Assembly (NCBI RefSeq): GCF_030013205.1
Contig: NZ_CP122648.1
DNA from: Escherichia coli
GTDB lineage: Bacteria > Pseudomonadota > Gammaproteobacteria > Enterobacterales > Enterobacteriaceae
Strand: one strand, 5' to 3'
Length of the DNA: 64,000 nucleotides
Shown here: positions 1 to 64,000 of the stretch, piece by piece
Numbering within the stretch: position 1 is the stretch's first letter
How the letters are laid out: each line of letters starts with the position of its first letter
Position numbers and translations under genes: made by a program
The notes under the pieces: generated by a model
What the model saw: the letters and a program-made list of their open reading frames with translations, nothing else
What the model was told of the DNA's origin: nothing
Databases searched by the model: none

Positions 1-109
1 AGAAGATCCGTTGGATATTGAATGATAGAAAAGGCACCGCAAGGTGCCTTTTTTCTGCGTTACCTGTTGGCCTACACAGTAAAGAAATTACGCGGAAGAT
101 GAAGCGTAA

Positions 110-3156
<3,047 letters not shown>

Positions 3157-3163
3157 TGTAAAT

Positions 3164-3194
3164 GCCGGATGAAGCGTTTATGCCGCATCCGGTA
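3164..3194. repeat. REP-like palindromic element (gccggatg...gcatccggta)
   Basis: Imperfect palindrome of REP type in glpK-glpX spacer. Confidence 0.45.
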
Positions 3195-3290
3195 GTCCTG
3201 AATCGTGCGGGGGCAACCCCGCACACATCAATAATCCCGCCCTTCCCCTGTGCTACACTTCGCGCCATTCCTTACTGCTTAGAGTTTGCT

Positions 3291-4301
3291 ATGAGACGAG
3301 AACTTGCCATCGAATTTTCCCGCGTCACCGAATCAGCGGCGCTGGCTGGCTACAAATGGTTAGGACGCGGCGATAAAAACACCGCGGACGGCGCGGCGGT
3401 AAACGCCATGCGTATTATGCTCAACCAGGTCAACATTGACGGCACCATCGTCATTGGTGAAGGTGAAATCGACGAAGCACCGATGCTCTACATTGGTGAA
3501 AAAGTCGGTACTGGTCGCGGCGACGCGGTAGATATTGCTGTTGATCCGATTGAAGGCACGCGCATGACGGCGATGGGCCAGGCTAACGCGCTGGCGGTGC
3601 TGGCAGTAGGCGATAAAGGCTGCTTCCTCAACGCGCCAGATATGTATATGGAGAAGCTGATCGTCGGACCGGGAGCCAAAGGCACCATTGATCTGAACCT
3701 GCCGCTGGCGGATAACCTGCGCAATGTAGCGGCGGCGCTCGGCAAACCGTTGAGCGAACTGACGGTAACGATTCTGGCTAAACCACGCCACGATGCCGTT
3801 ATCGCTGAAATGCAGCAACTCGGCGTACGCGTATTTGCTATTCCGGATGGCGACGTTGCGGCCTCAATTCTCACCTGTATGCCAGACAGCGAAGTTGACG
3901 TGCTGTACGGTATTGGTGGCGCGCCGGAAGGCGTGGTTTCTGCGGCGGTGATCCGCGCATTAGATGGTGACATGAACGGTCGTCTGCTGGCGCGTCATGA
4001 CGTCAAAGGCGACAACGAAGAGAATCGTCGCATTGGCGAGCAGGAGCTGGCACGCTGCAAAGCGATGGGCATCGAAGCCGGTAAAGTATTGCGTCTGGGC
4101 GATATGGCGCGCAGCGATAACGTCATCTTCTCTGCCACCGGTATTACCAAAGGCGATCTGCTGGAAGGCATTAGCCGCAAAGGCAATATCGCGACTACCG
4201 AAACGCTGCTGATCCGCGGCAAGTCACGCACTATTCGCCGCATTCAGTCCATCCACTATCTGGATCGCAAAGACCCGGAAATGCAGGTGCATATCCTCTG
4301 A
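3291..4301 (+). CDS. glpX: fructose-1,6-bisphosphatase class II
   Basis: Translation from MRRELAIEFSRVTESAALA matches GlpX; ORF track start 3162 is an upstream extension. Confidence 0.93.
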   Translation: MRRELAIEFSRVTESAALAGYKWLGRGDKNTADGAAVNAMRIMLNQVNIDGTIVIGEGEIDEAPMLYIGEKVGTGRGDAVDIAVDPIEGTRMTAMGQANALAVLAVGDKGCFLNAPDMYMEKLIVGPGAKGTIDLNLPLADNLRNVAAALGKPLSELTVTILAKPRHDAVIAEMQQLGVRVFAIPDGDVAASILTCMPDSEVDVLYGIGGAPEGVVSAAVIRALDGDMNGRLLARHDVKGDNEENRRIGEQELARCKAMGIEAGKVLRLGDMARSDNVIFSATGITKGDLLEGISRKGNIATTETLLIRGKSRTIRRIQSIHYLDRKDPEMQVHIL

Positions 4302-4323
4302 TTGATTTGATCGATTGAGCCTT

Positions 4324-4350
4324 CCAGTCCTTCGGGACTGGAATTTTTTT
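4324..4350 (+). terminator. rho-independent terminator after glpX
   Basis: Stem tccagtcc/ggactgga with ttcgg loop followed by a 7-T run. Confidence 0.55.
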
Positions 4351-4397
4351 GTTCGGAGAACGAAGATAAGGCAAGTCAATCAAAACAGGAGAAAAAC

Positions 4398-5144
4398 ATG
4401 GCTGATTGGGTAACAGGCAAAGTCACTAAAGTGCAGAACTGGACCGACGCCCTGTTTAGTCTCACCGTTCACGCCCCCGTGCTTCCGTTTACCGCCGGGC
4501 AATTCACCAAGCTTGGTCTTGAAATTGACGGCGAACGCGTCCAGCGCGCCTACTCCTATGTTAACTCGCCCGATAATCCCGATCTGGAGTTTTACCTGGT
4601 CACCGTCCCCGATGGCAAATTAAGCCCACGACTGGCGGCACTGAAACCGGGCGATGAAGTGCAGGTGGTTAGCGAAGCAGCTGGCTTCTTTGTGCTGGAT
4701 GAAGTACCAGATTGCGAAACGCTATGGATGCTGGCAACCGGTACAGCGATTGGCCCTTATTTATCGATTCTGCAACTGGGCAAAGATTTAGAGCGCTTCA
4801 AAAATCTGGTCCTGGTTCACGCCGCACGTTATGCCGCCGACTTAAGCTATTTGCCACTGATGCAAGAACTGGAAAAACGCTACGAAGGCAAACTGCGCAT
4901 TCAGACGGTGGTCAGTCGGGAAACGGCTGCAGGCTCACTCACCGGGAGAATACCGGCGTTAATTGAAAGTGGTGAACTGGAAAGCGCGGTTGGCCTGCCG
5001 ATGAATAAAGAAACCAGCCATGTGATGCTGTGCGGCAATCCACAGATGGTGCGCGATACGCAACAGTTACTGAAAGAGACCCGGCAGATGACGAAACATT
5101 TACGTCGCCGACCGGGCCATATGACAGCGGAGCATTACTGGTAA
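4398..5144 (+). CDS. fpr: ferredoxin/flavodoxin-NADP+ reductase
   Basis: 248-aa translation MADWVTGKVTKVQNWTDALFSL matches Fpr. Confidence 0.93.
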   Translation: MADWVTGKVTKVQNWTDALFSLTVHAPVLPFTAGQFTKLGLEIDGERVQRAYSYVNSPDNPDLEFYLVTVPDGKLSPRLAALKPGDEVQVVSEAAGFFVLDEVPDCETLWMLATGTAIGPYLSILQLGKDLERFKNLVLVHAARYAADLSYLPLMQELEKRYEGKLRIQTVVSRETAAGSLTGRIPALIESGELESAVGLPMNKETSHVMLCGNPQMVRDTQQLLKETRQMTKHLRRRPGHMTAEHYW

Positions 5145-5148
5145 GCGG

Positions 5149-5577
5149 TTACTTATCGATAAACGGCACGATGAGCAAATCCGCACTCAACTTATTGATC
5201 ATCCCGCGATATGCCGGCATCAAACGGTTGATAAATGAGTGGTGATGACCACAGACAAGGAGGTCGCACTGCTCTTTTTGCATAATTTCCAGCAGTGTTT
5301 CCGGCCTTTCTCCGCGTTCAATACGCAGTTTTGTCTTCGGCCATTGAATATTTTTCGTCAGTTTATACAGCTTGTTATCCGACTTATTCTTCAACAATTG
5401 AAGAATATCTTCTGTTGCAGGGAAGTAGATACCCGGATACAACTCGCTTAAGCCATCATCAATATGAATTAACGTCAGGTGAGCGTCATTATGTCTGGCG
5501 AGCTCCAGGGCTTTATTCACCAGTAAGGCATCTTCTTCATTCCCGGAAATTGCCACGCCAATGTGTTTATAAGCCAT
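5149..5577 (-). CDS. uspD: universal stress protein D
   Basis: 142-aa Usp-family translation; position after fpr as in E. coli. Confidence 0.88.
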
Positions 5578-5603
5578 GTTTAACTCCTTCTAAAGCAACT
5601 CCA

Positions 5604-5903
5604 TCAAGCTAACGAACGCAGTGATAACTCAAAAATAATCATCTCGGCCTGGCATGAGAAGGTGAAGGCCGCATCAAGCTCAACTTGCCCCTCCAGATCC
5701 TTAATCTTATAGGCCACGCTGGCCCCTTCATCTGCAGAGGATGCAGCGGCGGCAAGCTCTTTCAGTTTGGTCATAAAGGACTCTGCTTCTTCGCGGGTGG
5801 CAAAAAAGCGCGAAAACTTACTGGTACAGTTGTCGTTATCAATCACCGTACCGATATCAATCGCACATCCTTTAGTACTGCATTTATCTACGACATCTTT
5901 CAT
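5604..5903 (-). CDS. yiiS: DUF406-family protein YiiS
   Basis: 99-aa translation; conserved position between uspD and yiiR. Confidence 0.8.
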
Positions 5904-6114
5904 AGGGCACCTCTGTATATTCGCCTCTCTGTCGATTACGACTTAAGAATAATGCGCCGTTAAGGGAAGAACAAACAAGTAATGATCTTATGGATTACCA
6001 TTTTTTTTGATATTGCTTAAGGTGAAGAGTTCAGAAGGATTTTCCGGGCATTGTCATTTGCATCGAGGAAATAACAATCCCGGAAAAAAATAGCAGTAAG
6101 AGATATATTAAAGG

Positions 6115-6555
6115 TTAATTACTTGATTTATTGTCGGCTTTATACTTCACATCCTGAGTATCTTTACCATATTTATTTTCGCCTTGTGTGCCAACAAACG
6201 CACCAAGATCGATAAGCATCATCACCAGAATCAACGTCGGGACAAAACGCCCCACCGCCCATTGCCAGACACCCGGTAAAATCGCCCAGTTACCCGCCAG
6301 CAGCATCCACGCCACAATCATCAGAAATGCCCATGCGCCGGAACGCCCGCGATCATGCAAGCGCTTAACGGTTACTGCCGCTGTTGGCCAAAGCAAGCAC
6401 ACAAGGCAAAACGCCGCGGTCTGAATATCGAGTAAATTTTTACCCGCCAGTGAGAAAAGCACCAGCATGCCTGCGAACCACAGGCCTATCCAAATCCAGA
6501 AATCACGGCGTCCAATACGCCCTTTGAATGAGAATAACCATTGCTGTATGGTCAT
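6115..6555 (-). CDS. yiiR: inner-membrane protein YiiR (DUF805)
   Basis: 146-aa hydrophobic translation with multiple predicted TM helices. Confidence 0.78.
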   Translation of the reverse strand: MTIQQWLFSFKGRIGRRDFWIWIGLWFAGMLVLFSLAGKNLLDIQTAAFCLVCLLWPTAAVTVKRLHDRGRSGAWAFLMIVAWMLLAGNWAILPGVWQWAVGRFVPTLILVMMLIDLGAFVGTQGENKYGKDTQDVKYKADNKSSN

Positions 6556-6655
6556 GTAAGTTCCTTGATGGTTGTCTTTTCCAGGATTCTACCCTTTTGA
6601 CAAGGGCGACAGATATCGTTTTAATCGGAGCCAGTCATAACAAAAGGTACTGTCA

Positions 6656-7255
6656 ATGAAGCCAGGGTGTACGCTGTTTTTTCTCTTATGTTCTGCATTA
6701 ACCGTTACAACAACGGCGCATGCACAAACACCAGATACGGCAACGACCGCGCCTTATTTGCTGGCTGGAGCCCCTACTTTCGATCTCTCCATCAGCCAGT
6801 TTCGAGAAGACTTTAACAGCCAGAATCCCAGCCTGCCACTGAACGAATTTCGTGCCATCGACAGCAGTCCCGACAAAGCCAATCTCACTCGTGCTGCCAG
6901 TAAAATTAACGAGAACTTGTATGCTTCTACAGCGCTGGAGCGCGGTACCTTAAAAATCAAAAGCATTCAAATGACCTGGCTACCCATCCAGGGGCCAGAG
7001 CAAAAAGCCGCGAAAGCGAAAGCTCAGGAATACATGGCAGCGGTGATCCGCACACTCACCCCATTAATGACCAAAACACAAAGCCAGAAAAAACTGCAGT
7101 CGCTACTAACGGCCGGGAAAAACAAACGTTATTACACCGAGACAGAAGGTGCACTGCGTTATGTTGTCGCGGACAACGGCGAAAAGGGGCTGACCTTCGC
7201 TGTTGAACCGATTAAGCTGGCGCTATCTGAATCGCTTGAAGGTTTGAATAAATGA
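6656..7255 (+). CDS. yiiQ: periplasmic protein YiiQ (DUF1454), signal peptide
   Basis: 199-aa translation with N-terminal signal peptide ending in AHA-Q. Confidence 0.78.
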   Translation: MKPGCTLFFLLCSALTVTTTAHAQTPDTATTAPYLLAGAPTFDLSISQFREDFNSQNPSLPLNEFRAIDSSPDKANLTRAASKINENLYASTALERGTLKIKSIQMTWLPIQGPEQKAAKAKAQEYMAAVIRTLTPLMTKTQSQKKLQSLLTAGKNKRYYTETEGALRYVVADNGEKGLTFAVEPIKLALSESLEGLNK

Positions 7256-7362
7256 CAAAAAGCAAAGCCTTTGTGCCGATGAATCTCTATACTGTTTCAC
7301 AGACCTGCTGCCCTGCGGGGCGGCCATCTTCCTTTATTCGCTTATAAGCGTGGAGAATTAAA

Positions 7363-8130
7363 ATGCGACATCCTTTAGTGATGGGTAACTGGAAACTGAA
7401 CGGCAGCCGCCACATGGTTCACGAGCTGGTTTCTAACCTGCGTAAAGAGCTGGCAGGTGTTGCTGGCTGTGCGGTTGCAATCGCACCACCGGAAATGTAC
7501 ATCGATATGGCGAAGCGTGAAGCTGAAGGCAGCCACATCATGCTGGGTGCGCAAAACGTGGACCTGAACCTGTCCGGCGCATTCACCGGTGAAACCTCTG
7601 CTGCTATGCTGAAAGACATCGGCGCACAGTACATCATCATCGGCCACTCTGAACGTCGTACTTACCACAAAGAGTCTGACGAACTGATCGCGAAAAAATT
7701 CGCGGTGCTGAAAGAGCAGGGTCTGACTCCGGTTCTGTGCATCGGTGAAACCGAAGCTGAAAACGAAGCGGGCAAAACTGAAGAAGTTTGTGCACGTCAG
7801 ATCGACGCGGTACTGAAAACTCAGGGTGCTGCGGCATTCGAAGGTGCGGTTATCGCTTACGAACCCGTATGGGCAATCGGTACTGGCAAATCTGCAACTC
7901 CGGCTCAGGCACAGGCTGTTCACAAATTCATCCGTGACCACATCGCTAAAGTTGACGCTAACATCGCTGAACAAGTGATCATTCAGTACGGCGGCTCTGT
8001 AAACGCGTCTAACGCTGCAGAACTGTTTGCTCAACCAGACATCGACGGCGCGCTGGTTGGCGGTGCTTCTCTGAAAGCTGACGCTTTCGCAGTGATCGTT
8101 AAAGCTGCAGAAGCGGCTAAACAGGCTTAA
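7363..8130 (+). CDS. tpiA: triose-phosphate isomerase
   Basis: 255-aa translation [15 protein letters not shown] with IGHSERR and [15 protein letters not shown] motifs. Confidence 0.96.
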
Positions 8131-8140
8131 GTCTGACAGG

Positions 8141-8161
8141 TGCCGGATTTCATATCCGGCA
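8141..8161. terminator. bidirectional hairpin terminator between tpiA and cdh
   Basis: tgccggat / atccggca inverted repeat between convergent genes. Confidence 0.45.
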
Positions 8162-8184
8162 CTTACTTTCCTTAACTCCTCGCC

Positions 8185-8940
8185 TTAACGCAAAATCTCA
8201 CACTGATGATCCTGGATTTCCTCGGCTGAAGCACGGTTAAGCGTCAGTAGATTTCGTTGTGTCGCCAGCAATACAAATGAGTTATCACTCTGCCGCACCA
8301 TCGCCAGCCCGTAGCTTCCCATATGTTCCCGCGCCTCAGGCACTTCTTCTGCAAGCATCATAAATGGGCTGCGTTGTACCAGTTCGCTTTCCGTTACCCG
8401 ACGCGCCAGGTATTCATGCCCGCGCAAACCACCTGGCAGTGGCAACCAGCGGCTGCTGATGTTCGCCAGATTGTTATCCAGCTGTTCGCGCACATCAGGA
8501 CGAATACAAGAGATATGAATATGAAAATGGTTTTGCGTACGCCCGGTGCGAGAGTTGATCGCCAAAGAAACCGCGCGATCGGGAACCGGCTGGCCGTATT
8601 TTTTGCTCATAAAATCACGCGCCTGCCAGGCCAACCAAAAGAAGTTCGGCGTTGAAGGATCGGTCAACAAAGGACTTTCAGTTCCGTTAATACGATACGT
8701 TGGCATCAACAGATATTGCAGTGGGCCATTAAGATCTTTTAAAACCACGTATCCGGCATTGGGTTTGACTTCCGCACATGGCGAAGGATTTTGATTTTGC
8801 TGCTGATTGGGCAAACATTCCTCAAGGACAATCTTACGTAATGTATCCGACTCTTCACCGGTTAATTTCCAGTAACCAATACCGGCAGCCACAACGGCGA
8901 TAACTATCATCACCAAAAAAAGAAGACCCGCTTTTTTCAT
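8185..8940 (-). CDS. cdh: CDP-diacylglycerol pyrophosphatase
   Basis: Translation from [17 protein letters not shown] matches Cdh; ORF track start 9132 is an upstream extension. Confidence 0.9.
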
Positions 8941-9046
8941 CTTTTTTTCCCTGTACCTCAAAGAGATGCAAGGGTAACGCAAAATCGTGACAAATAAAAA
9001 ACCCGGTCGCGAGAAACCACCGGGTTTGATAATTATCCTGGAGAAA

Positions 9047-10036
9047 TCAGCGTTTGCTGATCTGATCGAACGTACCGCCGTTAGCAAAATGCTCTTTTTG
9101 CGCTTTCGTCCAGCCGCCGAACTCTTCATCAATGGTGAATAACTTCAGCTTTGGAAACGCATTTTCGTACTTTTTCGCCACCTCAGCATCGCGCGGACGG
9201 TAGTAGTTTTTCGCGGCAATTTCCTGACCTTCTGGCGAGTAGAGATATTTCAGGTAGGCTTCCGCCACCTCTTTGGTGCCTTTTTTCTCGACCACTTTAT
9301 CGACCACCGACACGGTTGGCTCTGCGAGGATAGACTCACTCGGCGTAACGATTTCGAATTTATCTTTCCCCAGCTCATTCGCTGCCAGCAGAGCTTCGTT
9401 TTCCCAGGCGATCAGTACATCGCCAATCCCGCGCTCGACAAAGGTATTAGTGGAGCCGCGCGCGCCAGAATCCAGAACTTCGACGTTTTTATAAAGTGCC
9501 CGAACAAAATCCTGCGCTTTTGCCTGATCGTTGTTGTTGTGGTGCAGCGCGTAGCCCCAGGCAGCCAGGTAGTTCCAGCGCGCGCCACCAGAGCTTTTCG
9601 GATTAGGCGTGATCACCGAAACACCCAGTTTAATCAGATCGTTCCAGTCATGGATCTGCTTCGGATTGCCCTTACGCACCAGGAAAACAATGGTGGAAGT
9701 GTACGGTGCGGAGTTATCCGGCAGACGTTTGATCCACTCTTTATCAATCCGCCCGCGTTCCGCAATCGCGTCCACGTCATAGGCCAGAGCCAGCGTGACA
9801 ATATCAGCTTCAATACCGTTGATTACCGACGTCGCTTGTTTACCTGAACCACCGTGTGACTGACGAATCACCACGTTATCGCCAGTTTGCTGTTTCCAGT
9901 GGGCGCTGAATGCCTTGTTGTACTGTTCGTACAATTCGCGCGTTGGATCATATGAAACGTTAAGAAGCTGAATATCCTTTGCCATAACGCTGGTTGCCGC
10001 CAGCAAAAATGTTAACCCTACGCCCCACTTGTTCAT
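9047..10036 (-). CDS. sbp: periplasmic sulfate-binding protein
   Basis: 329-aa translation with signal peptide; matches Sbp. Confidence 0.93.
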
Positions 10037-10147
10037 CGCCCGACTCTCTTATGTTGTGTTGTGATGAGCAAAGCGTGCCAGAAGGTTAACCAAACATTAA
10101 AGAATAAAAAAAGATTGGCTATAACTTGCGGGTATATGTTGAGGGAT

Positions 10148-10170
10148 TAAAAAGGCGGAAGAAATCCGCC
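10148..10170 (-). terminator. rho-independent terminator after pfkA
   Basis: ggcgga/tccgcc hairpin with T-run on the minus strand. Confidence 0.45.
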
Positions 10171-10194
10171 TCATATTGCTGACAAAGTGCGCTT

Positions 10195-10300
10195 TATCGA
10201 TGCCGGATGCGGCGCGAACGCCTTATCCGGCCTACAAAAGTTTGCAAATTCAATAAATTGCAGAATTCACGTAGGCCTGATAAGCGAAGCGCATCAGGCA
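10195..10300. repeat. REP element cluster (BIME-like) between pfkA and sbp
   Basis: Two REP-type palindromes (gatgccggatgcggcg...ccttatccggcctac; gtaggcctgataagcgaagcgcatcaggca). Confidence 0.55.
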
Positions 10301-10355
10301 TTTTTGCTTCTGTCATCGGTTTCAGGCTAAAGGAATCTGCCTTTTTCCGAAATCA

Positions 10356-11318
10356 TTAATACAGTTTTTTCGCGCAGTCCAGCCAGTCGCCTTTGAACGG
10401 ACGCTTCATGTTTTCGATAGCGTCGATGATGTCGTGGTGAACCAGCTGTTCGTTCTGGATACCTACGCAACGACCGCCGTAACCTGCCAGCAGCAGATCG
10501 ATAGCGTAAGCGCCCATACGGGAAGCCAGAATACGGTCGTAAGGCACCGGAGAACCACCGCGCTGGATGTGGCCCAGCACAGTTGCGCGGGTTTCACGAC
10601 CGGTTTCTTTCTCGATGAAATGCGCCAGTTCGTCAACATCACACATATGTTCGGTAATCGCCACGATCGCGTGTTTTTTACCTTTCGCGATACCCGCTTT
10701 GATTTCGTTTACCAGGTCTTCACGGCTGAATTCAACTTCCGGAACTACAACGAATTCACAGCCACCGGCAATGGCCGCAGCCAAGGTCAGATCGCCACAA
10801 TAACGGCCCATCACTTCCACCACGGAAATACGCTGGTGAGAAGAAGAGGTGTCACGCAGACGGTCGATCGCTTCTACAACGGTGCTCAGCGCAGTGAAGA
10901 AACCGATAGTGTAGTCAGTGCCTTTGATGTCGTTGTCGATAGTGCCCGGCAGACCGATGCACGGGAAGCCCATTTCGGTCAGACGCATTGCACCCATGTA
11001 GGAACCGTCACCGCCGATAACCACCAGCGCGTCGATACCACGTTTTTTCAGGTTTTCGATAGCCACGGCGCGGATGTTCTCGTCGCGGAATTCCGGGAAA
11101 CGCGCAGAACCGAGGAACGTACCACCACGGTTGATCATGTCAGAAACGCTGTAACGGTCTAGCTGTACCATACGGTCTTCATACAGACCCAGATAGCCGT
11201 CATAAATGCCCATTACTTCCAGACCTTCTGTCAGCGCAGAACGAACAACCCCGCGAATTGCGGCGTTCATGCCTGGCGCATCACCGCCGCTTGTCAACAC
11301 ACCGATTTTCTTAATCAT
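10356..11318 (-). CDS. pfkA: 6-phosphofructokinase I
   Basis: Translation from [23 protein letters not shown] matches PfkA; ORF track start is a TTG extension. Confidence 0.96.
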
Positions 11319-11498
11319 GACTACCTCTGAACTTTGGAATGCAAAATGAAATCTGTTGCCGGAAGTCTTCTTGCACATCGAAGTGATCCAACGAATGTGC
11401 AAATAGTATAACAATCACTTCCTGCTGAATTGATTCAGGTCAGGCCAAATGGCGGTATTTTATACACAAAATGCGGGTCTGGCTCTCTTTTATACTGA

Positions 11499-12401
11499 TT
11501 ATGAAAGCATAGACCGTTTACCCTCCCTGGGTACGACGGAACAGGGGTCCTGATGGATAATCACATCCGATCCCGGAAAACGCCGTAAAATAGCCTGCTC
11601 TACCTGATCCGCCACCATATGTGCCTGAACCAAAGGCAGAGAGTCTTCCATTTCCAAATGAATCTGAATAAAGCGGGTCGGCCCTGACTGCCGCGTGCGA
11701 AGATCGTGAGCGCCGCTAACACCCGGCCAGGAAGTCACGATATCAATAATTTCTTGCCGTTCTTCATCAGGCAATGCGCGATCCAGTAATGACTGTACCG
11801 CCTCATATCCCATGCGTAACGCGCTATATAAAATATAGATGCCGATTCCCAATGCAAACAGAGCATCGGCGCGATGCCAGCCATACCAGGACAACCCCAG
11901 CGCCAGCAGAATTGCGCCGTTCATCATAACATCAGACTGGTAATGTAGCATATCAGCCCGCACCGCCTGGCTTTGCGTCCGGCGCACCACCCACCGCTGA
12001 AACGAGACAAGGATAATCGTACAAATTAGCGCCACAATTGTCACGATAACCCCGACGCCTGGATCTGTCATCGGTGTTGGAGATACCAGATGTTGAATAC
12101 CCGTCAAAAACAGGAATAGTGCCGAACCGGAGATAAACATACTTTGCGCCAGCGCCGCGAGGGACTCAGCTTTACCGTGACCAAACGAGTGATTATCGTC
12201 GGCAGGTTGCAGGGAATATCGCACCACCAGTAAATTCGTCAACGACGCGCCGATATCCACCAGCGAATCCACCAGCGCGGCGAGAATACTCACCGACCCG
12301 GTATACCACCATGCAAAAATTTTAATCAGCAATAGCAGTGAAGCCATCGCCGTTGCAGCAATCGCCGCCCGACTGACCAGCCGTCCATAAGATTGATTCA
12401 T
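11499..12401 (-). CDS. fieF: cation diffusion facilitator (Fe/Zn efflux) FieF/YiiP
   Basis: Translation from [21 protein letters not shown] matches FieF. Confidence 0.92.
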
Positions 12402-12479
12402 AAATACTCCCGCTATCAACTGACGCTAGTATAACGGAAGCAAATCATCTGCAATGCATTAAGCAGCAGGCAAATTGAG

Positions 12480-12526
12480 GATAAAAAAAACCCCCACATC
12501 ATGTGGGGGAAGACAGGGATGGTGTC
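12480..12526. repeat. attL: 47-bp direct repeat (copy 1), contains the hairpin cccccacat/atgtggggg
   Basis: Exact 47/47 identity with 30846-30892. Confidence 0.85.
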
Positions 12527-12574
12527 ACAAAAAAGCACCTAACCTGATGATATAAATGGATTTATATCAAGCAC

Positions 12575-12593
12575 TGTCCACATAGCGTCCACA
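12575..12593. promoter_or_regulatory. tandem TGTCCACA-type repeats (putative integrase arm-type sites) in the ogr-side arm
   Basis: tgtccacatagcgtccaca; a near-identical pair sits just after int at 30745-30763. Confidence 0.35.
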
Positions 12594-12608
12594 TCGACCA
12601 TAAATAAA

Positions 12609-12634
12609 GCCCCTCAACTGAGGGGCTATTTTTG
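12609..12634. terminator. hairpin gcccctc-aact-gaggggc with flanking T/A runs, downstream of ogr
   Basis: Perfect 7-bp stem with T-run; bidirectional in appearance. Confidence 0.45.
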
Positions 12635-12637
12635 TGA

Positions 12638-12856
12638 TCACATCCACATAATTTGCTGCCCTGACGGCAACGGGTGCGGCCTCACGGCGTGGACTTCTCC
12701 CGGCTTCACGATGTATCGCTGTACCGACTCATAAGTGATGAACGTGGCGCTGCAATTCACGTTCTGACACTGGTGATAACGCTCTTTTGTCGTGTCAGTG
12801 ATATAGCGACTTGTACGCGCATGTGCGGCATGCTGGCATAAAGGACAATGAAACAT
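12638..12856 (-). CDS. ogr: P2 Ogr-type late-gene transcription activator (zinc finger)
   Basis: Translation from MFHCPLCQHAAHARTSRYITDTTKERYHQCQNVNCSATF matches the Ogr/Delta family; Cys4 motif. Confidence 0.85.
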   Translation of the reverse strand: MFHCPLCQHAAHARTSRYITDTTKERYHQCQNVNCSATFITYESVQRYIVKPGEVHAVRPHPLPSGQQIMWM

Positions 12857-12937
12857 CGCGAGCACCTCTTCCGGTTTTGTTGATGGTGCCATTTTAGTTA
12901 ATTTACCCTTATAAAACAAACAGATAAAAACAAAACA

Positions 12938-14101
12938 TCACTCATCATCTTCTGTTTCGTTCTCCACATCAGAAAGCCTGACCTCAAGCTCTAAGGACGT
13001 CGTGAAGCCGCTATTATTCAGAAAATGTGTCACCTTAGTGATTGTCCAGTCCTGCTCGTCTATGACGCGCTTAAAGCCTGATACTTTGACCGGCGTTTCC
13101 GTGTAAATATCTGCCCGACCGGTAGCCAGACTGATGGAAAACTCCGCAACGCCCCGTTGCAGCTTATCCCACTTCGCCTGAGCGGCGCGCATGGCCTGCG
13201 CTTTCGTGGCATATACCGTGGTCAGGGCAAAAACGTTGTCAGCTTCACCGGCCATGTATTCACCTTCGCGCGCTTCCGGTACTTTTGGCGCTTTCTTCTG
13301 CGTGACTGGTTTCGCTTTCGGGTGCTCCAGTGCGCGCAGGTGTTTTTCTTTCTTTTTGCGTTTCAGTTTTACCTTCTGCTTTTGCGGCTTCGGGTCTTTG
13401 GTGTGAAGCCACTTTGCCGTTACGCCGGTATAGGCTCCACGGTCAGCAATCGCAAAATGGTGGCGGTCGCCGTCGCTGCGGGTTATGGTGACCTGCGGGA
13501 TTTTTTTACCGCTGGCCGTCACCCCCTGCCCCGCTTTGAGAAACAACAGTTTTCCCATTTTTACCGAGACCTCACCGCCGTTGCGTTCTGCAAGACGGGT
13601 CAGGAATTTCGCATCAGACTCCTGCGACTGGTCGATGTGCGGAATTTTAATTCCGGCCAGTGACGGAGCGACACTGGCTTCCAGCCTGTTACGGGAGGCT
13701 ATCGCCTCAACAATCGCACCGAGCGTGGTGTCATGCCATGAGCCTTCCCGGCGGGAATTGAGCGTCCCGCGAAAATCTGCACTCCGGGCGCGGATGGTGA
13801 CCACATCCGGTGCGCCCCGGTGTTCAACCTCATCAACGGTAAATTTCCCTTTGCATACCAGGGCAAAACCTTTCCAGCCGATATACACCGTCAGGACAGC
13901 GCCACGAACCGGCAGCCCGACCTGCCCGTCGGCATCGTTCAGTTCAATATCAAGCTGGTCAGCCTCAAAGCCCCGGTTATCCGTCAGGGTCATGCTCATC
14001 AGACGGTCGCTGATATTGCCGGTAATATCCCTGCTGTCGAGCATCAGCATGTAATCCGGCGTCAGCGTACTGCCTGCATCAAATGTCAGCGTATCCAGCA
14101 T
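12938..14101 (-). CDS. P2 gpD-like tail protein
   Basis: 387-aa translation; size and position between ogr and U as in P2. Confidence 0.82.
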   Translation of the reverse strand: MLDTLTFDAGSTLTPDYMLMLDSRDITGNISDRLMSMTLTDNRGFEADQLDIELNDADGQVGLPVRGAVLTVYIGWKGFALVCKGKFTVDEVEHRGAPDVVTIRARSADFRGTLNSRREGSWHDTTLGAIVEAIASRNRLEASVAPSLAGIKIPHIDQSQESDAKFLTRLAERNGGEVSVKMGKLLFLKAGQGVTASGKKIPQVTITRSDGDRHHFAIADRGAYTGVTAKWLHTKDPKPQKQKVKLKRKKKEKHLRALEHPKAKPVTQKKAPKVPEAREGEYMAGEADNVFALTTVYATKAQAMRAAQAKWDKLQRGVAEFSISLATGRADIYTETPVKVSGFKRVIDEQDWTITKVTHFLNNSGFTTSLELEVRLSDVENETEDDE

Positions 14102-14580
14102 TATCCCGCCCCCGTCATACCCGTGAATCTGGTCGCCATATTGCCGGCCTTACCGATGAGCGACTCCGCCTGTTTACCGATATCGCCATAAAGCGCGGCC
14201 AGTGATTCATCAACGCGGGTGAGCGACAGCGTAAAATCAATTTTTCGGGGTGTGCCATCTGCAAAGAAAATACTCCCTGTTTCACTCACCTTGCTGATGA
14301 CATACATGCCGTAAATCATTCCGGTGCCATCCAGCAACGGCCACGCCCGGCCTTCCTCTGCCATCAGTCTGAGCGTGGTCATCGTCAGCTTGCCGCCGGT
14401 CAGTTCGGGATAAAGCACACCGGCAAGCGTCATGTTTTCCTCGCCAACACCGAGAAACTGGTAGGCATCCCGTTTACCGATACGGGAATTTGACGGCCAG
14501 CGATAATCAGATTCACGCTGCATGGTCTGGTGTGGCAGCGTCTGGCGCATAAAAACAAACATACCTAACGCGAGCATCAT
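14101..14580 (-). CDS. P2 gpU-like tail protein
   Basis: 159-aa translation; position between D and T as in P2. Confidence 0.78.
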   Translation of the reverse strand: MMLALGMFVFMRQTLPHQTMQRESDYRWPSNSRIGKRDAYQFLGVGEENMTLAGVLYPELTGGKLTMTTLRLMAEEGRAWPLLDGTGMIYGMYVISKVSETGSIFFADGTPRKIDFTLSLTRVDESLAALYGDIGKQAESLIGKAGNMATRFTGMTGAG

Positions 14581-14594
14581 TTTTCGTCACCTCC

Positions 14595-24830: not shown

Positions 24831-24939
24831 TTTGCAAGCCTTTAATCTAATTCATGGAAAGGGGCATTCACTTGCCCTGTATCCAGTAAACTGACATAAC
24901 ACGATATAAGCAAGCTCCGTAATTCTTTCATGTTAATCA

Positions 24940-27258
24940 TCAATGGTCCATTGTGAATCCCGGCCACTCATCAGCGACCGGATACGTGAATTTTTTACCG
25001 TCGTAATTTACAGTCGCGCCACGCGCCAGCGCCTCAAGCTCCCATCTCTGAGGCCTGATACCGTTCTGAGCAAGGTCTACGCGGATACGGGTAATTTGCA
25101 TTCGTTCTGACCGGGTCAGTCTGGCCGATGGTGCAATTTCATGCGGTTTTAACGGGCTTCCGTTTCTTTGCTGACGGTTTGGCGTTCTCAGGTCGTATTT
25201 TAATGCGCCCCTGAGCGCCCTCACGACCTCCGGTTCATTCCATTCAATAACACCGTCATCAACCAGATTAAGCACTGCTGCGGCGTGCTCAGAAGGAGTG
25301 GGAGCCGGTAACGAAGTATCACCGCTGGTGAGCTTTCCACAGTTATTGACAGGACTCCGAGGCGCGGCGATGCCGCTTTTTAAAGTCAAAGGCTCAACGA
25401 CCGGAACTTTCGGCACAATGCGCCAGTCCGTCGTTCTGGTGATATGAATATGACGCGCGCCGAGATGCGGCGCGTAAATGCCGACCACTCTCTCGACTTC
25501 TTCCTCGTATTCGTTAACGTCATCCGACGGGCTACGGGCGACCCTGACAGTCTGACAATCGCGCGGGACATTTGCCCCGCCCTGCGCGCTGATATACAGC
25601 GCAAAATCGCCACTGTCTGCGGCGGCGCGTGCAGCCTCCACGCGTTCGTCAAATTCATCAGCAATGCTGACGCCGCGAGGCAATTTACGTAGCTCACGGT
25701 AAGCTCCCATTGTCGGCAGGCCAACCGTTTTAAATTGCGGGATGCGCCACGTTGATGCCCATGCGGTAACAGCCGCCGCAGTATCTTTCAGCGGTCTGCC
25801 GGTATCGTTATCGAGCTGACCATCCAGTGCATAGCCGTCGATATTTTTTGAAATGTATTTCGCGATATATCCCGCAGCACCGCCCCGGTTAAGGTGTTTT
25901 GCCTGAAAACGGTTTCGCGCGGCTCCTCTTTCGTCGCCATCCTCTTTGAGCGCATAGCGACGCATGATTTCGATAATCTGGTTACGCTGGCGTGGATTAC
26001 AAAAAAGCATCATATGCCAGTGCGGCGTTCCGTCGTGGTGTGGCTCGACGACTCGCAAACCGTAGACCTGTAAATCATTATCCTTGAATGCCGTGCGCAT
26101 CAGGCTCCAGATACGGCAGAGATAACGCTGCGCATCCTTTGGATTAAATGCCTCATCATTCCAGCCGTGATTAAGCTGGACGGTTTTATTTTCGCCTTTT
26201 CCGACCTGACGTGTCGGGTGATACTTTGACGGCGCGGTAAGCGTGATAAACATCCCCACATCACCCTCTGAGGCGGCGTAACGCTCAATACCGGCAATGG
26301 TGTTCATCAGCTCCATCCGGCGAATTTCAGGATTAGAAATACTGCCCATCACCTTACTGATAAGGTCGATGCGCTCGCCGGTTTCCCTGTTTTCAAGGTC
26401 ACACGATTTAAGAAATTCCAGATTTGCCTGGCGGCGCGCACGCACATCACGAATGGCGTGTTTACTGGCATAAGGAGAACGGTCTTTATTGACCTCCCCG
26501 ACAGCTATCAGTAACGCTTCATGCCAGCGCATACGCTGGCCTTTAAGCTGATGAGTCCACCACTCATCGTTAAACAGACGGGCAATTGCAGAATATGCCT
26601 GCCTCGTGGTCATCTGTCCTTTACGGTATTTTTTCCAGTAGAGAGGGGAAATATTGAAAGCACGTGCAGCACCAGCAACATGACCATAGAGGTGAGCCTG
26701 CGCCTCATCCGTAAACAGCGATTCTTTTTCGCCATGCGCATCCACCCAGGCATCGCTGAGTTCCTCATACATCATGAAAAGCTGCGATGAGATACGGGCA
26801 GCAAACTTTTTCAGCTCCTTGTCATTCATTCCCGGCAGGCGCGCATAGTGGTCACGCTCTGCCAGAAACAGTAACGACGCGTCGGTGTTCATTTCATGGC
26901 GCTGATTCACACGCTCAATGCGCGGCCATAAACGACGCTGAAAAGTGGATGTGAGGAAATAAAACCCGTGCACCGGGCTTTTATTGCGCCGGATGTAGTC
27001 ATAGCGTGAAGTAAACAGCGAGCGCAAAAAGTAAGGCAGGCGGTTAATCGTGGATAAAACACCTTGCACCTGACGCATCTCGTCACGTGTAAGGGGTCTT
27101 TCGCGCCCGACAGCCTCGCGTGGCGCGTTCCATGCATAAGCACCTGTAAACGCCTTACCGGTGCCTGCGGCAAATGCTGACGGAGGGACAAAACGTCCGG
27201 AGGCTTTAACGGCCATGTGAGCCAAAAGCCTCTGAACAACGCTTGCTGAGTTGCTCAA
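24940..27258 (-). CDS. P2 gpA-like rolling-circle replication initiator
   Basis: 772-aa ORF at the expected position downstream of orf80-83; exact start uncertain. Confidence 0.8.
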   Translation of the reverse strand: MSNSASVVQRLLAHMAVKASGRFVPPSAFAAGTGKAFTGAYAWNAPREAVGRERPLTRDEMRQVQGVLSTINRLPYFLRSLFTSRYDYIRRNKSPVHGFYFLTSTFQRRLWPRIERVNQRHEMNTDASLLFLAERDHYARLPGMNDKELKKFAARISSQLFMMYEELSDAWVDAHGEKESLFTDEAQAHLYGHVAGAARAFNISPLYWKKYRKGQMTTRQAYSAIARLFNDEWWTHQLKGQRMRWHEALLIAVGEVNKDRSPYASKHAIRDVRARRQANLEFLKSCDLENRETGERIDLISKVMGSISNPEIRRMELMNTIAGIERYAASEGDVGMFITLTAPSKYHPTRQVGKGENKTVQLNHGWNDEAFNPKDAQRYLCRIWSLMRTAFKDNDLQVYGLRVVEPHHDGTPHWHMMLFCNPRQRNQIIEIMRRYALKEDGDERGAARNRFQAKHLNRGGAAGYIAKYISKNIDGYALDGQLDNDTGRPLKDTAAAVTAWASTWRIPQFKTVGLPTMGAYRELRKLPRGVSIADEFDERVEAARAAADSGDFALYISAQGGANVPRDCQTVRVARSPSDDVNEYEEEVERVVGIYAPHLGARHIHITRTTDWRIVPKVPVVEPLTLKSGIAAPRSPVNNCGKLTSGDTSLPAPTPSEHAAAVLNLVDDGVIEWNEPEVVRALRGALKYDLRTPNRQQRNGSPLKPHEIAPSARLTRSERMQITRIRVDLAQNGIRPQRWELEALARGATVNYDGKKFTYPVADEWPGFTMDH

Positions 27259-27481
27259 CCTGCACGTTTAAATCAGCAAAAGACTTTGCGCTTCCGGTCA
27301 GAATATCGTGATGCATCAGGCCTGAAACGAGCTGGCTTAATTTCGGGTAATAACCAACCACCGCCAGCCATTCCTGACCGGCGTTTTTACCGCTTTCAGC
27401 TCTCTTTTTCTCGTGGAGAATAAACTGAAAGCTGTCACTGGTAACGACATAACGTTCGCCAATTTCAATACGAATACTCAT
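27206..27481 (-). CDS. phage early protein (P2 orf83 position)
   Basis: 91-aa ORF immediately upstream of A. Confidence 0.45.
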   Translation of the reverse strand: MSIRIEIGERYVVTSDSFQFILHEKKRAESGKNAGQEWLAVVGYYPKLSQLVSGLMHHDILTGSAKSFADLNVQVEQLSKRCSEAFGSHGR

Positions 27482-27702
27482 GCCGTTCTCCGGTAATGTT
27501 TGTTTTTTGCTTCAAAGACTGACTGACAGGAAACACAACGCGTGGCTGACGGGTAAGCCGCACGACGGGCAGCAGGTATTGGCGCGTCACACTCTTCGCA
27601 AACCAGCGCAGAAGCACCGCAATGTTTTACCCTTGCCGCGTTAATCTGGCGCTCCAGTAATTCAGCCTGTTGTTCCTGAATAAAATCTACGTTGTCCGGC
27701 AT
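27478..27702 (-). CDS. DksA/TraR-type C4 zinc-finger protein (P2 orf82 position)
   Basis: CEECDAPIPAARRAAYPSATRCVSCQ four-cysteine motif. Confidence 0.55.
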   Translation of the reverse strand: MPDNVDFIQEQQAELLERQINAARVKHCGASALVCEECDAPIPAARRAAYPSATRCVSCQSVFEAKNKHYRRTA

Positions 27703-28007
27703 TACCAGTTCCTTTTGTCGTTCAGTTTTTTAAATTCATCAGCGCAATAGCTGGCGATTTCTGTCGTTAATTTCGTCAGTTCATCCACGGAGGAAATTTG
27801 CTTGTGAAATACAGCGCGTTTAACAAGTAAATTGACCACATCAGACAGGAGGTTTAATTCACTCTGATAAATCGCGATAACAGATTCAGTTATTTCGCGT
27901 TTTTCTTTATCAAGACCAAGTTGAATAAGAGACAAATCGCCATTTTTCATAACGGCGATTTTTAAGGCATTGTTCAGTAAAACAACTGAACGAGAACAGG
28001 ACATCAA
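27702..28007 (-). CDS. phage early protein (P2 orf81 position)
   Basis: 101-aa ORF, translationally coupled to its neighbours. Confidence 0.4.
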
Positions 28008-28261
28008 AGCACCTCCCCGCGAGACAATCCGATGTTGTGAAATTTTTCCGACTCCTGACTGAGCAGCTCGACTATCTCCACGCGGGATAACTCCGCCTTT
28101 GTGATGTGGCGAATCATGGCGTCAAGATGAGAAGAAAAGCGCGTCGCTGCATCGGCCTGTGCTTCGGTTCTGGCCTGTTGCAGCAGTAATGCGTATTTAC
28201 CGCACTGATTTTCAGAAACTGTATGCATGACTTTCTCCAGGCAAAAAGAAGCCCCGCACAA
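28004..28261 (-). CDS. phage early protein (P2 orf80 position)
   Basis: 85-aa ORF in the early operon. Confidence 0.4.
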
Positions 28262-28291
28262 TTAAGTGCGTTAAAAACTCTGGTTAATTAC

Positions 28292-28798
28292 TTAATGCAG
28301 ATATTGCTCTGGTTTTACCGACGTCAGAATTGTCGGTGCATACTCAAACAGGCTGAATAATTCACGTAATGCACGGAATAAAGCATCACGCCAGTAACAT
28401 GACTCTTCATTAATTCGCCAGTATGGCTGGTTGAATTCTTTTTCAGTCAATCCGGCATGCATAAATAAAGTGCGACGCTGACTGACTGTTAAAAAACTAA
28501 TATATGCATACTCACTTGCGCCAACCTGACGGCGTTTTGAGAATGCCCCACGCAATTCATCAATTGCACAAACCAGCCGTTCACGTTCGACGTCGTTCAT
28601 TTCTTCAAAACGCATCGTTGCGTGACGCTGTTTTAACTGCGCATGAAAGCAAACCGTTAGCCGTTCGCGCTCCATCATCTGATTATAATAATCACATGTA
28701 TCCTGCCAGCGAGGAACGGCAAGATGCTTACCAATTATCCGGCGCATAGCTGCTGGCTGTTTTTCAACGAGATTGAGCGTCATCACTGTCATTTCCAT
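28292..28798 (-). CDS. P2 gpB-like replication protein (helicase-loader role)
   Basis: 168-aa ORF at the gene B position (P2 B is ~166 aa). Confidence 0.5.
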   Translation of the reverse strand: MEMTVMTLNLVEKQPAAMRRIIGKHLAVPRWQDTCDYYNQMMERERLTVCFHAQLKQRHATMRFEEMNDVERERLVCAIDELRGAFSKRRQVGASEYAYISFLTVSQRRTLFMHAGLTEKEFNQPYWRINEESCYWRDALFRALRELFSLFEYAPTILTSVKPEQYLH

Positions 28799-28986
28799 AC
28801 CCTCCGGCTTTTCAGAAAGGTCAGAGCCTTTTTTAACGGACTCTGTTTTTTGGTGCGGATAATGATTCCCTTACGCCCCTTACCGTGGGTGATGGTGAAG
28901 TCAATCGCCCTTGGGCTTTCGTTACGCAGTAACTGAGCAATACAACGCGGTTCACTCATAATCACAACCCCATCCACAAAAGCCAT
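28789..28986 (-). CDS. phage early protein (P2 orf78 position)
   Basis: 65-aa ORF between cox and B. Confidence 0.35.
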   Translation of the reverse strand: MAFVDGVVIMSEPRCIAQLLRNESPRAIDFTITHGKGRKGIIIRTKKQSPLKKALTFLKSRRVWK

Positions 28987-29234
28987 GCATCACGCTGTTC
29001 AACTGGTCGGTTATAAAACGCCTCTCGTACAGCGCGATTAAACTCTGGAATGAAAACCCACTTCTCACCGACACGAGCGTTCGGCTTACTTGGATCACGA
29101 AGCTCAATAACTGGCAATTTATTCTCTTTTACCATCTTGACTACAGCCGTTTCTGGCTTACCAAGTAACTCTGCAAACTTAACCGTATGTACCGCATCAA
29201 TCGGGTACTGAATCACATAGTCATTGACTTCCAT
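28962..29234 (-). CDS. cox: Cox-like excisionase/transcriptional regulator
   Basis: 90-aa translation with KLPVIELRDP...WVFIPEFN...AWLLWMGL; divergent from C. Confidence 0.7.
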   Translation of the reverse strand: MEVNDYVIQYPIDAVHTVKFAELLGKPETAVVKMVKENKLPVIELRDPSKPNARVGEKWVFIPEFNRAVREAFYNRPVEQRDAWLLWMGL

Positions 29235-29386
29235 TGATTAGCCCTTTTTGCTTTCGTGTTACCCTTATTAGATCCAGTCCCTTCTAGGTCGCCCCTGTCC
29301 TTTCTAGGGACTGGCTAACACACTCAAAAGGTCACCAATACACAACCTTTTGACGGGAATATAAGTCACCAATAGGTTACTGTCAA

Positions 29387-29680
29387 ATGCAGACATTCGA
29401 AAAACTGAAAGCGATTAGGAAAGCAGAAGGCTTAACACAGGCGAAATTCAGCGAAATTAGCGGGATAGCTCTAGGAACAGTCAAAAATTACGAAAGTGGG
29501 CATAAAGACCCTGGTCTCAGCATCGTTATGCGAGTCACAAATACGCCTTTATTTAAAAAATATACGCTCTGGTTAATGACTGGTGATACGTCACCACAAG
29601 CTGGTCAGATCGCGCCGGCTCTCGCACACATTGGGCAAAAACCAACAGAATCAGACCACTCCGAAAAACAGACTGGTTAA
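29387..29680 (+). CDS. P2 C-type immunity repressor (HTH)
   Basis: 97-aa translation with N-terminal HTH and the C-terminal KYTLWLMTG...GQIAPALAH segment typical of P2 C-like repressors. Confidence 0.75.
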   Translation: MQTFEKLKAIRKAEGLTQAKFSEISGIALGTVKNYESGHKDPGLSIVMRVTNTPLFKKYTLWLMTGDTSPQAGQIAPALAHIGQKPTESDHSEKQTG

Positions 29681-29749
29681 CACTCTATAAACATTATATT
29701 TTCACCATTTGTTACCAAGATGGTGAATACAGCGTCAGAGGGCTTTCTT

Positions 29750-30730
29750 ATGTCAATTAAGAAGCTCGATGATGGACGCTATGAAGTGGACATTAGACCT
29801 CGCGGTCGCGACGGAAAACGCATCCGCAGGAAATTTGAAAGAAAAGCTGAGGCTGTAGCATTTGAGCGATACACAATCGCCTACGCCAGCCAGAAAGAAT
29901 GGGCAGGTCAGCGAGCAGATCGCAGAACTTTGAGTGAGTTGCTGGACATCTGGTGGAAATATCACGGGCAAAACCACGAGCATGGAACAAAAGAGTTTAA
30001 TCATCTGCTCAAAACCATCAGCGGCATAGGTGATATACCAGTGAGCCGGATGAGCAAAAGAGCTTTGATGGATTATCGTTCCATGCGACTACGTGATGGT
30101 ATCAGTGCCGCAACGATAAACCGTGACATGTACCGATTATCCGGCATGTTCACAAAATTAATTCAATTGGATGAATTTTCCGGGCAACACCCAATTCACG
30201 GACTGCCGCCACTGGCGGAGGCCAACCCTGAAATGACGTTCCTGGAAAAAGCAGAAATCGAAAAACTGTTAAATGTTTTGGATGGTGATGACTTACTTGT
30301 CGCACTTTTATGTCTGAGCACTGGAGGAAGATGGACGGAAGTTGCCACGCTAAAACCAGCACAGATTACAAATTGCAGGGTTACCTTCCTGAAAACCAAA
30401 AACGGTAAAAAGCGAACCGTGCCGATTTCTGAGGAACTGGAGAAAAAAGTTAAAGAGGAGGCCAGCGCTAAATTATTCAAAGTTGATTATGAGAAGTTTT
30501 GCGGGATTTTACGCAGAGTGAAGCCAGATATACCACCCAATCAGGCAACCCACATCCTGCGGCATACATTCGCAAGCCATTTCATGATGAATGGGGGCAA
30601 TATAATCGCACTGCAACAGATTCTGGGACATGCGAGCATTCAGCAGACGATGGCCTATGCGCACCTTGCGCCTGACTACCTGCAAAATGCCGTCGCGCTG
30701 AATCCTCTAAAAGGCGGAGTGACGTTATAA
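29750..30730 (+). CDS. int: P2-type tyrosine integrase
   Basis: C-terminal HILRHTFASHFMMNGGNIIALQQILGHASIQQTMAYAHLAPDY (R...HxxR...Y catalytic signature); adjacent to attR. Confidence 0.88.
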   Translation: MSIKKLDDGRYEVDIRPRGRDGKRIRRKFERKAEAVAFERYTIAYASQKEWAGQRADRRTLSELLDIWWKYHGQNHEHGTKEFNHLLKTISGIGDIPVSRMSKRALMDYRSMRLRDGISAATINRDMYRLSGMFTKLIQLDEFSGQHPIHGLPPLAEANPEMTFLEKAEIEKLLNVLDGDDLLVALLCLSTGGRWTEVATLKPAQITNCRVTFLKTKNGKKRTVPISEELEKKVKEEASAKLFKVDYEKFCGILRRVKPDIPPNQATHILRHTFASHFMMNGGNIIALQQILGHASIQQTMAYAHLAPDYLQNAVALNPLKGGVTL

Positions 30731-30744
30731 ATTTCCCTTCTGAG

Positions 30745-30763
30745 TGTCCACATAGTGTCCACA
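30745..30763. promoter_or_regulatory. tandem TGTCCACA-type repeats (putative integrase arm-type sites) next to int
   Basis: tgtccacatagtgtccaca; paired with the similar element at 12575-12593. Confidence 0.35.
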
Positions 30764-30845
30764 CTCTCAGAACTTTGTAGCCCTTCCAGTCCCTTATAGG
30801 TTTTCTTAAGTTACTGTTTTCTTACGGAAACTGATGTAAGTGATT

Positions 30846-30892
30846 GATAAAAAAAACCCCCACATCATGTGGGGGAAGACAGGGATGGTGTC
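30846..30892. repeat. attR: 47-bp direct repeat (copy 2); doubles as the cpxP terminator hairpin
   Basis: Exact identity with 12480-12526; on the minus strand it reads as hairpin plus U-run just downstream of the cpxP stop. Confidence 0.85.
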
Positions 30893-30908
30893 TATGGCAA
30901 GGAAAACA
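30849..30908 (-). ncRNA. cpxQ: probable CpxQ sRNA (processed from the cpxP 3' UTR), ends at the terminator inside attR
   Basis: Position between the cpxP stop and its terminator; CpxQ is known to derive from this 3' UTR; boundaries approximate. Confidence 0.4.
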
Positions 30909-30915
30909 GGGTTTA

Positions 30916-31416
30916 CTACTGGGAACGTGAGTTGCTACTACTCAATAGCTTCAACGATGAACTTTTTTGCCATTGCGTCACGTCACGCAACTGCTCCATT
31001 CGTTGTTGATGTTTCTCATTTAAAACCGCTTGCTGCTCCGGCGTTAACAGGCGATACATTTGGTTGCGGACTTTTGCCATCTCAACCTGACGAGCAATTT
31101 GCTCATTCGCCATTTTTTCTGCCTGTGCGCGCACAGCGTTTTCATCAAAATTTTCTGCGGTGACAAGGCGATGCATTGTCTCCAGTTCGCTAACATTAAC
31201 AGGAGGCTGTTCGTGCCGGGCCTGTTGCATAAGATCTCGCATCTGCTGACGCTGATGTTCGGTTAAACTTATGCCGTCGAACATATGGCTCTGCGTACTG
31301 CGCTGCGTAAGTTCTTCACCCGGATGCCAGTTATCGCCTGAACCGACTTCAGCAGCGTGGCTTAATGAACTGACTGCCAGCGTTGAGGCCATGACGGCAG
31401 CGGTAACTATGCGCAT
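30916..31416 (-). CDS. cpxP: periplasmic stress adaptor CpxP
   Basis: Translation [21 protein letters not shown]... with [15 protein letters not shown]; divergent from cpxRA. Confidence 0.93.
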
Positions 31417-31495
31417 CATTTGCTCCCAAAATCTTTCTGTCGCGATTCAACGATAGAGAGTTTACGATTCAGGCTGCAAACATGCGTCAGGGGGT

Positions 31496-31510
31496 GTAAA
31501 ACAACGTAAA
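31496..31510. promoter_or_regulatory. CpxR box GTAAA-N5-GTAAA in the cpxP/cpxRA divergent promoter
   Basis: gtaaaacaacgtaaa matches the CpxR consensus exactly. Confidence 0.6.
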
Positions 31511-31565
31511 GTCATGGATTAGCGACGTCTGATGACGTAATTTCTGCCTCGGAGGTATTTAAACA

Positions 31566-32264
31566 ATGAATAAAATCCTGTTAGTTGATGATGACCGAGA
31601 GCTGACTTCCCTATTAAAGGAGCTGCTCGAGATGGAAGGCTTCAACGTGATTGTTGCCCACGATGGGGAACAGGCGCTTGATCTTCTGGACGACAGCATT
31701 GATTTACTTTTGCTTGATGTAATGATGCCGAAGAAAAATGGTATCGACACATTAAAAGCACTTCGCCAGACACACCAGACGCCTGTCATTATGTTGACGG
31801 CGCGCGGCAGTGAACTTGATCGCGTTCTCGGCCTTGAGCTGGGCGCAGATGACTATCTCCCGAAACCGTTTAATGATCGTGAGCTGGTGGCACGTATTCG
31901 CGCGATCCTGCGCCGTTCGCACTGGAGCGAGCAACAGCAAAACAACGACAACGGTTCACCGACACTGGAAGTTGATGCCTTAGTGCTAAATCCAGGCCGT
32001 CAGGAAGCCAGCTTCGACGGGCAAACGCTGGAGTTAACCGGTACTGAGTTTACCCTGCTCTATTTGCTGGCACAGCATCTGGGTCAGGTGGTTTCCCGTG
32101 AACATTTAAGCCAGGAAGTGCTGGGCAAACGCCTGACGCCTTTCGACCGCGCTATCGATATGCACATTTCCAACCTGCGTCGTAAACTGCCGGATCGTAA
32201 AGATGGTCACCCGTGGTTTAAAACCTTGCGTGGTCGCGGCTATCTGATGGTTTCTGCTTCATGA
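31566..32264 (+). CDS. cpxR: response regulator CpxR (OmpR family)
   Basis: 232-aa translation MNKILLVDDDRELTSLLKELLEMEGF. Confidence 0.96.
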   Translation: MNKILLVDDDRELTSLLKELLEMEGFNVIVAHDGEQALDLLDDSIDLLLLDVMMPKKNGIDTLKALRQTHQTPVIMLTARGSELDRVLGLELGADDYLPKPFNDRELVARIRAILRRSHWSEQQQNNDNGSPTLEVDALVLNPGRQEASFDGQTLELTGTEFTLLYLLAQHLGQVVSREHLSQEVLGKRLTPFDRAIDMHISNLRRKLPDRKDGHPWFKTLRGRGYLMVSAS

Positions 32265-33634
32265 TAGGCAGCTTAACCGCGCGCATCTTCGCCATCTTCT
32301 GGCTGACGCTGGCGCTGGTGTTGATGTTGGTTTTGATGTTACCCAAGCTCGATTCACGCCAGATGACCGAGCTTCTGGATAGCGAACAGCGTCAGGGTCT
32401 GATGATTGAGCAGCATGTCGAAGCGGAGCTGGCGAACGATCCGCCCAACGATTTAATGTGGTGGCGGCGTCTGTTCCGGGCGATTGATAAGTGGGCACCG
32501 CCAGGACAGCGTTTGTTATTGGTGACCACCGAAGGCCGCGTGATCGGCGCTGAACGCAGCGAAATGCAGATCATTCGTAACTTTATTGGTCAGGCCGATA
32601 ACGCCGATCATCCGCAGAAGAAAAAGTATGGGCGCGTGGAACTGGTCGGTCCGTTCTCCGTGCGTGATGGCGAAGATAATTACCAACTTTATCTGATTCG
32701 TCCGGCCAGCAGTTCTCAATCCGATTTCATTAACTTACTGTTTGACCGCCCGCTATTACTGCTGATTGTCACCATGTTGGTCAGTACGCCGCTGCTGTTG
32801 TGGTTGGCCTGGAGTCTGGCAAAACCGGCGCGTAAGCTGAAAAACGCTGCCGATGAAGTTGCCCAGGGAAACTTACGCCAGCACCCGGAACTGGAAGCGG
32901 GGCCACAGGAATTCCTTGCCGCCGGTGCCAGTTTTAACCAGATGGTCACCGCGCTGGAGCGCATGATGACCTCTCAGCAGCGTCTACTTTCTGATATCTC
33001 TCACGAGCTGCGCACCCCGCTGACGCGTCTGCAACTGGGTACGGCGTTACTGCGCCGTCGTAGCGGTGAAAGCAAGGAACTGGAGCGTATTGAAACCGAA
33101 GCGCAACGTCTGGACAGCATGATCAACGATCTGTTGGTGATGTCACGTAATCAGCAGAAAAATGCGCTGGTTAGCGAGACCATCAAAGCCAACCAGTTGT
33201 GGAGTGAAGTGCTGGATAACGCGGCGTTCGAAGCCGAGCAGATGGGCAAGTCGTTGACGGTTAACTTCCCGCCTGGGCCGTGGCCGCTGTACGGCAACCC
33301 GAACGCCCTGGAGAGTGCGCTGGAAAACATTGTTCGTAATGCCCTGCGTTATTCCCATACGAAGATTGAAGTGGGCTTTGCGGTAGATAAAGACGGTATC
33401 ACCATTACGGTGGACGACGATGGTCCTGGCGTTAGCCCGGAAGATCGCGAACAGATTTTCCGTCCGTTCTATCGGACCGATGAAGCACGCGATCGTGAAT
33501 CTGGCGGTACAGGTTTGGGGCTGGCGATTGTTGAAACCGCCATTCAGCAGCATCGTGGCTGGGTTAAAGCGGAAGACAGCCCGCTGGGCGGTTTACGGCT
33601 GGTGATTTGGTTGCCGCTGTATAAGCGGAGTTAA
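32261..33634 (+). CDS. cpxA: sensor histidine kinase CpxA
   Basis: 457-aa translation with H-box SHELRTPLTRL; start overlaps the cpxR stop. Confidence 0.96.
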   Translation: MIGSLTARIFAIFWLTLALVLMLVLMLPKLDSRQMTELLDSEQRQGLMIEQHVEAELANDPPNDLMWWRRLFRAIDKWAPPGQRLLLVTTEGRVIGAERSEMQIIRNFIGQADNADHPQKKKYGRVELVGPFSVRDGEDNYQLYLIRPASSSQSDFINLLFDRPLLLLIVTMLVSTPLLLWLAWSLAKPARKLKNAADEVAQGNLRQHPELEAGPQEFLAAGASFNQMVTALERMMTSQQRLLSDISHELRTPLTRLQLGTALLRRRSGESKELERIETEAQRLDSMINDLLVMSRNQQKNALVSETIKANQLWSEVLDNAAFEAEQMGKSLTVNFPPGPWPLYGNPNALESALENIVRNALRYSHTKIEVGFAVDKDGITITVDDDGPGVSPEDREQIFRPFYRTDEARDRESGGTGLGLAIVETAIQQHRGWVKAEDSPLGGLRLVIWLPLYKRS

Positions 33635-33639
33635 ACTCC

Positions 33640-33735
33640 GCATTTGTAGGCAGGATAAGGCGTTTACGCCGCATCCGGCATTTGAGCAGGATGCCTGATG
33701 CGACGCTGATAGCGTCTTATCAGGCCTACACTCCG
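33640..33735. repeat. REP element(s) between cpxA and yiiM
   Basis: gcaggataaggcgtttacgccgcatccggca / gatgcctgatgcgacgctg...cttatcaggcctac palindromes. Confidence 0.5.
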
Positions 33736-33739
33736 GGGA

Positions 33740-34414
33740 TTATTTTCCCCACAACCGGCGGGAAAAATCTTCGATCTTGCCGCTCAGTCGGCGCTTTTGC
33801 ATCGTCCGCGTCCAGCTTTTCGATAACCCGGCGGCGGAGAGTAAACGGTGATACTGCTCGTCATCAAACGGCATATGCCATGCGATGGCGGCAGCCTCCT
33901 GCACGGTCACATCACTGACACGGGAAACCAACTCCAGTGGCGCATCAGCAGATACCAACCCTGGCGCAATCACGCTATACAACCACCCCACTTTACCCGT
34001 GTTTTGCATCAACTGCGCTATATCGCTGATATCAAAATGGTAATTGAGTTTATAGCAAGGTGAGCGTGGCTGGCTGACCTGAATTAATGCCTCTCCCCAG
34101 CGGAAAATATCGCCAATATAAACATTACTTTCCGTCAGACCGTCGGTTGAGAGATTTTCGCCAAACGCAGGCGCAACAAACAACTCCGCCTGTTCCGGAA
34201 ATTCCCGCGCCCAGTAAAGATAATGCTCACGAGGATAATGACACAGCGCTCTGTCTGGCCCGCCGTGAACCTTTTTCTCCGCCTGCTCGTCACCTTCCAG
34301 CCCCAGCTCCGTCAGCATCAACTCACCATCAACCTGGATTTTGGCAATTGCGCTGGGTTTGCCTTCGGGATAAGCCTGAATCTTGCCTGTGTATACATCA
34401 ACCGGATATCGCAT
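33740..34414 (-). CDS. yiiM: MOSC-domain protein YiiM
   Basis: Translation from MRYPVDVYTGKIQAYPEGKPSAIAK. Confidence 0.85.
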   Translation of the reverse strand: MRYPVDVYTGKIQAYPEGKPSAIAKIQVDGELMLTELGLEGDEQAEKKVHGGPDRALCHYPREHYLYWAREFPEQAELFVAPAFGENLSTDGLTESNVYIGDIFRWGEALIQVSQPRSPCYKLNYHFDISDIAQLMQNTGKVGWLYSVIAPGLVSADAPLELVSRVSDVTVQEAAAIAWHMPFDDEQYHRLLSAAGLSKSWTRTMQKRRLSGKIEDFSRRLWGK

Positions 34415-34562
34415 CTGTTCCCTCTCCACGAGAAATTTCCCCATTAGACCATATTTATTTTATGTCAGGCGTGCTGTTTTCGCGGTAAGTATCCAGGCAG
34501 GAACTCAATAGCAAACCGGACGAACGTTAGTTCATCCGGCTGTGGGGATTAAGGAAGCAGGT

Positions 34563-35546
34563 TTATTTCACCGTACCTAAAATTTCGATTTTCGCTGCTC
34601 TGGCTTTGACTTTACGTGACCAGATAGAGGTAAGAATTGGCACCAGAATCGAAGTCACAATGACCGCCGTCGCGACCAGCGAAGTTGCTGCCGGAGCCAT
34701 CGGTTTAAACGCAGGCACCATTTCTGCAATCAGCACAGGTGTCGCTACCGCGGCCCCTGCGGAACTGGAAGCGGCAATTCCGGCAGTGCCATCGCCACCG
34801 CCAATCAATTTATCAGCGATAATCAACGGAATACCGGTCACGATAATTACTGCCACACCCAACAGGATCCCCAGCAAACCTGTCTGGGCAATTACCGTCA
34901 AATCAATGGTATTACCCAGTGCGAAGGCAAAGAATGGAATCAGCGTCTGCACCGCTTTGCTGAAAAATTCTCGTAATTCAGGGTCAAGGTTCCCAAGGGC
35001 AAAGCCCACCAGGAACGGTAATACTGCGCCGACGAAAACATGCGGTTCAAACGAGGCAATCCCGGCAGTGCCCAGAATAATCATCGTCATGAGCGGCCCG
35101 GACTCCAATGACATCAACACAAATGCCCCAGCTTCTTCTTTTGTGCCGTACTGCTGCATGATGGAAGCGTAAAGTCCGCCGTTGGTCATATCCATCGCCG
35201 CCACCAGCGCCAGCGTTGAAAGTCCGGCAAAGAATCCAACTTCAACACCATGTTCCGGAATAATGCGCGAGGCAATTGCCGCAACCACCCACGCGACGGC
35301 AATTTTTGTTACCACCAGCGTACCGGATTTACGCAATACCGTTCCCGTCGCGCTTAATTTTATTGACGCCCCCATGCAAAAAAACCACACCGCCAGAATG
35401 GGCACCGTACCGGTAATCATCCCGTTGGTGAATGATCCAAAATATTTCCCCGCCTCCGGCGAGAAGGTGTGGCACAGTGCGCCAAGGAATAACGGGACGA
35501 GCATCATCCCCCCCGGGATTTTCTCAATCGAGCGTTTTATCTGCAT
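34563..35546 (-). CDS. kdgT: 2-keto-3-deoxygluconate permease
   Basis: Translation from [23 protein letters not shown]; polytopic membrane protein. Confidence 0.88.
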
Positions 35547-35805
35547 TTCCATCACCTGTCGGCATATTTTTAAGGGCTGATGCGTCATTCCTCAATGGAG
35601 CATCAGTGTTGATGGAAACGAAGATAGACATTCATTTAATCAATAAAAGTGATCAAAACCACATCAATTGAAACACTGTTTTATTTTTATCGGATCATTG
35701 TTTTTATTTTGAAATTGATCACAAAAAAACCACCGCCGTTGGCGATGGTTCATTTTTTAAGCTGATATGCGGCGTAAACGCCTCATTGCAGCAGGCGGCA
35801 AATGA

Positions 35806-36426
35806 TTATTTTTTCGCCGCGAAACGTGCCGCTGCTTCGTCCCAGTTCACCACGTTCCAGAACTCTTTGATGTAGTCAGGACGGCGGTTCTGGAATTTCA
35901 GGTAGTAAGCATGTTCCCACACATCCAGGCCCAGAATCGGGAAGCCGGAAGCGCCAGAAATAGCTTCACCCATCAGCGGGGAATCCTGGTTAGCAGTAGA
36001 AACCACCGCCAGTTTATCGCCTTTCAGCACCAGCCATGCCCAGCCGGAACCAAAGCGGGAAGCTGCCGCTTTCTCAAATTCTGCTTTGAAGTTATCAACG
36101 GAGCCGAAGTCACGTTCGATAGCCGCTTTCAGGTCACCCTGCAGGGTGGTGCCTTTTTTCAGACCTTTCCAGAACAGGCTGTGGTTAGCGTGACCGCCAG
36201 CGTTGTTGCGCAGTACGGTTTTCTTGTCTGCTGGCAGCTGGTCCAGTTTGGTGATCAGCTCTTCAACCGGCAGGTTGGCAAATTCTGGCAGGCTTTCCAG
36301 CGCCGCGTTGGCGTTGTTGACGTAGGTCTGATGGTGTTTGGTGTGGTGGATTTCCATGGTCTGCTTATCGAAGTGCGGTTCCAGGGCATCGTAAGCATAC
36401 GGCAGGGATGGCAGGGTATAACTCAT
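35806..36426 (-). CDS. sodA: superoxide dismutase [Mn]
   Basis: Translation [35 protein letters not shown]. Confidence 0.96.
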
Positions 36427-36710
36427 ATTCATCTCCAGTGTTGTCGGGCGGCCGATTGTTAATGCCGCGTAAGCAGTTGGTTCATTATAGTTAATTAAAT
36501 GATATTGAAAATGATTATCAATGCCGTACTTTTCGTAAGGGTATGGTTTTGCAGGAAAATGCCCGAGATGTGAAGCAAATCACCCACTTAATGCCGTGAT
36601 TGCCAGTAAATCGACAACGGCGGCAACAGGCGAAAGGTTAATCGACAGCACGATTTTTACACTCATCTCGTCGGAGATGTGACGCGACGAAAAATGATGA
36701 GGATAAGAAG

Positions 36711-37745
36711 ATGAGTAACGCGATTACGATGGGGATATTTTGGCATTTGATCGGCGCGGCCAGTGCAGCCTGTTTTTACGCTCCGTTCAAAAAAGTAAAA
36801 AAATGGTCATGGGAAACCATGTGGTCAGTTGGTGGGATTGTTTCGTGGATTATTCTGCCGTGGGCCATCAGCGCCCTGTTACTACCGAATTTCTGGGCGT
36901 ATTACAGCTCGTTTAGTCTCTCTACGCTGCTGCCTGTTTTTCTGTTCGGCGCAATGTGGGGGATTGGTAATATCAACTACGGCCTGACCATGCGTTATCT
37001 CGGCATGTCGATGGGGATTGGTATCGCCATTGGTATCACGTTGATTGTTGGTACGCTGATGACGCCAATTATCAACGGCAATTTCGATGTGTTGATCAAT
37101 ACCGAAGGTGGACGCATGACATTGCTCGGCGTTCTGGTGGCGCTGATTGGTGTAGGGATTGTGACTCGCGCCGGGCAGTTGAAAGAGCGCAAGATGGGCA
37201 TTAAAGCCGAAGAGTTCAACCTGAAAAAAGGGCTGGTGCTGGCGGTGATGTGCGGCATTTTCTCTGCCGGAATGTCCTTTGCGATGAACGCCGCAAAACC
37301 GATGCATGAAGCCGCTGCCGCACTGGGCGTCGATCCACTGTATGTCGCTCTGCCAAGCTATGTTGTCATCATGGGCGGCGGCGCGATCATTAACCTCGGT
37401 TTCTGCTTCATTCGTCTGGCAAAAGTGAAGGATTTGTCGCTAAAAGCCGACTTCTCGCTGGCAAAACCGCTGATCATTCACAATGTGTTACTCTCAGCAC
37501 TGGGCGGGTTGATGTGGTATCTGCAATTCTTTTTCTATGCCTGGGGCCACGCGCGTATTCCGGCGCAGTATGACTACATCAGCTGGATGCTGCATATGAG
37601 CTTCTATGTATTGTGCGGCGGTATCGTCGGGCTGGTGCTGAAAGAGTGGAACAATGCAGGTCGCCGTCCGGTAACGGTGTTGAGCCTCGGTTGTGTGGTG
37701 ATTATTGTTGCCGCCAACATCGTCGGCATGGGCATGGCGAATTAA
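36711..37745 (+). CDS. rhaT: L-rhamnose-proton symporter
   Basis: 344-aa polytopic membrane protein at the rha locus. Confidence 0.93.
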
Positions 37746-38590
37746 TCTTTCTGCGAATTGAGATGACGCCACTGGCTGGGCGTCATCCCGGTTTCCCGGG
37801 TAAACACCACCGAAAAATAGTTACTATCTTCAAAGCCACATTCGGTTGAAATATCACTGATTAACAGGCGGCTATGCTGGAGAAGATATTGCGCATGACA
37901 CACTCTGACCTGCCGCAGATATTGATTGATGGTCATTCCAGTCTGCTGGCGAAATTGCTGACGCAAAACGCGCTCACTGCACGATGCCTCATCACAAAAT
38001 TTATCCAGCGCAAAGGGACTTTTCAGGCTGGTCGCCAGCCGGGTAATCAGCTTATCCAGCAACGTTTCGCTGGATGTTGGCGGCAACGAATCGCTGGTGT
38101 AACGATGGCGATTCAGCAACACCACCAACTGCCCGAACAGCAACTCTGCCATTTCGTTAGCAAACGGCACATGCTGACTACTTTCATGCTCAAGTTGACC
38201 GATAACCTGCCGCGCCTGCGCCATCCCCATGCTACCTAAGCGCCAGTGTGGTTGCCCTGCGCTGGCGCTAAATCCCGGAATCGCCCCCTGCCAGTCAAGA
38301 TTCAGCTTCAGCCGCTCCGGGCAATAAATAATATTCTGCAAAACCAGATCGTTAACGGAAGCGTAGGAGTGTTTATCGTCAGCATGAATGTAAAAGAGAT
38401 CGCCACGGGTAATGCGATAAGGGCGATCGTTGAGTACATGCAGACCATTACCGCGCCAGACAATTACCAGCTCACAAAAATCATGTGTATGTTCGGCAAA
38501 GACATCTTGCGGATAACGATCAGCCACAGCGACTGCCTGCTGGTCGCTGGCAAAAAAATCATCTTTGAGAAGTTTTAACTGATGCGCCAC
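37742..38590 (-). CDS. rhaR: AraC-family regulator RhaR (GTG start chosen; ORF track extends to 38701)
   Basis: AraC C-terminal HTH; GTG at 38590 gives ~282 aa and removes the overlap with rhaS. Confidence 0.85.
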
Positions 38591-38663
38591 CGTGGCTACC
38601 TCGGCCAGAGAACGAAGTTGATTATTCGCAATATGGCGTACAAATACGTTGAGTAGATTCGCG

Positions 38664-39500
38664 TTATTGCAGAAAGCCATCCCGTCCCTGGCGAATATCA
38701 CGCGGTGACCAGTTAAACTCTCGGCGAAAAAGCGTCGAAAAGTGGTTACTGTCGCTGAATCCGCAGCGATAGGCGATGTCAGTAACGCTGGCCTCGCTGT
38801 GGCGTAGCAGATGTCGGGCTTTCATCAGTCGCAGGCGGTTCAGGTAACGCTGAGGCGTCAGTCCCGTTTTCTGCTTAAGCTGCCGATGTAGCGTACGCAG
38901 CGAAAGAGAAAATTGATCCGCCACGGCATCCCAATTCACCTCATCGGCAAAATGGTCCTCCAGCCAGGCCAGAAGCAAGTTGAGACGTGACGCGCTGTTT
39001 TCCAGGTTCTCCTGCAAACTGCTTTTACGCAGCAAGAGCAGTAATTGCATAAACAAGATCTCGCGACTGGCGGTCGAGGGTAAATCATTTTCCTCTTCCT
39101 GCTGTTCCATCTGTGCAACCAGCTGTCGCACCTGCTGCAACACGCTGTGGTTAACGCGCCAGTGAGACGGATACTGCCCATCCTGCTCTTGTGGCAGCAA
39201 CTGATTCAGCCCGGCGAGAAACTGAAATCGATCCGGCGAGCGATACAGCACATTGGTCAGACACAGATTATCGGTATGTTCATACAGATGCCGATCATGA
39301 TCGCGTACGAAACAGACCGTGCCACCGGTGATGGTATAGGGCTGCCCATTAAACACATGAATACCCGTGCCATGTTCGACAATCACAATTTCATGAAAAT
39401 CATGATGATGTTCAGGAAAATCCGCCTGCGGGAGCCGGGGTTCTATCGCCACGGACGCGTTACCAGACGGAAAAAAATCCACACTATGTAATACGGTCAT
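38664..39500 (-). CDS. rhaS: AraC-family regulator RhaS
   Basis: 278-aa translation [25 protein letters not shown]. Confidence 0.92.
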
Positions 39501-42513
<3,013 letters not shown>

Positions 42514-42595
42514 ACACTGCCGGATGCGGCGCGAGCGCCTTATTCGGCCTACGGGTCGTGCATCCGACAACACCGAATTTACAGGAACACAGAAC

Positions 42596-43420
42596 ATGCA
42601 AAACATTACCCAGTCCTGGTTTGTCCAGGGAATGATCAAAGCCACCACCGACGCCTGGCTGAAAGGCTGGGACGAGCGCAATGGTGGTAACCTGACACTG
42701 CGCCTGGATGACGCCGATATCGCACCGTATCACGACAACTTCCACCAACAACCGCGCTATATCCCGCTCAGCCAGCCCATGCCTTTACTGGCAAATACAC
42801 CGTTTATTGTCACCGGCTCCGGCAAATTCTTCCGCAACGTCCAGCTTGATCCTGCGGCTAACTTAGGCGTCGTAAAAGTCGACAGCGACGGCGCGGGCTA
42901 CCACATTCTCTGGGGGCTAACTCACGAAGCCGTTCCAACCTCTGAACTCCCGGCGCACTTCCTCTCCCACTGCGAACGCATTAAAGCCACCAACGGTAAA
43001 GATCGGGTGATCATGCACTGCCATGCCACCAACCTGATCGCCCTTACCTACGTACTGGAAAACGACACCGCGGTCTTCACTCGCCAACTGTGGGAAGGCA
43101 GCACCGAATGTCTGGTAGTGTTCCCGGATGGCGTCGGCATTTTGCCGTGGATGGTGCCCGGCACCGACGAAATCGGCCAGGCGACCGCACAGGAAATGCA
43201 AAAACATTCGCTGGTGTTGTGGCCCTTCCACGGCGTCTTCGGCAGCGGTCCGACACTGGATGAAACATTCGGTTTAATCGACACCGCAGAAAAATCAGCA
43301 CAAGTATTAGTGAAGGTTTATTCGATGGGCGGCATGAAACAGACCATCAGTCGTGAAGAGCTGATAGCGCTCGGCCAGCGTTTCGGCGTTACACCACTCG
43401 CCAGTGCGCTGGCGCTGTAA
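42596..43420 (+). CDS. rhaD: rhamnulose-1-phosphate aldolase
   Basis: Translation from [32 protein letters not shown]; a REP-like palindrome precedes it. Confidence 0.93.
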
Positions 43421-43429
43421 GGAGCAAAC

Positions 43430-43744
43430 ATGATCCGCAAAGCCTTTGTCATGCAGGTTAACCCCGACGCCCACGAAGAGTATCAGCGTCGGCATAATCC
43501 AATCTGGCCGGAACTGGAAGCAGTGTTGAAATCTCACGGTGCGCATAACTACGCCATTTACCTCGACAAAGCGCGTAATCTGCTGTTTGCCACGGTAGAG
43601 ATTGAATCTGAAGAACGGTGGAATGCGGTTGCCAGCACTGAAATCTGCCAACGTTGGTGGAAATATATGACCGACGTTATGCCAGCTAACCCGGATAACA
43701 GCCCAGTCAGTAGCGAGCTGCAAGAAGTGTTTTACCTGCCTTAA
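43430..43744 (+). CDS. rhaM: L-rhamnose mutarotase
   Basis: 104-aa translation [30 protein letters not shown]. Confidence 0.9.
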
Positions 43745-43784
43745 TGAGTTGCGGTGCCGGAAAATATCCAGCACCGCGCCTTCA

Positions 43785-45179
43785 TCAGAAGAAGTATTTA
43801 AAGCGAACGCGTGCGCCGTAACGGTCATCAGTATCATCACCGTGTTTTTTATCACCGTCGCTATCCAGAATGGAGTAATACGTCCCGAGGTAAATATTAA
43901 AGTTCTCCATATCCATCACATTAGCGAACTGATAAGACGCATGAATGGTGTGAATGGTGTACGTCCCTTCATCATCAATCCAGCAGTCGTTATCACAAAC
44001 TACACCGCTGAATTCATCAATCTTATTGTGCGCGTAGATATAACCGAGCTCGAAACGTTTCCACAGCGCGTTAATCCCGGCAGTGAAATCTTTCTCATTA
44101 TTAGCATCTAAATAGGCGGTATTAAGATTAACCACGACGCCATTTTCCGGATCCGTTTTCAGGCCATTCCAGGTCATGCTCATACCATAGCCGGTACGAT
44201 CGGACTGATCGACAAAATTACCCTTGCTATCGGTATAACCATAAGCATTATTTACCACGTTCGCTTCCATCGCTGCGGAAACGGTGAATTCTTCCGTCGG
44301 CGACCAGGCAATTACTGGACGCAGATAAGCAACATTTTTCTGCTGCTCCATATCGCGTCCATGATAATTACTGTCATTATATAAAGATGTTCCGTCTTCA
44401 AGTAACGTGTTTAATTCAAAATACCAGTTATCGAGTTGTTTGCTGACGAGGAAATTACCGCCAGCGTTAGAGCGCCCGCGGCCCTCTTTCATCATATAGA
44501 TATAACCGCTGCCATCGTCATAAAGATCGTTCGCAGTATTACCGGAATGTTCAACAAAGGTATCCTGATTCAGCGGGAACATATCATAGGCTTCGAAACG
44601 ACCGACTTTGACCTTCCAGTCATTCTCTTTCCCAAAGAAGAATACCGCGTCATCAATATTCACTGAACCGTGCATATCCCCCAGCGGTTGTGCGGAGAAC
44701 CCGGCGAAATAACCATTATCCAGTTTTCGCATACCGTCAAAACCTAACAGAATACGACCATTGAGATTCCACTGTTCATTAGTGGGATCGCTATTCACAT
44801 CAGCGTTGGTCATTGCCAGCAGGCCATGATTACTTTCTGCATCCATATTAAATTCTACGTCGCCGTAGATTTTTAAATCGCCATAACCTGAGAGCAAAAG
44901 ATTAGGTGAGGTGGAATTTTTCTTTGCAGATTCCGCCGTTGCCTGTCCATTTACCGGCGTATTGCCCTGGGCAGCCTTAATTTCGCGGATCTCAGCGGCT
45001 TGTTGTGTCTGCAGCTGTTTAACCTGGCTCTCTGCTTTTGCTGCCCGCATTTCTGCCGCTTCCAGGCGTTCTTCCAGCAATGCCATGCGTTGTTCCAGCG
45101 TTAAATGCTGTGTTTTTGCCATTCCGGTACTACATGCCAATAATAAACCGATGGCTAAAGATAATGTCGATTTTTTCAT
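43785..45179 (-). CDS. outer-membrane porin with N-terminal coiled coil (carbohydrate-selective OprB/ScrY-like), accessory
   Basis: Signal peptide, coiled-coil segment aa ~25-70, aromatic-rich beta-strand pattern, C-terminal RFKYFF; AT-rich; not in the K-12 rhaM-frvA spacer as I recall it. Confidence 0.65.
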   Translation of the reverse strand: MKKSTLSLAIGLLLACSTGMAKTQHLTLEQRMALLEERLEAAEMRAAKAESQVKQLQTQQAAEIREIKAAQGNTPVNGQATAESAKKNSTSPNLLLSGYGDLKIYGDVEFNMDAESNHGLLAMTNADVNSDPTNEQWNLNGRILLGFDGMRKLDNGYFAGFSAQPLGDMHGSVNIDDAVFFFGKENDWKVKVGRFEAYDMFPLNQDTFVEHSGNTANDLYDDGSGYIYMMKEGRGRSNAGGNFLVSKQLDNWYFELNTLLEDGTSLYNDSNYHGRDMEQQKNVAYLRPVIAWSPTEEFTVSAAMEANVVNNAYGYTDSKGNFVDQSDRTGYGMSMTWNGLKTDPENGVVVNLNTAYLDANNEKDFTAGINALWKRFELGYIYAHNKIDEFSGVVCDNDCWIDDEGTYTIHTIHASYQFANVMDMENFNIYLGTYYSILDSDGDKKHGDDTDDRYGARVRFKYFF

Positions 45180-45655
45180 TATTTACGTTCCCTGAAATAA
45201 AAGAGACCCTACGCTTTCCAAAAGGAATACGTATATAGAGAAATATAAGGTGTGCACTTTCGAATTTTTAATCCAACTTCAGCAGGCCGATGGATAGTAT
45301 CCCGCTGCATAATATGAGTAAATCCGCTGATTTCCTGGAACGTGAGGAATATAACAATAGTGCCGTTTTTAACCAAATATCGTAAAAAATATTAGATATA
45401 ATTCACGCTGACTCATAAGCCACAAATATAAATAACCTTGCTGCAAAACATGTGCGGCAGTTAAACATTCACAACATCATTAAATAATGATTTTTTATTC
45501 ACTGCATTTATTTTGCCCATCAATATGTGCCTTACACCGCAAAATTTATCCTTCACTCTGCCTTATATTGTCACGACTTCACGACATATCCGCGCTCATC
45601 ACAAAACCGCCCCGCCGTTACAATTAACAATAATATTTTTTCATGGAGTCCAATA

Positions 45656-46102
45656 ATGGCAGCACTTACTGCAAGCTGTATTGACCTGAATATTCAGGGC
45701 AATGGCACTTATTCCATTCTGAAGCAGTTGGCGACAATGGCGTTACAAAACGGTTTTATCACCGACTCACACCAGTTCCTGCAAACTCTGCTGCTGCGCG
45801 AAAAAATGCACTCCACCGGTTTTGGTTCCGGCATCGCCGTGCCGCACGGTAAAAGCGCCTGCGTTAAACAACCGTTCGTGTTATTCGCCCGCAAAGCGCA
45901 GGCCATTGACTGGAAAGCCAGCGACGGCGAAGACGTCAATTGCTGGATCTGCCTCGGCGTGCCGCAAAGTGGCGAAGAGGATCAGGTCAAAATCATCGGC
46001 ACACTGTGTCGCAAAATTATCCACCAGGATTTTATCAACCAACTGCGACAGGGCGACGCCGACCAGGTGCTTGCTTTGTTAAATCAAACCCTCAGCTCAT
46101 AA
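45656..46102 (+). CDS. frvA: PTS fructose-like EIIA component
   Basis: Translation from MAALTASCIDLNIQGNGTYSILKQ. Confidence 0.85.
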   Translation: MAALTASCIDLNIQGNGTYSILKQLATMALQNGFITDSHQFLQTLLLREKMHSTGFGSGIAVPHGKSACVKQPFVLFARKAQAIDWKASDGEDVNCWICLGVPQSGEEDQVKIIGTLCRKIIHQDFINQLRQGDADQVLALLNQTLSS

Positions 46103-46106
46103 GGAA

Positions 46107-47564
46107 GTGGCGATGGAGTCATCCTTACGTATTGTCGCGATCACCAACTGCCCCGCCGGGATCGCTCACACCTACATGGTGGCGGAAGCCCTGGAACAGA
46201 AAGCCCGTTCTCTCGGCCATACCATAAAAGTGGAAACTCAAGGATCCAGTGGCGTTGAAAACCGCTTATCCAGCGAAGAGATTGCCGCTGCCGATTACGT
46301 GATTCTCGCCACCGGGCGTGGCCTGAGCGGTGACGATCGCGCGCGGTTTGCCGGGAAAATGGTTTATGAGATTGCCATCTCCCAGGCGCTGAAAAATATC
46401 GACCAGATTTTCAGTGAATTACCGACAAATTCGCAGCTTTTTGCCGCAGATAGCGGCGTGAAGCTCGGCAAACAGGAAGTACAAAGCGGCAGCGTGATGA
46501 GCCACCTGATGGCGGGTGTCTCTGCGGCGCTGCCGTTTGTCATCGGTGGCGGTATCCTGGTGGCGCTTGCCAACATGCTGGTGCAGTTCGGTTTGCCGTA
46601 TACCGATATGTCGAAAGGCGCGCCGTCGTTTACCTGGGTGGTTGAATCCATCGGTTATCTCGGCTTCACCTTTATGATCCCCATCATGGGCGCTTATATT
46701 GCCTCGTCGATTGCCGATAAACCCGCTTTCGCTCCGGCGTTTCTGGTTTGCTATCTGGCGAATGACAAAGCCCTGCTCGGCACCCAGTCTGGCGCGGGCT
46801 TCCTCGGCGCGGTGGTGCTGGGGCTGGCGATTGGCTATTTCGTCTTCTGGTTCCGTAAAGTGCGCCTGGGCAAAGCATTACAACCGCTGCTCGGTTCCAT
46901 GCTGATCCCGTTCGTCACTCTGCTGGTTTTCGGCGTACTGACTTACTACGTTATCGGACCGGTGATGTCCGACCTCATGGGCGGGTTGCTGCACTTCCTG
47001 AACACCATTCCTCCGTCAATGAAGTTTGCGGCAGCGTTTTTGGTCGGTGCGATGCTGGCGTTCGATATGGGCGGCCCTATCAATAAAACCGCCTGGTTCT
47101 TCTGCTTCTCACTGCTGGAAAAACACATTTATGACTGGTACGCCATCGTCGGCGTTGTCGCGCTGATGCCGCCCGTCGCGGCGGGTCTTGCGACGTTCAT
47201 TGCGCCCAAACTGTTTACTCAACAGGAAAAAGAAGCCGCCAGTAGCGCCATTGTGGTCGGTGCCACGGTCGCGACCGAACCGGCTATTCCTTACGCTCTG
47301 GCGGCACCACTGCCAATGATTACCGCCAATACGCTGGCGGGCGGCATTACCGGCGTGCTGGTGATCGCTTTCGGAATCAAACGACTGGCACCTGGTTTGG
47401 GTATCTTTGACCCGCTGATCGGCCTGATGTCGCCGGTGGGTTCGTTTTATCTGGTGCTGGCGATTGGCCTCGCGCTGAACATTTCATTCATTATCGTCCT
47501 GAAAGGATTATGGTTACGCCGCAAAGCGAAAGCCGCGCAACAGGAGCTTGTCCATGAACATTGA
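46107..47564 (+). CDS. frvB: PTS fructose-like EIIBC component
   Basis: 485-aa translation, N-terminal EIIB (VAITNCPAGIAHT) plus polytopic EIIC. Confidence 0.85.
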   Translation: MAMESSLRIVAITNCPAGIAHTYMVAEALEQKARSLGHTIKVETQGSSGVENRLSSEEIAAADYVILATGRGLSGDDRARFAGKMVYEIAISQALKNIDQIFSELPTNSQLFAADSGVKLGKQEVQSGSVMSHLMAGVSAALPFVIGGGILVALANMLVQFGLPYTDMSKGAPSFTWVVESIGYLGFTFMIPIMGAYIASSIADKPAFAPAFLVCYLANDKALLGTQSGAGFLGAVVLGLAIGYFVFWFRKVRLGKALQPLLGSMLIPFVTLLVFGVLTYYVIGPVMSDLMGGLLHFLNTIPPSMKFAAAFLVGAMLAFDMGGPINKTAWFFCFSLLEKHIYDWYAIVGVVALMPPVAAGLATFIAPKLFTQQEKEAASSAIVVGATVATEPAIPYALAAPLPMITANTLAGGITGVLVIAFGIKRLAPGLGIFDPLIGLMSPVGSFYLVLAIGLALNISFIIVLKGLWLRRKAKAAQQELVHEH

Positions 47565-48624
47565 GTTACTGCAACAGTTGTGCGAAGCCAGCGCCGTTAG
47601 CGGCGATGAACAGGAGGTTCGCGACATTCTGATAAACACGCTGAAATCCTGCGTGAATGAAATCACCTTTGATGGGCTGGGCAGCTTTGTCGCCCGTAAG
47701 GGGAATAAAGGGCCGAAAGTTGCCGTTGTCGGCCATATGGATGAAGTCGGCTTTATGGTCACCCACATCGACGAGAGCGGTTTTCTGCGTTTTACCACCA
47801 TTGGCGGCTGGTGGAATCAGTCGATGCTCAACCACCGGGTAACCATACGCACACACAAGGGATTTAAAATCCCTGGTGTGATTGGTTCCGTCGCGCCTCA
47901 TGCGTTAACGGAAAAGCAAAAGCAACAACCGCTGTCATTTGATGAGATGTTCATTGATATTGGCGCGAACAGTCGCGAAGAAGCAGAAAAACGCGGCGTG
48001 GAAATTGGCAATTTTATTAGCCCGGAAGCCAATTTTGCCTGCTGGGGCGAAGATAAAGTGGTCGGCAAGGCGCTGGATAATCGCATCGGCTGCGCAATGA
48101 TGGCTGAGCTATTGCAGACGGTGAATAACCCCGAAATTACGCTGTATGGCGTTGGCAGTGTGGAAGAAGAAGTTGGGCTACGCGGGGCGCAAACCTCGGC
48201 TGAACACATTAAACCGGATGTGGTGATCGTGCTGGATACCGCTGTCGCAGGTGATGTTCCAGGCATTGATAACATTAAATATCCGCTGAAACTGGGCAAC
48301 GGGCCGGGGCTGATGCTGTTTGACAAGCGCTACTTCCCCAACCAGAAACTGGTAGCAGCGTTAAAAAGCTGTGCCACGCAGAATGATTTACCGCTGCAAT
48401 TTTCCACTATGAAAACCGGTGCGACGGATGGCGGGCGCTACAACGTGATGGGTGGCGGTCGCCCGGTTGTTGCGCTGTGCCTGCCAACGCGTTATCTGCA
48501 CGCCAACAGCGGCATGATTTCAAAAGCCGATTACGATGCTCTGCTCACGTTGATACGGGATTTTCTGACCACCTTAACCGCGGAGAAAGTCAACGCGTTT
48601 AGCCAGTTCCGTCAGGTGGATTAA
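47548..48624 (+). CDS. frvX: M42-family aminopeptidase-like protein
   Basis: 358-aa translation; frv operon position. Confidence 0.82.
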   Translation: MSMNIELLQQLCEASAVSGDEQEVRDILINTLKSCVNEITFDGLGSFVARKGNKGPKVAVVGHMDEVGFMVTHIDESGFLRFTTIGGWWNQSMLNHRVTIRTHKGFKIPGVIGSVAPHALTEKQKQQPLSFDEMFIDIGANSREEAEKRGVEIGNFISPEANFACWGEDKVVGKALDNRIGCAMMAELLQTVNNPEITLYGVGSVEEEVGLRGAQTSAEHIKPDVVIVLDTAVAGDVPGIDNIKYPLKLGNGPGLMLFDKRYFPNQKLVAALKSCATQNDLPLQFSTMKTGATDGGRYNVMGGGRPVVALCLPTRYLHANSGMISKADYDALLTLIRDFLTTLTAEKVNAFSQFRQVD

Positions 48625-50372
48625 TGCTAAACGAACGCCAGTTAAAGATTGTCGATCTGCTGGAGCAACAGCCACGCACGCCTGGCGAGCTGGCGCAACA
48701 GACTGGCGTTTCTGGTAGGACCATTCTGCGTGATATTGACTATCTCAACTTTACCCTTAACGGCAAAGCCCGCATTTCCGCCAGTGGCAACGCGGGCTAT
48801 CAGCTGGAAATCTTCGAGCGCCGCAGCTTTTTTCAGTTGCTGCAAAAGCACGATAACGACGATCGGCTGCTGGCGCTGCTATTACTGAATACCTTCACTC
48901 CCCGTGCGCAACTCGCCTCGGCGCTTAATTTGCCAGAAACGTGGGTAGCAGAGCGCCTGCCCCGCCTGAAACAGCGCTATGAACGCGGTTTTTGTCTCGC
49001 TAGTCGCCCTGGTTTGGGCCATTTCATTGATGAGACAGAAGAGAAACGCATTATTTTGCTGGCGAATCTTTTACGCAAAGATCCGTTTTTAATTCCTCTG
49101 GCGGGCGTAACACGAGACAACCTTCAGCAATTATCCACGGTCTGCGACAACCAACACCGCTGGCCGCTGATGCAGGGTGATTATCTCTCCAGCCTGATTC
49201 TGGCGATTTACGCCCTGCGTAATCAACTGACCGATGAGTGGCCGCAATATCCCGGTGACGAGATAAAACAAATCGTTGAACAAAGCGGCCTGTTTCTTGG
49301 TGATAACGCTGTAAGAACCCTGACGGGGTTGATAGAGAAACAGCATCAACAGGCGCAGGTTATTTGTGTCGATAATGTGCTGGCATTGCTGCAAAGGGTG
49401 CCGGGCATTGCGTCATTGAATATTATTGATACGCAACTGGTTGAGAATATTACCGGGCATTTATTACGTTGCCTTGCCGCGCCGGTGTGGATAGGTGAGC
49501 ACCGCCAAAGCAGCATGAATAACCTGAAAGCCGCCTGGCCTGCGGCCTTTGATATGAGTCTGCACTTTATTACGCTACTGCGTGAACAACTCGATATTCC
49601 CCTTTTCGACAGCGATCTGATCGGTTTGTATTTTGCCTGTGCGCTGGAACGGCATCAAAACGAACGCCAGCCGATCATTTTGCTCTCGGACCAGAACGCG
49701 ATTGCCACCATTAATCAGCTCGCCATTGAGCGCGATGTTTTACATTGTCGGGTGATTATTGCCCGTAGCTTAAGCGAACTTGTTGCCATTCGCGAAGAGA
49801 TTGAGCCGTTATTGATCATTAATAACAGCCATTATTTACTGGATGATGCGGTCAATAATTGCATCATCGTAAAAAATATCATTACGGCTGCCGGTATCGA
49901 ACAAATAAAACATTTTCTGGCGACGGCATTTATTCGCCAGCAACCGGAGCGTTTTTTTTCTGCCCCCGGAAGTTTTCATTATTCGAATGTACGTGGTGAA
50001 AGCTGGCAACATATTACCCGGCAAATTTGTGCGCAATTAGTGACGCAACACCACATTACCGCCGATGAAGTACAACGGATCATCGCCCGCGAAAGCGAAG
50101 GCGAAAACCTGATTGTTAATCGTCTCGCCATCCCACATTGCTGGAGCGAACAGGAACGCCGTTTTCGTGGATTTTTTATTACCCTCGCCCAACCGGTTGA
50201 GGTGAATAACGAAGTAGTTAACCATGTGCTGATCGCCTGTGCCGCCGCCGATGCGCGTCATGAGCTAAAAATATTCAGCTATCTGGCAAGCGTATTGTGT
50301 CAGCATCCGGCAGAGGTTATTGCCGGGTTAACAGGATATGAGGCATTTATGGAGTTACTTCACAAGGGGTGA
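48624..50372 (+). CDS. frvR: frv operon transcriptional regulator (HTH plus PRD/EIIA-like domains)
   Basis: 582-aa translation; last gene of the frv cluster. Confidence 0.82.
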   Translation: MLNERQLKIVDLLEQQPRTPGELAQQTGVSGRTILRDIDYLNFTLNGKARISASGNAGYQLEIFERRSFFQLLQKHDNDDRLLALLLLNTFTPRAQLASALNLPETWVAERLPRLKQRYERGFCLASRPGLGHFIDETEEKRIILLANLLRKDPFLIPLAGVTRDNLQQLSTVCDNQHRWPLMQGDYLSSLILAIYALRNQLTDEWPQYPGDEIKQIVEQSGLFLGDNAVRTLTGLIEKQHQQAQVICVDNVLALLQRVPGIASLNIIDTQLVENITGHLLRCLAAPVWIGEHRQSSMNNLKAAWPAAFDMSLHFITLLREQLDIPLFDSDLIGLYFACALERHQNERQPIILLSDQNAIATINQLAIERDVLHCRVIIARSLSELVAIREEIEPLLIINNSHYLLDDAVNNCIIVKNIITAAGIEQIKHFLATAFIRQQPERFFSAPGSFHYSNVRGESWQHITRQICAQLVTQHHITADEVQRIIARESEGENLIVNRLAIPHCWSEQERRFRGFFITLAQPVEVNNEVVNHVLIACAAADARHELKIFSYLASVLCQHPAEVIAGLTGYEAFMELLHKG

Positions 50373-50427
50373 ACTGTGTCGGATGCGCCGCATCCGACAC
50401 TGCATTTATCACCAAAATCAAAAACGT

Positions 50428-51108
50428 TTAACGCAGGCTATTATAGTCATCGACCATTTCGTTGTACTCGCGTAACGCTCGCGGAAATGAGTCGTCGACC
50501 ATCCAGCTTGTGTTTGCATCCTGAAGTTGCTCTTTATCCCAGTCAGAGTACGGAACTTTATCTCTGACGCGGCGAACATATTTTTTAGCCTCGAGTTGAT
50601 ACTGGTCTGCCGAATTAATGAACGAGAAATTCATACCGCCTTTATCCGCTTCTTTGGCCTGCGCCACCAGCGTTTCCAGTTCAGAGACTTTCTTCATTGC
50701 CGCATCAACATCAAACTTCTCTTGCGAAATCAGGTTATTAATTTGTTTCGCTGAAATCATGACTGCCAGAGAGTAGTAGTGGAATGTTTTCCCTTCTCTT
50801 TGTTCAATATTTTTCAGTTCCGCAAGCTGGCGCTTATCGTTAATTTCCTGAATCGCCGCATGATAAGATTCTGCTACAGGTTCAAAGGCTTCAAGATTTT
50901 TTAAGAATGTCTGGTGCAGCGTTTTCCCTTTCGCAAACGCATCGTCTTTATAATTTTCCTGGGTGTAATATTTATCCATTTCGTTAATGGTATTACCCAA
51001 CGCCACGGCAGTATCAATATAACTTACCGCCACGCCATCAATAGGTTGCAGCGCAGGCGTTAACGCCACTACACGCGCTTTGTTTATAAATAAAATAATA
51101 AAATTCAC
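50428..51108 (-). CDS. yiiG: conserved protein at the yiiG position
   Basis: 226-aa ORF between frvR and fdhD; function unknown. Confidence 0.55.
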   Translation of the reverse strand: MNFIILFINKARVVALTPALQPIDGVAVSYIDTAVALGNTINEMDKYYTQENYKDDAFAKGKTLHQTFLKNLEAFEPVAESYHAAIQEINDKRQLAELKNIEQREGKTFHYYSLAVMISAKQINNLISQEKFDVDAAMKKVSELETLVAQAKEADKGGMNFSFINSADQYQLEAKKYVRRVRDKVPYSDWDKEQLQDANTSWMVDDSFPRALREYNEMVDDYNSLR

Positions 51109-51157
51109 GAAATGAATAAGTCCTGCAATTTAATATATATCGCAGGACTTATTTTAA

Positions 51158-51991
51158 TTAATTGCTCAAACGCTGCGGATGGGTATAAACCGTTGCCCGA
51201 CCCGGTTTACAAAAACCTACCAGTGTCAGATTACAGCGCTCAGCCACTTCTACAGCAAGCGTGGTCGCGGCAGACACCGCAAACAAAATCTCTACGCCGC
51301 ACATCGCCGACTTTTGCACCATTTCATAACTGGCACGGCTGGAAACCAGTACCGCACCTTGCTGCCAGCTTTCCCCTTCTTGTGACCGGCGGCCTAACAG
51401 TTTGTCCAGCGCCACATGGCGACCCACGTCTTCATGCCCGCCGACCAGTTCGCCAGATGGCAACATCCATGCAGCGGCGTGAGTACAACCAGTCAGTTGC
51501 CCCACTGGCTGGAAATCATTGAGATGACGTAATGCATCATCCAGTTTGTTGAGATCAAACGTCTGGGTGAACGGCAGCGGCTGCACCGGTTTACCGATAT
51601 CGTTAAGCTGTTCTACACCGCATACGCCACAGCCCGTACGTCCCGCCAGCGCCCGGCGGCGCTCCTTCAACCCCATAAAGCGGCGGCTGGAAAGCTCAAT
51701 TTGCACTTCCAGACCATTACAGGAAGGAACGACATCCATACCGAAGATATCGCGCGGACTTTCGATAATCCCCTCGGAAAGCGAAAAACCGAGCGCAAAG
51801 TACTCAAGGTCTTTGGGCGACGCCATCATCACCACATGCGAAATGCCGTTGTAGACCAGCGCAACGGGAACTTCTTCCGCGACCTCATCTAACCGTGGGT
51901 GTTGTAAATCATCACGCCGCCATAACTCAATTTGACGAACACCTGTGACATTTGTCACATTTTCGATTTCTTTTTGCTGTGTTTTTTTCAC
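51158..51991 (-). CDS. fdhD: formate dehydrogenase sulfurtransferase FdhD
   Basis: 277-aa translation [28 protein letters not shown]. Confidence 0.92.
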
Positions 51992-52184
51992 TTTCTCTTA
52001 ACCAGATAAGAACACACACACCAACATTATGGTATTCTGTTACAAACCCTTCCTGGATGGAGGGAAATTGAGCCAATTCTGGACCTTTGCGGCCCCTTCC
52101 GCAAAGAAAAATAACTCCCACTCCCTGCACACGCAGCAAGCGAATGTAAATGGGACGTGACAATGTCGAAACAAGGAGCAATCC

Positions 52185-55100
52185 ATGCAGGTCAGCAGAA
52201 GGCAGTTCTTTAAGATCTGCGCTGGCGGTATGGCAGGCACCACGGCAGCGGCACTGGGTTTTGCACCCAGCGTAGCACTCGCGGAAACCCGGCAGTATAA
52301 ACTGCTGCGCACCCGCGAAACCCGTAATACCTGCACCTATTGTTCCGTAGGCTGTGGGCTGTTGATGTACAGCCTCGGTGACGGAGCAAAAAACGCCAAA
52401 GCATCTATCTTCCATATCGAAGGCGATCCGGATCACCCGGTCAACCGCGGTGCACTTTGTCCGAAAGGCGCTGGCCTGGTGGATTTCATCCACTCCGAAA
52501 GCCGTCTGAAGTTTCCGGAATACCGTGCGCCAGGTTCTGATAAATGGCAGCAAATCAGTTGGGAAGAGGCGTTTGATCGCATCGCCAAACTGATGAAAGA
52601 AGACCGCGATGCTAACTACATTGCGCAAAACGCCGAAGGCGTGACCGTTAACCGCTGGCTCTCCACCGGGATGCTGTGTGCTTCCGCGTCGAGTAACGAA
52701 ACCGGCTATTTAACGCAAAAATTCTCCCGCGCGCTGGGTATGCTCGCGGTCGACAACCAGGCGCGTGTCTGACACGGACCAACGGTAGCAAGTCTTGCTC
52801 CAACATTTGGTCGCGGTGCGATGACCAACCACTGGGTCGACATCAAGAACGCCAACCTCGTCGTGGTGATGGGCGGTAACGCCGCTGAAGCTCACCCGGT
52901 CGGGTTCCGCTGGGCGATGGAAGCCAAAATTCACAACGGCGCGAAGCTGATTGTGATCGATCCTCGCTTTACGCGTACGGCGGCGGTGGCTGACTACTAT
53001 GCCCCTATTCGTTCCGGTACTGACATTGCTTTCCTGTCAGGCGTATTGCTGTACCTGCTGAACAATGAAAAATTCAACCGCGAATACACCGAAGCCTATA
53101 CCAACGCCAGCCTGATCGTGCGTGAGGATTACGGCTTTGAAGATGGCCTGTTCACCGGCTATGACGCGGAAAAACGCAAGTACGATAAATCCTCCTGGAC
53201 TTACGAACTGGACGAAAACGGCTTCGCCAAACGCGATACCACGCTGCAACATCCGCGCTGCGTGTGGAACTTGCTGAAACAGCACGTTTCCCGCTACACG
53301 CCAGATGTGGTTGAAAACATCTGCGGTACGCCAAAAGACGCGTTCCTGAAAGTCTGCGAATACATCGCCGAAACCAGTGCTCACGATAAAACAGCGTCGT
53401 TCCTCTACGCCCTCGGCTGGACGCAACACTCCATTGGTGCGCAAAACATTCGTACGATGGCGATGATCCAGCTGCTGCTCGGCAATATGGGGATGGCTGG
53501 CGGCGGCGTTAACGCCCTGCGCGGTCACTCCAATATTCAGGGGCTGACCGACCTGGGGCTGCTGTCGCAGAGCCTGCCAGGTTACATGACGCTGCCAAGC
53601 GAGAAGCAGACCGATCTGCAAACCTACCTTGCCGCCAACACGCCGAAACCGCTGCTGGAAGGCCAGGTTAACTACTGGGGCAATTACCCGAAATTCTTCG
53701 TCTCCATGATGAAGGCCTTCTTTGGTGATAAAGCGACGGCAGAAAACAGCTGGGGCTTTGACTGGTTGCCGAAGTGGGATAAAGGCTACGACGTCCTGCA
53801 ATACTTCGAGATGATGAAAGAGGGCAAAGTCAATGGCTATATCTGCCAGGGCTTTAACCCGGTTGCCTCATTCCCGAACAAAAACAAAGTGATCGGCTGT
53901 CTGTCGAAACTGAAGTTCCTCGTGACCATCGACCCGCTGAACACTGAAACCTCTAACTTCTGGCAGAACCACGGTGAACTGAACGAAGTTGACTCGTCGA
54001 AGATCCAGACCGAAGTGTTCCGTCTGCCATCGACCTGCTTCGCGGAAGAGAACGGTTCAATCGTCAACTCTGGTCGCTGGTTGCAGTGGCACTGGAAAGG
54101 TGCGGACGCCCCGGGGATTGCGCTGACTGACGGCGAGATCCTCTCCGGTATCTTCCTGCGCTTGCGCAAGATGTATGCCGAACAGGGTGGCGCGAACCCG
54201 GACCAGGTGCTGAACATGACCTGGAACTACGCCATTCCGCATGAGCCATCTTCAGAAGAAGTGGCGATGGAGAGTAACGGTAAGGCGCTGGCCGATATTA
54301 CCGATCCGGCAACCGGTGCGGTTATCGTCAAGAAAGGCCAACAACTTAGCTCGTTCGCCCAACTGCGCGATGACGGTACAACCTCCTGTGGCTGCTGGAT
54401 TTTCGCCGGTAGCTGGACGCCAGAGGGCAACCAGATGGCACGCCGTGATAACGCCGATCCGTCTGGCCTCGGTAACACGCTGGGCTGGGCATGGGCATGG
54501 CCGCTTAACCGCCGTATTCTGTATAACCGCGCCTCCGCAGATCCGCAGGGTAACCCGTGGGATCCGAAGCGTCAGTTGCTGAAATGGGACGGCACTAAGT
54601 GGACCGGCTGGGATATTCCGGACTACAGCGCAGCGCCTCCGGGCAGCGGTGTTGGGCCGTTTATCATGCAGCAGGAAGGCATGGGGCGTCTGTTTGCCCT
54701 CGATAAGATGGCGGAAGGTCCGTTCCCGGAACACTACGAGCCGTTTGAAACGCCGCTGGGAACTAACCCGCTGCATCCAAACGTTATCTCGAACCCGGCT
54801 GCACGTATCTTTAAAGACGACGCCGAAGCGTTGGGTAAAGCCGATAAGTTCCCGTATGTCGGAACCACCTATCGTCTGACCGAGCACTTCCACTACTGGA
54901 CCAAACACGCGCTGTTGAACGCGATTTTGCAACCAGAGCAGTTTGTGGAAATCGGTGAGTCGCTGGCGAATAAACTTGGCATTGCCCAGGGCGATACCGT
55001 GAAAGTCTCCTCCAACCGTGGCTATATCAAAGCCAAAGCGGTGGTGACCAAACGTATTCGCACGCTGAAAGCGAACGGCAAAGATATCGATACCATCGGT

Positions 55101-55235
55101 ATTCCGATTCACTGGGGCTATGAAGGTGTTGCGAAAAAAGGCTTTATTGCCAACACGTTAACGCCATTCGTCGGTGATGCGAACACGCAGACGCCAGAGT
55201 TTAAGTCCTTCCTTGTGAATGTGGAAAAGGTGTAA
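52185..55235 (+). CDS. fdoG: formate dehydrogenase-O major subunit, selenocysteine at in-frame UGA 52770-52772, Tat signal
   Basis: ORFs 52185-52772 and 52821-55235 share one frame and are split only by TGA; RRQFFK twin-arginine motif; Mo-bisPGD enzyme family. Confidence 0.94.
52773..52815 (+). ncRNA. SECIS hairpin directing Sec insertion (mRNA element within fdoG)
   Basis: Stem-loop-capable sequence (ggtagcaagtcttgctcc...) immediately 3' of the UGA. Confidence 0.5.
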
Positions 55236-55247
55236 CGGAGACGACAT

Positions 55248-56150
55248 ATGGCTTATCAATCGCAAGATATCATTCGTCGTTCCGCGACTAACGGTCTGAC
55301 CCCCGCGCCTCAGGCGCGGGACTTCCAGGAAGAAGTGGCGAAACTCATCGACGTCACCACCTGTATCGGCTGTAAAGCCTGTCAGGTGGCGTGTTCAGAG
55401 TGGAACGACATTCGCGATACCGTCGGCAATAACATTGGGGTGTACGACAACCCCAATGATTTAAGCGCCAAATCGTGGACGGTAATGCGCTTCTCGGAAG
55501 TGGAACAGAACGACAAACTGGAATGGCTGATCCGCAAAGACGGCTGTATGCACTGTTCCGATCCAGGCTGCCTGAAAGCGTGCCCGGCGGAAGGAGCAAT
55601 TATTCAGTATGCCAACGGTATCGTCGACTTCCAGTCCGAGCAGTGCATCGGCTGCGGTTATTGCATTGCGGGCTGTCCGTTCGACATTCCGCGCCTCAAC
55701 CCGGAAGACAACCGCGTCTACAAATGTACGCTGTGCGTTGACCGCGTGGTGGTTGGGCAAGAACCAGCCTGCGTGAAGACCTGCCCAACGGGCGCGATTC
55801 ACTTCGGTACGAAAGAGTCGATGAAAACGCTGGCGAGCGAGCGCGTGGCGGAGCTGAAAACTCGCGGTTACGACAATGCGGGTCTGTACGATCCGGCAGG
55901 CGTTGGTGGTACACACGTTATGTACGTGCTGCACCATGCTGACAAGCCAAATCTGTATCATGGCTTGCCGGAGAACCCGGAAATCAGCGAAACCGTGAAA
56001 TTCTGGAAAGGCATCTGGAAACCGCTCGCAGCTGTTGGCTTTGCGGCTACCTTCGCAGCCAGTATCTTCCACTACGTGGGTGTCGGTCCGAACCGTGCGG
56101 ATGAGGAAGAGAATAATCTGCACGAAGAGAAAGACGAGGAGCGCAAATGA
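55248..56150 (+). CDS. fdoH: formate dehydrogenase-O iron-sulfur subunit
   Basis: 300-aa translation with multiple CxxCxxCxxxCP ferredoxin motifs. Confidence 0.94.
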
Positions 56151-56782
56151 AACGACGTGACACCATCGTGCGCTACACCGCGCCGGAACGTATCAACCAC
56201 TGGATCACCGCCTTCTGCTTCATCCTGGCGGCGGTGAGCGGGCTGGGCTTTTTGTTCCCGTCCTTCAACTGGTTGATGCAAATCATGGGCACACCGCAGC
56301 TGGCGCGAATTCTGCACCCGTTTGTCGGCGTGGTTATGTTTGCCTCGTTCATCATCATGTTTTTCCGTTACTGGCATCACAACCTAATCAATCGGGATGA
56401 TATCTTTTGGGCGAAGAATATTCGTAAGATCGTCGTCAACGAGGAAGTAGGTGACACCGGGCGTTATAACTTCGGTCAGAAATGCGTTTTCTGGGCGGCG
56501 ATTATTTTCCTGGTTCTGCTGCTGGTGAGCGGCGTGATTATCTGGCGTCCTTATTTTGCGCCTGCTTTCTCAATCCCGGTGATCCGATTCGCGTTAATGC
56601 TGCATTCATTTGCCGCAGTGGCGTTAATTGTGGTTATCATGGTGCATATCTACGCCGCCCTTTGGGTGAAAGGCACGATTACCGCCATGGTGGAAGGATG
56701 GGTTACCAGCGCCTGGGCGAAGAAACATCACCCGCGCTGGTACCGTGAGGTCCGCAAGACAACGGAAAAGAAAGCTGAATGA
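56147..56782 (+). CDS. fdoI: formate dehydrogenase-O cytochrome b556 subunit
   Basis: 211-aa membrane protein; start overlaps the fdoH stop. Confidence 0.93.
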
Positions 56783-57708
56783 GTATTCGCATAATCCCGC
56801 AAGATGAGCTGGGTTCGAGCGAGAAACGTACGGCGGATATGATTCCGCCGTTATTGTTCCCTCGGCTCAAGAATTTATACAACCGCCGCGCCGAGCGTCT
56901 GCGCGAGCTGGCAGAAAATAATCCGCTGGGTGATTACCTGCGCTTTGCTGCGCTTATCGCCCACGCCCAGGAAGTGGTGCTGTACGACCATCCGCTGGAG
57001 ATGGATCTGACTGCACGCATTAAAGAAGCCAGCGCACAGGGCAAGCCCCCGCTGGATATTCACGTTCTGCCGCGTGATAAGCACTGGCAAAAGCTGCTGA
57101 TGGCGCTAATTGCTGAGCTGAAACCTGAAATGAGCGGCCCGGCGCTGGCAGTGATTGAGAATCTGGAGAAGGCATCGACTCAGGAGCTGGAAGATATGGC
57201 CAGCGCACTGTTTGCCTCTGATTTCTCATCCGTCAGTAGCGATAAAGCGCCGTTTATCTGGGCTGCACTGTCGCTCTACTGGGCGCAGATGGCCAATCTG
57301 ATCCCCGGCAAAGCCCGCGCTGAATACGGCGAACAACGTCAATATTGCCCGGTATGTGGCTCTATGCCTGTTTCCAGCATGGTGCAAATTGGCACCACTC
57401 AGGGTCTGCGTTACCTGCACTGCAACCTGTGTGAAACCGAATGGCACGTAGTGCGCGTAAAATGCAGCAACTGCGAGCAGAGCGGCAAACTGCATTACTG
57501 GTCGCTGGATGACGAACAGGCCGCGATTAAAGCCGAAAGCTGCGATGACTGCGGCACTTACCTGAAGATTCTTTATCAGGAAAAAGAACCGAAAGTTGAA
57601 GCCGTGGCAGATGACCTCGCCTCTCTGGTACTGGACGCGCGAATGGAGCAAGAAGGCTATGCTCGTAGTTCCATCAACCCGTTCCTGTTTCCGGGTGAAG
57701 GGGAGTAA
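56779..57708 (+). CDS. fdhE: formate dehydrogenase accessory protein FdhE
   Basis: 309-aa translation with CxxC pairs ([28 protein letters not shown]). Confidence 0.92.
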
Positions 57709-57889
57709 TCTCTGACGTTTTCCGGGTGGCGCAGGTCGCCCGGATTACAGTTCATAGGGTGTGACGACACCATCTCTCTTATTCCGCGTTACCACCTCAA
57801 GCTATGCTGCCAGTGCCTGTTTTGCCTCAATTTTCACACTGAACAAATCGATAACAATATCGATATCAAATAGCCAAATCTTTTTGCCA

Positions 57890-58108
57890 TTACCATTCCT
57901 CGCGCAGCTTACGCTGGTATTCGACACCATCTTCCTCACTCCCTTGCCAGATGCCAAAAGCACTGGCTCTTGCTGTTTGCGATTGATTTACCAGGTATTG
58001 ATCTACCGCTTCCCGTAATAGCTCCGCACGAGGAAGATTATGCTGCACCTCGAGATCATCAAGTTGCTTAAACAACTCATTCGATAAATTGAGTAAAATT
58101 CTGCCCAT
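57890..58108 (-). CDS. yiiF: ribbon-helix-helix (CopG-like) DNA-binding protein
   Basis: Translation from [39 protein letters not shown]; symbol assigned by adjacency to fdhE. Confidence 0.65.
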
Positions 58109-58225
58109 ATCTATACCTGCCAGAGAGTTCATAAATATCTCGCCCATATCATTTTTGAATCTATGGAGAGAAGAGTACCCTTGTCGAATCTTTAAAGAAA
58201 GCGTATTTACGCATCACTTTTTATT

Positions 58226-58269
58226 TTTGCGAGGCGTTTTCCAGATATGATGTAACAGTTGCAGTTATT
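58226..58269. promoter_or_regulatory. conserved upstream module A (tttgcgaggcgttttccagat ... atgtaacagttgcagttatt, with CAGTT-g-CAGTT direct repeat), putative promoter/operator
   Basis: Recurs at 58666-58709; its first 21 bp recur at 60348-60368. Confidence 0.45.
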
Positions 58270-58350
58270 ATAAGTTCAAGTAAAACAGCCTTGTATTAAT
58301 ACCAGAATAAGGGCATCTGTTTTTTTATATTCAAGAATGAAAAATTTTTG

Positions 58351-58569
58351 TCATTCCTTATGCTCCTTACACTGATCATCAACACCAACTACCTCCCCCT
58401 TTTGCCTGCCTCCCTTTGCTTTACGCACCGGGAATTGCTGACGTTCCAGATATTGCTCTACCGCTTCGCGTAAAATTGCAGATCGTGAAACCTTACGCCA
58501 GCCCCTAAGCTTGTTCAGCCGTTTAATTGCCTCTTCTGATAAATGAAGAAAAACCGTATTCATCGCCAT
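58351..58569 (-). CDS. yiiE: ribbon-helix-helix (CopG-like) DNA-binding protein, paralog of the preceding gene
   Basis: Translation from MAMNTVFLHLSEEAIKRLNKLRGWRKVSRSAILREAVEQYL. Confidence 0.65.
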   Translation of the reverse strand: MAMNTVFLHLSEEAIKRLNKLRGWRKVSRSAILREAVEQYLERQQFPVRKAKGGRQKGEVVGVDDQCKEHKE

Positions 58570-58665
58570 TACCACCACCTTACATATATTACTCATTAAT
58601 GTATGTGCGAAAATTACGCCGAAAAATCATTTAAAAAAAGCGGATTTTTGCATGTCGTTTTGTTT

Positions 58666-58709
58666 TTGCGAGACGGCATCCAAAGATAATGTAACAGTTG
58701 CAGTTATTT
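58666..58709. promoter_or_regulatory. conserved upstream module B (copy of module A)
   Basis: Ungapped alignment with 58226-58269; the 3' 20-mer is identical. Confidence 0.45.
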
Positions 58710-58987
58710 CAATTGTTACTCAAAAATGGTTTAGTAATAACCCAGGATGGTTTATTACTTTTAATTAAGCGGGGACACATCTACAGAAAAGAAACAACAA
58801 ATAATAAGGATGAATTATGGGTGCTATAAATATTTTATATTCAAGAATATTTTTTTGATTGGGTGTTCATTTGCTTCATCAGGATGGTGTACCCGAAAAA
58901 GTCAGCAGCTTTACCGCACCAGGGTTTAAGGTGAAATCTACCATTCATAACTGACCGGTCAGTGCCGCACCAACCGGTCTTTAATTG

Positions 58988-59266
58988 TTAGTAGTAGTAA
59001 ATTTGTGGATAACAGTCCGGGAACCAGACGATTCCTTCTGGATCATCCCCCTGCATTACCCGATGACATTGGCGTCGATCATCTGCGCGACGGCGAAGCG
59101 TAGTATAGAGCCGCTTCCATTCATGATCGCCCGGTGTACTGTAGTTTACCCAACAATCCATTGAAGGGTGACGCCATTTACCTGTAAGTGTTGGGATCCC
59201 TGAATGATTATGTGGCTTCGCTTTACCATTACGATCCCTATCTTTACGCGTATTAAGCGTGGACAT
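58988..59266 (-). CDS. hypothetical 92-aa basic, Cys/His-containing protein
   Basis: Intact ORF; no family recognised. Confidence 0.35.
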   Translation of the reverse strand: MSTLNTRKDRDRNGKAKPHNHSGIPTLTGKWRHPSMDCWVNYSTPGDHEWKRLYTTLRRRADDRRQCHRVMQGDDPEGIVWFPDCYPQIYYY

Positions 59267-59317
59267 TTTTAGTCTCCTGTTAAGAGTTCTAAAAATGTGC
59301 TTCCTTAAAATAGTTCA

Positions 59318-59539
59318 TCATTTTCCCTTAATTCGCATAGCGTGCTTTTGCACGAATTTCCGATACGCGGGGACCATTATGATAGCGTCGATGCCCACAC
59401 ATCCAACAAGAACAAATACAGGGAGTACGAAAGCAAATACCTGATGCTTTTTTGCTTCCATCGCCTGCAGTGCGATAACGGCAGCGGATTTTTTTAATCG
59501 CGCCATATGATGGCGACGTTCAGCACGATTACGGGTCAT
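59318..59539 (-). CDS. hypothetical 73-aa protein, basic N-terminus plus one predicted TM helix
   Basis: Hydrophobic segment FAFVLPVFVLVGCVGIDAIIMV; ATG immediately downstream of the 59545-59585 hairpin. Confidence 0.35.
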   Translation of the reverse strand: MTRNRAERRHHMARLKKSAAVIALQAMEAKKHQVFAFVLPVFVLVGCVGIDAIIMVPAYRKFVQKHAMRIKGK

Positions 59540-59544
59540 AGTAA

Positions 59545-59650
59545 AACTCCTGAGCAGGCGGCACTATGCCGCTTTCATAGGAGTTCTGAATGCTGGTGCT
59601 TTCTGTATGGCATAACCATGCCTCTAACGGTTAAGTGCCTGCAGCACATG
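59545..59650. repeat. ~100-bp repeat, copy 1 (imperfect hairpin plus conserved tail); overlaps the 3' end of the antitoxin gene
   Basis: About 85% identical to 61362-61464. Confidence 0.55.
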
Positions 59651-59914
59651 TTGCGGATCATTGGCAATCGCTCGCAGCAAAGCCTTTGCAGGCCCAGTCG
59701 GTGAACGTCGCCCCTGCTCCCAGTTACGCAACGTGTCTACGCTTACGGAAATAAGTTCGGCAAATTTAGATTGTGACAACCCTGAAGCGCGGCGTATTTC
59801 TTTGATTTTCATAGCATCAACTTCAAAAGTCCGTGAAGGGTGTCGCGTTCCTTCAATAATTTCATTCATCTGGGCCATGCTGTGAGTCAACCGCTCAAAA
59901 AGTGCCTTATCCAT
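59624..59914 (-). CDS. HigA-like HTH (XRE-family) antitoxin
   Basis: 96-aa translation with HTH (SQSKFAELISVSVDTLRNWEQGRRSP); directly follows the toxin gene. Confidence 0.75.
   Translation of the reverse strand: MDKALFERLTHSMAQMNEIIEGTRHPSRTFEVDAMKIKEIRRASGLSQSKFAELISVSVDTLRNWEQGRRSPTGPAKALLRAIANDPQHVLQALNR

Positions 59915-64000: not shown

Follow-up and report, generated by a model that had tools for sequence, protein, structure and literature searches.

What are the two pairs of short direct repeats that stand near opposite ends of a prophage in this 64,000-nucleotide stretch of Escherichia coli DNA (the window)? A preliminary description of the window had suggested that they are arm-type sites bound by the tyrosine integrase. 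Here, we propose that the pairs are the attP arm-type binding sites of a WΦ-type (P2-family) prophage, split by integration, a reading to which we assign a probability of roughly 93%. The assignment rests on homology to sites that are annotated in P2 as bound by the integrase (Int).

One pair, TGTCCACAtagCGTCCACA (also TGTCCACATAGCGTCCACA), lies at 12575-12593 and the other, TGTCCACAtagTGTCCACA (also TGTCCACATAGTGTCCACA), at 30745-30763, both exactly where the preliminary description had placed them and, as it had stated, directly repeated at 11 bp. The two pairs agree at 18/19 positions on the same strand and share the repeat unit TGTCCACA, with box starts 11 bp apart in each and all four boxes on one strand. 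Three of the four boxes are exactly TGTGGACA and the remaining one is TGTGGACG. On the ogr side, the putative P-arm sites are the boxes at 12575-12582 and 12586-12593, which read TGTGGACGctaTGTGGACA on the minus strand to which we assign them; on the int side, the putative P′-arm sites are the boxes at 30745-30752 and 30756-30763, which likewise read on the minus strand as TGTGGACActaTGTGGACA.

The pairs belong to a deleted prophage of 18.4 kb that sits between fieF and cpxP and is collinear with, and about 97-98% identical to, coliphage WΦ; WΦ 6934-19134 is missing from it (12.2 kb lost), and its cargo region has been replaced. DNA identity over int-C is 99.6-99.7% to WΦ and 99.6-100% across WΦ and its relatives. 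A perfect 47-bp att repeat, one copy at each prophage end, marks the junctions. The copy at the fieF/ogr-side junction (POB′), at 12480-12526, contains the palindrome CCCCCACATCATGTGGGGG (12491-12509) and ends 48 bp before the left repeat pair; the copy at the cpxP/int-side junction (BOP′), at 30846-30892, begins 82 bp beyond the end of the right pair. The preliminary description had set the left pair about 50 bp inside attL, and of this the distance holds while the junction name does not: in P2 usage the name attL goes to BOP′, the junction nearer int, so the ogr-side junction at the window's left is POB′, or attR. The right pair begins 14 nt past the int stop codon (30728-30730), confirming its reported position just beyond the gene.

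Could such repeats arise by chance? The exact double box, GTCCACANNNNGTCCACA, occurs at the two arm locations only when both strands of the 64-kb window are searched, has no match in 100 dinucleotide-preserving shuffles, and is expected analytically about 5e-4 times per window. The lone 8-mer is not enriched (30 matches against 46 expected with at most one mismatch), and a chance test of the double box with three mismatches allowed is uninformative (2 found against 3.8 expected). Significance belongs to the paired arrangement only and not to the single 8-mer. A full-text literature search for 'TGTGGACA' returned unrelated primer sequences only.

A close counterpart is phage P2. The published arm consensus of P2-type Ints is tgTGGaCa (PMC3448106), of which the repeat unit is the reverse complement, so that the resemblance to the P2 consensus noted in the preliminary description is borne out. 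The RefSeq P2 record (NC_001895) carries two protein_bind features for Int, a 'P arm' directly behind the ogr terminator and a 'P′ arm' at the 3′ end of int, with the sequences TGTGGTCAatgTGTGGACG and TGTGGACActgTGTGGACA. Homology to these sites, annotated as bound, supports the identification of the pairs as arm-type sites and suggests that the Int of this element binds them. P2 shares with our element the box consensus, two boxes per arm, the 11-bp register and the orientation on one strand, along with the order of ogr terminator, P arm, IHF site, core, Cox region, P′ arm and int end. In our element the P arm lies between the ogr terminator and a candidate IHF site, as in P2, and the P′ arm lies at the 3′ end of int, separated from the core by a candidate Cox region. 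P2 differs in having a 27-bp core (against 47 bp of identity here) and another host site, a P′-to-P box spacing of 174 bp rather than 196 bp, P′ boxes that overlap the coding end of int rather than following its stop, and Cox and C specificities unlike those of the WΦ type. The gene that bounds the P arm is ogr (12638-12856, minus strand), a late-gene activator matching NCBIfam PRK09678 over ORF residues 22-93 (E = 1e-52). Its terminator hairpin, also that of the late operon, lies directly before the P-arm boxes at 12599-12627 on the minus strand (AGCCCCTCagttGAGGGGCT with a T-rich tail), and the same succession of terminator and P arm is annotated in P2.

To WΦ itself the agreement is closer still: in AJ245959, the one WΦ record read across attP, all four boxes are unchanged, as are the 11-bp register, the 47-bp core and the P′-to-P spacing of 196 bp, the sequence between them differs at two positions, and WΦ attP (AY135739 / AJ245959) likewise integrates between cpxP and fieF, the difference being that the present copy is integrated and deleted. 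The arm sites are unannotated in the WΦ GenBank records. It has been reported that the P2-type group, WΦ included, carries tgTGGaCa repeats and that L-413C has the WΦ core (PMC3448106).

The cognate integrase is consistent with this assignment. The int gene (29750-30730, plus strand) encodes a P2-type heterobivalent tyrosine integrase with Pfam Int_N and Phage_integrase domains; its ORF reaches back to an ATG at 29720, and homologues begin at 29750. The protein has an overall identity of 52% to P2 Int (69% over residues 1-55 and 38% in the core-binding domain), and the P2-type N-terminal arm-binding domain is present and conserved. At the residues proposed to discriminate arm types (PMC3448106), it has the P2-type Y/D/R, whereas PSP3, our 186-type control, has W/E/Y. 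The 186-type phages are built alike, their core being flanked on either side by direct repeats and their integrase being homologous, but their arm consensus is tgccGCCActt (PMC3448106), their Int N-terminal residues differ, and their attB sites are usually tRNA genes, unlike that of this element. Pairs of GCCGCCA stand in both arms of PSP3, and tgccGCCActt repeats are absent from the arms of our element. Box sequence co-varies with Int type. The use of WΦ Int/attP as an integration tool in E. coli has been described separately (PMC12765450).

Are the boxes conserved beyond close kin, or are they a non-functional residue of recent common descent or chance, with no binding role? The latter reading draws on the fact that most close matches are 95-100% identical WΦ-like phages, among which conservation is little informative; moreover, the P-arm side sits in the ogr region, which is conserved in general, so that finding it unchanged in close relatives is weak evidence when taken alone. 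Yet the pairs, whose absence from relatives would have spoken against the arm-site interpretation, are present in WΦ, SI7, P2, 10W, P24E6b, P884B11 and vB_YpM_22. Double boxes flank attP in 6/6 P2-type phages checked, whose Ints are 52-100% identical, whose cores differ and whose flanks have diverged. They persist beside P2-type Ints sharing 39-56% identity with ours, with different flanking bases and cores, in an invariant register and orientation and anchored to the core. In a motif-first scan of IMG/VR, circular as an estimate of prevalence, 36/38 loci with a P2-type int had a pair of the same orientation between -54 and +17 bp from the int stop. A protein-first scan of IMG/VR found a pair 7-19 bp past the stop in 8/11 informative loci (11 of 80 being informative, as the int stop is where the majority of prophage contigs have been cut off) and none in 384 kb of control strands. 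Since the shuffles are equally empty and the P2 counterparts carry protein-binding annotation, we reject the absence of function as the primary explanation and regard it as scarcely credible.

The three exceptions of the protein-first scan also bear on whether the boxes are instead a signal at the 3′ end of int, an operator or RNA element for int expression, their likeness in the two arms being incidental to recombination. P2 int expression is autoregulated, which counts in favour of such a signal, as does the P′ pair overlapping or abutting the int stop in many relatives (the -54 to +17 bp range above). An equivalent pair, however, lies at the far prophage end beside ogr, 18 kb from int. In vB_YpM_22, furthermore, an insertion of about 575 bp parts the int stop from the boxes, and yet neither the distance from boxes to core nor the P′-to-P spacing of 196 bp has changed; the three exceptions are explained by the same insertion. 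On the strength of the ogr-side pair and this insertion, we reject int regulation as the primary role, which we consider extremely unlikely, though the boxes may have a secondary role in it.

If the pairs are indeed arm sites, where might the accessory proteins bind? In the interval that separates the P-arm boxes from the core, a putative IHF site at 12540-12552 on the minus strand (TATCATCAGGTTA) has one mismatch to WATCAANNNNTTR and sits in gatataaatccatttatatcatcagg, which resembles the IHF-footprint region of P2, aaataaatccttttatttcaatttattg; P884B11 has a perfect IHF match, TATCAAAAGATTA, at the equivalent position. On the P′ side, a second candidate (30837-30849, minus strand) abuts the core and carries the perfect consensus TATCAATCACTTA, being one of only three exact matches in the window, and a perfect P′-side consensus is also found in SI7 (TATCAATAACTTA) and in vB_YpM_22. 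A candidate Cox-binding region occupies the interval between the core and the P′ boxes at 30785-30824 on the plus strand, with TCCAGTCCCTTATAGGT and two GTTTTCTTA repeats (30800-30808 and 30816-30824). It agrees at 16/17 positions with TCCAGTCCCTTCTAGGT of the Pe-Pc switch region, and the P2 Cox footprint falls in the same interval (RefSeq P2 record). Overlapping 11-mers shared by the Pe-Pc region and the P′ arm number 9, where the shuffles average 0.22; this k-mer test is insensitive, having missed the known degenerate cox-boxes of P2, such that its negative result in SI7 carries no meaning. The cox gene lies at 28962-29234 on the minus strand (Pfam Phage_Cox, E = 9e-24) and, from the WΦ annotation, encodes the excision directionality factor and Pc repressor.

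Might the boxes themselves be Cox sites rather than Int sites? Directionality-factor sites such as those of 186 Apl are direct repeats one helix turn apart (PMC7498355), and the P′ boxes border the interval bound by Cox in P2. The P2 cox-box consensus, TTAAAG/CNCA, is nevertheless unrelated to TGTGGACA (PMC3936717), and it calls for at least 6 copies spaced 10-11 bp apart, whereas the arms carry two boxes each. WΦ Cox does not complement P2 cox3, so the DNA specificities of the two Cox proteins differ, and still P2 and WΦ have the same boxes. The Cox feature of P2, moreover, is confined to the core/box interval of the P′ side, while the boxes occupy the two arms alike and carry an Int-bound annotation. 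A better Cox candidate is TCCAGTCCCTTMTAGGT, common to the Pe-Pc switch and the P′ arm. Given the consensus, the specificity and the placement in both arms, we reject Cox binding by the boxes as the primary explanation and judge it very unlikely.

How would the arm sites work? In lambda, arm and core sites are bridged by a tyrosine integrase of the heterobivalent kind, aided by IHF and a directionality factor, an established mode of action that PMC9791396 supports. The lambda arm sites (P1, P2 and P′1-P′3) share this working principle with our element but have an unrelated arm consensus, differ in number and orientation, and are served by an only distantly related integrase, such that the likeness is a resemblance in working and not family membership. 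By analogy with P2 and lambda, the circular phage DNA would run from the ogr terminator through the P-arm boxes, IHF site, 47-bp core, Cox region and P′-arm boxes to the int stop, and integration would place the P and P′ arms at opposite prophage ends. The small N-terminal domain of Int would bind the boxes, its central and catalytic domains the core, with two Int protomers on each arm set on the same helix face by the 11-bp register. Bending by IHF would then allow one Int molecule to bridge arm and core, building an intasome for recombination between attP and attB. For excision, the fieF-side P arm and the cpxP-side P′ arm would be joined with Int, IHF and Cox.

The recombination module of the deleted prophage is complete (int, cox, both arms and both core copies), and the prophage may therefore still excise or be mobilised; equally, after the loss of 12.2 kb, it may no longer use its arm sites. 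As the boxes match sites already mapped in P2, the finding is an ordinary one: the arm boxes themselves are already known, hold nothing novel, and have little significance beyond correct annotation. What is supplied are exact arm-box coordinates, where WΦ-type GenBank records have no such annotation, and a signature, namely two TGTGGACA-like boxes 11 bp apart, occurring twice at 170-280 bp from each other, by which P2-type attP sites and prophage ends can be located cheaply and specifically.

A side observation concerns the host gene at the cpxP-side junction. From K-12 annotation and sequence, the 47-bp WΦ-type core falls within cpxQ, a host sRNA gene, whose 3′ 43 nt it spans, terminator included, and the cpxP/int-side core copy coincides with the 3′ part of this gene. 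A search of 12300-31600 at Rfam gathering thresholds gave no match, and a literature search on CpxQ together with prophage or attB retrieved no paper containing CpxQ. The phage-side perfect IHF consensus abuts this cpxQ-internal core; therefore, WΦ-type phages may target an sRNA gene as others target tRNA or tmRNA genes, and integration and excision might subtly alter CpxQ-dependent envelope-stress regulation, a suggestion that we hold to be doubtful. The core hairpin loop differs from K-12 by 1 nt, and, of complete E. coli genomes, about 11% carry a WΦ-type phage between cpxP and fieF.

Here, we propose that the paired 8-bp repeats in the two arms of the prophage are the arm-type sites of its tyrosine integrase, a reading supported by P2 homology and by the persistence of the boxes where the flanking sequence has diverged. 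As such they would be an already known feature, a WΦ-type attP with the arm-site layout standard for P2-type phages. The P-arm (ogr-side) pair, TGTCCACATAGCGTCCACA, and the P′-arm (int-side) pair, TGTCCACATAGTGTCCACA, lie on the same strand at 12575-12593 and 30745-30763, exactly where the preliminary description had placed them. They are identical at 18 of 19 positions, and each consists, as that description also had it, of two direct repeats, the box starts being 11 bp apart. The att core is a perfect 47-bp direct repeat, GATAAAAAAAACCCCCACATCATGTGGGGGAAGACAGGGATGGTGTC (12480-12526 and 30846-30892). The P-arm pair starts 48 bp inward of its left copy. The P′-arm pair starts 14 nt past the int stop codon (30728-30730), and 82 bp separate its end from the right copy. 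When attP was rebuilt in silico by placing one core copy between the int-side and ogr-side arms, TGTGGACGctaTGTGGACA immediately followed the hairpin of the ogr terminator and TGTGGACActaTGTGGACA adjoined the int stop. Naming the left junction attL is correct as a position in the window but not in P2 nomenclature, where the P arm stands at the fieF-side junction (POB′, attR) and the P′ arm at the cpxP-side junction (BOP′, attL).

The paired arrangement is unusual, though the single box is not. With at most one mismatch, the 8-mer has 30 matches in the window against 46 expected, whereas the exact double box GTCCACANNNNGTCCACA occurs only at the two arm sites and in none of 100 dinucleotide-preserving shuffles. 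A search tolerating 3 mismatches did not set the double box apart (2 matches against 3.8 expected).

The P2 record (RefSeq NC_001895) gives, in order, the ogr terminator and protein_bind features for “Int, P arm”, “IHF”, “Int, attP core”, “Cox”, and “Int, P′ arm”, the last overlapping the end of int. The P2 sequence reads TGTGGTCAatgTGTGGACG at the P arm and TGTGGACActgTGTGGACA at the P′ arm, sharing with the element both the 11-bp register and the orientation of the boxes. Arm-type repeats have been described in all P2-like phages examined except one, and fall into two groups with the P2 consensus tgTGGaCa and the 186 consensus tgccGCCActt (Nilsson et al. 2011, PMC3448106). Because TGTCCACA is the reverse complement of TGTGGACA, the resemblance to the P2 Int arm consensus that the preliminary description noted is confirmed. 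The comparison with 186 sites, also suggested in the preliminary description, gave a different picture: the 186-type control phage PSP3 (Int 38% identical) lacks the element's boxes and instead has GCCGCCA-type pairs in both arms.

Might the boxes be a non-functional relic of shared ancestry? We compared attP of WΦ, SI7 (Int 84% identical), P2 and 10W (52%), P24E6b (55%), and P884B11 (54%). Absence from related att regions, which would have counted against the integrase proposal, was not seen: every P2-type phage compared has two boxes per arm, 11 bp apart and in a single orientation, while the cores and the bases immediately around the boxes differ. Shared ancestry without function is contradicted by this retention of the boxes, at Int identities as low as ~40-50%, where their flanks have diverged. 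Variant boxes occur in P884B11 (CGTGGACA), in the P′ arm of P24E6b (TATGGACG/TATGGACA), and in two loci whose Int is 67% identical (TGTCTACAtctTGTCTACA; L204 and L211, ~2488-2506), and these may reflect co-variation of the box with the N-terminal domain of diverged Ints. The distance from P′ to P boxes is 174 bp in P2, 10W, and P24E6b, 196 bp in the element, WΦ, and SI7, and 276 bp in P884B11. The Int proteins follow a similar pattern: relative to P2 Int, the element's Int is 69% identical over its first 55 residues (35 of the first 42), 38% in the core-binding domain, and 55% in the catalytic domain, as would be expected if arm specificity, but not core specificity, were common with P2. Three Int residues proposed as arm-type discriminators (Nilsson et al., PMC3448106) are Y, D, and R in both the element's Int and P2, and W, E, and Y in PSP3.

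The exact double box was found at no fewer than 120 loci in IMG/VR. Among the matches listed, 38 have a P2-type Int (37-98% identical to that of the element), and in 36 of these the pair lies -54 to +17 bp from the int stop, oriented as in the element. Because the double-box scan selects on the motif, a second set of loci was gathered by Int protein homology. Most of these contigs stop at the int stop; in 8 of the 11 with downstream DNA the pair lies 7-19 bp past it, and 384 kb of control strands from other parts of these loci contained no box pair. The three exceptions (L171, L174, L175) carry the same insertion as Yersinia phage vB_YpM_22, where ~575 bp (L212, 2135-2710), including a 78-aa ORF annotated on the opposite strand (2135-2371), separates the int stop from the P′ boxes. 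The boxes are therefore part of attP and placed relative to the core, not to int, since the insertion leaves the box-to-core distance, as well as the 196-bp box-to-box spacing, unchanged. A purely int-regulatory role is contradicted by this same separation from int and by the equivalent pair adjoining ogr. Also among the matches listed are four loci with two exact or near-exact TGTGGACA pairs 230-290 bp apart (L010, 2990/3249; L051, 6980/7273; L079, 9002/9233; L086, 1663/1910), in which tblastn detected no P2-type Int. One pair in each of the four is adjoined by a tyrosine integrase of another kind (362-428 aa; one has an Arm-DNA-bind_3 domain). This box motif may also serve other integrase lineages.

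The remaining attP sites are candidates. A putative IHF site with one mismatch, TATCATCAGGTTA (12540-12552, minus strand), falls in sequence similar to the P2 IHF footprint, and P884B11 has a perfect match at the equivalent place. P2 is annotated with an IHF site on the P side only, whereas the element also has, as sequence only, a perfect P′-side consensus, TATCAATCACTTA (30837-30849, minus strand), which overlaps the core boundary, is one of only 3 exact IHF matches in the 64-kb window, and is kept in SI7 (TATCAATAACTTA) and vB_YpM_22. A candidate Cox region in the P′ arm (30785-30824) comprises TCCAGTCCCTTATAGGT (30785-30801) followed by two GTTTTCTTA repeats. TCCAGTCCCTTATAGGT matches TCCAGTCCCTTCTAGGT in the Pe-Pc switch region at 16 of 17 positions, and a second, imperfect copy, TGTCCTTTCTAGG, lies 20 bp further on in that region (both copies, 29273-29308). 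For WΦ Cox, Ahlgren-Berg and colleagues reportedly described two repeats in 2009, one of 12 nt in the WΦ Pe-Pc region and one of 9 bp in attP. It is reasonable to regard TCCAGTCCCTTATAGGT and the adjoining GTTTTCTTA repeats as candidate WΦ-type Cox sites. They are distinct from the C operators GTCACCAATA (~29332 and ~29365), known as TATTGGTGAC from oligonucleotides (PMC1904263). That Cox instead binds the boxes themselves is contradicted on three counts: they are common to P2 and WΦ, two phages whose Cox proteins cannot replace one another, they are unrelated to the P2 cox-box consensus, and they are present in both arms.

In light of P2 homology and the general heterobivalent tyrosine integrase model, we infer that Int binds the boxes and that recombination needs them. 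All four boxes would be occupied by the Int N-terminal domain, with a pair of protomers on the same helix face of each arm, and the remainder of Int would contact the core; IHF would bend the P arm so that Int can link it to the core. From a position between core and P′ boxes, Cox would direct excision and inhibit integration, as has been described (PMC3936717; PMC7581858). In E. coli, WΦ Int/attP is a working integration system (PMC12765450).

The most noteworthy by-product of the arm-site analysis is the overlap of the core with cpxQ. In K-12, the 3′ 43 nt of this sRNA gene (b4716), with its terminator hairpin, form the first 43 nt of the core, which extends 4 nt further (L131, 746-792); the hairpin loop differs by one base from both core copies here (C in K-12, A here). 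The WΦ-type attB therefore falls within an sRNA gene; integration regenerates an intact CpxQ 3′ end adjoining cpxP, leaving a second terminator copy upstream of fieF. An Rfam search of the att core/cpxQ region gave no match.

The prophage has P2-family gene order (ogr, D, U, part of T; M, N, O, P, Q; cargo; A, B, cox, C, int) across the 18.4 kb between the two core copies. Its host neighbours are fieF (11499-12419) and cpxP (30916-31419), and the fieF-att-ogr junction is present in 605 of 5426 complete E. coli genomes. Across int-C, the element matches coliphage WΦ and the related fiAA91-ss, phage 899, and STYP1 at 99.6-100% identity; on the ogr side it is 97-98% identical to WΦ-like phages. 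By blastn the element aligns collinearly with the complete WΦ genome (97-98% identity) except at two places: a 12.2-kb deletion removes WΦ 6934-19134, from holin gene Y into tail-length gene T, and the cargo segment (22860-24950) is replaced. Lysis, baseplate, fibre, sheath, and tube genes are missing, which leaves the prophage defective in lysis and tail formation, with its recombination module intact. At the deletion junction (15926-15941) the flanking alignments share 16 bp, which suggests microhomology. The cargo, unmatched in WΦ, which has mth, orf96, and orf98 there, lies between cos/Q and gene A, a position known in P2-like phages as a variable or defence-gene hotspot. It encodes, on the minus strand, a 443-aa protein with an HNH_2 nuclease domain and weak PADLOC HNH matches (23499-24830) and a 139-aa protein without a family match (22988-23407). 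The int ORF is open up to an ATG at 29720 (336 aa); its true start is likely the Met at 29750 (326 aa), where the alignments to P2 Int and to the annotated WΦ Int begin.

What the first reader, a model, noticed from the sequence alone, without database searches (positions are those of the whole stretch)
30846..30915. Prophage is inserted in the cpxP 3' UTR/terminator (CpxQ sRNA region); the 47-bp att duplication rebuilds the terminator
An identical 47-mer (gataaaaaaaacccccacatcatgtgggggaagacagggatggtgtc) occurs at 12480-12526 and 30846-30892, bounding the prophage. On the minus strand the cpxP-side copy reads as a hairpin plus U-run 24 nt after the cpxP stop, so it is the cpxP terminator and the 3' end of the 3'-UTR-derived sRNA CpxQ. 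This resembles integration into tRNA 3' ends, with the phage supplying a replacement 3' end, but here the target is an envelope-stress sRNA/terminator. A second, prophage-borne copy of the terminator now faces fieF.
Basis: partly seen in the sequence, partly recalled or inferred. Interest (0 to 1): 0.6.

Follow-up and report, generated by a model that had tools for sequence, protein, structure and literature searches.

The report
WΦ-type prophage inserted in CpxQ gene
A crippled P2-like (WΦ-type) prophage sits at its long-known attachment site between cpxP and fieF; that site is the gene for the envelope-stress small RNA CpxQ, and the phage carries a copy of the RNA's 3' part that rebuilds it on insertion, so this is an ordinary, well-behaved integration seen from a useful new angle.

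Summary
An exact 47-mer lies at 12480-12526 and 30846-30892 and bounds an 18.3-kb P2-like prophage. Int is 326/327 identical to phage WΦ, and Cox and C are identical. A 14.6-kb internal deletion has removed the lysis, baseplate, fibre, sheath and tube genes.

The same 47-mer is the attP core of WΦ. It occurs once, uninterrupted, in 4593 of 5426 complete E. coli genomes, and about 15% are split exactly at it. It covers 44 of about 58 nt of CpxQ, including the cpxP terminator.

A natural SNP in the terminator loop maps strand exchange to the cpxP-proximal part of the core. In all five G-allele lysogens I fetched, the fieF-side copy keeps the host G and the cpxP-side copy carries the phage T. The terminator now ending cpxP/CpxQ is therefore phage DNA, and the copy facing fieF is the host's original.

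The site itself is already known as WΦ attB (cpxP-fieF) and is used in integration vectors. I found no paper linking it to CpxQ, and phage insertion into sRNA 3' ends is a known kind. Interest is modest.

The parts
12480..12526 (.). att junction next to fieF (host left part, phage right part). It keeps the host's original CpxQ terminator hairpin and U-tract.
   Evidence: Exact repeat. The left flank is the host fieF side and the right flank is the WΦ attP ogr arm. In G-allele hosts this copy keeps the host G at core position 20.
30846..30892 (.). att junction next to cpxP (phage left part, host right part). It rebuilds CpxQ and the cpxP terminator.
   Evidence: Exact repeat. The left flank is the WΦ attP int arm and the right flank is the host cpxP 3' UTR. 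It carries the phage T at core position 20 in all five G-allele lysogens fetched, which have three different int arms. No genome among 802 has G here together with the window-type int arm.
30849..30906 (-). CpxQ sRNA (cpxP 3' UTR). The 5' end is approximate. The 5' 14 nt (30893-30906) are host-only; the remaining 44 nt lie in the att core.
   Evidence: Same sequence as the K-12 cpxP 3' UTR except one loop base. CpxQ is described as about 60 nt and spanning almost the whole 3' UTR (PMC9438474). The region is invariant in 58 distinct empty sites across Enterobacterales. Predicted fold.
30849..30875 (-). Intrinsic terminator of cpxP/CpxQ: hairpin 30857-30875 and U8 30849-30856. This is the presumed Hfq-binding 3' module.
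   Evidence: Terminator scan and fold.
30877..30893 (.). Inverted repeat AGACA-GGGATGG-TGTCT, which forms the 5' hairpin of CpxQ (5-bp stem, 7-nt loop). Proposed Int core-binding half-sites and 7-bp overlap (30882-30888) where strands are exchanged.
   Evidence: Fold. The SNP places the crossover to the right of core position 20. attP identity ends at core position 45-47 in five phage genera. The exact overlap position is inferred.
12527..30845 (.). Defective WΦ-type P2-like prophage, 18.3 kb: ogr, D, U, truncated T fused to holin, X, L, M, N, O, P, Q, two cargo genes, A, early genes, B, cox, C, int.
   Evidence: PHROGs; RefSeq annotation of the same locus in ETEC1748; 97% identity to intact prophages except for the deletion.
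29750..30730 (+). Tyrosine integrase, WΦ type.
   Evidence: phrog_1 at E 6.6e-83; 99.7% nt identity to WΦ; 326/327 translated positions identical.
28962..29234 (-). cox (excisionase and repressor), identical to WΦ Cox.
29387..29680 (+). C immunity repressor, identical to WΦ C. It heads the C-int operon, which points at CpxQ/cpxP.
12638..12856 (-). ogr late activator. It is transcribed toward the fieF-side att copy and fieF.
12608..12627 (.). Bidirectional hairpin terminator between ogr and the att core. In attP it lies downstream of int as well; integration separates it from int.
   Evidence: predicts it on both strands. One search finds no + strand terminator between the int stop and 31123.
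12576..12593 (+). Two direct GTCCACA repeats in the ogr-side arm (candidate arm-type Int sites).
   Evidence: Their function is inferred.
30746..30763 (+). Two direct GTCCACA repeats in the int-side arm (candidate arm-type Int sites).
   Evidence: Their function is inferred.
15926..15930 (.). Junction of the 14.6-kb internal deletion (5-bp overlap). It fuses the holin N-terminus to the tape-measure C-terminus.
30916..31416 (-). cpxP.
11499..12401 (-). fieF. Its 78-nt upstream region (12402-12479) is untouched host DNA.

Best explanation
The two 47-mers are the attL/attR junctions of a WΦ-type P2-like prophage. It integrated by tyrosine-integrase site-specific recombination into its normal attB. 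That attB is the 3' three-quarters of the CpxQ sRNA gene, which is also the cpxP 3' UTR and terminator.

The phage attP carries a copy of CpxQ running from inside its 5' hairpin to the end of the terminator U-tract. Strand exchange occurs in the cpxP-proximal part of the core. The most likely place is the 7-nt loop GGGATGG, which is flanked by the 5-bp inverted repeat AGACA/TGTCT.

After integration, cpxP/CpxQ is completed by phage-supplied DNA of identical sequence. The host's original terminator ends up downstream of phage ogr, next to fieF, where it acts at most as a second insulator.

This prophage keeps int, cox, C and both att sites, so it may still excise. A lineage-specific 14.6-kb deletion means it cannot make tails or lyse.

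Shown here: the repeat, the empty site, attP identity, the direction of the crossover, and the defect. Inferred: the exact overlap position, arm-site function, unchanged CpxQ expression, and excision competence.
For: - The repeat is exact and bounded.
- WΦ attP has the same core and both inner flanks.
- All 62 phage records with this core are Peduoviridae, and 62 records match the int-plus-core query.
- The empty site has a single copy in 4593/5426 genomes. About 830 genomes are split at the first core base; 802 carry the int/cpxP junction and 783 the fieF/ogr junction.
- Core position 20 is G in the fieF-side copy and T in the cpxP-side copy in 5/5 G-allele lysogens with three different int arms.
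- In other genera the fieF-side copy keeps the host-type GGC/ACA left end, and cpxP-side copies next to an int gene mostly start with the phage-type GAT.
- Across five phage genera the identity block always begins at the end of the U-tract and ends at core position 45-47.
- The 5-7-5 hairpin is predicted.
- Int, Cox and C match WΦ.
- Literature: WΦ attB lies at MG1655 4104392 (PMC3448106); cpxP-fieF is listed as the Wphi1 site (PMC3032704); CpxQ spans the cpxP 3' UTR (PMC9438474).
Against: - No experimental data exist for this strain: no CpxQ 3' ends and no excision assay.
- The crossover is bounded only to core positions 21-45. The 37-43 overlap rests on symmetry alone.
- The CpxQ 5' end and its seed regions are taken from memory of the literature, not from a paper read here.
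- Rfam has no CpxQ model. The only hit (Hrs1) is on the opposite strand and below the gathering score in E. coli.
Confidence: 0.93

Rival explanations
1. Lysogeny is not neutral for the Cpx sRNA arm. On integration the C-int operon loses the bidirectional terminator that follows attP. It then reads convergently, without a terminator, across CpxQ and into cpxP as antisense RNA. This would lower or reshape CpxQ/CpxP output. Conversely, Cpx-induced read-through of the cpxP terminator would run antisense into int.
For: A + strand terminator lies at 12608-12627, downstream of the core in the attP arrangement. No + strand terminator lies between the int stop at 30730 and 31123, inside cpxP. C and int point toward CpxQ.
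Against: This rests on pattern scans only, and Pc strength and int mRNA stability are unknown. About 15% of E. coli carry such prophages with no reported Cpx phenotype. The pIT5 vectors use this site routinely (PMC12765450).
Confidence: 0.12
2. The phage-borne CpxQ 3' module (the C/U-rich region, the hairpin and U8) is itself expressed. It would come from the ogr 3' UTR, in the phage or at the fieF-side junction, as a 5'-truncated CpxQ mimic or Hfq decoy during infection or induction.
For: The module lies downstream of ogr on the same strand with an intact terminator. A U-rich tract precedes it in most of the divergent ogr arms seen. CpxQ rises during lambda infection and forms Hfq chimeras with lambda RNAs, so the sRNA is relevant to phage biology (bioRxiv 10.1101/2024.10.31.621285).
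Against: ogr has its own strong hairpin terminator 80 nt upstream. Conservation of the module is fully explained by the need to rebuild the host gene, as for tRNA-targeting phages. There are no expression data.
Confidence: 0.06
3. The 47-bp repeat is a chance or pre-existing duplicated terminator, or a transposition target duplication, and is unrelated to site-specific integration.
For: None beyond the bare repeat.
Against: There were 0 matches in shuffles. The empty site holds a single copy. The core is identical in free-phage attP. A tyrosine integrase and Cox lie adjacent.
Confidence: 0.01

Closest known systems
Phage WΦ (Peduovirus Wphi, NC_005056) attP/attB site-specific recombination system. 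attB lies between cpxP and fieF (yiiP), MG1655 position 4104392.
   Same: The 47-bp core is the same. Both attP arms match (640/647). Int is 326/327 identical, and Cox and C are identical. The chromosomal site is the same (PMC3448106; PMC3032704).
   Different: This copy lacks about 14.6 kb of late genes (holin to the N-terminal part of the tape measure). It carries different cargo between A and Q: a 443-aa HNH-motif protein and a 139-aa protein.
Integration of temperate phages into the 3' ends of tRNA/tmRNA genes with reconstitution (for example 186 in tRNA-Ile, HP1 in tRNA-Leu, Fels-2/SopEΦ in ssrA).
   Same: The identity block runs from a symmetric stem-loop to the 3' end of the RNA gene. 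The phage supplies the replacement 3' part. The target is ultra-conserved across genera. The proposed crossover hairpin has the 5-bp stem and 7-nt loop geometry of an anticodon arm.
   Different: The target is an mRNA 3' UTR-derived, RNase E-processed, Hfq-dependent sRNA that doubles as the terminator of a protein-coding gene. It is not a stable structural RNA.
Phage insertion into stand-alone sRNA genes: P2 at cyaR (ryeE), P2-like prophages at rybB, and ΦW104 at ryeB/sdsR.
   Same: P2-family or other integrases use the terminator-proximal part of an Hfq-dependent sRNA gene as attB (PMC3603311, PMC7380047, PMC3032704 Table 2).
   Different: CpxQ has no promoter of its own. The insertion lies inside the cpxP transcription unit. 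For ΦW104 an expression change of the target locus is documented; none is known here.

Membership tests
WΦ-type P2-like att site (attL/attR of a tyrosine-integrase prophage) | The direct repeat bounding the element equals the attP core of the free phage, with matching arms. | tested here: met
   The core is exact in WΦ (L002 2627-2673). The reconstructed attP is 640/647 identical. 62 phage records carry it.
WΦ-type P2-like att site (attL/attR of a tyrosine-integrase prophage) | A single uninterrupted copy in prophage-free chromosomes (attB). | tested here: met
   4593/5426 complete E. coli genomes, including K-12. 58 distinct empty sites in other Enterobacterales.
WΦ-type P2-like att site (attL/attR of a tyrosine-integrase prophage) | An adjacent P2-family tyrosine integrase and a Cox excisionase. 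| tested here: met
WΦ-type P2-like att site (attL/attR of a tyrosine-integrase prophage) | Arm-type Int binding repeats on both arms. | tested here: inconclusive
   Paired GTCCACA direct repeats at 12576/12587 and 30746/30757. Binding was not tested.
WΦ-type P2-like att site (attL/attR of a tyrosine-integrase prophage) | Recombination demonstrated at this site. | not testable with these tools
   Literature only: the WΦ integration site is listed in PMC3448106 and used by pIT5 vectors (PMC12765450).
CpxQ sRNA | Occupies the cpxP 3' UTR and ends at the cpxP intrinsic terminator. | tested here: met
   The region starts after the cpxP stop at 30916-30918. Terminator at 30849-30875. PMC9438474.
CpxQ sRNA | Exceptional sequence conservation across Enterobacterales, higher than that of cpxP itself. 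| tested here: met
   The 27-mer is exact in 76 species-representative loci. The whole roughly 58-nt region is invariant, while CpxP identity falls to 48-90%.
CpxQ sRNA | RNase E processing and Hfq binding. | not testable with these tools
   Would need RNA data.
CpxQ sRNA | Match to a curated RNA family model. | tested here: inconclusive
   Rfam 15 gave no CpxQ hit. Only Hrs1 (RF02628) matched, on the strand antisense to cpxP: 44.5 bits against a gathering score of 56.4 here, and above gathering in Erwiniaceae.
RNA-gene 3'-end integration with reconstitution | The phage-supplied segment replaces the host's 3' segment of the RNA gene. | tested here: met
   SNP at core position 20: host G stays on the fieF side and phage T sits on the cpxP side in 5/5 lysogens. 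No genome has the G-allele cpxP-side junction with the window-type int arm.
RNA-gene 3'-end integration with reconstitution | The crossover lies in a symmetric stem-loop of the RNA gene. | tested here: inconclusive
   The crossover is bounded to core positions 21-45. The 5-7-5 inverted repeat at 32-48 fits but is not proven.
Intact (viable) P2-like prophage | A full set of lysis, baseplate, fibre, sheath, tube and tape-measure genes. | tested here: not met
   Holin::tape-measure fusion ORF at 14595-16142. 14.6 kb is missing relative to L004.

The most novel reading that the evidence does not exclude
WΦ-type phages do more than park neutrally in CpxQ. They replace its 3' two-thirds with their own copy. 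They also point an unterminated C-int transcript at it, and/or express their own 5'-truncated CpxQ module. Lysogeny or infection would then tune the non-coding arm of the Cpx envelope-stress response, an sRNA that is itself induced by phage infection.
Probability: 0.1. Interest if true: 0.6.

Novelty: new member of a known kind. Interest (0 to 1): 0.3.

Why it matters
The integration site itself is textbook. It is WΦ attB, occupied in about 15% of complete E. coli genomes, and it is used as a landing pad in the pIT5 vectors.

What the analysis adds is that this landing pad is the CpxQ gene. Every integration there, natural or engineered, swaps the terminator and part of the sRNA body for phage-derived sequence. 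It also places phage transcription head-on against cpxP/CpxQ.

This gives CpxQ a place beside CyaR, RybB and SdsR as an sRNA target of temperate phages. It explains how one integrase lineage (66-100% identity, five Peduoviridae genera) can use hosts from Escherichia to Erwinia. It also warns that strains carrying inserts at this site should be checked before they are used in Cpx/CpxQ studies.

For genome annotation, CpxQ is missing from RefSeq annotation here, and the only Rfam model for the locus is on the wrong strand.

Tried and rejected
- **Chance or REP-like repeat.** Rejected by shuffles and by the single-copy empty sites.
- **The phage T allele in the terminator loop as a 'scar' of past lysogeny in empty sites.** Rejected. 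T is the majority allele, at about 70% of empty E. coli sites.
- **Rfam identification of CpxQ.** No CpxQ family matched. Only Hrs1 matched, in antisense.
- **Literature on the site.** I tried to read Chao and Vogel 2016 and Karlsson et al. 2006 for the exact CpxQ ends and seeds and for the published WΦ core. The supplement of Bobay et al. 2013 is not held.
- **PADLOC on the two cargo proteins.** Only weak HNH-domain hits and no defined defence system.
- **Counting G/T heterozygous lysogens.** This is not directly available from the BLAST summary. I estimate about 120 by subtraction, with 5 verified by sequence.

Full report
**1. Observation**

The 47-mer GATAAAAAAAACCCCCACATCATGTGGGGGAAGACAGGGATGGTGTC occurs exactly twice, at 12480-12526 and 30846-30892 on the + strand. 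There are no further matches with up to three mismatches and none in 100 shuffles. Identity stops at both ends of the 47-mer.

On the minus strand each copy is an 8-bp hairpin with a 3-nt loop, followed by U8. The cpxP stop codon is at 30916-30918 (minus strand). The 47-mer therefore begins 23 nt after the stop and the terminator hairpin begins 40 nt after it.

**2. What lies between the repeats**

PHROGs assign the ORFs to a P2-like phage in canonical order:
- int 29750-30730 (+), C 29387-29680 (+), cox 28962-29234 (-), B, and several small early genes.
- Replication endonuclease A 24940-27258 (-), followed by two cargo genes.
- Portal Q, terminase P, scaffold O, capsid N, small terminase M, head completion L and X.
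- An ORF at 14595-16142 whose first 82 residues match holin and whose remainder matches the C-terminal half of a tape-measure protein.
- Then U, D and ogr.

Comparison with an intact relative (strain G6/7, L004) shows a single 14.6-kb deletion. Its junction has a 5-bp overlap at 15926-15930. The deletion removes the lysis, baseplate, tail-fibre, sheath and tube genes.

RefSeq annotates the same locus in porcine ETEC strain ETEC1748 with both fragments marked as pseudogenes. This deletion junction is contiguous and identical in only six complete genomes, all porcine ETEC.

Int is 326/327 identical to phage WΦ at the translated positions. Cox and C are identical to WΦ.

**3. Is the repeat the attachment site?**

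Yes.
- Free phage WΦ carries the exact 47-mer between int and ogr. The attP reconstructed from the window's two inner flanks matches it at 640 of 647 positions.
- The attB reconstructed from the two outer flanks is found uninterrupted in 4593 of 5426 complete E. coli genomes. In the remainder the match breaks exactly at the first base of the 47-mer.
- Of those, 802 genomes carry the int/cpxP junction and 783 carry the fieF/ogr junction. That is about 15% occupancy.
- K-12 has one copy, with a single difference: G instead of T at core position 20, in the hairpin loop.
- T is the majority allele among empty sites, at roughly 3200 of 4593.

**4. Relation to CpxQ**

The literature describes CpxQ as an Hfq-dependent sRNA of about 60 nt. 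RNase E cuts it from the cpxP mRNA, it spans almost the whole 3' UTR, and it is more conserved than cpxP itself (PMC9438474; PMC4817254).

The minus strand from about 30906 to 30849 reads UUUUCCUUGCCAUAGACACCAUCCCUGUCUUCCCCCACAUGAUGUGGGGGUUUUUUUU. It folds into a 5-bp stem with a 7-nt loop, followed by the terminator hairpin. The att core covers 44 of these 58 nt. Only the 5' 14 nt and the processing region near the stop codon are host-only. The exact 5' end is taken from my memory of the Salmonella sequence and is approximate.

**5. Who supplies the terminator?**

The position-20 polymorphism gives a natural marker.
- All 55 phage records whose match to the core is 100% identical carry T.
- A cpxP-side junction query carrying G had no exact match in any genome. 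The best hits were 86/87.
- A fieF-side junction query carrying G had many exact matches: 40 were listed, and I estimate about 120 by subtraction.
- I fetched five such lysogens: G6/7, M217, ECONIH6, Sanji and O157:H16 98-3133. They have three different int-side arms. All have G in the fieF-side copy and T in the cpxP-side copy.

Strand exchange therefore lies to the right of core position 20. The U-tract, the loop and at least half of the terminator stem that now end cpxP/CpxQ are phage DNA. The hairpin next to fieF is the host's original.

Other genera show the same pattern. Empty sites there mostly begin GGC or GAC before the A-run. fieF-side junction copies keep that host-type left end. 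cpxP-side copies that lie next to an int gene mostly begin with the phage-type GAT.

**6. Where is the crossover?**

attP cores from five Peduoviridae genera (Peduovirus, Senquatrovirus, Evevirus, Novemvirus, Irrigatiovirus) always begin at the end of the U-tract and end at core position 45, 46 or 47. The only mismatches are in the A/C runs. The crossover is thus bounded to core positions 21-45.

Within this interval lies the inverted repeat AGACA (32-36), GGGATGG (37-43) and TGTCT (44-48). This repeat is the 5' hairpin of CpxQ. Two 5-bp half-sites around a 7-bp spacer is the usual layout of a tyrosine-recombinase core, and it matches the geometry of a tRNA anticodon arm. I infer that the overlap region is 37-43 (window 30882-30888 and 12516-12522). 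This has not been shown.

The long one-sided extension of identity (36 nt to the left of the proposed overlap against 2-4 nt to the right), ending precisely at the RNA's 3' end, is what selection for rebuilding the target gene would produce.

**7. Breadth**

The 27-mer covering core positions 21-47 is exact in 76 loci from species-representative genomes. In every locus where a neighbouring gene was detected on that side, it lies next to cpxP. The genera include Citrobacter, Enterobacter, Klebsiella, Raoultella, Kluyvera, Kosakonia, Salmonella, Escherichia, Pantoea, Erwinia, Mixta and Edwardsiella. It is also exact in 50 IMG/VR loci.

Integrases next to the core range from 66% to 100% identity to the window's Int. 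A whole clade of P2-like integrases therefore uses this target.

**8. Consequences at each junction**

*cpxP side.* The RNA sequence is unchanged in this strain. In G-allele hosts one loop base changes. On the + strand the C-int operon points at CpxQ. In attP it would meet the bidirectional hairpin at 12608-12627. In the prophage there is no predicted + strand terminator before 31123, inside cpxP. Antisense transcription over CpxQ/cpxP is therefore possible but untested.

*fieF side.* ogr has its own terminator, followed 80 nt later by the host CpxQ terminator. The 78-nt fieF upstream region is intact host DNA.

**9. Comparison with what is known**

- WΦ's integration site is published as MG1655 position 4104392 (PMC3448106).
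- The E. coli W genome paper lists 'cpxP-fieF: Wphi1 (P2)'. The same table lists P2-like prophages at the rybB and cyaR RNA genes (PMC3032704).
- P2-like prophages at cpxP-fieF are listed for O157:H7 (PMC7609406) and S. Pullorum (PMC6449608). An S. Infantis strain has a 31.7-kb insert at the same site (bioRxiv 10.64898/2026.03.17.712176).
- The WΦ site is used by the pIT5 integration vectors (PMC12765450).
- Phage integration into sRNA genes is established for ryeB and ryeE (PMC3603311, PMC7380047).
- Full-text searches for CpxQ with 'prophage' or with 'integrase' found no paper that connects the two.

**10. Verdict**

The feature is a new, degenerate copy of a known element at a known site. 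The genuinely additional points are the identification of that site as the CpxQ gene and the SNP-based demonstration that the phage supplies the sRNA's 3' end. Interest is modest (0.3). It would rise only if lysogeny were shown to alter CpxQ function.

Noticed in passing
window 30849-30921 (+) and 12483-12549 (+); L098 1016-1089, L065 3279-3351, L115 182-255, L090 6078-6151: Rfam family Hrs1 (RF02628, 'Hfq-regulated sRNA 1') matches the CpxQ locus on the strand antisense to cpxP. It is below the gathering score in E. coli and above it in Mixta, Pantoea and Erwinia. The model looks like the reverse complement of CpxQ. That would explain why CpxQ is not annotated in the RefSeq records seen here.
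   Followed up: partly
window 22988-24830 (-): There are two cargo genes in the variable slot between replication gene A and portal Q. One encodes a 443-aa protein with a C-terminal HNH motif (phrog_20585; weak PADLOC HNH hits). The other encodes a 139-aa protein (phrog_12893). Related prophages carry other cargo at the same slot: a restriction enzyme plus methyltransferase in G6/7, a DEAD/DEAH helicase in M217, and a GNAT acetyltransferase in O157:H16.
   Followed up: partly
L131-L134, L135-L137, L008, L010, L014, L016, L022, L023: In many relatives there is a second variable slot between the att core and ogr. ogr lies about 615 nt rather than 112 nt from the core, or cargo is inserted there. 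Examples are an O-acetyltransferase in ESSI2_ev239, a CpdA-like metallophosphoesterase in phiT5282H, and IS150 plus a hypothetical gene in M217, ECONIH6 and Sanji. In this window the slot is empty.
   Followed up: no
window 21637-22671 (+) versus L003 23843-24871: The window differs from ETEC1748 by a 1-nt indel somewhere between the two att copies (offsets 2201 and 2200). RefSeq marks the ETEC1748 portal gene as a pseudogene lacking its N-terminus, whereas the window has an intact 344-aa portal ORF.
   Followed up: no
window 10191-10278 and 33649-33726: There are Rfam hits to REP-associated 'sRNA' families: ES036/CssrF at 10237-10278 and naRNA4/CssrE at 33649-33726, with a weaker naRNA4 hit at 10191-10232. 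These are probably REP elements in intergenic regions.
   Followed up: no
window 52767-52825 (+): A strong SECIS_3 match (84 bits), which suggests a selenoprotein gene (formate dehydrogenase type) in this part of the window.
   Followed up: no
L059, L065, L072, L073, L074, L078, L090, L098, L106, L112: In several non-Escherichia species fieF lies 0.7-2.2 kb from the CpxQ terminator, with no integrase in the held sequence. Some of these sites have a phage-type GAT left end (Edwardsiella, Pluralibacter, Erwinia). They may be remnants of past integrations or other small inserts at the same site.
   Followed up: no

Follow-up and report, generated by a model that had tools for sequence, protein, structure and literature searches.

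Conserved sequence features place the probable start of Escherichia coli rhaR at a GTG codon 73 nt downstream of rhaS

Introduction

Translation of rhaR in Escherichia coli very probably starts at a GTG codon at position 38590, to which we assign a probability of roughly 0.93 on the basis of comparative sequence analysis. Initiation at this codon, guided by a GAGGT Shine-Dalgarno (SD) sequence, would yield a protein of 282 residues whose gene begins 73 nt after the rhaS stop codon. Positions throughout are those of the window, the 64,000-nucleotide stretch of E. coli contig NZ_CP122648.1 that was analyzed. The initial annotation had favored this downstream GTG over the start of the longest open reading frame (ORF) as the likelier start of RhaR, and the choice is supported by conservation of the start codon and the SD sequence, by RefSeq, by the NCBIfam models and by a construct in the PDB. 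Since the reference annotation, the curated family models and the crystallized construct already use the GTG start, the result carries little biological weight of its own; the downstream start is the correct but already accepted annotation, and the question an ordinary, solved one. A rhaR gene taken from the longest ORF or from ab initio prediction (312 residues) nevertheless adds 30–37 spurious residues to expression constructs, residue numbering and alignments.

Transcription from PrhaSR covers the tandem rhaS and rhaR genes together. RhaR was numbered on a 312-residue form in the original sequence papers and in later genetic work, and curators subsequently shortened the entry. Co-transcription of the two genes from PrhaSR is restated in PMC9429829, where L-rhamnose-dependent activation of PrhaSR is described for E. 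coli RhaR. A full-text search of the literature returned nothing explicit on the N-terminus or start of RhaR, or on an internal rhaR promoter.

Results

The ORF map showed that the region contains the E. coli rhamnose regulatory locus (Table 1). Both this map and the RefSeq tables place rhaR 3' of rhaS, divergent from rhaBAD and convergent with rhaT, which is the genomic context of a RhaR equivalog. The longest ORF in the rhaR frame extends from a GTG at 38701 to 37742 on the minus strand and encodes 319 residues; because it starts at 38701, it overlaps rhaS across 38664–38701, a stretch of 38 nt. The initial annotation had described this 319-residue ORF, its reach past the rhaS stop at 38664 and the 38-nt overlap, and the map confirmed all three to the base. 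Its coordinates for the in-frame GTG at 38590, the 282-residue product and the 73-bp spacer (38663–38591) were right as well. We found two further features that it had not mentioned, namely an in-frame ATG (38680–38678), which would give 312 residues and a 17-nt overlap with rhaS, and the GAGGT SD sequence upstream of the GTG at 38590. The codons that follow this GTG are GCG CAT CAG TTA AAA (AHQLK...).

At the other end of the gene, the convergent rhaR (minus) and rhaT (plus) have the 4-nt palindrome TTAA (window 37742–37745) in common, so that the TAA stop codons of the two genes overlap, and the same 4-nt overlap is seen in RefSeq. When window positions 37700–38760 (1,061 nt) were used as a megablast query against complete E. 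coli genomes, the locus was found in 5,419 of 5,426 genomes, one of which was identical over the whole query.

Table 1. Coordinates of genes, translation signals and conserved spacer elements at the rhaS–rhaR junction.
Feature	Position in window	Strand	Basis
rhaT	36711–37745	plus	ORF map
rhaB	from 39788	plus	ORF map
rhaS CDS, 278 aa, stop TAA 38666–38664	38664–39500	minus	ORF map and RefSeq
rhaR CDS as supported, GTG start, 282 aa, 849 nt, stop TAA 37744–37742	37742–38590	minus	ORF map, RefSeq, NCBIfam
Probable rhaR start codon, GTG	38588–38590	minus	Codon conservation in 80 loci; PDB 5U93 chain A
Predicted Shine-Dalgarno GAGGT for rhaR	38598–38602	minus	Anti-SD duplex; conservation in orthologues
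rhaS–rhaR intercistronic spacer, untranslated, 73 nt	38591–38663	minus	No coding signature; intergenic in RefSeq
37-codon extension of the longest ORF, judged spurious; includes ATG 38680–38678	38591–38701	minus	No homologue has the extension
Imperfect inverted repeat TAACGcGA-N6-TCAcCGTT from the rhaS stop (E. coli: TAACGCGAATCTACTCAACGTA)	38645–38666	minus	Alignment of 64 spacers
AATAAT block, consensus GCnAATAAT	38621–38626	minus	Nearly invariant columns 41–46

We compared the junction across Enterobacteriaceae in a set of 80 species-representative genome loci drawn from the matches listed, with RhaR orthologues of 70–98% identity from Citrobacter, Salmonella, Enterobacter, Klebsiella, Raoultella, Kluyvera, Kosakonia, Lelliottia, Trabulsiella and other genera. 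At the codon homologous to the GTG at 38590, 67 loci had GTG and 10 had ATG (77/80 together); in the other 3/80 a GTG lay one codon downstream. The GAGGT preceding it in E. coli, about 6–7 nt before the GTG, is predicted to form a duplex of −7.2 kcal/mol with the 3' end of 16S rRNA. Each of the 80 orthologues carried this SD signal, with duplex energies from −9.1 to −5.1 kcal/mol (median −6.9), whereas internal positions gave a background of −2.4. GAGG or GGAG was positioned 6–8 nt from the start in 73 of the 80 loci.

Upstream of the conserved start, the frame was closed within 30 nt in 66/80 loci. The arrangement is not that of a translationally coupled overlapping gene pair, as the upstream frame was shut within 72 nt, before reaching rhaS, in 76/80 loci, and the spacer measured 71–155 nt. 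Among the 80 loci listed, L003, a near-E. coli locus, and three Klebsiella/Raoultella loci were the only ones whose frame continued into rhaS without a stop, and among the sequences compared the frame was open over the whole extension only in Escherichia (the window and L001–L003) and three Klebsiella/Raoultella loci. Of 81 sequences (the window and the 80 loci), 72 had an in-frame stop among the 24 spacer ‘codons’ that separate the rhaS stop from the GTG, and the peptides that these ‘codons’ would encode were unrelated. The spacer gave a flat profile of column entropy by codon position (0.85/0.92/1.08), as opposed to strongly periodic profiles for rhaR codons 12–91 (0.20/0.08/1.04) and the rhaS 3' end (0.43/0.37/1.12). 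Spacer lengths were 71, 72, 73, 74, 79, 80 and 83 nt, and 88–155 nt with insertions, with no preservation of the reading frame; 61 of the 83 sequences counted had a spacer of 71–74 nt. The initial annotation had suggested examining the upstream 37 codons in other species, and had named amino-acid conservation with synonymous variation as the pattern that would speak against the GTG start. In our comparison these codons were not conserved as protein.

Orthologues from Citrobacter, Salmonella, Enterobacter, Kluyvera and Leclercia, predicted independently by several pipelines, were 282 residues long. A search of 1.84 billion cluster representatives for distant relatives returned full-length proteins at 51, 42, 42 and 36% identity, which, like the paralogue RhaS, start within ~5 residues of the N-terminus given by the GTG. 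Neither these relatives (36–51% identity) nor the paralogue RhaS aligned to the extension in this search. The relative at 51% identity (L087) shows the same rhaB-rhaS-rhaR-rhaT order, in which rhaS is followed by a 12-nt gap (ccGGAGcgtccg) and then an ATG.

In RefSeq, rhaR is an 849-nt CDS separated from rhaS by 73 nt in every annotated stretch of this kind that we retrieved, which came from the strain identical over the query, an EC600 transconjugant, K-12 MG1655, O157:H7 and another strain. In a sixth strain, which is without rhaS, rhaR is still an 849-nt CDS in RefSeq. The two NCBIfam equivalog models for RhaR (HTH-type transcriptional activator RhaR), NF010025 and NF010027, have 282 positions, and the protein as a whole scored above the cut-off of each (572.1 bits vs 525 and 564.3 vs 384, respectively). 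Residues 39–318/319 of the 319-residue ORF aligned to model positions 2–281/282; model position 1 therefore corresponds to the GTG codon, residue 38 of the ORF. Matches in the PDB were to the RhaR N-terminal domain and to the DNA-binding domains of AraC, SoxS and MarA. Chain A of entry 5U93, the RhaR N-terminal domain, starts MAHQLK, a construct that follows the start annotated by the depositors and does not prove the terminus in vivo. Precomputed Pfam assignments on the orthologues (PF02311, PF07883, PF12833 and PF00165) showed an N-terminal cupin (AraC_binding) domain and a C-terminal double HTH, the architecture of the sugar-responsive AraC/XylS class.

Two observations on database and genome records were made along the way. 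The E. coli RhaR entries P0004 (397 residues, 16 member sequences) and, judging by its length, P0003 (399 residues) are ~85 residues too long at the C-terminus, and P0004 departs from RhaR near ...SVVFT and continues as unrelated sequence, as a frameshift would give. In E. coli NCTC9064 (L086), an IS1A copy at 788–1545 occupies the place of rhaS and of the remaining upstream region. The junction of this copy falls inside the spacer, directly upstream of CGAATAATCAAC, and rhaR, left with 53 nt of its native upstream sequence, is still annotated from the GTG.

The open frame in Escherichia can be traced to the nucleotides beside the SD sequence. Most genera have tTGAGGT-N6-GTG, with the TGA in frame at −12. 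One extra base is present between the SD sequence and the GTG in Escherichia, where GAGG lies 8 nt from the start instead of the usual 7, and this base moves the TGA within the ancestral tTGAGGT to another frame. By chance, the E. coli spacer has no other in-frame stop, and the frame is left open. A locus labelled E. coli E69 (L004, 93% identity) has a 72-nt spacer and still carries the in-frame TGA, indicating that the long ORF is a recent accident of one lineage. Judged from these alignments, the 319-residue ORF and its 312-residue version from the ATG at 38680 are artefacts of the longest-ORF rule, and they show clearly how a single-base indel beside an SD sequence can open a misleading upstream frame within a single lineage.

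The spacer (window 38591–38666, minus strand; around 1915–2003 in L004–L082) contained nucleotide motifs that are invariant across genera of Enterobacteriaceae, and no coding signature. These motifs occur in the order inverted repeat, T-run/A-run segment, GCnAATAAT, GGTTAT and SD sequence. In an alignment of 64 spacers, the invariant columns of the inverted repeat were A2, A3, C4, G5, G7, T15, C16, C19 and G20, and the repeat was retained where rhaS stops a few codons earlier, as in Kosakonia, Phytobacter and Pseudescherichia (L030, L056, L069 and others). The AATAAT block forms the 5' arm of a hairpin in some genera. REP-like palindromic units (GCCGGATG...CATCCGGC) are inserted in the spacer of Citrobacter and Salmonella (L005–L018), and Klebsiella indica (L076) carries an unrelated insertion of ~80 nt at the same place; in each of these loci the spacer lies at about 1850–2000. 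The insertions fall between the AATAAT block and the SD module and lengthen the spacer to 88–155 nt; despite them, the 5' module stays fixed beside the rhaS stop.

A separate block with the consensus CCtTaATTACTATt was conserved across genera in the 5' untranslated region of rhaS (window 39532–39545, minus strand), between the −10 region of PrhaSR and the rhaS SD sequence. To our knowledge, no function has been described for this block.

Discussion

Our analysis points to a simple sequence of events, in which translation of RhaS would terminate at the TAA at 38666–38664 and ribosomes would initiate RhaR anew 73 nt downstream at the GTG at 38590, guided by GAGGT at 38602–38598, to give the 282-residue protein (M)AHQLK.... 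We infer that initiation of RhaR is independent of rhaS translation and not coupled to it. A non-ATG start persists in 70 of the 80 species, suggesting that there is selection for modest synthesis of RhaR, which the conserved start codon would keep low.

Could E. coli alone use two starts, making a minor 312-residue isoform from the ATG at 38680 beside the main 282-residue product? The frame is indeed open and intact in all the E. coli and near-E. coli sequences compared (the window, L001–L003 and L083–L085), and the ATG has some SD-like context. We consider dual initiation very unlikely, however, as we saw no sign that the extension is under selection; polymorphism within E. coli amounted to only 1–3 SNPs across the 161-nt junction, a diversity too low to test constraint. 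Moreover, one of the few polymorphisms in the extension, present in O157, changes Leu to Phe in that frame, and L004, though labelled E. coli (93% identity), has a spacer shorter by 1 nt and an in-frame TGA.

If the ATG at 38680 were the only start, RhaR would have 312 residues and its gene would overlap rhaS by 17 nt. This older reading, which ab initio gene callers also choose, appears less probable still. ATG is the preferred start codon, the purine-rich AGGGACGGG run upstream of it is predicted to pair with the 16S rRNA at −7.8 kcal/mol, and many E. coli database entries have 312 residues (P0001 and P0005), with P0001 (MVFCNN...) representing a cluster of 7,172 sequences. This run, however, consists of the rhaS codons for ...QGRDG and abuts the ATG with zero spacing. 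The ATG itself is formed across GAT GGC, the Asp-Gly codons of E. coli rhaS; other genera have different rhaS codons there and lack an ATG at the homologous position. In most genera the extension is interrupted by in-frame stops or frameshifts; it is covered by no homologue or family model, and its ATG is not used by RefSeq. Initiation at the GTG at 38701, to give 319 residues, has in its favor only that no other start codon of the open frame precedes this one, and its likelihood is negligible given the lack of an SD sequence (−2.2 kcal/mol), its position inside rhaS, and the comparative arguments against the ATG at 38680, all of which apply here too.

It is conceivable, though in our view rather unlikely, that the rhaS–rhaR spacer of ~72 nt is a non-coding regulatory module specific to Enterobacteriaceae and not a passive gap. 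Such a module may comprise the TAACGnGA-N6-TCAnCGTT repeat at the rhaS stop, a T-run/A-run hairpin and GCnAATAAT, and it looks like a lineage-specific gain, since rhaS and rhaR are only 12 nt apart in the relative at 51% identity.

The spacer may serve as an internal promoter that drives rhaR and depends on an activator. Its inverted repeat, AACGcGA-N6-TCAcCGTT, is similar to the PrhaBAD CRP site, AACGTGA-N6-TCACAgTT, and if AATAAT is taken as a −10 hexamer, the center of the E. coli repeat falls at −41.5, the geometry of a class II activator. With a position weight matrix (PWM) built from orthologous PrhaBAD CRP sites, 66% of spacers scored above the 99th percentile of control windows at one fixed position, but the absolute scores were poor (a median of −4.3 out of a possible 38.8, and −23 for the E. 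coli spacer), and the E. coli copy of the repeat matched only 6 of 10 core positions. These matches hint only faintly at a CRP site in the spacer. A scan of the E. coli spacer for sigma-70 promoters and intrinsic terminators found none. We also considered remnants of RhaS/RhaR half-sites, as GTAACGAGAAGG is common to the spacer and the promoter-proximal RhaS half-site of PrhaBAD, and rejected them on PWM scores; matrices from orthologous half-sites gave scores at or below zero on the spacers (medians of −8.8, −14.8, −11.6 and −0.4, with possible maxima of ~28–35).

Alternatively, the spacer may act as an intercistronic RNA element that sets the ratio of RhaS to RhaR. Two hairpins drawn by hand showed modest covariation, G-U pairs on the sense strand included, with 72.5% and 76.6% of cells paired as compared to 30–60% with slid partners. 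These hairpins folded strongly in some genera only (z of −1.9 to −3.5 in 5 of 12, E. coli and Klebsiella not among them), and folding of the E. coli spacer was no better than that of shuffled sequence (z = +0.35). RNAalifold returned no pairs and no consensus structure for the spacers, and an Rfam search of the spacer gave chance-level matches only.

The arrangement proposed here is that of E. coli K-12, where rhaR (RefSeq WP_001336056.1) has the same start codon, spacer length and rhaB-rhaS-rhaR-rhaT neighborhood as in the window. The 161-nt junction of K-12 differs from that of the window by one base, and the RhaR proteins are 99% identical, with a few amino-acid differences that leave the start site unaffected. 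The 312-residue models of RhaR (P0001 and P0005) share the frame and the C-terminal 282 residues of the RhaR of the window, but begin at the ATG at 38680 inside rhaS, and their extra 30 residues have no counterpart in orthologues or family models. RhaS, the tandem paralogue in the AraC/XylS family, has a cupin-type AraC_binding domain and two HTH motifs like RhaR, to which it is 34% identical, and its N-terminus aligns with the N-terminus of RhaR as read from the GTG. Unlike rhaR, however, rhaS has an ATG start and a stronger SD sequence (−10.3 kcal/mol).

What the first reader, a model, noticed from the sequence alone, without database searches (positions are those of the whole stretch)
43745..45655. 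Accessory porin gene inserted between rhaM and frvA
A 464-aa outer-membrane protein is encoded on the opposite strand to both the rha and frv operons. It has a signal peptide, a coiled-coil N-terminal extension as in ScrY-type sugar porins, and a C-terminal aromatic residue. It is AT-rich (~43% GC) and bounded by a hairpin at 43751-43778 and a 475-bp AT-rich spacer. As I recall, K-12 has rhaM adjacent to frvA with no gene between. Its position between two sugar-utilisation clusters suggests a substrate-specific channel.
Basis: partly seen in the sequence, partly recalled or inferred. Interest (0 to 1): 0.4.

Follow-up and report, generated by a model that had tools for sequence, protein, structure and literature searches.

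The report
Chromosomal RafY-family porin lost from K-12
The gene between rhaM and frvA is an intact, already annotated outer-membrane porin of the RafY family that is an old resident of this locus, kept by about half of E. coli and lost from K-12 and its relatives, so it is ordinary rather than a new insertion.

Summary
A 464-aa ORF (43785-45179, minus strand) fills the rhaM-frvA interval. It has a signal peptide, an N-terminal coiled coil, a C-terminal Phe, 45% GC, a 3' hairpin and a 476-bp AT-rich upstream spacer. K-12 MG1655 has no gene there.

It was not inserted. Orthologues (69-85% identity) lie beside rhaM and/or frvA in Citrobacter, Kluyvera, Trabulsiella, Superficieibacter, Pseudocitrobacter and Enterobacter-like species. 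Trabulsiella has the same frvBA-porin-rhaMDAB order. In E. coli the gene is in 2557 of 5426 complete genomes, is under strong purifying selection (dN/dS 0.04), and is as diverged as its flanks. K-12 therefore carries a derived loss.

A CRP-like site (TGTTA-N6-TCACG) is conserved only in this orthologue group and would sit at -61.5 of a conserved weak promoter.

RefSeq calls the gene "carbohydrate porin", and one paper calls the O157 copy rafY2. Function and regulation are inferred, not shown.

The parts
43785..45179 (-). CDS of the 464-aa RafY-family (Pfam Porin_8) outer-membrane porin; stop codon at 43785-43787
   Evidence: ORF list. Pfam PF16966, 514.7 bits against a cut-off of 25, E=1.9e-154. 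RefSeq WP_025210072.1 'carbohydrate porin' in the 100%-identical strain CFSAN018748.
45117..45179 (-). Sec signal peptide, residues 1-21, with predicted cleavage after G-M-A. It is not a lipoprotein: Cys16 is not conserved in orthologues.
   Evidence: Read from the sequence. Ala21 is at least 90% conserved, and Citrobacter and Kluyvera have no Cys here.
44970..45098 (-). Periplasmic N-terminal alpha-helix (residues 28-70), a coiled-coil extension with the conserved motif LEQRLxxLExRLxxAExRA
   Evidence: AlphaFold helix 28-70, pLDDT about 86. Invariant E29, R31, E36, R38, L39, E43, R45. Weak Pfam Sugarporin_N match, 15.3 bits, below the 25.7 cut-off. Some orthologues carry a precomputed PF11471 hit.
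43788..44879 (-). 16-stranded beta-barrel (residues 101-464) ending in the C-terminal ...FKYFF signal
44460..44597 (-). Long loop between strands 5 and 6 (residues 195-240). It is the most conserved stretch of the family and sits where loop L3, the constriction loop, sits in classical porins.
   Evidence: Strand boundaries 188-194 and 241-249. Near-invariant FEAxDMFPLNQDTF...GYIYMMKEGRGRS. Assigning it a constriction role is an inference.
43983..43997 (-). Conserved Cys395-x3-Cys399 pair in a surface loop; a possible disulfide
   Evidence: Both Cys are at least 90% conserved in alignment A1. The loop has low model confidence. The disulfide is an inference.
43751..43777 (.). GC-rich hairpin in the 40-bp gap between the convergent rhaM and porin stop codons; a probable two-way transcript end or 3' stabiliser
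   Evidence: -29.9 kcal/mol, z=-6.3 on the porin strand; -21.9, z=-3.7 on the rhaM strand. It has no U-tract. Unrelated GC-rich hairpins sit in the same gap in Citrobacter, Kluyvera, Trabulsiella and Pseudocitrobacter, two of them with A/U tracts.
45341..45356 (-). CRP-like site TGTTATATTCCTCACG (TGTtA-N6-TCACg), conserved only in this orthologue group
   Evidence: It is the most conserved upstream block apart from the ribosome-binding site. Present in 15 of 16 rhaM/frvA-linked orthologues examined. In the genome-collection scan it is in 10 of 11 linked loci and 0 of 43 other loci. Taken alone in the window, a match with 2 mismatches is no rarer than chance. CRP binding was not tested.
45294..45322 (-). 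Predicted weak sigma-70 promoter: -35 TTTACT (45322-45317), 17-bp spacer, -10 TACTAT (45299-45294). The predicted start near 45287 would put the CRP-like site at -61.5.
   Evidence: TTTAC lies exactly 18 nt after the CRP-like site in 13 of the 15 orthologues that carry it, the exceptions being Trabulsiella (TTTTC) and RIT691 (TTCCA), and a TAnnnT-type hexamer follows 17 nt later in most. It matches 8 of 12 consensus positions, below the scan threshold. The transcription start is inferred.
45242..45271 (-). Alternative promoter-like site, TTAAAA-18-TATATT
   Evidence: Consensus scan, 9 of 12 positions. Partly conserved A/T-rich block. Not tested.
45188..45231 (-). Leader: palindrome CGTATTCC-TTTT-GGAAAGCG (45212-45231) and ribosome-binding site AGGGAA (45188-45193), 8 nt before the ATG
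   Evidence: Read from the sequence. In Citrobacter the stem TTCC/GGAA is kept while the loop changes, and TTTATTTCAAGGAA is conserved. The role of the palindrome is unknown.
43746..45520 (.). The 1775-bp segment present here and replaced by 164 unrelated bp in K-12-type genomes. It contains the hairpin, the CDS and the whole predicted porin promoter.
   Evidence: Homology to a K-12-type genome stops right after the rhaM stop codon (window 43745) and resumes at 45521.
45521..45655 (+). frvA-proximal part of the spacer, shared with K-12 (about 76% identity); presumably holds the frvA promoter
   Evidence: blastn, 75.6% over 131 bp. Its function was not tested.

Best explanation
The gene encodes a chromosomal orthologue of the RafY glycoporin (Pfam Porin_8, TCDB 1.B.15).

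Shown or modelled here: a Sec signal peptide; a periplasmic coiled-coil helix (residues 28-70); a flexible linker; a 16-stranded barrel with a long, highly conserved loop at the L3 position; and a C-terminal Phe.

Inferred from its relatives: it forms a wide diffusion channel that helps di- and oligosaccharides too large for efficient passage through OmpF/OmpC to reach the periplasm, and it is probably a trimer.

Inferred from sequence conservation: it has its own weak promoter, activated by cAMP-CRP from a site at -61.5, so it would be made when preferred sugars are scarce.

Shown by synteny and divergence: it is an ancestral resident of the rhaM/frvA junction in the Escherichia-Citrobacter-Kluyvera group. 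About 47% of complete E. coli genomes keep it, some with frv (as here and in O157:H7) and some without (B2 strains). K-12-type strains lost it.
For: Family: Pfam Porin_8 full length, E=1.9e-154. 78.7% identity to the porin that ends plasmid rafR-rafA-rafB-rafD clusters.

Ancestry: the orthologue lies next to rhaM in Citrobacter, C. rodentium and Kluyvera. Among the loci of the genome-collection scan, the 11 with at least about 70% identity to the query all lie beside rhaM and/or frvA, and none of the 43 more distant ones does. Trabulsiella has the same gene order. The gene is in 2557 of 5426 E. coli genomes, 1378 of them with frvA adjacent.

Selection: dN/dS 0.043; dS 0.27, similar to rhaD 0.29 and rhaM 0.21.

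Losses by deletion are seen directly: the B2 type lacks frv, and HS30-1 has an IS1 deletion that leaves a 75-bp remnant of the porin.

Regulation: the CRP-like site and its fixed spacing to -35 and -10 elements are conserved in this orthologue group only.

Sugar role of the family: paralogues lie inside sucrose, raffinose, trehalose and GH65 loci. A K. pneumoniae RafY-family porin, GlyP, gave a fitness advantage that its authors link to carbohydrate competition (bioRxiv 10.64898/2026.03.29.715108).
Against: No expression, localisation or transport data for this chromosomal gene were found.

The CRP-like site has two mismatches and, taken alone, is no rarer than chance in the window (26 matches found, 26.5 expected). 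Another regulator could use it.

The transcription start is inferred, and a second promoter-like site lies closer to the gene.

The gene is AT-rich compared with its neighbours and its orthologues, so it may be silenced under laboratory conditions.

Its frequent loss shows it is dispensable.

The trimer and the pore width are extrapolated from relatives.
Confidence: 0.8

Rival explanations
1. One reading: a horizontally acquired accessory gene for a substrate-specific ScrY/LamB-type sugar channel, inserted between two sugar operons.
For: Absent from K-12. GC is 45% against 55-56% for most neighbours. N-terminal coiled coil with a weak Sugarporin_N match. A close relative travels on plasmids, and the two genes have exchanged sequence.
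Against: The same position is occupied in at least seven other genus-level groups. Divergence equals that of the flanks. No mobile-element genes, tRNA or direct repeats were seen at the borders, and K-12 has 164 unrelated bp in its place. There is no LamB, OprB or KdgM hit. The barrel has 16 strands, not 18, and ScrY and LamB are weaker fold matches.
Confidence: 0.05
2. The porin belongs functionally to the rhamnose system and admits rhamnose-containing oligosaccharides or glycosides that are then broken down to L-rhamnose.
For: Adjacency to rhaM is the most constant feature of the orthologue group. It holds in Citrobacter, Kluyvera, Trabulsiella, Superficieibacter, Pseudocitrobacter and B2 E. 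coli even where frv is absent. Both the rhaBAD and rhaT promoter regions also carry CRP-consensus matches.
Against: It is convergent with rhaM, separated from it by a hairpin, and has its own promoter. No meaningful similarity to the rhaS-rhaB or rhaT control regions was found. The 18 bp between the CRP-like site and the -35 element leave no room for a RhaS dimer site (inference). No glycosidase for rhamnosides is encoded in the cluster. Enterobacter sp. ENT03 has the porin beside frvA with no rhaM within 6 kb. K-12-type and O111 strains keep the rha genes without the porin.
Confidence: 0.1
3. The porin is the outer-membrane partner of the frv PTS, whose substrate is unknown, and is co-regulated with it from the shared divergent spacer.
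For: It is divergent from frvA across about 0.5 kb in E. coli, Trabulsiella and Enterobacter sp. ENT03. Sugar porins often accompany PTS transporters; in Serratia a RafY-family porin sits in a PfkB kinase / porin / PTS EIIBC / GH32 cluster.
Against: The porin is retained, intact and under selection, in B2 E. coli and Citrobacter, which lack frv. K-12 keeps frv without the porin. The conserved upstream elements keep their register with the porin, not with frvA. In two taxa (Kluyvera genomosp. 1 and RIT691) more than 2 kb separates the two genes.
Confidence: 0.08
4. The gene is a silent relic, for example silenced on its AT-rich DNA, on its way to being lost.
For: AT-rich gene and spacer. Several independent losses in E. 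coli. No expression data were found in the literature held.
Against: The reading frame is intact in every copy read here, and the gene matches at 80% coverage or more in 2557 genomes, mostly at 93-100% identity. dN/dS is 0.043 within E. coli and about 0.03-0.06 against other genera. The promoter, ribosome-binding site and the group-specific upstream site are conserved.
Confidence: 0.07

Closest known systems
RafY glycoporin of raffinose plasmids (pRSD2 type; Pfam PF16966 Porin_8; TCDB 1.B.15)
   Same: Same family and the same length (464 aa). 78.7% amino-acid identity. Same layout: signal peptide, coiled coil, 16-strand barrel, C-terminal Phe. Nucleotides about 700-1300 are 90-93% identical, closer than the Citrobacter orthologue is.
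   Different: This gene is chromosomal and stands alone, with no rafR, rafA, rafB or rafD nearby. It lies between rhaM and frvA. The first 400 nt are only 53-72% identical. Its upstream region carries the CRP-like site, which the plasmid rafY upstream region lacks. Its channel properties have not been measured.
'rafY2' of E. coli O157:H7, the same gene in another lineage
   Same: O157:H7 genomes carry this gene at the same locus with about 97.5% nucleotide identity. A comparative-genomics paper notes a rafY homologue, annotated rafY2, in O157:H7, which lacks rafRABD (PMC4809568).
   Different: That the rafY2 of the paper is this locus is my inference from the genomes. The paper reports no functional work on it.
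ScrY and LamB sugar porins (Pfam LamB PF02264, Sugarporin_N PF11471; TCDB 1.B.3)
   Same: Outer-membrane sugar-uptake role. ScrY-like N-terminal periplasmic coiled coil. In Serratia a RafY-family porin sits between a PfkB kinase and PTS/GH32 genes, which is the position of ScrY in scr regulons as I recall them.
Classical 16-stranded trimeric porins (OprP, Omp-Pst1, Omp32, OmpU/OmpT, VhChiP, DcaP, OprB)
   Different: Only 8-14% sequence identity, with no sequence-level family match.
GlyP, a RafY-family porin of Klebsiella pneumoniae
   Same: A chromosomal RafY-family porin whose increased expression gave a fitness advantage that the authors link to carbohydrate competition (bioRxiv 10.64898/2026.03.29.715108).
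   Different: Different locus and regulator (glyR, in an operon with other structural genes). Its sequence relationship to this gene was not measured here.

Membership tests
RafY glycoporin family (Pfam PF16966 Porin_8 / TCDB 1.B.15) | Match to the family HMM above the curated cut-off, over the whole profile | tested here: met
   514.7 bits against a cut-off of 25, E=1.9e-154; profile positions 1-372 of 372 on residues 104-464.
RafY glycoporin family (Pfam PF16966 Porin_8 / TCDB 1.B.15) | Close homology to the founding member, the porin at the end of plasmid rafRABD clusters | tested here: met
   78.7% identity over residues 15-464 to the porin downstream of LacI-family regulator / alpha-galactosidase / MFS transporter / GH32 genes on IncF plasmids.
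RafY glycoporin family (Pfam PF16966 Porin_8 / TCDB 1.B.15) | 16-stranded outer-membrane beta-barrel with signal peptide and C-terminal aromatic residue | tested here: met
RafY glycoporin family (Pfam PF16966 Porin_8 / TCDB 1.B.15) | Large general diffusion channel without sugar-binding saturation | not testable with these tools
   Known for plasmid RafY only from the title of Andersen et al. 1998 (cited in PMC4827864); the paper itself is not held. Testing this gene needs lipid-bilayer measurements.
LamB/ScrY sugar porins (PF02264; TCDB 1.B.3) | Match to the LamB family HMM | tested here: not met
   No hit at E<=1 in the Pfam scan.
LamB/ScrY sugar porins (PF02264; TCDB 1.B.3) | 18-stranded barrel | tested here: not met
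LamB/ScrY sugar porins (PF02264; TCDB 1.B.3) | ScrY-type N-terminal periplasmic coiled coil (Sugarporin_N, PF11471) | tested here: inconclusive
   15.3 bits, E=0.024, below the 25.7 cut-off. However, there is a confident helix at 28-70, and several orthologues carry a precomputed PF11471 hit.
OprB carbohydrate porins (PF04966) | Match to the OprB family HMM | tested here: not met
KdgM oligogalacturonate porins (PF06178) | Match to the KdgM HMM; small barrel (12 strands in TCDB's table) | tested here: not met
   No hit at E<=1. The model has 16 strands and a mature protein of 443 aa. TCDB lists KdgM at 12 strands.
cAMP-CRP class I activated promoters | CRP site centred near -61.5 of a weak sigma-70 promoter, with CRP-dependent transcription | tested here: inconclusive
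   An 8-of-10 match to TGTGA-N6-TCACA is conserved in 15 of 16 orthologues, with fixed spacing of 18 nt to TTTAC and a further 17 nt to a -10-like hexamer in most of them. The transcription start and CRP dependence were not tested, and the match alone is not significant.

The most novel reading that the evidence does not exclude
The rhaM-linked porin may be a distinct, vertically inherited orthologue group of the RafY family with its own conserved catabolite-controlled promoter. It may be the chromosomal source, or a regular recombination partner, of plasmid rafY. Its presence/absence polymorphism in E. coli (about 47% of complete genomes) could be kept by a trade-off between access to oligosaccharides and exposure to phages, colicins or antibiotics. 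Because K-12 lacks it, a widespread E. coli porin would have escaped functional study.
Probability: 0.25. Interest if true: 0.45.

Novelty: already known. Interest (0 to 1): 0.2.

Why it matters
The practical value is modest. About half of complete E. coli genomes, including O157:H7, ST131 and other B2 strains, and Nissle 1917, encode an extra large-channel porin that the K-12 model organism lacks. This could bear on uptake of dietary oligosaccharides in the gut, on outer-membrane permeability to antibiotics when OmpF/OmpC are lost (compare the Klebsiella GlyP report), and on phage or colicin receptor repertoires.

It also matters for annotation. Pan-genome studies can count this stand-alone chromosomal gene as 'rafY' and over-read it as raffinose utilisation; in PMC12987596 only 23 of 45 rafY-positive isolates had a complete rafABD operon.

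As a discovery it is not new. The family, the gene and its annotation already exist. What this analysis adds is the ancestral-locus argument and a testable prediction of CRP control.

Tried and rejected
- NCBIfam scan: no meaningful hit.
- PDB sequence search: nothing related.
- Rfam scan of 43000-46500 at E<=1: nothing, so no known RNA element in the spacer or the 3' gap.
- Terminator scan: it does not call the 43751-43777 hairpin because there is no T-tract, and its five other calls lie inside coding sequence.
- RhaS/RhaR sites: I compared the porin upstream region with the rhaS-rhaB and rhaT control regions. Only short matches turned up (best 11 nt, E=0.095), they are not conserved in other genera, and I rejected them.
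- Remnants in K-12: its 164 unique bp match neither the porin segment nor any fetched locus. The loss is therefore not a clean deletion, and its mechanism remains open.
- First AlphaFold run with 28 close homologues: poor model (pLDDT 59). Adding 32 distant representatives raised pLDDT to 80.
- Lipoprotein idea (LLAC at residues 13-16): rejected, because the Cys is absent from orthologues.
- The primary RafY papers (Ulmke 1997, Andersen 1998) are not in the held library. Their content is cited only through other papers and their titles.
- Searches for 'rafY2' and 'glycoporin' found no functional study of the chromosomal gene.
Full report
**1. What is in the sequence**

The interval 43745-45655 is exactly the space between the stop codon of rhaM (43742-43744) and the start of frvA (45656). 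It holds one long ORF on the minus strand, 43785-45179, 464 aa, with an ATG start. The ORF is convergent with rhaBADM and divergent from frvABXR.

The window is 100% identical over this region to E. coli CFSAN018748 (swine, Denmark), where RefSeq annotates the ORF as 'carbohydrate porin', WP_025210072.1.

- **Signal peptide:** MKKSTLSLAIGLLLACSTGMA|K. Ala21 is at least 90% conserved, and the Cys at position 16 is not conserved, so this is not a lipoprotein.
- **N-terminal helix:** residues 28-70.
- **C-terminus:** ...RFKYFF.
- **Composition:** GC is 45.0% for the CDS and 43.1% for the interval, against 50-56% for the neighbours.
- **Spacer:** 476 bp at 36.1% GC.
- **Hairpin:** 43751-43777, -29.9 kcal/mol, z=-6.3, but without a U-tract.
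- **K-12:** MG1655 has rhaM (b3901) and frvA (b3900) side by side, 300 bp apart.

**2. What the protein is**

Pfam gives one strong answer: PF16966 Porin_8, 'porin-like glycoporin RafY', 514.7 bits, E=1.9e-154, covering the whole profile on residues 104-464.

Only the ScrY-type N-terminal extension (Sugarporin_N) gives a weak match below its cut-off on residues 27-54. NCBIfam has no model for the protein, and the PDB has no sequence relative.

The founding member of the family is RafY of raffinose plasmids. On IncF plasmids, the porin that follows the LacI-family regulator, alpha-galactosidase, MFS permease and GH32 invertase genes is 78.7% identical to this protein.

The family is small. An exhaustive search of 1.84 billion cluster representatives finds only 234 at E<=0.001, many of them fragments.

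**3. Fold**

An AlphaFold run on 28 close homologues was poor (pLDDT 59). Adding 32 distant representatives gave pLDDT 80.2 and pTM 0.71.

The model has a helix at 28-70, a disordered linker to about residue 100, and 16 long beta-strands. A 46-residue loop (195-240) lies between strands 5 and 6. That is where the constriction loop L3 lies in classical porins, and it is the most conserved part of the family.

The protein therefore resembles ScrY in its periplasmic coiled coil but not in its barrel.

**4. It was not inserted; K-12 lost it**

Other genera. The closest non-E. coli homologues (81-85% identity) are chromosomal proteins of Citrobacter, including C. rodentium, and of Kluyvera. In all of them the gene lies immediately downstream of rhaM and convergent with it, as here.

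A scan of one genome per species returned 54 loci. The 11 with at least about 70% identity to the query all lie beside rhaM and/or frvA:
- Citrobacter sp. R56
- two Pseudocitrobacter
- two Superficieibacter
- two Kluyvera
- Trabulsiella odontotermitis
- Enterobacter sp. ENT03
- Enterobacteriaceae bacterium RIT691
- one Klebsiella oxytoca copy

None of the 43 more distant homologues does. Trabulsiella has the identical order frvB-frvA / porin / rhaM-rhaD-rhaA-rhaB.

Divergence from Citrobacter (84% amino-acid identity) is in the range of the neighbouring RhaB (84%), RhaM (89%) and RhaD (92%).

Within E. coli:
- The gene is present at 80% coverage or more in 2557 of 5426 complete genomes.
- 1378 of these have frvA next to it, including O157:H7.
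- The other roughly 1180 lack frvA beside it. The examples listed are B2-type strains (UPEC, ATCC 25922); in ATCC 25922, frvABXR and part of yiiG are missing.
- K-12-type genomes keep frv but lack the porin.
- Some O111:H8 strains also lack the porin but have a fucO-like gene between rhaD and rhaM, as Citrobacter does.
- One strain shows an IS1-mediated deletion that leaves a 75-bp 3' remnant of the porin.

Selection. Between this allele and the B2 allele, dN/dS is 0.043. dS (0.27) matches rhaD (0.29) and rhaM (0.21). The gene is therefore functional and has been inherited together with its flanks.

The K-12 border. Homology to a K-12-type genome stops right after the rhaM stop codon and resumes at 45521. 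In between, K-12 has 164 bp that match nothing I fetched. The loss is old or complex, and its mechanism is open.

Low GC is specific to the E. coli copy. The syntenic orthologues have 49-53% GC, and plasmid rafY has 39.6%.

**5. Regulation (inferred)**

I aligned the upstream regions of 14 syntenic orthologues. Apart from the ribosome-binding site, the only strongly conserved block is TGTTA-N6-TCACG (window 45341-45356). It is an 8-of-10 match to the CRP consensus TGTGA-N6-TCACA.

The block occurs in 15 of 16 syntenic orthologues. In the genome-collection loci it is in 10 of 11 linked loci and 0 of 43 others, and it is absent upstream of plasmid rafY.

In 13 of the 15 orthologues that carry the block, a TTTAC -35-like element follows it after exactly 18 nt; Trabulsiella has TTTTC and RIT691 has TTCCA. 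A TAnnnT-type hexamer follows 17 nt later in most of them. In E. coli these are TTTACT at 45322-45317 and TACTAT at 45299-45294.

With a start near 45287, the site would be centred at -61.5, the class I CRP geometry. The core promoter matches only 8 of 12 consensus positions, as expected for an activator-dependent promoter.

Caveats:
- A two-mismatch CRP match is no rarer than chance in this window (26 found, 26.5 expected). Only its conservation and fixed spacing give it weight.
- The transcription start is unmapped.
- The scan tool finds another promoter-like site at 45271-45242.

The leader contains the palindrome TTCC-N4-GGAA, whose stem is kept in Citrobacter while the loop changes. Its role is unknown. 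I found no convincing RhaS- or RhaR-type sites.

The whole predicted porin promoter lies inside the segment that K-12 lacks. The last 135 bp before frvA are shared with K-12.

**6. The 3' hairpin**

A GC-rich stem-loop lies between the two convergent stop codons in every genus examined. The sequences are unrelated, and two of them (Kluyvera, Pseudocitrobacter) are classic two-way terminators with A and U tracts. The E. coli hairpin lacks the U-tract. It is probably the shared transcript end or 3' stabiliser of rhaM and the porin, but that is an inference.

**7. Likely function**

Family-level evidence points to sugar uptake.
- Plasmid RafY sits in the raffinose operon. [quoted passage not shown] 1997, as summarised in PMC4809568 and PMC12987596).
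- The title of Andersen et al. [quoted passage not shown]
- Paralogues in other genera lie in sugar loci:
  - PfkB kinase / porin / PTS EIIBC / GH32 in Serratia
  - LacY-like permease plus GH32 in Klebsiella oxytoca and Erwinia
  - trehalase plus an MFS_2 transporter (plus GH3 in Klebsiella) in Enterobacter and Klebsiella
  - GH65 plus a HAD-family hydrolase in Pectobacterium
- A K. pneumoniae family member, GlyP, gave a fitness advantage that its authors link to carbohydrate competition (bioRxiv 10.64898/2026.03.29.715108).

I therefore favour a wide, probably trimeric, catabolite-controlled diffusion channel for di- and oligosaccharides.

Two narrower readings cannot be excluded but are weakened:
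- **Rhamnose system.** This rests only on conserved adjacency.
- **frv PTS.** This rests only on the divergent arrangement.

The porin survives without frv (B2 E. coli, Citrobacter) and, in one species, without rhaM nearby. The rha and frv operons both survive without the porin (K-12).

**8. Novelty and verdict**

The gene is annotated in thousands of RefSeq genomes and belongs to a curated Pfam family. A comparative-genomics paper notes a rafY homologue, annotated rafY2, in O157:H7, which lacks the raf operon (PMC4809568). I found no functional study of the chromosomal gene in the library held.

The finding is real but ordinary. The family assignment and the 'insertion' story need correcting. 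The small additions here are the ancestral-locus argument, the 16-strand fold assignment and a testable prediction of CRP control.

Noticed in passing
L066 (CP057400.1, plasmid pRHB27-C22_5) 1621-7584: A conjugative IncI-gamma/K1 plasmid carries MFS transporter, GH32 hydrolase, a porin 99.8% identical to the window's, then rhaM and rhaD. It looks like a raf-type cluster that recombined with the chromosomal porin-rha segment, so chromosomal rha genes now travel on a plasmid.
   Followed up: partly
window 43785-45179 compared with L067 6950-8344: Plasmid rafY and the chromosomal gene form a mosaic. The first 400 nt are 53-72% identical, while nt 700-1300 are 90-93% identical. That is closer than the syntenic Citrobacter orthologue (73-84%) and suggests exchange between the plasmid and chromosomal copies in Escherichia.
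   Followed up: partly
L068 (E. coli O111:H8 strain 8B) 2856-4004: Some E. coli carry a fucO-like lactaldehyde reductase gene between rhaD and rhaM, and no porin. Citrobacter and Kluyvera have the same Fe-ADH gene there. The rhaD-frvA stretch thus exists in at least four gene-content haplotypes in E. coli.
   Followed up: no
window 42514-42595 compared with L065 and L003: The rhaA-rhaD spacer is 82 bp in this strain but about 450 bp in K-12 and in ATCC 25922. The nature of the extra sequence, possibly repetitive extragenic elements, was not examined.
   Followed up: no
window about 50428-51069 (L001 13129-13770): yiiG (DUF3829) is annotated as a truncated pseudogene lacking its N-terminus in the identical strain. 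B2 strains have a different truncation at the end of their frv deletion.
   Followed up: no
L069 (E. coli HS30-1) 2501-3290: An IS1A element abuts a 75-bp 3' remnant of the porin gene, and everything from there to fdhD (the rest of the porin, frvABXR, yiiG) is gone. This is an independent deletion at the locus, mediated by an insertion sequence.
   Followed up: partly
L035 (Serratia grimesii) 4842-10255: A RafY-family porin (about 55% identical) sits between a PfkB-family sugar kinase and PTS EIIBC plus GH32 genes. As I recall scr regulons, that is the position ScrY holds, so the two porin families appear interchangeable in such loci.
   Followed up: partly
window 45521-45820 compared with K-12 (L065): The frvA upstream region and the start of frvA are unusually diverged from K-12: 86.6% in this 300-bp bin, against 93-99% elsewhere in the locus. 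FrvA protein is 93.9% identical, FrvB 99.6%.
   Followed up: no
L004, L007 and L009, about 6000-7650: In Citrobacter and Kluyvera the porin is preceded, in the same orientation, by an HTH_3/cupin regulator gene that is divergent from azlCD-like genes. frv is absent or further away. The non-rha flank of the porin is therefore variable.
   Followed up: no

What the first reader, a model, noticed from the sequence alone, without database searches (positions are those of the whole stretch)
52770..52815. In-frame UGA in fdoG with downstream stem-loop: selenocysteine recoding, not a pseudogene
The six-frame track splits fdoG into 195-aa and 804-aa ORFs, but both are in the same frame and separated only by TGA at 52770-52772. 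This is the position of the catalytic selenocysteine in formate dehydrogenase-O. The following sequence can form a SECIS-like hairpin.
Basis: established knowledge. Interest (0 to 1): 0.2.

Follow-up and report, generated by a model that had tools for sequence, protein, structure and literature searches.

The report
Selenocysteine UGA codon in fdoG
The in-frame TGA in this E. coli formate dehydrogenase-O gene is the textbook selenocysteine codon with its downstream SECIS RNA hairpin, so the gene is intact and the finding is correct but ordinary.

Summary
The observation and its interpretation are both correct, and the feature is already known. TGA at 52770-52772 is the only internal stop in one reading frame, 52185-55235 (+). 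That frame encodes a 1016-aa protein that is 99.8% identical to E. coli K-12 FdoG (b3894) and lies in the fdhD / fdoG-fdoH-fdoI-fdhE arrangement. The TGA is codon 196 and aligns with the selenocysteine (X196) of the solved FdnG structure 1kqf. The catalytic partners His197 and Arg446 are conserved. The sequence at 52767-52825 matches Rfam SECIS_3 (RF01989) at 84.3 bits (gathering score 63, E 1.8e-19). It is identical to the K-12 fdoG and fdnG elements. The bulged U17 and loop G23-U24 sit at the same distance from the UGA as in fdhF. In 62 distinct homologous elements from diverse bacteria, the upper helix is 99.8% paired, with compensatory changes at synonymous codon positions. Thermodynamic stability alone is not significant (z = -1.37). 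The 81-nt region is present in 5425 of 5426 complete E. coli genomes, and so are selAB (selC: 5424). The pseudogene reading is rejected. Interest is low.

The parts
52185..55235 (+). fdoG, the formate dehydrogenase-O alpha (catalytic) subunit. It is one 1016-codon reading frame with Sec at codon 196.
   Evidence: Translation shows a single internal TGA. NCBIfam TIGR01553 scores 1574.5 bits against a cutoff of 814.2. Identity is 99.8% to K-12 FdoG, with only I417V and A483T differing. RefSeq annotates one CDS over the identical sequence in strain K_EC180.
52185..52283 (+). Twin-arginine (Tat) signal peptide, 33 aa, with motif S4-R5-R6-Q7-F8-F9-K10, ending ...VALA|E
   Evidence: Read directly from the translation. 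It aligns residue for residue with the N-terminus of FdnG 1kqf_A. The cleavage site is inferred from established knowledge of FdnG.
52770..52772 (+). UGA codon 196, decoded as selenocysteine (the catalytic Sec that is a ligand of the Mo centre)
   Evidence: It aligns with X196 of 1kqf_A. K-12 fdoG and fdnG have TGA at the same codon, and fdhF has it at codon 140 in the same ARV*HGP context.
52767..52825 (+). SECIS element (extent of the Rfam SECIS_3 match). The hairpin proper spans about 52773/52775-52815.
   Evidence: cmscan gives 84.3 bits (GA 63), E 1.8e-19, model positions 1-59 of 59. It is identical to K-12 fdoG and fdnG. The 81-nt region is present in 5425 of 5426 E. coli genomes.
52784..52801 (+). 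Apical mini-helix GGUAGCAAGUCUUGCUCC, the presumed SelB-binding part. It has a bulged U17 (52786) and loop G23-U24 (52792-52793).
   Evidence: These nucleotides sit at the same distances from the UGA as in fdhF. The helix is 99.8% paired over 62 distinct homologues, with compensatory changes at pairs 21:33 and 24:30. SelB binding is inferred from literature on fdhF, not shown here.
55248..56150 (+). fdoH, the Fe-S beta subunit
   Evidence: TIGR01582 scores 478.7 bits. RefSeq annotates it as fdoH.
56147..56782 (+). fdoI, the cytochrome b556 gamma subunit
   Evidence: NF007924 scores 453.3 bits, against 243.6 bits for the FdnI model. This supports FDH-O rather than FDH-N.
56779..57708 (+). fdhE, formate dehydrogenase accessory protein
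   Evidence: NF002925 scores 604.1 bits.
51158..51991 (-). fdhD, the sulfurtransferase needed for FDH cofactor sulfuration, transcribed divergently from fdoG
   Evidence: TIGR00129 scores 340 bits. RefSeq annotates it as fdhD.

Best explanation
This is the standard bacterial selenocysteine recoding site of E. coli fdoG. During translation of the fdoGHI-fdhE mRNA, the coding sequence just 3' of UGA196 folds into the SECIS hairpin. The specialised elongation factor SelB, carrying GTP and Sec-tRNA(Sec), binds the apical stem-loop through its C-terminal domain. The contacts are the bulged U17 and the loop G23-U24, positioned 11 nt after the UGA. SelB delivers Sec-tRNA(Sec) to the A site in competition with release factor 2, and translation continues to give the full 1016-aa Tat-exported catalytic subunit. 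In that subunit Sec196, with His197 and Arg446, forms the formate-oxidising Mo-bisMGD active site.

Shown here: the frame, the position of the UGA at the structural Sec site, the SECIS match, helix covariation, conservation across the species, and near-universal presence of selAB and selC in E. coli.

Inferred from published work on fdhF and fdnG: SelB binding, competition with RF2, and the chemistry of the active site.
For: There is a single in-frame TGA, and the two ORFs share a frame. Codon 196 lies opposite X196 (Sec) of FdnG 1kqf_A, and H197 and R446 are conserved in the same alignment. Rfam SECIS_3 scores 84.3 bits against GA 63, E 1.8e-19, and is the only such hit in the window. The 66 nt around the UGA are identical to K-12 fdoG. 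U17 and G23-U24 are in register with fdhF. Between the fdoG and fdnG paralogues (75% nt identity) the longest identical run is 71 nt and starts 3 nt before the UGA. All 17 degenerate same-residue codons at 197-214 are identical, against 58.9% gene-wide. The upper helix is 99.8% paired in 62 distinct elements from Gamma-, Beta-, Alpha- and Deltaproteobacteria and others. Its compensatory changes (GC/AU/GU and AU/CG/GC) fall on third codon positions, and 0 of 500 shuffles reach the observed covariation score. The region is in 5425 of 5426 complete E. coli genomes at 95% identity or more. selAB are in 5425 of 5426 and selC in 5424 of 5426. Literature: all three E. coli FDHs are selenoproteins and activity is lost in a selC mutant (PMC3160892). 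The internal TGAs of fdhF, fdoG and fdnG were left unrecoded because they encode Sec (PMC11903333). The SelB-SECIS mechanism is described in PMC8124441.
Against: Nothing found here contradicts it. There are three limitations. Hairpin stability alone is unremarkable (z = -1.37). The lower helix is only about 86% paired in either of two registers, so its exact pairing in E. coli is unresolved. The window carries none of selA, selB, selC or selD, so their presence in the source genome is inferred from species-wide presence rather than shown.
Confidence: 0.98

Rival explanations
1. fdoG is a pseudogene. The TGA is a nonsense mutation, and only a 195-aa fragment or nothing functional is made.
For: A naive ORF call splits the gene into 195-aa and 804-aa pieces.
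Against: K-12 and 5425 of 5426 complete E. coli genomes carry the same region at 95% identity or more. The TGA sits at the structurally defined Sec site. The downstream 820 codons are intact and 99.8% identical to K-12. A curated-threshold SECIS follows the TGA. RefSeq annotates one uninterrupted CDS with no pseudogene flag.
Confidence: 0.005
2. The UGA works mainly as a selenium-sensing termination or attenuation point. RF2 usually terminates there, which limits expression of fdoG and, through polarity, of fdoHI-fdhE. On this view Sec insertion is the minority outcome.
For: Competition between SelB and RF2 at Sec-UGA codons is stated in PMC8124441. The extreme conservation of the 59-nt block could reflect more than SelB binding.
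Against: Nothing here measures termination frequency. The position is the catalytic residue, so Sec insertion is required for any active enzyme. Fdh-O activity is detected in wild type and lost in a selC mutant (PMC3160892). At most this is a secondary consequence of the same mechanism, not an alternative to it.
Confidence: 0.015

Closest known systems
E. coli K-12 fdoG (b3894) Sec196 codon and its SECIS
   Same: The position (codon 196) is the same, and the 66 nt around the UGA are identical. The protein is 99.8% identical, and the fdhD / fdoGHI-fdhE context is the same.
   Different: There are 50 nucleotide substitutions over 3051 nt, and two of them change the protein (I417V, A483T). None lies in gene positions 570-660 around the SECIS.
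E. coli fdnG (FDH-N) Sec196 and SECIS; solved structure 1kqf
   Same: It has the same codon number, and the sequence is identical for the 63 nt compared from the UGA onward. The identical run between the two genes is 71 nt and starts 3 nt before the UGA. The active-site residues are the same.
   Different: It is a paralogue, 76.9% identical in protein and 75% in nucleotides. It lies in a different locus (fdnGHI, with no fdhD or fdhE nearby) and is nitrate-induced (PMC3160892).
E. coli fdhF (FDH-H) SECIS, the experimentally dissected prototype (Rfam SECIS_2-like)
   Same: The UGA is followed by CAC GGN CC. The bulged U17 and loop G23-U24 are at identical distances from the UGA, and the protein context is ARV-U-HGP.
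   Different: The Sec is at codon 140 and the protein is 33.5% identical. The apical stem differs, with U18:A in place of A18:U and a GGUC tetraloop in place of a GUC loop closed by A:U. The window element scores only 28.1 bits on SECIS_2 against a GA of 70.

Membership tests
Bacterial SECIS element (Rfam RF01989 SECIS_3) | Covariance-model score at or above the curated gathering score | tested here: met
   84.3 bits against GA 63, E 1.8e-19, a full-length match to model positions 1-59 of 59. The hit was found again in the whole-window scan.
Bacterial SECIS element (Rfam RF01989 SECIS_3) | In-frame UGA immediately 5' of the hairpin, inside a coding sequence | tested here: met
   The UGA is at 52770-52772, the hairpin starts 3-5 nt after it, and both lie within one ORF.
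Bacterial SECIS element (Rfam RF01989 SECIS_3) | Apical stem-loop with a bulged U and a G-U in the loop at a fixed distance from the UGA (U17 and G23-U24 in fdhF numbering) | tested here: met
   U17 is at 52786 and G23-U24 at 52792-52793, the same positions as in K-12 fdhF fetched here. That these nucleotides are the SelB determinants comes from published fdhF work recalled from memory, not from a test here.
Bacterial SECIS element (Rfam RF01989 SECIS_3) | Helix supported by covariation among homologues | tested here: met
   The upper helix is 99.8% paired. Two pairs show double compensatory changes at synonymous sites, and 0 of 500 shuffles reach the covariation score. Slid controls give 26-58% paired against 92% for the structure itself. 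The register of the lower helix is ambiguous, at 86% paired either way.
Bacterial SECIS element (Rfam RF01989 SECIS_3) | Binding by SelB and selenium-dependent read-through | not testable with these tools
   This needs biochemical or genetic experiments. Published for E. coli FDHs: activity is lost in a selC mutant (PMC3160892).
Bacterial SECIS element (Rfam RF01989 SECIS_3) | Trans-acting machinery (selA, selB, selC, selD) encoded in the same genome | tested here: inconclusive
   None of it is in the window: there are no tRNA genes. selAB are in 5425 of 5426 complete E. coli genomes and selC in 5424 of 5426. The source genome of the window is not known, and selD was not checked.
FdoG (formate dehydrogenase-O catalytic subunit, Mo-bisMGD selenoprotein) | Family-model match above the curated cutoff | tested here: met
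   TIGR01553 scores 1574.5 bits against a cutoff of 814.2. That model does not separate FdoG from FdnG.
FdoG (formate dehydrogenase-O catalytic subunit, Mo-bisMGD selenoprotein) | Orthology to fdoG rather than fdnG (identity and synteny) | tested here: met
   Identity is 99.8% to K-12 FdoG against 76.9% to FdnG. The gene is flanked by fdhD and by fdoH, fdoI and fdhE. The gamma subunit scores 453 bits on the FdoI model against 244 on the FdnI model.
FdoG (formate dehydrogenase-O catalytic subunit, Mo-bisMGD selenoprotein) | Sec at the catalytic position, with His197 and Arg446 | tested here: met
   The ungapped alignment to 1kqf_A puts the TGA opposite X196. H197 and R446 are identical.
FdoG (formate dehydrogenase-O catalytic subunit, Mo-bisMGD selenoprotein) | N-terminal twin-arginine signal for periplasmic export | tested here: met
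   SRRQFFK occupies residues 4-10 and is followed by a hydrophobic stretch ending in ALA (read directly).

The most novel reading that the evidence does not exclude
The most novel reading still open is that the 59-nt block around UGA196 is under more constraint than SelB binding needs. The block is nucleotide-identical in fdoG and fdnG. It is also identical in 22 loci from Enterobacteriaceae, Yersiniaceae and Morganellaceae, whose flanks keep only about 57-64% of synonymous codons. In these lineages the lower helix appears to pair in a register slipped by one nucleotide from the Rfam consensus, with A12:U45 replacing C12:G44. This could reflect recurrent gene conversion between the paralogues. 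It could also reflect a second function of the lower helix, such as shielding the UGA from RF2 or tuning read-through.
Probability: 0.1. Interest if true: 0.2.

Novelty: already known. Interest (0 to 1): 0.04.

Why it matters
It matters only for correct annotation. Gene callers that do not handle selenocysteine split fdoG into two ORFs or flag it as a pseudogene, so recognising the UGA plus SECIS keeps an intact respiratory enzyme in the gene list. There is no new biology. Selenocysteine recoding in the E. coli fdhF, fdnG and fdoG genes has been established since about 1990 and is curated in RefSeq and Rfam.

Tried and rejected
1. Folding energy as evidence. The MFE of 52770-52815 is -12.7 kcal/mol with z = -1.37, which is not significant, so it was not used as support.

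2. Rfam SECIS_2 (fdhF-type) scores only 28.1 bits against a GA of 70. The element belongs to the SECIS_3 type, not the fdhF type.

3. The pseudogene or strain-specific nonsense mutation reading was rejected on conservation and structural position.

4. I looked for Sec machinery in the window. No tRNA genes (so no selC) and no other SECIS were found.

5. I tested the Rfam and ViennaRNA registers of the lower helix against 62 homologues. Neither is clearly better (86.0% against 85.7% paired), so the question is left unresolved.

6. The first search of solved structures failed because the letter U was not accepted. It was repeated with X at position 196.

7. Caveat on the homologue set. It was collected with a DNA pattern that fixes most of alignment columns 1-23, so invariance there is by construction. 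The covarying columns 21, 24, 30 and 33 were free.

Full report
**Observation.** The window has TGA at 52770-52772. The mechanical ORF list gives 52185..52772 (+, 195 aa) and 52821..55235 (+, 804 aa), and both starts are 0 mod 3. Translating 52185-55235 in one frame gives 1017 codons with a single internal stop, at codon 196, and a terminal TAA. The 804-aa ORF begins 16 codons after the TGA only because the lister starts at the first ATG. The frame itself is open from 52773.

**Identity of the gene.** The joined product, with Cys substituted at residue 196 for the scan, scores 1574.5 bits on NCBIfam TIGR01553 (cutoff 814.2). The downstream ORFs are the formate dehydrogenase beta subunit, the cytochrome b556 gamma subunit and FdhE. 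The gamma subunit scores 453 bits on the FdoI-type model against 244 on the FdnI model. The divergent upstream ORF is FdhD. The 3.3-kb region is 100% identical to several swine E. coli chromosomes and is present in 5425 of 5426 complete E. coli genomes. In strain K_EC180, RefSeq annotates one uninterrupted CDS over it. Against K-12 MG1655 the protein is 99.8% identical to FdoG (b3894), differing only at I417V and A483T. It is 76.9% identical to FdnG and 33.5% to FdhF. The gene is fdoG.

**Position of the TGA.** In an ungapped alignment to the solved FdnG chain 1kqf_A (E = 0, 1902 bits), codon 196 lies opposite the X (selenocysteine) at residue 196, in the motif ARV-X-HGPTVASL. His197 and Arg446 are identical. 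K-12 fdoG and fdnG have TGA at codon 196, and fdhF has it at codon 140 in the same ARV*HGP context.

**The RNA element.** A scan of 50000-58000 against Rfam found SECIS_3 (RF01989) at 52767-52825 (+). The score is 84.3 bits against a gathering score of 63, with E 1.8e-19, over the full model. It is the only SECIS hit in the 64 kb at gathering thresholds. The fdhF-type model SECIS_2 scores only 28.1 bits (GA 70). ViennaRNA folds 52770-52815 into a hairpin of -12.7 kcal/mol, but this is not unusual for the composition: z = -1.37, and 21 of 200 shuffles fold as well. Stability alone would not have established the element.

The 66 nt around the UGA are identical to K-12 fdoG. From the UGA onward they are also identical to K-12 fdnG. 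Counting from the U of UGA, the bulged U17 (52786) and the loop G23-U24 (52792-52793) occupy the same positions as in fdhF. These are the nucleotides that published work on fdhF identifies as SelB determinants. That last point comes from my own knowledge of the literature and was not tested here.

**Is the RNA under selection beyond the protein?** fdoG and fdnG are 75% identical in nucleotides. Their longest identical run, however, is 71 nt (gene positions 583-653) and begins 3 nt before the UGA. The next longest run is 36 nt. All 17 degenerate same-residue codons at positions 197-214 use the identical codon, against 58.9% gene-wide.

A pattern scan of one genome per species, using GCNCGNGTNTGACAYGGNCCNWCNGTNGC, returned 120 loci. 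These gave 74 distinct 59-mers. The 62 of FdnG/FdoG type were aligned without gaps.

- **Upper helix** (columns 18-25 with 29-35): 99.8% paired. Pair 21:33 occurs as GC, AU and GU, and pair 24:30 as AU, CG and GC. All four columns are third codon positions and were not fixed by the search pattern.
- **Controls for the whole structure:** no shuffle out of 500 reached the observed covariation score. Sliding the partners by 1-3 columns drops pairing from 92% to 26-58%.
- **Lower helix:** about 86% paired both in the Rfam register and in the register ViennaRNA prefers for E. coli, which is slipped by one with G47 bulged. Its exact pairing is unresolved.

Twenty-two loci have exactly the window's 59-mer. 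They come from Photorhabdus, Yersinia, Providencia, Moellerella, Citrobacter, Enterobacter, Klebsiella, Pluralibacter and other Enterobacterales. Their 300-nt flanks keep only 57% (862 of 1506) and 64% (1011 of 1583) of synonymous codons. These loci were picked for identity. However, only five other FdnG-type elements from Enterobacterales in the set differ at all, by 1-4 nt.

**Machinery.** The window has no tRNA genes, so selC is not in it. K-12 selB-selA DNA is found in 5425 of 5426 complete E. coli genomes, and selC in 5424 of 5426. selD was not checked. The source genome of the window is unknown, so presence of the machinery there is inferred.

**Literature.**
- PMC3160892 states that all three E. 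coli formate dehydrogenases contain selenocysteine, that Fdh-N and Fdh-O activity is lost in a selC mutant, and that fdoG encodes the Fdh-O catalytic subunit. It cites Berg et al. 1991 for UGA as Sec in fdnG, and Abaibou et al. 1995 for the fdo locus.
- PMC11903333 left the internal TGAs of fdhF, fdoG and fdnG unrecoded because they encode Sec.
- PMC8124441 summarises the SelB-SECIS mechanism and the competition with RF2.

**Mechanism.** The SECIS hairpin forms in the coding sequence 3' of UGA196. SelB carrying GTP and Sec-tRNA(Sec) binds the apical stem-loop and decodes the UGA as Sec in competition with RF2. The full-length Tat-exported FdoG then carries Sec196 at the Mo-bisMGD active site. 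The frame, the position, the SECIS match, the covariation and the conservation are shown here. SelB binding, RF2 competition and catalysis are inferred from published work on the paralogues.

**Rivals.** The pseudogene reading is rejected because of species-wide conservation, the structural position of the codon, the intact downstream frame and the SECIS. The idea that the UGA acts mainly as a selenium-dependent terminator cannot be excluded quantitatively. At most it is a side effect of the same mechanism.

**Verdict.** The feature is already known and curated, so interest is low. The only loose ends are the register of the lower helix and the unusually frozen 59-71-nt block shared by fdoG and fdnG.

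Noticed in passing
window 52185-55235 (RefSeq records such as NZ_CP062203.1): RefSeq/PGAP names this gene 'fdnG: formate dehydrogenase-N subunit alpha' in every non-K-12 E. coli record listed. It is nevertheless the fdoG orthologue and lies next to genes named fdoH and fdoI. The naming model TIGR01553 does not separate the two paralogues.
   Followed up: partly
window 52016-52214 (+): There is a sub-threshold Rfam match to FdoG1_thermometer (RF02778, an fdoG 5' UTR RNA thermometer) at 32 bits against GA 50, E 5e-5. Only the 3' part, around the Shine-Dalgarno sequence and start codon, aligns well, while the 5' helices are poorly matched. This may be no more than homology of the fdoG leader and start region.
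   Followed up: no
window ~51062-51069 (junction); yiiG remnant 50428-51069 (-): Relative to K-12, about 470 bp (K-12 4086946-4087415) are missing between fdhD and yiiG. The deletion removes the first ~138 codons of yiiG, and the two alignments overlap by 8 nt at the junction. RefSeq flags yiiG as a pseudogene missing its N-terminus in the identical strain K_EC180.
   Followed up: partly
window 52767-52837 and K-12 fdnG (L003): fdoG and fdnG share a 71-nt run of perfect identity starting 3 nt before the UGA, twice as long as any other identical run between the paralogues. The same 59-mer is identical in 22 loci across three families of Enterobacterales. RNA-level selection explains this, and gene conversion between the paralogues is not excluded.
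   Followed up: partly
window 52773-52815: The lower SECIS helix fits two registers about equally well across homologues. Sequences with A at column 12, including E. coli, mostly have U at column 45, giving A:U in a register slipped by one relative to the Rfam consensus. Most other sequences have C12:G44 in the Rfam register.
   Followed up: partly
window 33649-33726 (+) and 10237-10278 (+): Two Rfam hits are above gathering score: naRNA4/CssrE (78.6 bits), a nucleoid-associated REP-derived RNA, and ES036/CssrF sRNA (50 bits). Neither is related to the finding.
   Followed up: no
E. coli genome collection: One of the 5426 complete E. coli genomes has no match to the fdoG/fdnG region, and one has no match to selAB. 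Two lack selC. I did not check whether it is the same genome that lacks both the selenoprotein genes and the machinery.
   Followed up: no

Follow-up and report, generated by a model that had tools for sequence, protein, structure and literature searches.

A duplicated upstream module at the decayed VapBC locus yiiF-yiiE of Escherichia coli, and a putative repressor site within it

Introduction

Two small genes of Escherichia coli, yiiF and yiiE, lie in tandem on the minus strand, and both carry the same 20 nucleotides (the 20-mer) upstream of their start codons. The locus thus raises the question of where this identity comes from and what, if anything, it is for. According to the original prediction, the two genes are ribbon-helix-helix (RHH) paralogs, and a CAGTT-g-CAGTT repeat in a module upstream of each is plausibly one operator bound by both products, which would make the regulation mutual. 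RHH operators are read by the N-terminal ribbon of two or more cooperating dimers, and it is the ribbon that decides DNA specificity, since ribbon swaps transfer it (PMC3413123). Here we trace the two genes and their upstream regions in a 64-kb stretch of E. coli DNA (the window), in 5426 complete E. coli genomes, and in orthologous loci of other enterobacteria. Both genes were K-12 'y-genes' of unknown function; they can now be placed as an orphaned antitoxin and its genus-specific duplicate.

Results

An orphaned VapB-type antitoxin and its Escherichia-only duplicate

As annotated by RefSeq in a genome of 100% identity, yiiF (57890..58132, minus strand) encodes an RHH protein of 80 amino acids and yiiE (58351..58569, minus strand) a 72-amino-acid paralog, with starts 437 nt apart. 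yiiF has a conserved internal Met at 58108, and its longest open reading frame starts at 58147. YiiE matches Pfam RHH_1 (PF01402) above the cut-off (E = 1.1e-11). The YiiF allele of the window falls below the Pfam cut-off (RHH_3, 18.7 vs 21.6 bits); a close allele, that of E. coli with an intact vapBC, matches solved structures, namely 2K5J (YiiF, E = 1.6e-39) and 7BY2 chain A (Klebsiella pneumoniae VapB, labelled 'CopG family transcriptional regulator', E = 1.1e-36). The assignment of both proteins to the RHH family therefore stands, by domain model for YiiE and by solved RHH protein for YiiF, and the two are 38% identical.

Directly downstream of yiiF lies the remnant of a PIN toxin gene, vapC (57745..57890, minus strand). 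Aligned with the intact 375-nt vapC of strain CUVET16-465, it is reduced to 146 nt; its ATG overlaps the yiiF stop codon (TAATG), it contains an early stop and has lost a large internal part, and the downstream open reading frame has only 18 codons. The PIN gene is intact after yiiF in CUVET16-465 (PIN E = 4.4e-19) and at two further loci (L080, L077), and other E. coli strains, as well as no fewer than 30 enterobacterial species, have an intact vapC. A PIN toxin follows the yiiF/vapB orthologs in nearly all of the approximately 37 enterobacterial loci examined (L007-L043), and the intact E. coli VapC matches 7BY2 chain B (E = 9e-63). The window thus holds no working VapBC pair, as vapC is truncated; the module has decayed, and yiiF is the antitoxin of a pair whose toxin was lost in this strain. 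An origin of the locus on a plasmid was considered and rejected: the tblastn matches labelled 'plasmid' are records of 0.4-5.4 Mb, four of them above 4.7 Mb, and are apparently chromosomes.

yiiE is a duplicate with a different DNA-reading ribbon. The ribbons read NTVFLHLS in YiiE and GRILLNLS in YiiF, an alternating pattern that, judged from sequence, fits the RHH N-terminal beta-strand. All three outward-facing positions differ (R/L/N in YiiF, T/F/H in YiiE). The toxin-binding tail GIWQG(C/S)... is kept across genera in YiiF and is degenerate in YiiE. Among 1.84 billion representatives YiiE has only 21 matches, essentially all from Escherichia, and an exhaustive search with HMMER detected no ribbon of the YiiE type in any other genus.

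A module copied together with the gene

yiiF and yiiE are the two units of an approximately 438-bp tandem duplication of promoter and gene on the minus strand. Aligned over about 450 nt, the units agree at 58.5% of coding positions and at about 50% of those in the flanking non-coding part; identity rises to 81% in a 79-nt island and to 100% in the 20-mer. The 20-mer, ATGTAACAGTTGCAGTTATT, has exactly two copies in the window, both on the minus strand: copy A at 58250..58269, upstream of yiiF (AATAACTGCAACTGTTACAT on the coding strand), and copy B at 58689..58708, upstream of yiiE in the allele that we call E1. The identity of the two is as originally predicted, the second copy lying one base from the predicted 58690-58709. 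Chance accounts poorly for the pair (0.01 matches expected; 0/100 shuffles with two), and no third copy exists in the window at up to 3 mismatches. Copy A is identical in K-12, CUVET16-465 and other strains.

The 20-mer forms the perfect end of the 79-nt repeat, whose copies (module A, 58191..58269; module B, 58630..58708; both minus strand) are spaced 439 nt apart and consist of the 20-mer, an element that we call block 2 and an A/T-rich tail. A module does precede each gene as predicted, and 37 of the 44 positions first described as its extent are identical, although the repeat is longer than that. Both 20-mers contain AACTG-C-AACTG on the coding strand, that is, CAGTT-g-CAGTT on the other, and a pseudo-symmetry, GCAAC-T-GTTAC, is visible directly. 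They lie 118-137 nt upstream of the annotated ATG of yiiF and 120-139 nt upstream of that of yiiE; counted from the longest-ORF starts, the distance is about 95-120 nt. How exceptional a perfect run of 20 is depends on the frame of reference: permutation gave p = 0.003 against the whole aligned non-coding part of both units (62% identity), and p = 0.12, which is not exceptional, within the 79-nt island.

A second shared motif, also noted originally, is real as a 16-mer, TTTTATATTCAAGAAT, at 58323..58338 (ATTCTTGAATATAAAA on the coding strand, including a -35-like TTGAAT) and at 58833..58848 (both minus strand), one base off from the first description. Its copies are spaced 510 nt apart, as against 439 for the module, and it is not conserved in K-12 yiiE or at L077. 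We also found five near-matches to TAACTGNAACTGTT in the window besides the two copies, with 1-2 mismatches, where about one match in all is expected. These were taken as chance: three were checked and proved to be within long open reading frames or at their edges, and two further ones lie inside the neighbouring 92-aa and HigB-like genes.

Unit A also contains a decayed LexA-type box, CTGGTATTAATACAAG (58290..58305, minus strand), which aligns with CTGTATGGATATACAG of other genera; the duplicated unit thus took in the ancestral intergenic region. Together these data show that the shared module was copied with the gene when a vapB-type antitoxin cassette duplicated in the Escherichia lineage. 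Neither the decayed VapBC locus nor tandem duplication as the source of the similarity was part of the original prediction.

The tandem copies have continued to recombine. Exact hybrids of YiiE (N-terminal part) and YiiF (C-terminal part) occur, with the crossover within 11 nt of identity, and a natural hybrid carrying the YiiE ribbon lies upstream of an intact vapC, behind a module that bears the 20-mer. No complete genome among the 5426 has the junction of the hybrid at L083. Compared with the yiiF copy, alleles E1 and E2 are mosaics, and block 2 is a breakpoint of several rearrangements.

Distribution of the 20-mer among strains and species

The copy upstream of yiiE is variable. The second AACTG is missing from the yiiE copy in 61% or more of complete E. 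coli genomes, among them K-12, where the copy reads AACAACTGCAACACTCTTAT. Of the 5426 genomes, 855 have allele E1 and a further 412 a variant with spacer A, and about 23% of E. coli genomes have two copies of the 20-mer. Since the second repeat has been lost in most strains, the 20-mer site is dispensable for yiiE. Wherever YiiE is present the motif occurs somewhere in the locus, and upstream of yiiE itself it is found in approximately 23% of E. coli genomes. It is absent upstream of yiiE in E. whittamii.

In divergent Escherichia lineages both gene types are preceded by the 20-mer with no more than two changes (for example L077/L081/L082, AATAACTGTAACTGTTGCAT; L080; E. fergusonii, L078/L082), and the spacer base between the two AACTG may be C, A or T. 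At L077, 2/20 positions of the 20-mer differ from the window, compared by eye with about 9/30 in the immediate flanks, so that its conservation does not clearly exceed that of its surroundings. Conservation across enterobacteria, a point raised with the original prediction, does not extend beyond Escherichia: the 20-mer is absent from the orthologous loci of Citrobacter, Salmonella, Klebsiella, Enterobacter, Kluyvera and other non-Escherichia genera, although the VapB/YiiF ribbon is invariant there (>30 other species). The site is therefore not conserved wherever a protein with the same ribbon occurs, either for YiiF/VapB or for YiiE. These natural strain differences, with the site intact or destroyed at yiiE and vapC intact or lost, are ready-made genetic controls.

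Predicted promoters and other signals

Promoters were scanned as consensus predictions, and the four sites found compare with 3.6 expected in shuffled sequence. The predicted distal sigma-70 promoter of yiiE (58683..58712, minus strand; -35 TTGAAA at 58712-58707, -10 TATCTT at 58688-58683) has the top weight-matrix score (10.5) in the 260-nt upstream region, its position is kept in the divergent L077, and its 18-nt spacer is the core of the 20-mer. Upstream of yiiF a predicted TATAAT consensus hexamer (58267..58272, minus strand), with a weak -35 by weight matrix, abuts and overlaps the 5' end of copy A. Such positions, over the best predicted promoter at yiiE and against the hexamer at yiiF, are those at which an operator would be expected.

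Proximal promoters are predicted as well. That of the solo yiiF allele (58158..58187, minus strand) reads TCGACA, 18 nt, TAGATT, and in all genera a promoter of the form TGnTATACT occupies the same position, 84-85 nt downstream of block 2. Candidate sites for VapBC autorepression include the 20-mer, block 2 and a proximal palindrome, ATATAC-N5-GTATAT.

Searches of the literature and of supplementary data turned up neither binding data nor a mapped transcription start for yiiE or yiiF. An RpoS SELEX peak designated 'yiiD>yiiE' (PMC5493296) was considered as a site in the module and rejected; by coordinate conversion its distance from the yiiE start is approximately 745 nt, on the upstream side. 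When 57600-60600 was scanned against Rfam for known RNA families, nothing came near the gathering score, and an RNA element was rejected, as the putative leaders fold no better than shuffled sequences (z = -0.9 and +1.7).

Block 2, a non-coding element conserved across genera

The best-conserved non-coding element across genera is block 2. Copies A (58226..58243, TGGAAAACGCCTCGCAAA) and B (58665..58682, TGGATGCCGTCTCGCAAA) belong to the two modules, and a third, copy C (60348..60365, TGGAAAGCGCCTCGCAAA), lies in the ancestral intergenic region by a divergent hydrolase gene, without a 20-mer; all are on the minus strand. The kind of sequence seen in copy A is conserved upstream of vapB across Enterobacteriaceae, with the alignment consensus T.TGGAAA.C..CTCGCAAAA. 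In the orthologous vapBC loci of other genera, which lack the 20-mer, the adjacent box TGGAAAgcgGCTCGCAAAA is kept. A small leader ORF across block 2 was rejected, since the genera have neither a reading frame nor a start in common there.

By inspection, CTGGAAAgcggCTCGCA agrees with the sigma-54 -24/-12 consensus at 10 of 13 specified positions, with the required GG/GC spacing. That block 2 rather than the 20-mer is the functional core of the module, as a sigma-54 promoter (TGG-N9-TCGCA), is nevertheless barely credible: the GG-N10-GC spacing, the cross-genus conservation, the fixed distance from the proximal promoter and the copy retained beside the hydrolase gene would suit it, but the -24 element (TGGAAA) is weak, and neither sigma-54 ChIP-seq nor RpoN genomic SELEX in K-12, which has two copies, reported a site at yiiE or yiiF (PMC4591121, PMC8743547). 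Block 2 is a less understood element than the 20-mer.

Discussion

The origin of the repeated module is thus accounted for by duplication, and the question that is left concerns the 20-mer within it. Its position on predicted promoters makes a putative repressor-binding site its most likely function. When the vapB-type cassette duplicated, the 79-nt upstream module was copied along, with the 20-mer as its best-kept part. In each unit the 20-mer sits on a predicted distal sigma-70 promoter, filling the spacer at yiiE and beginning at the 3' end of the TATAAT at yiiF, and a repressor bound there could block RNA polymerase. Because the ribbons differ and YiiF orthologs with an unchanged ribbon lack the motif, the binder is more likely one protein than both, and YiiE is the better candidate, as it has the same taxonomic range as the motif, both being restricted to Escherichia. 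We put forward this reading, a duplication-derived module whose 20-mer is a repressor site read by one protein, as a tentative one. Several observations count against a repressor: the promoter scan gave no excess of sites over shuffled sequence, toxin-antitoxin operators more usually lie on a proximal promoter such as the one found in all genera, the yiiE copy is degenerate in most E. coli and missing in E. whittamii, the 20-mer does not clearly surpass its flanks in conservation, and its 6-bp repeat period is short for RHH sub-sites.

A somewhat less probable alternative is that the 20-mer itself does nothing and is a relic of descent, kept by chance, by hitch-hiking beside block 2 or by short conversion or recombination events between the tandem copies. 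A perfect run of this length is unexceptional inside the 79-nt island, the tandem copies do recombine, as the hybrids, the mosaic alleles E1 and E2 and the breakpoints in block 2 attest, and the motif is not conserved outside Escherichia; its frequent loss upstream of yiiE is evidently tolerated. On the other hand, 20/20 identity followed by 75% over the next 59 nt demands an explanation where the coding part has reached 58% and the flanks about 50%, and the 20 nt are kept with the same sharp boundaries in divergent species and in front of both gene types. The abrupt end of identity on both sides argues against a recent long conversion tract, and a tract of 20 bp would be unusually short.

A third reading takes the 20-mer as a promoter element, or as a site for a host factor such as a nucleoid-associated or global regulator, instead of a site for the RHH proteins encoded beside it. 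Promoter-like hexamers do coincide with it, and the locus is AT-rich, with a GC content of 35-42% over 57.8-59.0 kb versus about 54% in the fdo genes; in addition, yiiE is reported to be H-NS-associated and 2.5-fold up on SlyA over-expression (PMC5797941). However, near-perfect copies occupy at most two places per genome in the 5426 E. coli genomes, which argues against the site of a global regulator, and by eye no match was seen to the consensus of LexA, CRP, FNR, ArcA, IHF or NarL. We consider this reading unlikely.

The least probable account of the 20-mer itself is the model of the original prediction, in which YiiE and YiiF share one operator and regulate each other. The 20-mers are identical in the window strain, both proteins are RHH proteins, and the hybrid with the YiiE ribbon does sit behind a 20-mer module and before an intact vapC. 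Against this, the ribbon sets specificity, and none of its three outward positions is shared by the two proteins, so that a shared operator, and hence cross-regulation, is improbable; moreover, orthologs with the invariant YiiF ribbon do without the motif in >30 other species, and K-12-type strains have no intact site at yiiE. We regard the model as very doubtful.

Under the one-protein reading, a more specific and speculative scenario, to which we give little credence, is that, once vapB had duplicated in the ancestor of Escherichia, YiiE gained its T-F-H ribbon (in place of R-L-D) together with a new AACTG-repeat operator on both cassettes, and represses yiiF-vapC as well as itself. YiiE would then be an antitoxin-derived supervisor in a two-tier toxin-antitoxin circuit that persisted after the toxin was lost, and reshuffling of its parts would be continuing, as illustrated by the YiiE-N/YiiF-C hybrids with intact VapC. 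More generally, if the 20-mer is an operator, it would be the first regulatory target for YiiE/YiiF and a natural case of ribbon-operator co-evolution after duplication of an antitoxin. The feature itself is modest: small, strain-dependent, and of a well-known kind.

Comparison with known systems

The operators of RHH proteins such as CopG, ParG, omega, MetJ, Arc and FitA consist of short repeated sub-sites over or abutting the core promoter (PMC3413123). The 20-mer resembles them in its two AACTG and its AAC-T-GTT pseudo-palindrome over a predicted promoter. It differs in its distance from the start codon, approximately 120-140 nt, toxin-antitoxin operators being usually located on the proximal promoter. 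RHH sub-sites are spaced 7-11 bp apart; the repeat period of the 20-mer, 6 bp, is shorter. The RHH domain of PutA reportedly binds GTTGCA sites in the put control region (attributed to Zhou et al., J Mol Biol 2008). On the plus strand GTTGCA is also found at the centre of the 20-mer, and PutA is likewise an E. coli RHH protein with a ribbon Thr; the ribbons are otherwise unlike, and the similarity is no more than a resemblance.

The VapBC module to which YiiF belongs is syntenic across Enterobacteriaceae and has been characterised in K. pneumoniae (7BY2/7BY3; Kang et al., J Med Chem 2020, as referenced in PMC11117207). The layout is shared, with an RHH antitoxin gene overlapping a PIN toxin gene, and at a K. 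pneumoniae locus (L030) that encodes a VapB with the same sequence as the 7BY2 chain, vapB-vapC is preceded by the conserved enterobacterial upstream blocks. The window differs from it in three respects: the toxin gene is a 146-nt remnant, there is an additional, Escherichia-specific 20-mer, and the cassette was duplicated to give yiiE. Loss of the toxin with retention of the antitoxin is likewise known from orphan or solitary antitoxins and from the 'mix and match' evolution of type II antitoxins. The latter also yields natural hybrids, which here join the DNA-binding half of YiiE to the toxin-binding half of YiiF. What distinguishes yiiF-yiiE from such cases is that parents and recombinants are found at one chromosomal locus in one genus, and that the hybrids are rare.

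Organization of the duplicated locus

The window is from E. coli; positions 57700-59300 are 100% identical to the O139:H1 strain W13-16, and gene coordinates are those of its RefSeq annotation. fdhE (+) ends at 57708 and is followed on the minus strand by yiiF (57890..58132), yiiE (58351..58569), two hypothetical ORFs of 92 and 73 aa (58988..59266 and 59318..59539), and a NadS-type HTH gene with its 103-aa partner (59624..59914 and 59915..60226). A divergent alpha/beta hydrolase gene (Abhydrolase_3; ORF 60455..61363, +) completes the region. The 92-aa ORF had no match in Pfam or NCBIfam, and in several Escherichia lineages both hypothetical ORFs accompany the HigB-like/NadS pair. A perfect 17-bp palindrome, GTACGTCATTGACGTAC (60264-60280), 38 nt upstream of the 103-aa/NadS-HTH pair, looks like a candidate operator of this second toxin-antitoxin-like pair.

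The yiiE/yiiF region is AT-rich (35-42% GC). The 20-mer ATGTAACAGTTGCAGTTATT occurs as an exact match at two places, 58250-58269 and 58689-58708, located 118-139 nt upstream of the annotated yiiF and yiiE start codons. The original prediction had identified this pair correctly, with the second coordinate one base too high. No third match was found in the 64-kb window with up to three mismatches allowed (0.01 expected by chance). The surrounding shared module is also present and is larger than first described, spanning 79 nt at 81% identity (58191-58269 and 58630-58708, spacing 439), and the second shared motif is a perfect 16-mer repeat, TTTTATATTCAAGAAT (58323-58338 and 58833-58848, spacing 510). 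A perfect 20-nt run is unusual against the whole non-coding alignment of the two units (permutation p = 0.003) but not within the 79-nt island (p = 0.12); the island is therefore the feature needing explanation, and the 20-mer is its best-kept end. The pattern TAACTGNAACTGTT has five more window matches with 1-2 mismatches (20156, 27879, 47566, 59179 and 60098), all in or at the edge of ORFs; about one match is expected in all, and the five are probably due to chance.

The yiiF and yiiE units align end to end, with identities of 49% in the non-coding sequence upstream of the 20-mer, 100% in the 20-mer, 75% in the remainder of the module, 52% from the module to the ATG, and 58.5% in the coding region (38% at the protein level). 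Tandem duplication of promoter plus gene is firmly supported.

Origin of yiiF and yiiE

It is likewise firmly supported that yiiF is an orphaned VapB antitoxin of VapBC origin. In CUVET16-465, the gene occupying the place of yiiF overlaps one for a 124-aa PIN-domain protein (PF01850, E = 4e-19), which is annotated as the toxin VapC. A cross-species scan using one genome per species returned 72 loci, and a YiiF ortholog was found directly 5' of a ∼126-aa VapC in Citrobacter, Salmonella diarizonae, Klebsiella, Enterobacter, Kluyvera, Trabulsiella, Buttiauxella, Franconibacter, and others; the upstream neighbour in those genera is a divergent gene with a start resembling that of the window's hydrolase. 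The window retains 146 nt of vapC (57745-57890, minus strand), the ATG of which overlaps the yiiF stop codon (TAATG). This remnant has an early stop after an 18-codon ORF, and then a large internal deletion joined to the last ∼60 nt of vapC. K-12 has a different sequence at this position, and in the B2 strain 83972 and in E. whittamii yiiF and most of vapC are deleted. The deletion endpoints are block 2 (CTCGC; the box adjoining the 20-mer) and the vapC 3' end (CGCGAAATACGAG), leaving a 20-mer-bearing module that no gene follows. In E. whittamii, yiiE is fused straight to the ancestral hydrolase intergenic region, without the 20-mer. YiiF has been entered among AraC-family transcription factors (Table 1 of PMC4797297), which conflicts with its solved ribbon-helix-helix (RHH) structure (PDB 2K5J).

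yiiE is an Escherichia-only duplicate. Word-seeded and exhaustive HMMER searches, the latter of 1.84 billion representatives with 21 matches, recovered YiiE-type proteins essentially only from E. coli, Shigella, E. fergusonii, E. albertii, and E. whittamii. The ribbon, the N-terminal DNA-reading strand, is N-T-V-F-L-H-L-S in YiiE versus G-R-I-L-L-(D/N)-L-S in YiiF and all YiiF orthologs, and none of its three alternate residues, which presumably face outward, is shared (T/F/H versus R/L/D). DNA specificity in the RHH fold is set principally by the ribbon, and swapped ribbons carry specificity over (PMC3413123). The C-terminal tail of YiiE bears only a faint likeness to the conserved toxin-binding tail of VapB.

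Recombination between the yiiE and yiiF copies is real, as hybrid proteins were found with the N-terminal half of YiiE and the C-terminal half of YiiF. The loci L083 and L084 (1501-1725) recombine the window's two alleles exactly, crossing over within the shared 11-nt GAAGCGGTAGA, and in locus L077 (2501-3093) such a hybrid is followed by an intact VapC. These hybrids are rare, and the L083-type junction was found in none of 5426 complete E. coli genomes. Protein P0202, encoded on a 521-nt contig, may represent the reciprocal YiiF(N)-YiiE(C) recombinant, though a chimeric assembly could also account for it. Several rearrangements also have block 2 as their breakpoint, namely the HigB-like/NadS insertion, a fusion in E. 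whittamii, and the deletions of yiiF-vapC.

Conservation of the upstream elements

The 260 nt preceding vapB, yiiF, or yiiE were aligned for 27 species and the E. coli alleles. The hydrolase gene start is followed by a LexA-type box (CTGTATGGATATACAG, with TATAAA directly beside it on the hydrolase strand), block 2 (aTTCTGGAAAgcgGCTCGCAAAAg), and a proximal element of extended -10 type, TGnTATACT, within the palindrome ATATAC-TGGAG-GTATAT just before the annotated start. Block 2 is the best-conserved non-coding element of this alignment, and its distance to the proximal -10 is constant at 84-85 nt in every genus. The E. coli 20-mer directly adjoins block 2 on its 5' side, where the sequence of other genera is not conserved. 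Conservation across enterobacteria, a check proposed for the 20-mer in the original prediction, proved negative, with TAACTGNAACTGTT in 0/65 non-Escherichia loci, whereas the neighbouring block 2 was positive. Copies of block 2 (TGGAAAnCnnCTCGCAAA, minus strand) are found at 58226-58243, 58665-58682, and 60348-60365, the third being in the ancestral intergenic region beside the hydrolase gene, without the 20-mer. Block 2 resembles a sigma-54 -24/-12 promoter; K-12 sigma-54 maps report no site at the yiiE/yiiF locus (PMC4591121, PMC8743547).

In the window, a LexA-type SOS box, CTGTACATTCATACAG (60416-60438, +), comes right after TATAAA and 17 nt before the hydrolase ATG, and the box is kept in Citrobacter, Salmonella diarizonae, Klebsiella, Enterobacter, and others. 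The hydrolase gene, which diverges from vapBC, is a candidate for SOS regulation and may encode an esterase. The proximal element TGATATACTGGAGGTATAT (extended -10, palindrome, and GGAGG) is intact wherever vapC is intact (e.g. loci L003, 3160-3180, and L080), and has decayed to TGATATGGGCGAGATATTT in all solo yiiF alleles (window 58133-58155, K-12, E. fergusonii), which have a new promoter-like site, TCGACA-18-TAGATT, instead.

Within Escherichia, the yiiF-type upstream sequence is AATAACTGCAACTGTTACAT in all E. coli examined, AATAATTGCAACT(G/A)TTACAT in E. fergusonii, and AATAACCGCAACTGTTACAT in E. whittamii, where the gene is deleted. The yiiE-type sequence is the same as the yiiF copy in allele E1 (window, L079, L083), has spacer base A in E1' (strain 83972, Nissle 1917), ...TTGCAT in L080, and spacer base T plus ...TTGCAT in L077, L081, and L082; it is AACAACTGCAACACTCTTAT in E2 (K-12) and AACAACTGCAACGTTCTTAT in E2' (CUVET16-465), and E. 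whittamii lacks the 20-mer there. A census of the 5426 complete genomes recovered the yiiF-copy 40-mer in 3862, E1 in 855, E1' in 412, E2 in 3058, and E2' in 260. The 20-mer region was matched at least once in 5396 and twice in 1272; the latter agrees with E1 + E1' (1267), and two intact copies are therefore present in ∼23% of genomes. The second AACTG has been lost from the yiiE copy in at least 61% of complete E. coli genomes, including K-12. Divergent lineages keep both AACTG units around a variable base (C, A, or T), and the identity ends sharply on both sides. This pattern points to an element of some age that has been retained more than to a long conversion tract of recent origin, albeit in a small sample whose flanks show no dramatic excess of divergence. 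The distribution of the motif over strains and genera is firmly supported.

Possible function of the 20-mer

The top-scoring predicted sigma-70-like promoter in the 260 nt upstream of the window's yiiE is TTGAAA-18 nt-TATCTT, the spacer of which is the core of the 20-mer, and the arrangement is kept in the divergent L077 (TTAAAA-18-TATTTT). Upstream of yiiF, the 5' end of the 20-mer falls within a consensus TATAAT, which is predicted to place the motif at about +1 to +14. The consensus promoter scan gave no more sites than shuffled sequence, and each of these predictions stands beside the conserved proximal promoter. A literature search for yiiE/yiiF found no transcription-start or binding results; SlyA over-expression raised yiiE 2.5-fold, and the gene is in H-NS-bound DNA (PMC5797941), and an RpoS SELEX peak is far upstream (PMC5493296).

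A protein bound to the 20-mer would block RNA polymerase at the predicted promoters, which fits the operator proposed in the original prediction. That the 20-mer is an operator is plausible, though we hold this reading tentatively. YiiE would then be a likelier binder than YiiF, because the YiiF ribbon is invariant in genera without the motif and because the range of the motif is that of YiiE. The main rival, which we consider possible but doubtful, is that of a 20-mer functionless in itself and carried along beside block 2. Mutual cross-regulation by both YiiE and YiiF, as first implied, is quite improbable given the differing ribbons.

The repeated 20-mer is undescribed in the literature found, but it would be of an ordinary type, as an operator or a promoter module serving an RHH antitoxin; the VapBC family, the RHH fold, and the two genes were already known. 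VapB and VapC from the intact E. coli locus match the antitoxin and the toxin, respectively, of the solved K. pneumoniae VapBC complex (7BY2/7BY3; E = 1e-36 and 9e-63), whereas the toxin gene of the window is a remnant.

What the first reader, a model, noticed from the sequence alone, without database searches (positions are those of the whole stretch)
58988..59539. Two small uncharacterised ORFs downstream of the toxin-antitoxin pair
The 73-aa ORF has a strongly basic N-terminus followed by one hydrophobic helix, a layout seen in small membrane-active toxins and regulatory peptides. The 92-aa ORF is basic and Cys/His-containing. Both are co-oriented with the toxin-antitoxin operon and separated from it only by the hairpin element. 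They could be an additional toxin/immunity pair or cargo of the same islet. Coding status is uncertain.
Basis: inference. Interest (0 to 1): 0.35.

Follow-up and report, generated by a model that had tools for sequence, protein, structure and literature searches.

The report
Frameshifted small gene plus conserved partner

Summary
Both ORFs are at the stated coordinates in an E. coli chromosome. They lie downstream of a RelE-like/NadS toxin-antitoxin pair, in a segment that K-12 lacks.

The 92-aa ORF ("gene B") is intact and evolves as a protein (dN/dS 0.12-0.24). It belongs to a broad family that no library catalogues, with a C-terminal WW..TRPRRA..G.DPDG..W..KP..YYW domain.

The 73-aa ORF is a frameshift allele of a conserved 70-aa gene ("gene A"):
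- An A8 tract is A7 in this window, so only codons 1-17 are in the conserved frame.
- The hydrophobic "helix" is the out-of-frame reading of a CSCWMCGH motif.
- Intact gene A has dN/dS 0.11-0.19 and matches phrog_4499 (phage T5 gene T5.055, function unknown).
- About 88% of the complete E. coli genomes that carry the locus have the in-frame A8 tract.

A and B are adjacent in Escherichia, Klebsiella, Salmonella plasmids, Edwardsiella and others, but each also occurs alone. Gene B's start codon is also buried in a conserved hairpin.

Function is unknown. My best guess is a pair of small basic nucleic-acid-binding proteins under tight translational control. The membrane-toxin reading is not supported.

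The parts
58988..59266 (-). Gene B: intact 92-aa basic protein (stop codon included). Member of an uncatalogued family with a C-terminal WW..TRPRRA..G.DPDG..W..KP..YYW domain.
   Evidence: ORF. Homologues: Salmonella IncFIB plasmids at 44% identity, Edwardsiella, and 62 cluster representatives at E<=1e-3. HMM score 100 bits. dN/dS 0.12-0.24, against more than 1 in shifted frames.
59318..59539 (-). The 73-aa ORF as annotated: a frameshift allele of gene A. Only codons 1-17 (59489..59539) are in the conserved frame.
   Evidence: Family HMM scores only 31.5 bits on this frame. No PHROG or Pfam hit.
59328..59488 (-). Conserved-frame remainder of gene A: ...IRCRYRTAGDGSKKASGICFRTPCICSCWMCGHRRYHNGPRVSEIRAKARYAN, stop TAA at 59328-59330. 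It is cut off from the start codon by the 1-nt deletion.
   Evidence: Six-frame scan. HMM score 86.4 bits on this frame, against 116 bits for the single intact ORF in UTI89. Identical to UTI89 residues 18-70.
59489..59495 (-). Homopolymer tract: A7 on the coding strand (T7 on the + strand). It is A8 in the intact allele and is the site of the frameshift.
   Evidence: Alignment of window against UTI89; sequences. Allele counts.
59545..59585 (-). Gene A leader hairpin. The outer stem pairs AACUCCU with the Shine-Dalgarno sequence AGGAGUU (SD at 59547-59551). The inner stem is GCGGCA/UGCCGC.
   Evidence: (P(SD paired) 0.99; z = -4.2), 84-86, 103.
59253..59308 (-). Gene B initiation hairpin. The SD lies in the loop and the AUG in the 3' arm (arms 59289-59308 and 59253-59272).
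   Evidence: Inverted repeat I4. Conserved, with compensatory changes, in L005, L009, L012, L017, L018, L030 and L033.
58905..58980 (-). Candidate 3' end of the unit: palindrome GACCGGT..ACCGGTC just after the gene B stop, plus a terminator-like hairpin at 58917-58905.
   Evidence: Sequence; terminator scan. Consensus matches only, not tested.
59624..60226 (-). Upstream neighbours: RelE-like toxin (59915..60226) and NadS-family HTH antitoxin (59624..59914), with a promoter-like site at 60255-60228.
61362..61459 (.). Second copy (88% identical) of the 98-nt element that contains the hairpin. No gene A follows it.
   Evidence: Direct repeat D1. Covariance-model hit at 61359-61409, 52 bits. Alignment.

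Best explanation
SHOWN. The region holds a conserved two-gene cassette, A then B. In Escherichia, Klebsiella spallanzanii and Pseudocitrobacter it sits immediately 3' of the same RelE-like/NadS toxin-antitoxin pair, between fabY and the yiiE/yiiF-fdhE side. Pseudocitrobacter has gene A only.

Gene B (92 aa) is intact and under purifying selection.

Gene A is normally a 70-aa, very basic, hydrophilic protein. It has an arginine-rich N-terminal helix (M.R.RAERRHH..R.K..R) and an invariant CSCWMCGH.R motif. It is a member of phage family phrog_4499, whose T5 member is T5.055.

In this window a 1-nt deletion in an A8 tract after codon 17 throws the rest of gene A out of frame. The annotated 73-aa ORF is therefore a chimera, and its hydrophobic segment is not a conserved feature.

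A stable hairpin that pairs the Shine-Dalgarno sequence lies 5-8 nt upstream of gene A in almost every genomic context. Gene B's AUG lies inside a second conserved hairpin.

INFERRED, about 25-30% confidence. A is a zinc-binding, arginine-rich nucleic-acid (probably RNA) binding protein, and B is a small basic Trp/Tyr-rich partner. Synthesis of both is kept low by structured initiation regions that must be opened by processing, a trans factor or upstream translation. The cassette acts as a regulatory or host/phage-interference module rather than as a membrane toxin.

In this strain's lineage gene A is a pseudogene. At most it is leaky, because the zero-frame sequence A_AAA_AAA is a classical -1 slippery heptamer and a -1 slip would restore the conserved frame. 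Gene B is retained.
For: Frameshift:
- UTI89 carries a 70-aa ORF that is 52% identical over 66 aa to the ORF upstream of the B homologue on a Salmonella plasmid, E=9e-22. The window's 73-aa ORF matches that ORF only at its N-terminus.
- The tract is T7 in the window and T8 in UTI89.
- The family HMM splits over two frames in the window: 31.5 + 86.4 bits, against 116 bits in one ORF in UTI89.

Family:
- 15-34 homologues with invariant R9, R14, R19, G34, C43, C45, C48, H50, R52, G56 and E61.
- 31 species in the GTDB scan, 109 viral contigs, and 442 phage records, mostly T5-like.
- The T5 homologue is T5.055. The phrog_4499 match has E=1.4e-13.

Selection: dN/dS is 0.11-0.19 for A and 0.12-0.24 for B, against about 0.8-2.3 in shifted frames.

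Gene B family.

Linkage: A then B in E. coli, a Salmonella plasmid, Edwardsiella, K. spallanzanii, Escherichia sp., Kosakonia, K. oxytoca, Huaxiibacter and Dryocola. B then A in a metagenomic lineage.

Population: 974 genomes match the UTI89 haplotype with A8 exactly, and 2 have A7 on that haplotype. On the window haplotype 146 are A7 and about 146 differ from the A7 query.

Hairpins:
- Folds.
- Leader z-score median -4.04, against -0.19 for 49 control leaders; Mann-Whitney p=2e-11.
- G-U pairs favour the sense strand in the Pantoea group: -39.7 against -28.3 kcal/mol.
- Gene B hairpin with compensatory changes.

Hydropathy.
Against: - No experimental data on expression or function.
- No hit to any characterised family in Pfam, NCBIfam, PADLOC or PDB by sequence, and none by Foldseek against PDB.
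- AlphaFold models are weak: mean pLDDT 59.8 for A and 67.4 for B. Zinc binding and RNA binding are inferred from motifs only.
- A lies next to B in only 8 of 31 species-representative loci, and B occurs alone next to an IS3 element, so they need not act together.
- RNAalifold on a plain MAFFT alignment of all leaders found no consensus structure. A covariance model built on the E. coli-type group did not recover the other groups. The hairpin conservation therefore rests on per-sequence folds of related sequences.
- The inner-stem core is conserved in sequence, so it gives little covariation.
- In E. coli the palindrome could simply be the 3' hairpin of the toxin-antitoxin operon.
- dS values are saturated (above 1), so the dN/dS figures are approximate.
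Confidence: 0.7

Rival explanations
1. One reading: the 73-aa ORF is a small membrane-active toxin or regulatory peptide with one TM helix, and the 92-aa ORF is its immunity or partner protein.
For: The ORF as it stands has a basic N-terminus and a TM-like segment, Kyte-Doolittle 2.60. It lies beside a toxin-antitoxin pair. Its SD-sequestering leader resembles the tight translational control of type I toxin mRNAs.
Against: The hydrophobic segment arises only from the A7 frameshift. That allele matches exactly in 146 of about 1268 complete genomes with the locus, and in 2 of about 976 on the UTI89 haplotype. Outgroups and phages conserve the other, hydrophilic frame. Shifted frames evolve at dN/dS of about 1. 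There is no family hit for the 73-aa product.
Confidence: 0.04
2. A and B form a new toxin-antitoxin-like (addiction or abortive-infection) pair. One small basic protein would be toxic and the other, or the leader structure, would restrain it.
For: The two genes are small, adjacent and sometimes overlapping: 32-nt overlap on the Salmonella plasmid. They occur on plasmids, next to integrases, restriction-modification genes, toxin-antitoxin genes and IS elements. Both initiation regions are occluded. In this lineage gene A is knocked out while B stays intact, as expected if A were the toxic partner.
Against: A occurs without B in 23 of 31 species loci, and in lytic T5-like phages. B occurs without A. 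Neither matches any toxin-antitoxin or defence model. In some Chromatiales-type genomes gene A sits between gyrA and serC like a stable chromosomal gene.
Confidence: 0.15
3. The ORFs are chance open frames in decaying intergenic DNA and are not genes.
For: Many E. coli variants carry frameshifts. About 1575 genomes carry a roughly 390-bp deletion of most of A and B. K-12 lacks the whole segment. PGAP usually leaves the 70-aa frame unannotated.
Against: Full-length homologues at 40-57% identity exist in other genera, plasmids and phages. dN/dS is 0.11-0.24 in the proposed frames and about 1 or more in the others. 974 genomes keep the A8 allele on one haplotype, against 2 with A7.
Confidence: 0.02
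4. The A7/A8 tract is a phase-variation switch (contingency locus) that turns gene A on and off.
For: There is an 8-nt homopolymer early in the gene. Both lengths occur in E. coli, and further frame variants exist at a second A6 tract.
Against: On the UTI89 haplotype the ratio is 974 A8 to 2 A7. A7 is concentrated on the window's haplotype, which looks like one inherited mutation. Outgroups interrupt the tract.
Confidence: 0.03
5. The hairpin is only the transcription terminator or 3' stabiliser of the toxin-antitoxin operon (or a local repeat), and A/B are read-through passengers.
For: It follows nadS by about 40 nt and is followed by UUUU. A second copy follows the hydrolase gene with no gene A after it.
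Against: Equivalent SD-pairing hairpins with different sequences sit 5-8 nt before gene A in the Salmonella plasmid, Edwardsiella, Pantoea, Massilia, Chromatiaceae and plasmid loci, none of which has this toxin-antitoxin pair. Most lack a U-run. The simple terminator scan does not call it.
Confidence: 0.1

Closest known systems
PHROG family phrog_4499; bacteriophage T5 gene T5.055 (YP_006883.1), 'hypothetical protein'
   Same: The intact gene A (70 aa) matches the family HMM at E=1.4e-13. It shares the N-terminal RA.RRHH..R.K..R.Y motif and the CSCWMCG core with T5.055. 442 phage records carry a homologue.
   Different: The chromosomal proteins end about 20 residues after the Cys motif, whereas T5.055 has an extra acidic C-terminal tail (phrog_6828). 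They have H where T5 has N after CSCWMCG. The strong GC-rich leader hairpin is not evident upstream of T5.055. The family has no known function. The window's own copy is frameshifted.
Type I toxin mRNAs (hok/mok, tisB, ldr, zor) and other genes with SD-sequestering 5' structures
   Same: Small genes whose ribosome-binding site is buried in a stable, conserved stem, located in accessory DNA.
   Different: The conserved products are hydrophilic and basic, not TM peptides. No antisense RNA was sought or seen. There is no homology to these toxins. The resemblance is functional analogy only (my knowledge of these systems, not tested).
Small RNA-hairpin-binding regulators: arginine-rich-motif proteins (lambda/P22 N) and the zinc-finger translational activator Com of phage Mu
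   Same: Gene A combines an arginine-rich N-terminal helix with a Cys3-His cluster and is preceded by a conserved hairpin. Com opens a translation-inhibiting structure. These are resemblances recalled from established literature.
   Different: No sequence or structural similarity was detected. RNA binding, zinc binding and autoregulation are untested. The hairpin loops are not conserved between lineages.
Type II toxin-antitoxin pairs such as the adjacent RelE-like/NadS pair
   Same: Two small co-oriented genes in the same islet, also found on plasmids.
   Different: No match to any toxin or antitoxin family. The genes are frequently uncoupled.

Membership tests
phrog_4499 (T5.055-like small proteins) | Significant match of the protein to the family HMM | tested here: met
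   The intact E. coli allele (UTI89, 70 aa) scores E=1.4e-13, relatives 4e-12 to 3e-17, and T5.055 6e-40. The window's annotated 73-aa product gives no significant PHROG hit. Membership therefore holds for the locus, not for the ORF as it stands.
phrog_4499 (T5.055-like small proteins) | Invariant CSCWMCG(H/N).R motif in frame with the start codon | tested here: not met
   In the window the motif is encoded (59328..59488, other frame) but is out of frame with the ATG because of the A7 tract. It is in frame in UTI89 and in all outgroups.
phrog_4499 (T5.055-like small proteins) | Arginine-rich N-terminal motif RA.RRHH..R.K | tested here: met
   MTRNRAERRHHMARLKK is present and in frame. R5, A6, R8, R9, H10, R14 and K16 are invariant or nearly invariant.
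Gene B family (uncatalogued; C-terminal WW..TRPRRA..G.DPDG..W..KP..YYW domain) | Full-length match to the profile, with the nearly invariant residues present | tested here: met
   The window's 92-aa protein has W50, R60, G73, D75, P87 and a C-terminal YYY. There are 62 representatives at E<=1e-3. No Pfam or PHROG model covers any of the 37 members tested.
Small membrane toxins (type I toxin-like) | Conserved hydrophobic transmembrane helix | tested here: not met
   The hydrophobic segment exists only in the frameshift frame. The conserved frame has a maximum 19-residue Kyte-Doolittle score of 0.77.
Small membrane toxins (type I toxin-like) | Cis- or trans-encoded antisense RNA antitoxin | not tested
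   No transcript data. Rfam gives nothing in 57700-61700.
Type II toxin-antitoxin pair | Homology of either product to a known toxin or antitoxin fold or family | tested here: not met
   No hits in Pfam, NCBIfam, PADLOC, PDB by sequence, or Foldseek against PDB.
Type II toxin-antitoxin pair | Obligate co-occurrence of the two genes | tested here: not met
   B follows A in 8 of 31 species loci. A is alone in the rest and in T5-like phages. B is alone in L014/L015.
Type II toxin-antitoxin pair | Growth arrest by one product, neutralised by the other | not testable with these tools
   Needs expression experiments.
Phase-variable contingency locus | Frequent reversible tract-length change within lineages | tested here: not met
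   974 A8 against 2 A7 on the UTI89 haplotype. A7 is concentrated on one haplotype.
Known cis-regulatory RNA families (Rfam 15) | Covariance-model match of the hairpin region | tested here: not met
   No Rfam hit covers 59537-59642 at E<=1.
Intrinsic terminator | GC-rich stem followed by a U-run | tested here: inconclusive
   E. coli has UUUU after the stem, but the scan does not call it. Equivalents in other lineages lack U-runs.

The most novel reading that the evidence does not exclude
The A-B cassette is a previously unrecognised small-protein system shared by enterobacterial chromosomes and plasmids, with gene A also in T5-like phages. Gene A would be a Cys3-His/arginine-rich RNA-binding protein. 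Its own mRNA carries a new class of SD-sequestering leader that it, or a processing event, opens. Gene B would be the effector or partner. The system would act in phage-host conflict or in post-transcriptional control.
Probability: 0.25. Interest if true: 0.65.

Novelty: new member of a known kind. Interest (0 to 1): 0.42.

Why it matters
1. It corrects an annotation that has spread widely. The 73-aa product is seen on more than 1000 contigs and is often named "cobalt ABC transporter ATP-binding protein", yet it is a frameshift chimera. The intact 70-aa gene, present in UTI89, ST131 and Nissle-type strains, is usually not annotated at all.

2. It defines two conserved small-protein families with no curated model. 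One of them links E. coli chromosomes to an uncharacterised early-region gene of phage T5.

3. It identifies candidate cis-regulatory hairpins that occlude the ribosome-binding site of A and the start codon of B. These give concrete, cheap experiments.

If the cassette acts in phage-host conflict or RNA control, it would add a new small-protein module. If not, it remains a tidy example of how a frameshift can mimic a membrane peptide.

Tried and rejected
Searches that gave nothing useful:
- Pfam, NCBIfam, PHROG and PADLOC scans of the ORFs as annotated.
- Pfam and PHROG scans of 37 gene B relatives.
- PADLOC and NCBIfam scans of corrected gene A, T5.055 and recurrent neighbours: none or only marginal hits.
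- PDB sequence search with both profiles: only chance hits at E 0.4-0.6.
- Foldseek against PDB: nothing below E=6. AlphaFold2 confidence for A is too low to search with, mean pLDDT 59.8; B is 67.4. The afdb50 library was not available.
- Rfam: no family for either hairpin.
- Literature searches for yiiE/yiiF, T5.055 and the motif strings: nothing relevant.
- Genomic contexts of distant gene B relatives: contigs under 1 kb, uninformative.

Structure tests that fell short:
- RNAalifold on a MAFFT alignment of 23 leaders gave no consensus structure, because stem lengths differ.
- Inner-stem pair counts show a mostly invariant GCGG/CCGC core with modest covariation.
- A covariance model built from the E. 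coli-type leaders recovered only that group plus Klebsiella indica and the second window copy.

Ideas considered and rejected:
- A and B as paralogues: hhalign probability 0.8%.
- Phase variation.
- Sequencing error at the homopolymer: the allele is shared by 146 complete genomes, and its product is on more than 1000 contigs from several sources.
Full report
**Observation.** The ORF listing finds both ORFs at the reported coordinates on the minus strand: 92 aa at 58988..59266 and 73 aa at 59318..59539.
- The 73-aa product has a very basic N-terminus and a TM-like segment. Its pI is 11.4 and its best 19-residue hydropathy is 2.60, starting at residue 38.
- The 92-aa product is basic (pI 9.3), with 3 Cys and 5 His.
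- The window is E. coli. It is 100% identical over 58900-59620 to ETEC1748 and nine other complete genomes, where PGAP calls both ORFs "hypothetical protein".

**Context.** The gene order in the window is fdoH-fdoI-fdhE, yiiF, yiiE, the 92-aa ORF, the 73-aa ORF, nadS-type antitoxin (59624..59914), RelE-like toxin (59915..60226), a divergent alpha/beta hydrolase, a 617-aa ORF, then fabY.
- K-12 lacks window 59023..63282.
- Of 5426 complete E. coli genomes, 2844 have at least the part next to the toxin-antitoxin pair.
- 1269 have the whole two-ORF region.
- The others, such as O26:H11, carry a deletion of about 390 bp. It joins the first 17 codons of the 73-aa ORF to a diverged remnant of the 3' end of the 92-aa ORF.

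**The 73-aa ORF is a frameshift allele.** The "homologues" of the 73-aa ORF in a 5.8-billion-protein collection are nearly all E. coli proteins that share residues 1-17 and then switch between three reading frames.

A tblastn search of the 92-aa ORF against plasmids found a 96-aa homologue (44% identity) on Salmonella IncFIB plasmids. Just upstream of it lies an unannotated ORF: MARTRAERRHHAARLKRKRATYNNRGAGTPAHIGMVYRTPCCCSCHMCGHPRR.... Its N-terminus matches the 73-aa ORF. Its Cys-rich part matches the alternative frame of the E. coli DNA.

UTI89 carries that frame intact as a 70-aa ORF: MTRNRAERRHHMVRLKKIRCRYRTAGDGSKKASGICFRTPCICSCWMCGHRRYHNGPRVSEIRAKARYAN. It is 52% identical to the Salmonella ORF over 66 residues, E=9e-22. 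The window's 73-aa product matches only at its N-terminus.

The difference is one base: T7 at 59489-59495 in the window against T8 in UTI89. In the window the rest of the conserved frame is still open and identical to UTI89 (59328..59488). A family HMM scores 31.5 bits on the 73-aa frame plus 86.4 bits on the other frame, against 116 bits on the single UTI89 ORF.

The "hydrophobic helix" VFAFVLPVFVLVGCVGIDAIIMVPAY is therefore the out-of-frame reading of GICFRTPCICSCWMCGHRRYHNGPRV. In the conserved frame the maximum hydropathy is 0.77.

**Gene A family.** A profile search found full-length relatives at 40-57% identity in Salmonella, Edwardsiella and metagenomes.
- A scan of one genome per species found it in 31 species. 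These include Klebsiella, Pseudocitrobacter, Pantoea, Erwinia, Mixta, Rouxiella, Kosakonia, Serratia, Edwardsiella, Chromatiales, Massilia and Endozoicomonas.
- It is in 109 IMG/VR viral contigs.
- It is in 442 GenBank phage records, overwhelmingly T5-like phages.
- In T5 itself the homologue is T5.055, a 103-aa hypothetical protein carrying CSCWMCGNPRK.
- The intact 70-aa protein matches phrog_4499 ("unknown function") at E=1.4e-13. The 73-aa product had matched nothing.
- Invariant residues in 34 sequences are R9, R14, R19, G34, C43, C45, C48, H50, R52, G56 and E61.

**Gene B family.** An exhaustive HMMER search with the E. coli + Salmonella profile found 62 cluster representatives at E<=1e-3. 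They are 70-117-aa basic proteins that share a C-terminal domain, NP.WW.....TRPRRA..R........G.DPDG..W....KP..YYW, which the window's protein has. None of 37 members matches a Pfam or PHROG model. A and B are not homologous to each other.

**Linkage.**
- A is immediately followed by B in E. coli, Escherichia sp., K. spallanzanii, the Salmonella plasmid (32-nt overlap), Huaxiibacter, Edwardsiella tarda and E. ictaluri, Kosakonia, K. oxytoca and Dryocola.
- The order is B then A in one metagenomic lineage.
- Both lie within 2 kb on a Rep3 plasmid contig.
- Only 8 of the 31 species-representative loci have B within 3 kb of A. B occurs alone beside an IS3 element.
- The block hydrolase, toxin, NadS, A (plus B), RHH+PIN pair, fdhE is syntenic in K. 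spallanzanii and Pseudocitrobacter (A only), and a neighbouring fdhE also recurs at the Escherichia sp. locus. In this family the segment therefore looks old and repeatedly lost, rather than a recent insertion.

**Selection.** Nei-Gojobori estimates between E. coli, Escherichia sp., K. spallanzanii and Pseudocitrobacter give the following.

| Gene | dN/dS, proposed frame | dN/dS, the two shifted frames |
|---|---|---|
| A | 0.11-0.19 | 0.8-2.3 |
| B | 0.12-0.24 | 0.9-2.0 |

dS is saturated, so the values are approximate. The contrast between frames is clear. Both are real protein-coding genes, and the frame of the 73-aa tail is not selected.

**E. coli population.** Short exact-match queries across the tract give these counts.
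- 974 genomes have the UTI89 haplotype with A8, and only 2 have that haplotype with A7.
- On the window's haplotype 146 are A7, and about 146 differ from the A7 query. Rows suggest these are mostly A8.

So about 88% of carriers keep the frame at this tract. A7 looks like a lineage mutation, not phase variation. It is not an assembly artefact: the exact 73-aa product is on more than 1000 contigs from several sources, often mislabelled "cobalt ABC transporter ATP-binding protein". PGAP tends to annotate the frameshifted ORF and to leave the intact 70-aa gene unannotated.

The zero-frame sequence uuA-AAA-AAA-ucc is a classical -1 slippery heptamer, and a -1 slip would restore the conserved frame. 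Some full-length A might therefore still be made. This is an inference from established knowledge of dnaX and IS frameshifting and was not tested.

**The hairpins.**
- It is almost invariant between E. coli, Escherichia sp., K. spallanzanii and Pseudocitrobacter, although synonymous sites around it are saturated.
- Hairpins of the same design but different sequence lie 5-8 nt upstream of gene A in loci that lack this toxin-antitoxin pair. The design is an outer stem of anti-SD paired with SD, an internal loop, and a GC-rich inner stem. The loci are the Salmonella plasmid, Edwardsiella, the Pantoea group, Massilia, Chromatiaceae, Endozoicomonas and a Rep3 plasmid.
- The probability that the SD is paired is 0.6-1.0, and z-scores are -2 to -6.
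- The median z is -4.04 for 24 leaders, against -0.19 for 49 control leaders from the same loci (Mann-Whitney p=2e-11). The leaders are related sequences, so this overstates independence.
- In the Pantoea group G-U pairs make the sense strand about 11 kcal/mol more stable than the antisense strand.
- The hairpin is absent where gene A lies directly after gyrA, and it is not evident upstream of T5.055.
- No Rfam family matches.
- A covariance model of the E. coli-type leader finds just two copies in the 64-kb window: the one before gene A and a second at 61359-61409 with no gene after it.

Gene B's start codon lies in the 3' arm of another hairpin (59253-59308), with the SD in the loop. This is conserved, with compensatory changes, in several lineages.

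Formal covariation support is limited. RNAalifold on a MAFFT alignment failed, and the inner-stem core is mostly invariant.

**Mechanism.**
- Shown: the gene content, the frameshift, purifying selection, the distribution and the occluded initiation regions.
- Inferred: gene A, with an arginine-rich helix plus a Cys3-His cluster, is a zinc- and nucleic-acid-binding protein. Gene B is a basic Trp/Tyr-rich partner. Both are kept at low translation by their leaders. I put this at roughly 25-30%.

AlphaFold models are weak: mean pLDDT 59.8 for A and 67.4 for B, with two confident C-terminal helices in B. Nothing similar was found in the PDB. A toxin-antitoxin-like role cannot be excluded (about 15%). 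The membrane-toxin reading is essentially refuted.

**Comparison and novelty.** By sequence, gene A is a member of phrog_4499 (T5.055-like). Gene B's family, the A-B cassette and the leader hairpins are in none of the libraries I could search. The products are already in databases as hypothetical proteins, so I rate this "new member of a known kind". The more novel reading gets a probability of 0.25.

**Limits.** There are no expression data. I did not count frame integrity across all 1269 genomes. The evidence for the hairpins rests on per-sequence folding.

Noticed in passing
window 59545-59642 and 61362-61459: A 98-nt direct repeat (88% identical) brackets the toxin-antitoxin pair plus the hydrolase gene. 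Copy 2 contains a perfect 19-bp version of the hairpin with no gene A after it. It occurs only in genomes that also carry the extra 617-aa ORF segment; UTI89 has one copy.
   Followed up: partly
window 57890-58147 (yiiF) and 58351-58596 (yiiE); L012 3490-4106; L019 3397-4049: yiiE and yiiF are ribbon-helix-helix proteins. In K. spallanzanii-like and Pseudocitrobacter genomes the equivalent position holds an RHH gene followed by a PIN-domain gene. The E. coli genes therefore look like orphan VapB-type antitoxins whose VapC partner was lost.
   Followed up: partly
window 58191-58269, 58630-58708 and 60342-60368: A repeated upstream segment (79 nt, 81% identical) precedes both yiiF and yiiE. Its 27-nt core, TTTA..TTTGCGAGGCG.TTTCCAGAT, recurs in the divergent toxin/hydrolase intergenic region. 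It may be a shared operator or promoter.
   Followed up: no
window 61532-63385 (-): A 617-aa ORF with low G+C (35-43%) and no Pfam, NCBIfam or PADLOC match. In the otherwise identical ETEC1748 record the same stretch is annotated as a 'transposase' plus a partial pseudogene. It is absent from UTI89 and K-12.
   Followed up: no
databases; window 59318-59539: The exact 73-aa frameshift product is on more than 1000 contigs and is named 'cobalt ABC transporter ATP-binding protein' in many NCBI and UniRef records. This is a propagated misannotation. The intact 70-aa gene is mostly unannotated in RefSeq complete genomes.
   Followed up: yes
L002 3959-4051 (O26:H11) and about 1575 other E. coli genomes: A deletion of about 390 bp removes most of A and B and leaves a 30-aa ORF, MTRNRAERRHPMMRLKKLIVALMIDVNAIG, behind the retained hairpin.
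   Followed up: partly
L038, L040, L045, L046: In Chromatiales and other gammaproteobacterial MAGs, gene A sits directly after gyrA (and before serC in three of the four). It has no strong leader hairpin, as if it were a stable chromosomal gene there.
   Followed up: no
L007 3245-3880; also L016, L027, L029, L044: An unknown protein of about 211 aa (no Pfam, NCBIfam or PADLOC hit) recurs next to gene A in Edwardsiella, Kosakonia, K. oxytoca and a Rep3 plasmid contig. In most of these it is immediately upstream. It may be a third component of the cassette in that lineage.
   Followed up: partly
L128 (phage T5, record positions 27263-28024): The T5 homologue T5.055 lies next to T5.056, a glycyl-radical (GrcA/YfiD-like) protein, in the early tRNA-rich region. 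One T5-like record annotates the gene A homologue itself as 'pyruvate formate-lyase', probably an error.
   Followed up: no
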